Assembly: GCA_004022145.1 (NCBI GenBank) | Contig: RCNU01000045.1 | Length of the DNA: 19,627 nt | Source of the DNA: Paecilomyces variotii | Taxonomy: Eukaryota | Reading direction: 5' to 3' (one strand) | In this document: positions 1 to 19,627 of the stretch, piece by piece | How the letters are laid out: the number at the start of each line of letters is the position of its first letter | How positions within the stretch are numbered: the first letter of the stretch is position 1 | Notes under the pieces: generated by a model | Database searches by the model: none | Seen by the model: only the letters and a program-made list of their open reading frames with translations | What the model was told of the DNA's origin: nothing | Program-made: the position numbers and the translations under genes

Positions 1-1400
1 TAGCTTTTTATCTTATATAGATTATAATATTTTTTTTATTAATTTTTCTATAAGCTATAGATTAATTAAATTAATATAATTAATATTTTTATACTTTATA
101 AGACTAGTATTATAGAAATCTTCTTATAATAAATCTAGAGAAGTTAAGATATCTTTAAATAGAGCTTAGTTAACTAGCTTATTTATTTAAGTATTTAAGT
201 TACTTATAATAAGTTAGATAATATCTATATTTTTTATATTTTTAATAATTGTTATTTAATTTATTATTTAATCTAGAGTATAAGTAATAGAATTTTAATA
301 TATTATTAAATAATATCTTTAACTATTTAATAAATTAAATCTATTATTTATAATTAATTCTTAATATATTATCTTAAAATAAGTATTTTTACTCTATTAA
401 TAGTTAGCGCTAAATTCTTTAATATAAGATTTTTTATAATTATAAGAGTTAATAGATTATTAAAATTTTTAAAAAATATAATATCTTTAAAATATTTAAT
501 CTTATTTATTTTAAGAATTTAGATCTTATAAATATAATTATTATCTCCTTTATATCTAATTAAATATTTAACTTAAGTATAAGGTATTATTTTAAATGCC
601 TATTTCCTATCTTTTTTAAATATATAAAGATATATTTAATAGCTTTAAACTTATAGATATTTTAAGAAGAGGTTTTTATTTAATATATTAAAATATTTTC
701 TTTATTTTATAATAAGAGGTTTAGTCTTATTCTTTTATAGCAGTCTATTTATAATATAGATAATAGTCTTAATTATAAATAGCTAGAGATTCTTTAAGAG
801 TTTTAAAGCTATTATTATTATATAAACTAATAAGTTAAAATATTTTTTATAATATTTTAAAGTATTATTACTCTCTAAAGTTTATAAAGATATTAATTTA
901 ACCTTTAATCCTTTAGCTTTAGCTTAAGATTTAAAATTTAGAAATTCTTTATTATTATTTATTCTCTAATATTATAAGTAATAGCTTATTAGTAAAATAG
1001 TCTTAATCTCTTTAATAAAGGAAATTATATACTTTAAAGCTTTATCTTTTAATTTTAATATATAGATAAATTATATTCTTATAGTATTATTTATAATAAT
1101 AAGATAATTAATATATCTTTAAATTTTTAGTAGTTTTATAAGCTAAATATTTATATAGAAGAATTTTATTAATTATAATATATAGGGCTAAAAGTTTTTA
1201 AATATTAGTTATTTTATCTTTATTATATAATATACTTTATAATAAAAGTCTATATCTTTAATAAGCTAAATAATTATAGAGTTTAATTTAATAATAGCTT
1301 TAAGCTTTATAGCTTTAATATACTTTAATCTCTTATATAGAAGTTCTAGTAATATTATTAATATAATAATTTACTTATAAAGCTTAAGCTATAAGATATC
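1..1400 (-). pseudogene. Outer Ty1/copia (copia-A) pol relic: integrase HHCC, DDE core, C-terminal SH3-like region and linker
   Basis: Minus-strand reads: LLYKRLKY...DFYYKVY (ancestral LLHKRLGH...DFHCEAC) from ~1343; YLIIINNTIRI (IVDDATR) ~1090; RINNNKEF (RMDNGKEF) ~943-966; LLKNL*LFIIKTIIYIINRL (LPKNLWPFAVET.IY.VNRL) ~745-800; KYLIRYKGDNNYIYKI*I (GYLVGYEGDNGHIYKIWI) ~520-570. RT and RNase H would lie left of the window. Confidence 0.85.
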
Positions 1401-1405
1401 TTTAT
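1401..1405 (+). repeat. 5-bp TSD (TTTAT) of copia-B, left copy
   Basis: TTTAT immediately precedes the LTR at 1406 and recurs at 6730-6734 directly after the other LTR. Confidence 0.75.
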
Positions 1406-1678
1406 AGTTAAAAAGAATAAGTTTAGATAGAATTCCCTAGATTAATTTAATAGCTTAAAGGGCTAATAATACTTAGAGAGAAAGAGTATTAGCGCATATA
1501 GTAAATATAAAGTATATTTTTATATTCTTAGTTAGGGTAATAGATTTTATATAAAGCTTAAGAAATAGTTTCTTTAAACTACTTAATTTTACTAAAGTAA
1601 AATTATTCTTAAAGATTTTTTTAAAATAAAATCTTTATTATATTAAAATCTGCTAGTTCTAACTATTATTTTATAATA
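1406..1678 (-). repeat. 3' LTR of copia-B
   Basis: Colinear with 6457-6729 (shared core gagtattagcgcatata). About 37 differences by manual count, all transitions. Confidence 0.92.
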
Positions 1679-1688
1679 TTTTTTTTAG
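1679..1688 (-). other. Putative polypurine tract of copia-B (RIP-converted to an A-run)
   Basis: Minus strand reads ctaaaaaaaa directly before the 3' LTR. The position fits a PPT, with the Gs presumably converted to A. Confidence 0.45.
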
Positions 1689-1699
1689 TTTAAACTTAC

Positions 1700-4600
1700 T
1701 AAGTTAGTTAATCTTAATTAACTTAAAAATCTTAAAAAGTTTACCTTTAGTAGTAGTTTAGTAAAATTATCTGCTATTATATTCTATATTTTAATAAACT
1801 TAATATTAATCTTATTCCTTTAATATAGGTTATATATATAATAGTATATAATATTAATATATTTTAATCTCTTATAAATATAAGTATCTTTAATTAATAA
1901 TAATAATATTTAATTATTTTTATAGACCTTAACTAGAGAATTAATAATAAAAGCTTACTCTTCTCTTATTATTAGCTTAAATTTATTTAGATTAATATAG
2001 TATTTATATTCTATATCTTTTAAAAAAAGGGCTAATTATTAAAATTATTTTATAGTTTAATATATAATTATATATTTAGCCTTTATAGTTAAAGTTATAA
2101 TAAACTTTTATTTTTTATTTAATTAACTTATTAAGCTATTAACTAAAATAAAAATATTCTTTAAAATTAATATTTAATTAGTCTTATTTATTATATAATC
2201 TAAGTTTAAATATTTAATAAATTATTAGTCTTAATTTATATTAAACTTAAGATTAAAGTATATAGTTAATTATAAGTATTTTATAAAGAATTTTAATATC
2301 TTAAAGTACTTTTTAAATAGATTTAATAGATATTAATTTAATCTGCCTATTATAAATATAATATTTAATCTTATTAAGATTATTAAATAAATTAAGCTAT
2401 TAATAATCTTTTAATACTTTCTTTAATTTATTCTTTTATTTTAAGAGTTAAATAGTTTTAAAAAGTTATATCTATTTAATAAGATATTAACTAAGTATAT
2501 TTTCTCTTTACTTATTTTATATTATAATAAGAGTTTCTTAGTATAATAAGATTAGTCTATTATTAATATTTAGTCCTTCTTATTTTAAATAATTTAAATA
2601 TTAAAGATTTTCTTTACTTCTTTTAAATCTTTTATCTTATATACTAATTTAAACTTTTATTTAAACTAATAGATATTCTCTATTTATTTTATACTAATTA
2701 AGATATTATTAATATATATTAAGAATAAAATCTCTTTCTCTAAATATTATAATAAATATAGATTAATATTAATCTATATAAAACTTATTTTTTAAAATAT
2801 TTCTATATAGATTTAATTCTAATCTCTTATAACTTATTTTAAATTATATAGAGATTAAAAAACTTTTAATACTATTTTTAATAATATATTTATTTTTAAT
2901 AGAGGTATTATATAGATTTTCTCCTTTAATATTAACTTTATAAAGGCATTATTAATATTTATAATATAATACTTATAATCTTCTATTATAATAATAGCTA
3001 AGAATATTTATAATATATTATATTATAAGATAGAAGTAAAAGTATATTTAAAATTAATATTATATTTTTAAATAAACTCTTAAATAATAAGATATACTTT
3101 AAGCTTTTAAAAAAAACTATTTAGATTATACTTTATAGCTAATACTTAATAGCTAATTATAATATTAGCTCTTAATAATAATATAACTACTTTAAAAGTT
3201 TTATTTATTTTAGCTTTAAATATACTTTACTATAGTTTATTTTAAGTAAGGTTATTAATTATAGTATAATATAAGTTTAAGATTAGAATATATTTCTTTA
3301 TTATATATACTACTATTATAGTATTTAATACTTATTCTATATATTTCTTCTAGTCTATATTAATACCTAGAGGTAAAAGATTTAATATAAGTATTATTTA
3401 ATATAATTTTTTAATATCTTATTTATTATTTAGTAACTTAATCTTCTCTCTCTTATACTTTATTATATAAAGAATCTTTATATAAGATATAACTTACTTA
3501 TTTAGCAGAGATAAGAGATTTATCTATAAATTCTTATAATTATTTAAATTATTAAAGTAAGAATAATTAAATATTTTCTCTTATTCTATAATTTTACTAT
3601 AATAAAATATCTTAATTTTTTTTAGTAAAAAGCTTTCTTTTCTTTTTAAAGAAATATTTTAATTTCCTTTTAATAAAATATTTCTTTTTTTTTTAAAGAA
3701 AAATTAAAATTTTCTTATAGCTCTTCTCCTAATTATTAATATTATTTTTCTTTTTACTTAAGAATATATATATATTTAAGATAATAGGCTAAATTACTAA
3801 TTAATCTCTTAAGTTTTTTATTAATACTATATTTAGTAATAATCTTTAAAAAATCTTAAAATCTAGGTCTTCTCTTAATTTATTTTTAAAGAACTTAGCT
3901 TAATAAATCTTAATAGTCTTTTTTATATTTAAAGCTTAAACTTTTTATTATTTATTTATTCTCTTAATATATCTTATAAAAATATAGATCTTATTTTAAT
4001 TTATTAATTTATTTCTTTATATATCTTATAGTAAAGATTTTAAGTTTATATATAATATTATTTAATATCTTTATACTCTTAAATAATTAATTAATAACTT
4101 AATTTTAATAAAGGCTTTTTTTAAAAATATTTAAACTCTATTAATTATTAATCTATTTAATACTTTATTTCTAATATATATATTAATTTAAGCTGCCTCT
4201 ATCTATAATTTAATTAAAAAGTTTAAATCTTTAAATATAGCTCTTATTTTTTTTAATAGTTTAATATATTTATTTTTAGCTTTATTTTATATTAATATAT
4301 ATAAAACTATTAATTTATAATAAATACTAAACTATTTTTTCTAGATCTTAAAAAGATTTTTAAATTCTAGTATATTATCTAATTATATATTAAGAATTTA
4401 GAGATTTATTATTATTTTAATCTTCTTTTTTTATTTATTTAAGATAAGGGCAGTATTAAATTTAGCTCTTATTAAAAATATTTATATTTTTCTTAAAAAA
4501 TTATTTATAATTATTAAGAAGTAAATATATTTATTCTTAAACTTTAGCACTTAATTATATATATCTATATAGATAAATTTAAGAATATTAGCCTTTTATA

Positions 4601-6380
4601 TATTAATAGTCTTTCTCTTATTTTTAATATTAGTTATAATATATATTATATATTAGTAGTCTATTACTACTTTAATAGGCTTCTTTAATATAGTTAAATT
4701 ATATAAGTTTTTAATTTTTTTAAGTTTAAAATAATTAATTCTTTTATATTATAATTATACTTTTCCTTAATTTTATTTTAATAAAATCCTTTTTTTTCCT
4801 TAATTTTATTTTAATAAAATTCTTCTTTTTAATCTATAATTATAGTATTAAGAATATCTTTAATAAAAAGTAATATAATAAATATATATTATAACTTAAG
4901 TATTTAATTTAAGAAGATTCTTTTAATAATATAAACTCTATATTTAATAATATCTTAAATTATAACTTTATCTAACTTATTTAATATAGATATTATTCTT
5001 TTATTAAAATATTTATATATATTTAATTATTAGCAGAATATCTTAGTTAATAAGAGATTTATCCTAAGGTTTAGTATAAGTAATATATTTTCTAGGTCTA
5101 ATATCTTCTTATTCTTATCTCTTAAAATAGTTATTCTTATATATTTTAAATATAGAATTTCTCTGCTTATATAAATATATCTTTATTAAATTTAAATTAG
5201 TAGTCTTTTAAAATAATAGTTTTTATTAGTTATATATAAACTAATATTATTATCTATATATTATTAGAATAAATTCTTACTAGTAATATTTTTTAAAAGA
5301 TAAATAATCTTATATAAGATTTAGTTATTAAAAATAATTAAAGCTAAGAATTTTAATTAAGATTAGCTCTTTTTAATATTTAAGGTTTCTTTTATATTAT
5401 ATATTCTATATTTTTTATTTTTTAATCTCTTATTCTTTAAGGATTAAATCTTCTTATAAATTTTATTAATTATCTCTATTATTATCTTATTTTAAATAAT
5501 AAGATTATTAGATATTTATTTAAGAAATTCCTTTCTTTATCTTTAATTATTTTTTATATTTCTCTAAATAATAAATAAGAATAAGTAATTTTTAATATAA
5601 TAATCTTTCTTATAGATATAGTATTTAATAAAGATTTACTTATTTTTTATTAAGAATATAATAGTTAATTTTATTTAAAGTTAAGTCTTTATTTTTTTTA
5701 AGATAGCTAAAATATTATCTATTTTTAAATTCTTATATATATTAATTATTATCTTAATTATAATATATTCTTTAAATAATACTAAAAATAATTATTATAT
5801 TTTAGTCTTAAATTTAATTAAAAAAGATATTATATTATTAAATATTATAATTCTCTTTCTTATTTATTATAATTAACTCTAAATATTTAAAATTATTTAT
5901 CTAGGAGTTATTTAAAAATATATAAATAATTAAATAAGTTAGTATTTTTAATTAAGGAAAGTTTTTATATATTTTGCTTATAAAGCCTTTTATAATATAT
6001 ATATATTATTAGAGTTAATAAATCTATCTTAATTATCTTTAAATAGATATTTAATAATTTAATATTAAATAATTATATTAGCTTTATTAAAGTAATTATT
6101 ATATAGCTTTTTAATAAATTTAATAGCTCTTTAATAATCTTTACTAATAAGCTATTTTTTATATAAATAAACTATTTCTTATAGTTCTCCTTTAAAAGAG
6201 TAAAAATAAGTTTTCTTTTTTTATTTTTAATATTATCTATTAAGAATATAATAATAGCAGATTAATATTTTAACCTTTAATATAATTTAACCCTTATTAA
6301 ATTTAGTACTTAATATAGTATTAAAATAGTTTTATTATAAATCCTCTTATATAAAAATAACTTATTACTATTAGTTTAAA
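1700..6380 (-). pseudogene. copia-B gag-pol relic (ends approximate)
   Basis: Zinc knuckle YYIYKKDYYIKNY (CYIC...H....C) ~5585-5625. Protease *YIDNNISLYI (WYADSGASSHM) ~5230-5262. Integrase *LDNILEF (RSDNAPEF) ~4365-4390 and IRAIFKDLNFLIKL*IEAA ~4190-4247. RT: KLKVYLII*EF (KLKARLVARGF) ~3075-3105, SLYNLK*VIRD* (SLYGLKQAARDW) ~2820-2855, YINN (YVDD) 2705-2716. RNase H: KYINIIYY (KHIDIAYH) ~1840-1865 and ADNFTKL (ADGFTKP) ~1755-1775. Confidence 0.9.
4761..4826. repeat. 33-bp tandem duplication (2 copies) inside copia-B pol
   Basis: ttttccttaattttattttaataaaatcctttt is followed by ttttccttaattttattttaataaaattcttct. The period equals 11 codons and it lies just upstream of the integrase HHCC motif. 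Confidence 0.8.
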
Positions 6381-6444
6381 CTTAAATATTTAGAATAAAA
6401 TAGTTTTTACTATATAATTATTTTTCCTAAATTATTATAAACTT

Positions 6445-6456
6445 AGGCTTATAATT
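6445..6456 (-). other. Primer-binding site of copia-B
   Basis: Minus strand reads aattataagcct directly after the 5' LTR, the RIP form of GGTTATGAGCC(C), the copia-type PBS. Confidence 0.7.
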
Positions 6457-6729
6457 AGTTAAAAAAAATAAATTTAGATAAAATTCTCTAGATTAATCTA
6501 ATAGCTTAAAGGATTAATAATATTTAAGAAAAAAGAGTATTAGCGCATATAATAGATATAAAATATATTTTTATATTTTTAGTTAGGGCAATAGATTTTA
6601 TATAGAGCTTAAGAAATAATTTCTCTAAGCTGCCTAATTTTATTAAAATAAAATTATTCTTAAAGATTTCCTTAAAGTAAAATTTTTATTATACTAGAAC
6701 TTACTAGTTTTAACTGCTATTTTATAATA
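6457..6729 (-). repeat. 5' LTR of copia-B
   Basis: Direct repeat of 1406-1678. On the element strand it starts TATTA (ancestral TGTTG) and ends AACT. Confidence 0.92.
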
Positions 6730-6734
6730 TTTAT
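6730..6734 (+). repeat. 5-bp TSD (TTTAT) of copia-B, right copy
   Basis: Matches 1401-1405. Confidence 0.75.
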
Positions 6735-8305
6735 TCTTATATATATATTTAATAATTTAATTAGTATCTATATTTATTAATCTATTATCTTAAGAGTTAT
6801 ATTATATTTTATATAGTATTTTATTTTAAATTATAAAAAATAGATAATATTTTTACTTTAATATATATAGAGTATAAATAAAGATATTATTTATATAACT
6901 GCTATTAAGCTTTAAATCTAGTTTAATAATATATTTATTTTTACTTTTACCTAGAATATTATATAATTATATTTATATTATTACTTTTTTTACTAGTAAA
7001 ATCTCTATATTTAATAAACTAAGACTTATTATTATATATATTCTTATATACTTTTAAGTTTACTATTTAGCTAATATATAAAATAGGTATTATTAAAACT
7101 ATTATATCTATAAAGCTATTAAAATCCTTTTTCTCCTTATCTTATTTTTATAGACTAGAGTTAATTTTCTTTTAATTTAATAGAATTTAAATGCTTTTTA
7201 ATAAATACTATTAATTAAAGACTTCTTTTTTAAGATAATAATAATCTATAGAGTTATATTTAAATATATAGTAATATCTATATTTACCTTTAGAATATAG
7301 TTTTTTATTATATATTTTATAAATAAAGTCTAGAGAGTCTTTACTTAGAGATAGACTCTTTAATAATCTATTTAATTACCTAGTCTCTTAAGCAGAAGTT
7401 TTATTTATAGATATAGCTAAGATTACTTAAGTATTTTTATAAGATTTAGTTTAATTAATAGCTTTAAAGTTAAGTTACTAAAATTCCTTTATTATTATAT
7501 TTATTAGAGGTTTAATTTATTAAGCTTATTTAATATAATAGAAGTTAGTTTAGGCTAATATTTTAAATTTAAGCTATTTAAGTATTAGTATTGCTATATT
7601 AAAGAGCGAGAGAGTTAAGCCTATATTATTTAATTATTTTATATTAGGATCTAGTTATAGTAATAGCTTATTAAAATATAAAAAGTTTACTTAAAGCTAA
7701 GCTATAGTTAATAATCTTTTTAATTATTTTAATATACTTATCTGCGTAAATTAGCTTATTAAGTATAATTTTAATAGTTTTAATTAGCTTATAGTCTATT
7801 TAATTATTAATCTAGCTCTTTATTATTAAGCTAAGCTTTCTCTATATTTTATAGACTTTAACTTTATCTTAAAGTATAAGTTTCTTAATAAATATATTAA
7901 TTAAGTTCTTATAATCTATAGTTTTAAAGACTTTTTTAATTAGCTAAAGCTAATTATTAAAGTTATTATTATTAATTAATTATTTAGCTACTATAAATAT
8001 TTTATCTTATATAGTCTTTAATAGCTTTAATTTTTAATAGGTTATAATTACTAAAGCTATTAAAGAGATTAATGCTATTAATAATATTATTATCTTAAAG
8101 AATTAATTTAATTAAAGGTAAAGGTCTATTAGTTTAACTTCTTATTATAAGTATTATTTAATTAAAGCTTTTAATTAAATTAAAGCTTTAAAATATTTAG
8201 CTTATCTATTTAAAATAGTAATAAGGCTAAGCTAAGCTTAAAGCTAATAAAGATACTTAATTAAAGAACTATTTAAAGGCTAAGCTAAAGTAATTTATTT
8301 AATTA
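6735..8305 (-). pseudogene. Outer copia-A gag and aspartic protease relic
   Basis: Gag N-terminal *LINNNNFNN*L*LIKKVF (QLTGDDNFDNWLQSIE.VF) ~7925-7985 and I*RKLSL...YADKYIKII ~7725-7850. Zinc knuckle YKIYNKKLYSKGKY (CX2CX4HX4C) 7280-7321. Protease *IVNLKV..NIYNNKS*F (WIVDSGA..NMCNDKS.F) from 7069 downward. Removing copia-B joins this segment to 1-1400. Confidence 0.8.
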
Positions 8306-8309
8306 CTAC
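8306..8309 (+). repeat. 4-bp TSD (CTAC) of the gypsy element, left copy
   Basis: ctac|tgttgtggg on the left and cccactaca|ctac (18578-18581) on the right. Confidence 0.85.
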
Positions 8310-8649
8310 TGTTGTGGGAAGATATATTAAGACTTAGCATAGAGTCTTTAAGCAAGAAGGTATTAAGAAGGAAGAGAAAGGTATTTAGCTTTAGAGCTTA
8401 GAGTAGAGCTAGAAAAGAAGCTCTAGCTATAAACTAATATAGTAAACTAATAATAATCTGATACTAAACTAATATTAAACAATAATAGAAAGGAAAAGCT
8501 AATTATTTTATTCTAAATAACTAAAAGGTATTATCTCCTTATTATTCTTCTTCCTCTCCTACTTTACTTATAGACTTTTTAAAGACTTTAAATAAAAATA
8601 TATAACCCCTTAACTAATTATATTTTTTATACTGATCTTTCTTATTATA
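8310..8649 (-). repeat. 3' LTR of the gypsy element
   Basis: Colinear with 18238-18577. About 38 differences in 340 bp by manual count, all transitions, no indels. Confidence 0.95.
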
Positions 8650-8653
8650 TAGC

Positions 8654-8665
8654 TTCCCCCTCTCT
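8654..8665 (-). other. Polypurine tract of the gypsy element
   Basis: Minus strand reads AGAGAGGGGGAA, ending 4 nt before the 3' LTR. Confidence 0.8.
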
Positions 8666-8679
8666 AAAAGTAAATATCT

Positions 8680-11560
8680 CTATTTATCTTCTTTAGTTAT
8701 TGTAATCTATACTATCTCCTTTTTTTAATACTATAAATTATTCCTGAAGCAGGAATGCTTTAGTTTTTAATATTATATATATTTTAAAACTTCTAATTTA
8801 TAAAGCTAAGTTTCTTTCTTTTATAGATAATCTTAGACTAATAATATATCTTATTTTAGTATAAAATATAGCTCTGCTTTAACTTTTAAACAATTTTAGT
8901 TTAGTTAATTAAGTATTACTCTGCCTATAGCTATAATTCTATTTATTTAAATATTAAAAGGCCTAGATCCTCCTTAATTAAATCTTATCTTATTTTATTC
9001 CCTATAATTAAAACAATAGATATTATTAAGATCTATTTTTTAATTCTCTAATATTAGCTGATATAGATTACTAATAAAGGTTACTTCTCCCTGCCTAAAT
9101 ATAATATCTCTTAAACCTATAATTTTCTCAGACTTATTTCTAGCAATTAGTCTAATTCTTAGGATTATAAAGCTCTAGCCTATTCTTCCCTTAGGGATTA
9201 TAGACTCTATATTTAATACTCTTAGCTTATATCCCCTAAAATAGCGGACTTATAGCCTATATTTATTATAATTATATAGCACTAACTAGATTAAATAAAT
9301 CTAGATATCCTATATAATAACTTTTTAAAGAATACTTTTAGATAAGTTTTTAAGCCCTATTAATTTTTTATTCTCCTTCTTATAATAAAGAGCTGTTTTT
9401 ACTTCTATAGTAATATATTATAATATTCCTTTTATTAGTTTCTCTTTAAAGGGTATAATCTAGAAAACCCTATTTATTTCCTAATAATTAAAATCCTCTC
9501 TTATTATAATACTTAATTAGATATATTAGTCCTATATCTTATTTAAGGTAAAGTCTTCTTTGCTTAGGTTAAAATATTTTTTATTCTTATATTTAGATTT
9601 AGGATATTCTTTAGCCCTATATAGATTATCTTAAGCTTTATAGTATAAGCTGCTAGATATATTATTAGAAGTATTTATATTAATTAATCTAAGATCTCTA
9701 AATAGTCAAACTATCCCTAATACTAAAGATTTCTTAGGGAGAAAGTTTTTAAATAAAAATTCTTTAACTTCTATATTATCTCTATCTTCTATACTTTTAA
9801 GACTTCCTAAAATAAGACTCTTTATCCTTCCTTTAATTTAGCTATTGCTAGGTATGCCTAGCATCTGCTTAGCCTCTATATTATCTTTAAACTATATAGT
9901 TCTAGCATTCTACATATTTTTTAAATACCTAGTTTTTTTTTTAATAAAGAGGTCTTTTAAATTTACCGCAGAAAAAAAGGGCTTTATATTAATTTTTAAA
10001 GCTCTATTAAAAGGTTCTATTACCTATTTACTTCTAGAGGTTTTGCTTATAAATTATTTAGTTTTTTTAAATAAACTTCTATAAAGATAGGTTATTATTT
10101 TAAATAATCCTTTCTTTTATTACTTTATTATTGCCAGCTTTATATTTCTAATTATTTTTAATACTCCTCTAGCTTCTTTTATAGATATATTCTTTCTTAT
10201 ACTAATTATATTAGCTAATAATTATATATATAGCTTATAGATTAATTTAATCTTCCCTAAATTAACTTACTATAAAACTTCTCTAATCTTTTTAGTATTT
10301 ATATTTAGTCTATTTAGCTAGGTCTATACTTTAATTTCCTCTTTATCTAGGTAGTAATAATCTTTAAAGTTAGTATTAAATCTCTATTCTCCTTAAAACT
10401 ATTTTTAGTAGTCTATATTAATATTCTAGGATTTAAGATTATTATTATTATCTATAAGCATTTTTAACCTTTTTTTAAGGATGTTATTTTTTATATTCTT
10501 TAATCTTATTATGTTTTATATTTTTTTAATATAAATTTAGCATATAGCGGCGGGTTCAATCTTTTCTTCCCTTAAAAATTTTAATACTTTTTTATCTTCT
10601 AGATTAATAATAGCCTTTTTTATTAATATAAATATATTAATCTTATATTTATATCCTTTTTCTAGCTATTTCTCCTTATCTTAAGTTTTAAACTTTTTTT
10701 CCCCTTTTGGCTTCTTAGGACTCTTAATTTTTTTTTTCCCTTTCTTCTCCTCCTCTATATTTTTTTCTCTTTTATTTAATATTAGATCTATTAATAAGCT
10801 TTTACCTAAATCTTTTATCTAATATCTTTTCTTTTCTTTTATAATCTCTTCTAAAAAATTATTTTCCCCTATTCTTATTTTAATCTTTTATAGCTCTTTA
10901 TTAATAGGCTTTTAAAAAATTAGTCCTTCTTTATTAAGGGCTTTTCTTAAGATATTTCTTGCTTTTCTAATATTAGTTAGTTAAAGGCTCTTTTTAATTA
11001 ATATTTCTTATCTCCTAATATTATAAAGTCTATTAATTTATGCTCTTGCTAGATATATAGCTACTATTCTCTAGTCTTTAATATTAGATATTAATCCTCC
11101 TATAGCTACTAAGGTCTAATATAATTATCTAATAATTAATAAGACTTAGTTTATAGTCTTTTAGCCCTATTTCTCTATAGCTTTATAATAACCTTTATTA
11201 GTATATTTATAGTTCTTTTTTATTTATATTTTTAATTCTTTTAGCTTATTAATAGCTAGCACTTTTTTTTTTATTTCTTCTAATAGCTCTTATTAGTTTA
11301 AGAAATTATAAAAATTATTAGCTGCTTTATTGTGCCTGTTTTAAAAATTTAAAATAATTACTACTATATTGCTTATAAACTAAACTTTCTCTTCTTTATT
11401 ATTAGCTTTATTTATTATCTTTTTTATAAGCTCACAAATTTTGCTAACTATAGTATATATATATATTTTAAGTTAAAGAGCTTTATCCTAATGGACGATA
11501 TTTTATATTTCTAATATATTTTTTTTTATTTTTAATATATATCTTTGCAGAGCAATTCTT
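8680..11560 (-). pseudogene. RIP-degenerated additional ORF (ORF3) of unknown function, ~950 codons, ends approximate
   Basis: One minus-strand frame reads as protein throughout, e.g. KLAII, EAKQMLGIP, EEKIEPAAIC*IY, IFRQGEVTF. Its stops are sparse and almost all TAA/TAG, as expected from RIPed Gln/Arg/Trp codons. It includes an E/K-rich stretch at ~10560-10900. Confidence 0.65.
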
Positions 11561-11699
11561 TAAAATAGTTTTTAAATAAAAAGATATACTTAAAAGATAA
11601 AATAAAGTTAAGTTTAATTTAATTTAGTCTCTAGTTACTTCTGCTATAATATTATATAATATAAAAAGTAAGATTTTTATAACAAGATAAGAATTCTTT

Positions 11700-14600
11700 A
11701 TTTATTACTTATATTCTTTATCTAATATTTTTTATTTTTGGCTTTATTTATAGACTTTTTTAAGATATTTAAGCTAATATTATATGTTTTTTAATTATCT
11801 CTTTTTTTCTTCTTTCTTAATTATTATTAGGCATTTTTAAATTCTTCCCCTTCCCTAAAAAAAGATGCCCTTATTTTAAGTTTATCCTCCTTTTTTTCTT
11901 ATTATAGCACTAATACTTATTTTGTTATTATCCTTCTATTTCTTCTTTTTTTAAACTAACTTTTTATTTAATATTAAACTTGCTTTACTGCTAGCTTTCT
12001 GCTTCTCTTTTTTTAAATTAATATTTTTAGAAGGAGAGTATTAAAACTATAACTATATATTTTAATCTAGGTAGTATTTAATCTATATTATTATTATTAT
12101 TACTTAGTTATTAATTTTCTTGCTTAAGTATTATATTATTATTTATAGCTAGTATTTTATTTTAGTCCTCTTATAAATAATAGCCTTTTAAGTAATTTCT
12201 ATAAATTAGGTCCTTAAAAGGTATATTATCTAATTTTTTAAGCTTATAAGATCTTTTTCTAAGAACTTCTTTAATCCTATATAATCTAAGCTAGCAATAT
12301 GCTAGTTTTGTAGAGTAAGACATCTTAAGCTTTATATTATAAAGCAGAATAAGTTATTCTTTTATTAGTTATTCTTTATAAAGCTATTTTTTATTATTAA
12401 AGACTTTCTTACTAGTTTCTCTTATATATTAAATATAAAATTAGGCCTTTTTTATATCTTAATCTTAGAGCTCTATCTATTATATATAAAAGAGTAAAAG
12501 ATCTTTTATAGTCCTAACCTTATCCTATATTAAAGTCTTTTAGGTAGATATTTCTAGTTTAATTAGTAGTATAATATTATATCCTATAATTACTTTAAAT
12601 AATATTAAGCTTATAAAGGTCTTAACTATATTTCTATCTGCCTAGATTATTGCTAGTAGGTAATTTACTTAATTTATCCTTATTTCTTTTATAAATTTTC
12701 TGATATTATATATAAAGGACTTATATATAACTTTAACTATTTTATTTACTTATAGGTTATACAGCGAGATTTTAATGTAGTTAATTTTATATTTCTATAT
12801 TAATATATTGACTGCGGCTTTATTCTCTAGTTCTCTATTATTAATAAGAGTTTTTATTACTCCTTAATAATAAATCTAGTCTTTTTATAAAAATTTAGCA
12901 ATAGCTTTTAAAGTAGGGCTATTAAGGGCTCTATATTTAATTTAGCCGAAGTTGTCCTAAAATATAGTAATATAAGTCTTTCCCTTATTAGGCGGTATAA
13001 TCTTGCAGATATCTAGATATAGCTTTATTCTCTTTAGTAGAATAAATATCGACTATAAAGCTTCTTCTATATATTCTTTATCTGCTTTCTGGTATTTATT
13101 ATATGTCTTTATTTATCTAATAATATACTTATATAGGCCTTTCTATTAATATTAATTAGCTATCTTTTAGTAGATTACTTTATGCTTATAATATTTATAC
13201 TCTTTATAAAGGGCTGTAAGAATTTTTTTTTATTTTTTTTTATTATTAATAATTATGCGGTAAGGCTGATTTTATTATACTCTCTAGAAAAGTATATTAT
13301 TTTAGACTATATACTTTAGGGCCTCTTTTTTAAACTTAGCATACTATTCTCTATCTATATTGTCTAGTTTTATTATAGTTTATAACTATTCTATAATTAG
13401 TAAAGACTTTTCTGACTAATATAATATAGGTATTAATTAAGGGATATTATCTAATTTTACCTCTTATATACTAGTATAATAGACTACATAAAATTATAAG
13501 TCTAGGAATTTCTCTATATTATTATTTTCTGCTTCTTCTAGATTTTGCTTTATTACTAGCTTCTAAGATAACCTATCTATAATTAAATTCTTTTTCCCTA
13601 ATATATAGATAATATTAAAGTTAAATAACTAAATTTAAGCAATCTACTAAATAATTACTAACTTAGAGAGATCTATAACTATTTTATTCAGTTACGCTAC
13701 TAGAGTTTTTATATCTATTTTTAATTAAAAATATATACTATATAGATATATTTAGAATTTATAAAATACCTTTAGCACTGCCTTATACTTTAGCTTTTCT
13801 TTATTATATTATCTTTTTGCCTATATCTATATTTTACTTTTATATCTAGCTAGGTATCTCTTATTAAACTCCTTTTTTTCTTAAGTAAGTTAAGCCCCCT
13901 ATTTACTGCTATTAGCATTAGTATTAATAATAATTATGCCTTTCTTTTTATAGTTAATTAGCTTAAATACTAGTGCTATTATCAGGGCCATTTTTAAAGT
14001 ATTTATTACTTCTTATTTTTCTGGCCCTTAAAGGAAGTTTTATCTTTTCCTTAATATTAAGTATATTAGCTTAGCTTTAATAATATATCTTTTAATCTAT
14101 ATCTAATAATAAGCTATAATCTCTAAAAATCCTCTTACTTTTTGTAAGTTCTAATAAGGTAATTATTTTAAGATCTTAATTACCTTAACTAACTTAAGAT
14201 ATCTCCCCTTAGTATTATATATATAGCCTACTACTTTAATTCTTAGTATTATAAATTATAATTTCTCTCTAATAATTATTAAACCTATAAGTTTAAGATT
14301 ATATAATATCTTATTAATATTCTAGATATATTTAAATATAAACCTTCTAATCCTCGGCAGTGTCTTTTCCCCCTTATAATTAGTCTTAGGTCCTTATATT
14401 AGTATATTATCTAGAAATATATTATAGATATTAAGAATATTATCTGTTAGTATTTATATAACTCTTTATATAAATTCCTGTATTATATTTATCTATCTTT
14501 AAGATAATTTAGCTTAACAAATTAAACTAATCCCTAGTATATAGAAAGCTATTAAATCCTGCAATTCTTTAGCTAACTCTAACTAATTATACCTAAAGAA

Positions 14601-17600
14601 TAAGTCTATAAGTATTAATACTAGCATTCTATTAAACTCTTCTAAGAACTTATTAAAAGGGAATAGATTAATATTTTATATTATTACTTAATTAACTTCT
14701 ATAGCTATATTAATTAGCTAATATTTATTATTTTTCTTTTTTATTAGGAATTATAAATTTTAATAGGGTCTTTAACTATATTTAAGGATCCCTATATTTA
14801 TTCTTTTTTTTATTATTTCTTATATTATGCTATAGAATACCTTTAGTATTAGGAAGCTCTTTACCTATTATAATTTATAATCTATAGTCTAAATAATAAT
14901 TAGAGGTGCAACTTCTAGGCGTATTTATTTAATTTCTTTAAAAGTCTAGATAAAAACTGCTTTTTAGGTGAAAAGTATCTCTATTAATAGTTCTTTCTTT
15001 TTTAGCTATAAATTATTATCTATAATAAGATTCTTTAGATAGTCCGGTATTAATCTTATTTTTTTTTTAATATCTAATATCTTTAGCTAAATATATTTGG
15101 TAAATTCTTTATATATTTTTTTTATATTTTTTTAGAGGTTCTTATAATAGTGCTCCCTAATAATTTCTTTTTATCTTAATAACCCCCTTAAAGCTATTAT
15201 AGGTTTGTTTAATATATTTACTAAATAAATCTTTTTATATTTCTTCTTATACTATATATTAACAGAATATTTTATTTTTATAGTAAAAAGGTTATACCTT
15301 TTAGACAGTCTATACCCTTATAACCTTCTAACTCCTTTATTTAATTTAGTAGGTTTAAATATCCCTACCCTTTTGCTTTTAATTTCCTCTCTCACTTTAA
15401 AGCTAATATTATTTATTAAGTATAGCTCTTATAGGCCTTCTCTATTCTTAATCTAATACTTATTATTCTTTTTTAGCTTTAGTTTAATAACTCTTATGCC
15501 CGGGATAATAGATTATATAATATTTCTTCCCTTAATTTATTTCTTAGGTTATCTATTAAAAATACTTAAATAATAGTTTAATTCTTTTAGTCTATAAAAT
15601 AAATTATACTCTTTATTATTTTATTTAATAGAGTAATATACTGTAAATATATTTAATACTTAAAAGGTTATCCTAGAATATAATTATAATTAATCTTATT
15701 ATTTATTATAAAGAAAGGGACTTTATAATAAAAAGATCTTATTTATATAGGTACCTCTTTATAGAGATTTATAAAAGGGGTCTGCCCATTATCTGCTAAT
15801 ATTATATTACTTCTAAATTTCTAACTTATAATAAGTTTATAATAATTTGCTATATCTTTATATATTATATTAATTTTGGCTCTACTATTTATTATAATAT
15901 TCTGTGCCTTTTTATAATTATTAATTTTAATTAGCAATCTTAGAGTTATAGCTATATATAGCACTTTATTTTTATTAAGAGGCTTAAGTTATAAGGATGT
16001 ATAAGTATATTAATCTATACTATTTACTATATACTCTATATTTAATATAAAGGTATTAAACTGTACTCCTTTGGCATTATAGAATATTACCTTTATTATT
16101 ACTTACTGTAGTTATAAGGTAAATAAGGCCTTATATAAATTAAGAGATAGACTAATAAGGTCCCAAATTAATATCTGAACTCTAGTATCTAATATCTAGT
16201 TTATAACCCTTATTATATTAGTAGTCCCTTTTAGCTTATTTATAATTTTAAACCTTTTTAATTTCTGCTTCTCTTTTATCTTAATAATTTTTTTATTCTT
16301 ATTTTATTTAGGCGTATCTTTTATTTTTTTTTTAATTATCCTTATTTTCTTAATTATATTTAGAGGCTAATAATTGCCAAATTAGTTTATCTTAATTAAA
16401 AGAAATCTTTATTCTTATTTAATTGCTTTCTATAGCTTTTTTTTATATAATTATTTAATCCTATTTTGCCTTTTTTTTACTCCTTAAGGCTTATTTAATC
16501 TTATTATATTAATAGAGTAGTAATTTTTTATAATATCCCCGGCTTCTTCCTTAAAGCTTAAGTTATCCCTAGGCTGTCCTAGCATAATCAACTAGATATT
16601 ATACCTAATTAAGCTAATATTCCTTTACTCTTCCTTTAGTCTTTATTTAATAATCTCCTTTTATAATATATTCTCCTATATAAGATAAATAACTTCTCTA
16701 TTTTATCTTTTTAGCCTAAAGTAAAATTGCAGTCTTCTCCCTAATAAATAAGTTTCTAATTTAGGAGGCTTTTTAAATCTAGATAATAGGATTAAATATA
16801 ATTAAGAGCCCAGCAGAAATTATATAAATTTAGAGATATTTTAGATTCTTTAGTTAGGTTAAATCTTAAAGGCGCCCTAGCTTATATATTTATGCTAGTA
16901 TTAGGTATATTACTATTAGGCCTTCCTATATACTGCATTCTATATAGTTTTAACTTCTTAAACTCTTTTATTAACTAATTAATCTATAACTATTTTATTA
17001 ACTTTATTTTAATACTCTATTATTTAGTCTTATTCTTATTCTTATTTAGATAGGTTTTATTAAATTTAATAAGAAATTATATATTATCTTCTTTAATTAT
17101 CTTCTTCTTTATTAAAGCTATTATATCTTAATCTTTCTCTAATTTGCCGCTGTTAAAGTAATAAAAGGTTTTAATTATTTTTATCCTATTTATTACCTCC
17201 TTATAGAAATTAGTATATTTAATAATAGATAGAGTATAGTAGTTTATATTAACTTCTAAATAACCTATTATTTAAGCTCCTTTAAAAATCTTTAAAAATA
17301 CTAAACTCCCTGCAAATATTAGCTTAACTTATCTAAAATTATCAGCGCTTTTAATATAGCTTAATATTCTTAGTTATATTTTTTTAAGTCCTTAGAGCTA
17401 TTATATTTTATATTTTTAAATCTTTCTAGCTATTAAATATTATATTTCCTTTAATACTTATTATAATAAGCATATTCTTATTTAGTCGCTTCTACTAATT
17501 TTAGGTAGTTCTTTTTTTTATATTTAGATTAAATATTTATCTATAATAATACTGATAGGCTATAATAATCTATAAATTATTTAGTTTTTTCCTCTTTTAG

Positions 17601-18200
17601 GAGTTAATTTATCTTATATAACCTCTTAAAAAGCCTTAGGTAATAAATAATATTATCCCCTTTAAAATATAATACCCCAGGATTTCTAAGTATTAGTATT
17701 TATAAAGCTAATATAATCTAGATTAGCTATATTATTAATAATCCTATATTTTTAAATACCTAAGCTATTTATATCTCTAGATTTAGTAATATTAAAAAGC
17801 TAGGAGTCTTTTTATCCTAACTAATGCTAAAAAGATTAATACTTTTCTCTATATTTTTTTAAAGGAATAGTAATAAAGATAATAATAAGAAATTCTTCTA
17901 CTTTTTAATAAATAATTCTTATTTAATAATTTCCTATTCTTTCTAAATTTCTGCTTTTTTTTTATATTTATTAAGCTCTTCCTTATTTTTAGCAGTCCTT
18001 TCTTTCTCTTATTATTAATATATATTTTTGCCTTATATTATATTTGCTGTCTCTATTAATTTAAGAGATATATTTATCTCTTTTTATTTATAATAGTAAT
18101 CTTCCTTAGCTATTTTGCTTATCTTTTTACTATTTTTTACTTCTTTTTTTAGTTTTAGCCTTAACCTTAGCTTTTAGTTCTCCTTTCTCCCTTATTTTTA
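11700..18200 (-). pseudogene. gypsy gag-pol relic (ends approximate)
   Basis: Zinc knuckle YNFCWALNYI*SYY (CX2CX4HX4C) 16783-16824. Protease NSR (DSG) 15881-15889 and ILG*PF 15662-15679. RT: PY*NL*FLIKKK (PYRNPWFLVKKK) ~14735-14770, DLFFRYN* (DLFSGYDQ) ~14585-14607, FLDN (FLDD) 14406-14417 followed by GPKTNY...LPRIRRF. RNase H NTNANS (DTDASG) ~13910-13926 to IDRLS (ADGLS) ~13565-13580. Integrase HHCC ~13090-13210, DDE core ~12730-13020, GPY-type motif LRLYRI ~12275-12290. Confidence 0.92.
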
Positions 18201-18219
18201 TTTAATATTTTAATGCCTC

Positions 18220-18237
18220 CTATATTTAGCTCTAATT
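18220..18237 (-). other. Possible primer-binding site of the gypsy element
   Basis: Minus strand reads aat-TAGAGCTAAATATAG right after the 5' LTR. TAG could be a RIPed TGG. The tRNA cannot be identified. Confidence 0.35.
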
Positions 18238-18577
18238 TATTATAAAAAGATATATTAAGACTTAATATAGAGTCTTTAAGTAAGAAGATATTAAAAAGGA
18301 AGAAAAGGGTATTTAGCTTTAGAGCTTAGAGTAGAGCTAGAAAAAAAGCTCTAGCTATAAACTAATATAATAAACTAATAATAATCTGATACTAAACTAA
18401 TACTAAATAATAATAGAAAAGAAAAGCTAATTATTTTATTTTAAATAATTAAAAGATATTATCTCCTTGCTATTCTTCCTCCTCTCCTGCTTTACTTATA
18501 GATTTTTTAAAGACTTTAAGTAAAAGCATATAACCCCTTGACTAATTATATTCTTTACACCGATCCTCCCCACTACA
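18238..18577 (-). repeat. 5' LTR of the gypsy element
   Basis: Direct repeat of 8310-8649; on the + strand it ends ...cctccccactaca. Confidence 0.95.
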
Positions 18578-18581
18578 CTAC
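18578..18581 (+). repeat. 4-bp TSD (CTAC) of the gypsy element, right copy
   Basis: Matches 8306-8309. Confidence 0.85.
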
Positions 18582-19627
18582 TTTATTAATTAAGCTAGCT
18601 ACTAGCGCAGGTAACTACTATTAAAGCCCTTAGAAGTACTAAAATTATATTAATTAGCTCTATTATATAAATTTATAGAAGTATAACTTATATTAAAATA
18701 TATATATATAAACCGCGGAAAAAATAACTTAAAATCCGATTTTTAATAGATCTATATTATTATTAATATTTTCCTATATTTAGATTATTAAAAATAGTGC
18801 AATAGAACTAGAGAAATAAGGAGAGAATAGCTTAATATATAAGTAAAGCAGATAGAAGTTAGCGAAAATAAGAAATACTTTAAATCTCCCGAGTAAAAAT
18901 ATTAAAATAAAGCTAATATTAGATAAATTTATATAATAAGTATATCTTAATAGTAATTTTTTATTACTATTATAGCTACGCCTAAATATATAGATTTATA
19001 TAATAAACTTTATATAGTTTAAAATAAGCCTTTTTATAAGAGAAGATATTATTATAAATTAAGGCTATAATACTAATATTATAAACTATTAAGACTAAGT
19101 TAAAATAATAAGATAACTAGATCTATATATAATAATTAAATTAGCTAATTATATAATATATAGCTATTAAGATTAAGATATTAAGATAACTTAGTAGAAT
19201 AAATAGATAAATAAATAATCTCCTTAAAGAATAGAAGTTAAATAGATTAATAATTTATTCTAATTACTATTAAACTTAATCTTTAACTCTATTACTTATA
19301 GATTACTACTTACCTGTATCTTAACCTCTTATCTTATATCTTATTTAACTAGTTTAACTAGTTACTCTTATTAAAGAGCTTTCTCGCCTTAACTCTTTAT
19401 ATATAAATAATATAATATAATATACCTCTACTTATATTAGGAGACTAATAAAATAGCTTAGAGATAAACAGATATATAGTATATAAGCTACTTAAACTAA
19501 AGAAGTAATAAAGGCTAAAGGAGGTAAATACTATAGTATATTTACTCTAGTACTATAATCTATATAGGCTTATAAAATTAACTATCTTATATATATAAGT
19601 AAGCTATTAAATCTATATAAGCAAATT
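18582..19627 (-). mobile_element. Continuation of the RIPed host sequence: probable gag start or 5' leader of copia-A, possibly its 5' LTR, then unassigned repeat DNA
   Basis: The CTAC TSD makes it contiguous with 8305 before insertion, and it has the same RIP composition. No partner LTR is present in the window to fix boundaries. Confidence 0.45.

Follow-up and report, generated by a model that had tools for sequence, protein, structure and literature searches.

The minus-strand segment that runs from position 11529 to about position 8800 very probably represents a genuine, separate third gene of a fungal Ty3/gypsy-type element that was killed by repeat-induced point mutation (RIP). This gene, here called ORF3, lies in a 19,627-nt stretch of Paecilomyces variotii DNA (the window, to whose first letter all positions refer), and the same reading, held with the same confidence, puts its length at about 900 to 950 codons. 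The initial annotation had proposed a conserved accessory gene, located after the integrase and before the 3' LTR, for the element family, and had speculated about an oxygenase fold for the product; the accessory gene is borne out by un-mutated and divergent homologues that are co-linear with the segment and by repetition of the segment in other copies, whereas the oxygenase speculation found no support.

The element is an LTR retrotransposon of about 10.2 kb, located on the minus strand within the 19.6-kb window and framed by a 300-nt direct repeat. The features surrounding ORF3 were as follows:

18247..18546, minus strand: 5' LTR, from direct repeat D1 and the pairwise alignment of the LTRs
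13692..14024, minus strand: RNase H domain of pol, from Pfam RT_RNaseH_2 and RT_RNaseH and from PDB 7q5b_A
~12170..13350, minus strand: putative integrase, recognized by eye, with codon starts of remainder 2 (mod 3), the same frame as RNase H
11530..12000, minus strand: spacer between pol and ORF3, in which no frame is stop-poor throughout
11842-11856, minus strand: second purine tract, AGGGAAGGGGAAGAA, in the spacer, read from the sequence
8653..8665, minus strand: purine tract AGAGAGGGGGAAG, read from the sequence, adjoining the 3' LTR on its upstream side
8319..8618, minus strand: 3' LTR, the core delimited by the repeat tool as direct repeat D1 (length, 300 nt; identity to 18247-18546, 92%)

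Pairwise alignment suggested a 3' LTR extent of about 8311-8637, with the exact LTR ends being blurred. From its position, the tract AGAGAGGGGGAAG at 8653-8665 likely served as the polypurine tract. The LTR-versus-LTR alignment contained 293 identical positions, 31 transitions, and 0 transversions, indicating that the pair diverged by RIP alone. The G+C content of the window was 12-23%, a single ORF of at least 60 codons was present in the 19.6 kb, and the RIP indices were extreme, with (CpA+TpG)/(ApC+GpT) values of 0.08-0.41 and TpA/ApT values of 1.27-1.71. Depletion of CpA and TpG, excess of TpA, and differences between copies that are mostly transitions were thus all found, and the element is one ruined by RIP.

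Pfam searches of window translations in which stops were written as X found RNase H alone, with matches to RT_RNaseH_2 (E of 2.2e-5, 24.9 bits, gathering cut-off of 29.8) and RT_RNaseH (E of 8.4e-5, 23.1 bits, gathering cut-off of 24.8). Among PDB sequences, the Ty3 Gag-Pol chain 7q5b_A matched the pol translation with an E value of 2.6e-5; the RT palm was undetected in this RIP-degraded translation. The stretch at about 13350-12170 had neither a Pfam nor a PDB sequence match and contains what we take, by its motifs, to be an integrase with a RIP-altered HHCC (H>Y, C>Y), a D,D35E core, and a GPF-type C terminus. The gypsy order, with RNase H followed by integrase, is suggested in part by these motifs. 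According to stop counts, the apparent frame of pol shifts twice along the element.

Downstream of pol, one minus-strand frame stood out. Over positions 8680-11560, the frame with codon starts at multiples of 3 had 71 stops in 960 codons, versus 146 in 960 and 135 in 959 in the other two minus frames (Fisher p = 8e-9; binomial p = 7e-12). The deficit was present in all three sub-blocks and, between about 11400 and about 9000, in the majority of 300-nt bins. One sense-strand frame had initially been described as protein-like across the region, free of any evident frameshift, and a comparison of stop densities between frames had been proposed; the stop deficit agrees with the first description, and the absence of a frameshift is supported by the homologous protein fragments described below, all 13 of which aligned as single HSPs, co-linear and in one frame. 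The plus-strand frame in register with ORF3 was also stop-poor (62/960), as one would predict for the antisense of a coding frame when the strand is poor in A.

Homology supported an ORF3 extent of 8797..11529. The first residue of the un-mutated fragment P0003, a methionine, falls exactly on the window ATA at 11529-11527, and this codon is most likely the former start, judging from the alignment. At the other end, the gene may extend to about 8690; over the last ~100 nt leading up to the purine tract (8653-8665), stops were too dense for the ORF3 end to be called. It is quite unlikely that the region is instead a C-terminal extension of the Pol polyprotein, co-translated with the integrase. 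Strand and order are those of pol, ORF3 lies directly downstream of it, and RIP together with small indels could mask a continuous frame in an element whose pol itself changes apparent frame twice. Against this, ORF3 has codon starts of remainder 0, versus remainder 2 (mod 3) for RNase H and integrase, and the two are separated by about 470 nt without a stop-poor frame: over 12000-11701, the three minus frames had 11, 13, and 13 stops per 100 codons, and the ORF3 frame upstream of 11530 is stop-dense and includes a triple TAA. The methionine of P0003 at the start of homology argues weakly in the same direction, since a gene caller picks a methionine anyway.

ORF3 has homologous proteins in sequence databases. 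When the ORF3 frame, with stops written as X, was used as a phmmer query against 1.84 billion representative proteins, 12 proteins had E values of ≤1e-3, including 9 at ≤1e-10 and 3 at ≤1e-30. In tblastn searches against the window, 13 fragments fell on ORF3 at E ≤ 1e-3, with starts divisible by 3 and in co-linear order from 11529 to 8848. Together, the database proteins, including P0014, covered residues 11-376 and 447-921 of the ORF3 frame. Two fragments were particularly close. P0003 (239 amino acids) matched the window with an E value of 2e-70, with 131 identities and 107 differences, and 106 of these differences required nothing beyond C>T or G>A, versus a mean of 26.8 and a maximum of 38 in the shuffle control. 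For P0002 (261 amino acids; E of 3e-84; 154 identities and 106 differences), the corresponding number was 99 of 106 (shuffle mean, 24; maximum, 36). Of the window stops aligned with P0003, 19 of 20 stood opposite Q, R, or W, as did 14 of 14 of those aligned with P0002, and the amino acid composition of both fragments was normal. Because the differences are explainable by RIP and the stops face Q, R, or W, P0003 and P0002 are considered to come from essentially un-mutated copies belonging to the family of the present element.

More distant relatives were also found. P0004 matched ORF3 with an E value of 4e-37 (phmmer), and P0005 matched the middle region with an E value of 7e-26 (BLASTP). In tblastn comparisons, before allowing for RIP, identity to the window was 28-38% for P0005, P0006, P0009, P0011, P0014, and P0015 and 48% for P0007. 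Open frames were kept, and motif blocks were held in common, in P0005, P0006, P0009, P0011, and P0014. The relatives P0006, P0011, P0014, and P0015 are “hypothetical proteins” of P. variotii, and two other relatives came from Logan contigs, found by a word-based search. Searches for longer relatives, which were word limited and used P0006 or a scaffold alignment as the query, returned no intact full-length homologue; for the scaffold alignment, low-complexity words of the RIP-mutated row probably swamped the search. A scan of IMG/VR gave 67 pattern matches, of which 0 were confirmed.

The alignments divided ORF3 into the following parts:

10816..11529, minus strand: N-terminal domain, residues 11-248, from the P0003 match
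10684..10809, minus strand: charged low-complexity stretch, to which P0012 and P0005 align
10432..10683, minus strand: middle region with a possible Cys/His relic, from the BLASTP alignment to P0005
9316..10221, minus strand: helical piece (P0004), Ser/Thr/Glu/Pro-rich segment, and first half of the C-terminal region (P0002), from phmmer
8797..9669, minus strand: conserved C-terminal region of about 300 residues, to which P0006, P0007, P0009, P0011, P0013, P0014, P0015, and L001 align

The N-terminal domain, of about 240 residues, appears to be long and helical, judging from its residues and from weak Pfam matches to helical families (E of at least 0.045). The E/K-rich stretch noticed at the outset is present at about 10684-10809 and is kept in the relatives P0012 and P0005; it includes a conserved basic block, K-S-P-K-K-P-K/R (KRTKSPKKP in P0005), that resembles a nuclear-localization signal and may be one. 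The middle region contains the TGC TAA ATT TAT string that had been read as a CxxC relic. The string exists, at 10531-10542 rather than at 10511-10522, and it is better read as C-x2-H, Y, or C: the window C-X-I-Y stands opposite C-I-E-H of P0005, and upstream of it YKY stands opposite CEC. A small Cys/His motif in this region is therefore possible on the basis of the P0005 alignment. The Ser/Thr/Glu/Pro-rich segment looks disordered from its composition. The C-terminal region contains the conserved blocks NLSRSILQK..QDIRVYLIWLAL..GEHR..RY.RG and DQGG.G.FD..V.GVTAIGKA.

ORF3 was also found in other copies of the element. Four sequencing runs of the source organism were mapped to positions 7800-19000 at 80% likeness, with 10,391-22,273 contig pieces falling on the element. 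All eight ORF3 bins lay under repeat contigs in all four runs, with summed depths similar to those of gag-pol. In run X1, the summed depth was 4282-10249 for the ORF3 bins, 5581-11512 for the gag-pol bins, and 598-1660 for the flanks, where contig depth is not equal to copy number. Nearly all changes between copies were transitions: in this run, C>T was seen at 669 places, T>C at 508, G>A at 404, and A>G at 292, versus about 58 places with transversions. Since the ORF3 bins are repeated like gag-pol, ORF3 belongs to the element family and is not a private insertion; the possibility, raised with the initial annotation, of a separate insertion missing from other copies is thereby contradicted. 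Contigs on the element also occurred in an RNA metatranscriptome run (X19), in which DNA carry-over is possible and transcription is not implied.

A few weak contig joints, each side of which matched over 20-28 letters at 80% likeness, connected LTR positions to about 11741 or 11363, the intervening letters being purine rich. They hint that some copies may lack ORF3, which would point to an ORF3-less subfamily or to ORF3 having been gained long ago downstream of what was then the 3' end. The joint to about 11741, as a trace of ORF3-less relatives, bears on a further explanation that we regard as unlikely, namely, that the region is foreign, being either a host gene captured once or a nested mobile element, with no role in the life of the retrotransposon. 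The second purine tract at 11842-11856, situated just before the region as if it marked an older 3' end, would suit this explanation, as would the absence of any known retroelement domain from ORF3 and the listing of its named relatives as ordinary hypothetical proteins of P. variotii. However, repeat contigs cover every ORF3 bin in the same manner as gag-pol in all four runs, no internal repeats surround ORF3, and its orientation is that of pol. Pfam revealed no transposase, RT, or recombinase signature in the un-mutated ORF3 fragments, and no full-length host paralogue was found in the word-limited searches. In addition, open frames and motif blocks persist in homologues that are about 30-37% identical, an unlikely outcome for a passenger in a repeat exposed to RIP. 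An ancient capture that later turned into an accessory gene would also be compatible with the preferred reading of ORF3 as a third gene of the element.

ORF3 constitutes a small, unannotated family that, as judged from sequence comparison, would lie outside known protein families; it is known from fragments and “hypothetical proteins” of P. variotii and from Logan and metagenome contigs. Pfam searches with 12 fragments, including un-mutated ones, gave no family assignment at E ≤ 1, and NCBIfam gave nothing meaningful for the ORF3 fragments. Searches of PDB sequences with profiles A5, A6, and A8 had best E values of 0.2, 1.4, and 0.16, which were taken as noise, and ESM Atlas searches with P0003 and with residues 85-240 of P0006 returned no usable match. 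AlphaFold2 models had mean pLDDT values of 34.4 (P0006 with A5) and 33.9 (P0014 with A6); the alignments were shallow and the models unusable.

Two specific identities were not supported. That ORF3 encodes an oxygenase with a 2OG-Fe(II)/PhyH-like double-stranded beta-helix, as had been speculated from the visual impression of two short segments, is exceedingly improbable and close to refuted. The conserved His of the GEHR block could be cited in its favor, but the 12 fragments contained no such Pfam family, PDB sequences gave no match, and alignments A5 and A6 contained no HxD/E...H metal triad; the segments, including DI.I......LH, which had been said to recall a beta-helix loosely, sit in predicted helix in a model of very low confidence. 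An env-like membrane glycoprotein can be given equally little credence. Errantiviruses and Athila elements carry env-like genes between the integrase and the 3' LTR, and ORF3 occupies this env slot, but no signal peptide and no shared hydrophobic anchor was found in a hydropathy scan of 10 fragments, none of them a full-length protein. The N terminus of P0003 is hydrophilic (MEENALEIRN...), and no 19-residue hydrophobic segment was common to the relatives: P0009 alone reached a 19-residue hydrophobicity of 1.82, in a stretch that contains D and K and that scored 1.12 in P0011.

Fungal LTR retrotransposons are usually described as containing gag-pol only. Errantivirus and Athila elements, the rotifer elements Juno and Vesta, and an orchid element resemble the present one in having an extra gene placed after the integrase and before the 3' LTR or polypurine tract, the gene being lineage specific in each case. 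Juno and Vesta, from bdelloid rotifers, have accessory ORFs after the integrase (PMC5408684), and the orchid Ty3/gypsy element has a captured m6A demethylase domain (PMC9289625). ORF3 differs from all of them in that it has no sequence similarity to any of them, no membrane features, and no recognizable enzyme domain and in that its host is a fungus. In P. variotii itself, the parts of the genome report that were available describe RIP-made AT-rich regions and a Tf2-type element of about 7.1 kb, Tn123 (231,587-238,677) (PMC6300479). Tn123 is similar in its LTRs, in its pol with RNase H followed by integrase, the latter putative in the present element, in its many copies, and in its destruction by RIP with CpA bias to leave AT-rich relics. 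The present element, at about 10.2 kb, is longer than Tn123, at about 7.1 kb; the excess corresponds to the ~2.8-kb ORF3 plus the spacer, and the available parts of the Tn123 description contain no third ORF (PMC6300479). No account of a fungal gypsy or LTR retrotransposon with a third or additional ORF was found in literature outside Repbase-type libraries and subscription journals.

On the reading of ORF3 as a third gene of the element, it would have had its own reading frame, starting about 470 nt downstream of the fading pol signal and ending a short distance upstream of the polypurine tract and the 3' LTR, and it would have been intact when this copy inserted, with later changes being almost only C>T and G>A. 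The predicted architecture would comprise a helical N-terminal domain, a charged linker resembling a nuclear-localization signal, a possible Cys/His motif, a disordered-looking Ser/Thr/Pro/Glu segment, and the C-terminal region. Tentatively, and with considerable doubt, we suggest that the product was a nuclear, nonenzymatic accessory or adaptor protein that served the element and was made from its own messenger. Such a messenger would be spliced or would start at an internal promoter in the spacer, and the protein would enter the nucleus and aid the element nucleoprotein by promoting nuclear entry, by tethering it to chromatin, or by blunting host silencing. The broader proposition, to which we give slightly less than even weight, is that ORF3 founds an undescribed family, a selected and integral third gene of an ascomycete Ty3/gypsy lineage that acts in the nucleus, possibly against host genome defense such as silencing or RIP-linked recognition. 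If this is true, ORF3 would correspond, in fungi, to the accessory genes that complex retroelements carry, and an extra protein of about 900 residues that falls outside known families and is conserved among divergent copies and between species would amount to a new fungal retroelement accessory function. The presence of un-mutated fragments in public data makes ORF3 recoverable, expressible, and testable, and heavily RIP-mutated relics such as this one stay readable when databases contain un-mutated relatives.

The order integrase, ORF3, and LTR was observed in this window alone. A metagenome scan yielded one locus, L001 (1512 bp), that contained the ORF3 C-terminal part only, with unrelated sequence upstream. 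The P. variotii proteins P0006, P0011, P0014, and P0015 are truly homologous to the C-terminal region of ORF3, matching the window with E values as low as 2.9e-20 and having motif blocks in common; they differ in being fragments of 103-372 amino acids or composite gene models, with P0015 running into unrelated sequence. Past the ORF3 C terminus, P0015 runs into an apparent pol RNase H/integrase junction motif, recognized by eye only, which would correspond to the opposite order. Pfam lent no support to a pol identity of this tail, and a RIP-aware Smith-Waterman comparison with pol scored 238, versus 234 ± 10 for shuffles, under a scoring scheme that drifts positive. P0014 contained two partial copies of one motif.

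Weak contig joints in run X2, one of the sequencing runs whose contigs matched the element, link 8545/8636 to 11741/11363, and also 18455 to 11741. These joints bypass most or all of ORF3, the fossil accessory gene, with short purine-rich letters (minus strand) in between, and they hint at copies of the element that are ORF3-less or ORF3-deleted. Two purine-rich tracts were located, one between pol and ORF3 and the other just upstream of the 5' LTR and directly before it:

11842-11856, minus strand, second polypurine-like tract, AGGGAAGGGGAAGAA
~18566-18590, minus strand, purine-rich tract, GTAGTGTAGTGGGGAG

The tract between pol and ORF3 is similar to the likely polypurine tract at 8653-8665, and it may be a 3' polypurine tract of former times or a central one. 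The tract before the 5' LTR is similar to the sequence by which a contig from an RNA library extends past 8637. The 5' LTR may therefore lie directly against the 3' end of another, related element, arranged in tandem or brought there by recombination; a joint in run X2 that "goes back 9897" points in the same direction.

Further observations concern relatives of the ORF3 C-terminal region. In the P. variotii hypothetical protein P0014, the motif ILQKII.QD..YYL..LALFG is present as two partial copies, and in a second such protein, P0015, the sequence continues beyond the ORF3 C-terminus; the stretch that follows carries the motif PGPNHRVADGLSR, which by eye resembles one found where RNase H meets integrase in gypsy pol. 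The gene models of P0015 and of P0013 (a further relative) and P0014 appear to rest on rearranged remnants of the element. At L001, the only metagenome locus with the ORF3 C-terminal part, positions 1-1115 lie upstream of that part and have no relation to ORF3; this copy is truncated or rearranged there.

Along gag-pol (17400-12000, minus strand), the stop-poor frame switched twice:

~17400-16800, minus strand, stop-poor frame of remainder 0
~16800-15600, minus strand, stop-poor frame of remainder 1
~15600-12000, minus strand, stop-poor frame of remainder 2

These switches may represent indels or natural frameshift sites.

Run X19, a food-fermentation metatranscriptome, yielded many contigs on the element (window 7800-19000), including 976 with a likeness of 99% or more; their presence could reflect repeat transcription or DNA carry-over.

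Elsewhere in the window, a second pair of direct repeats was detected:

1405-1684 and 6456-6735, direct repeats of 280 nt, 86% identical, 5051 nt apart

The surroundings of this pair, with a GC content of ~12%, are more AT-rich still than the element, and the repeats probably belong to another LTR element, older and destroyed by repeat-induced point mutation.
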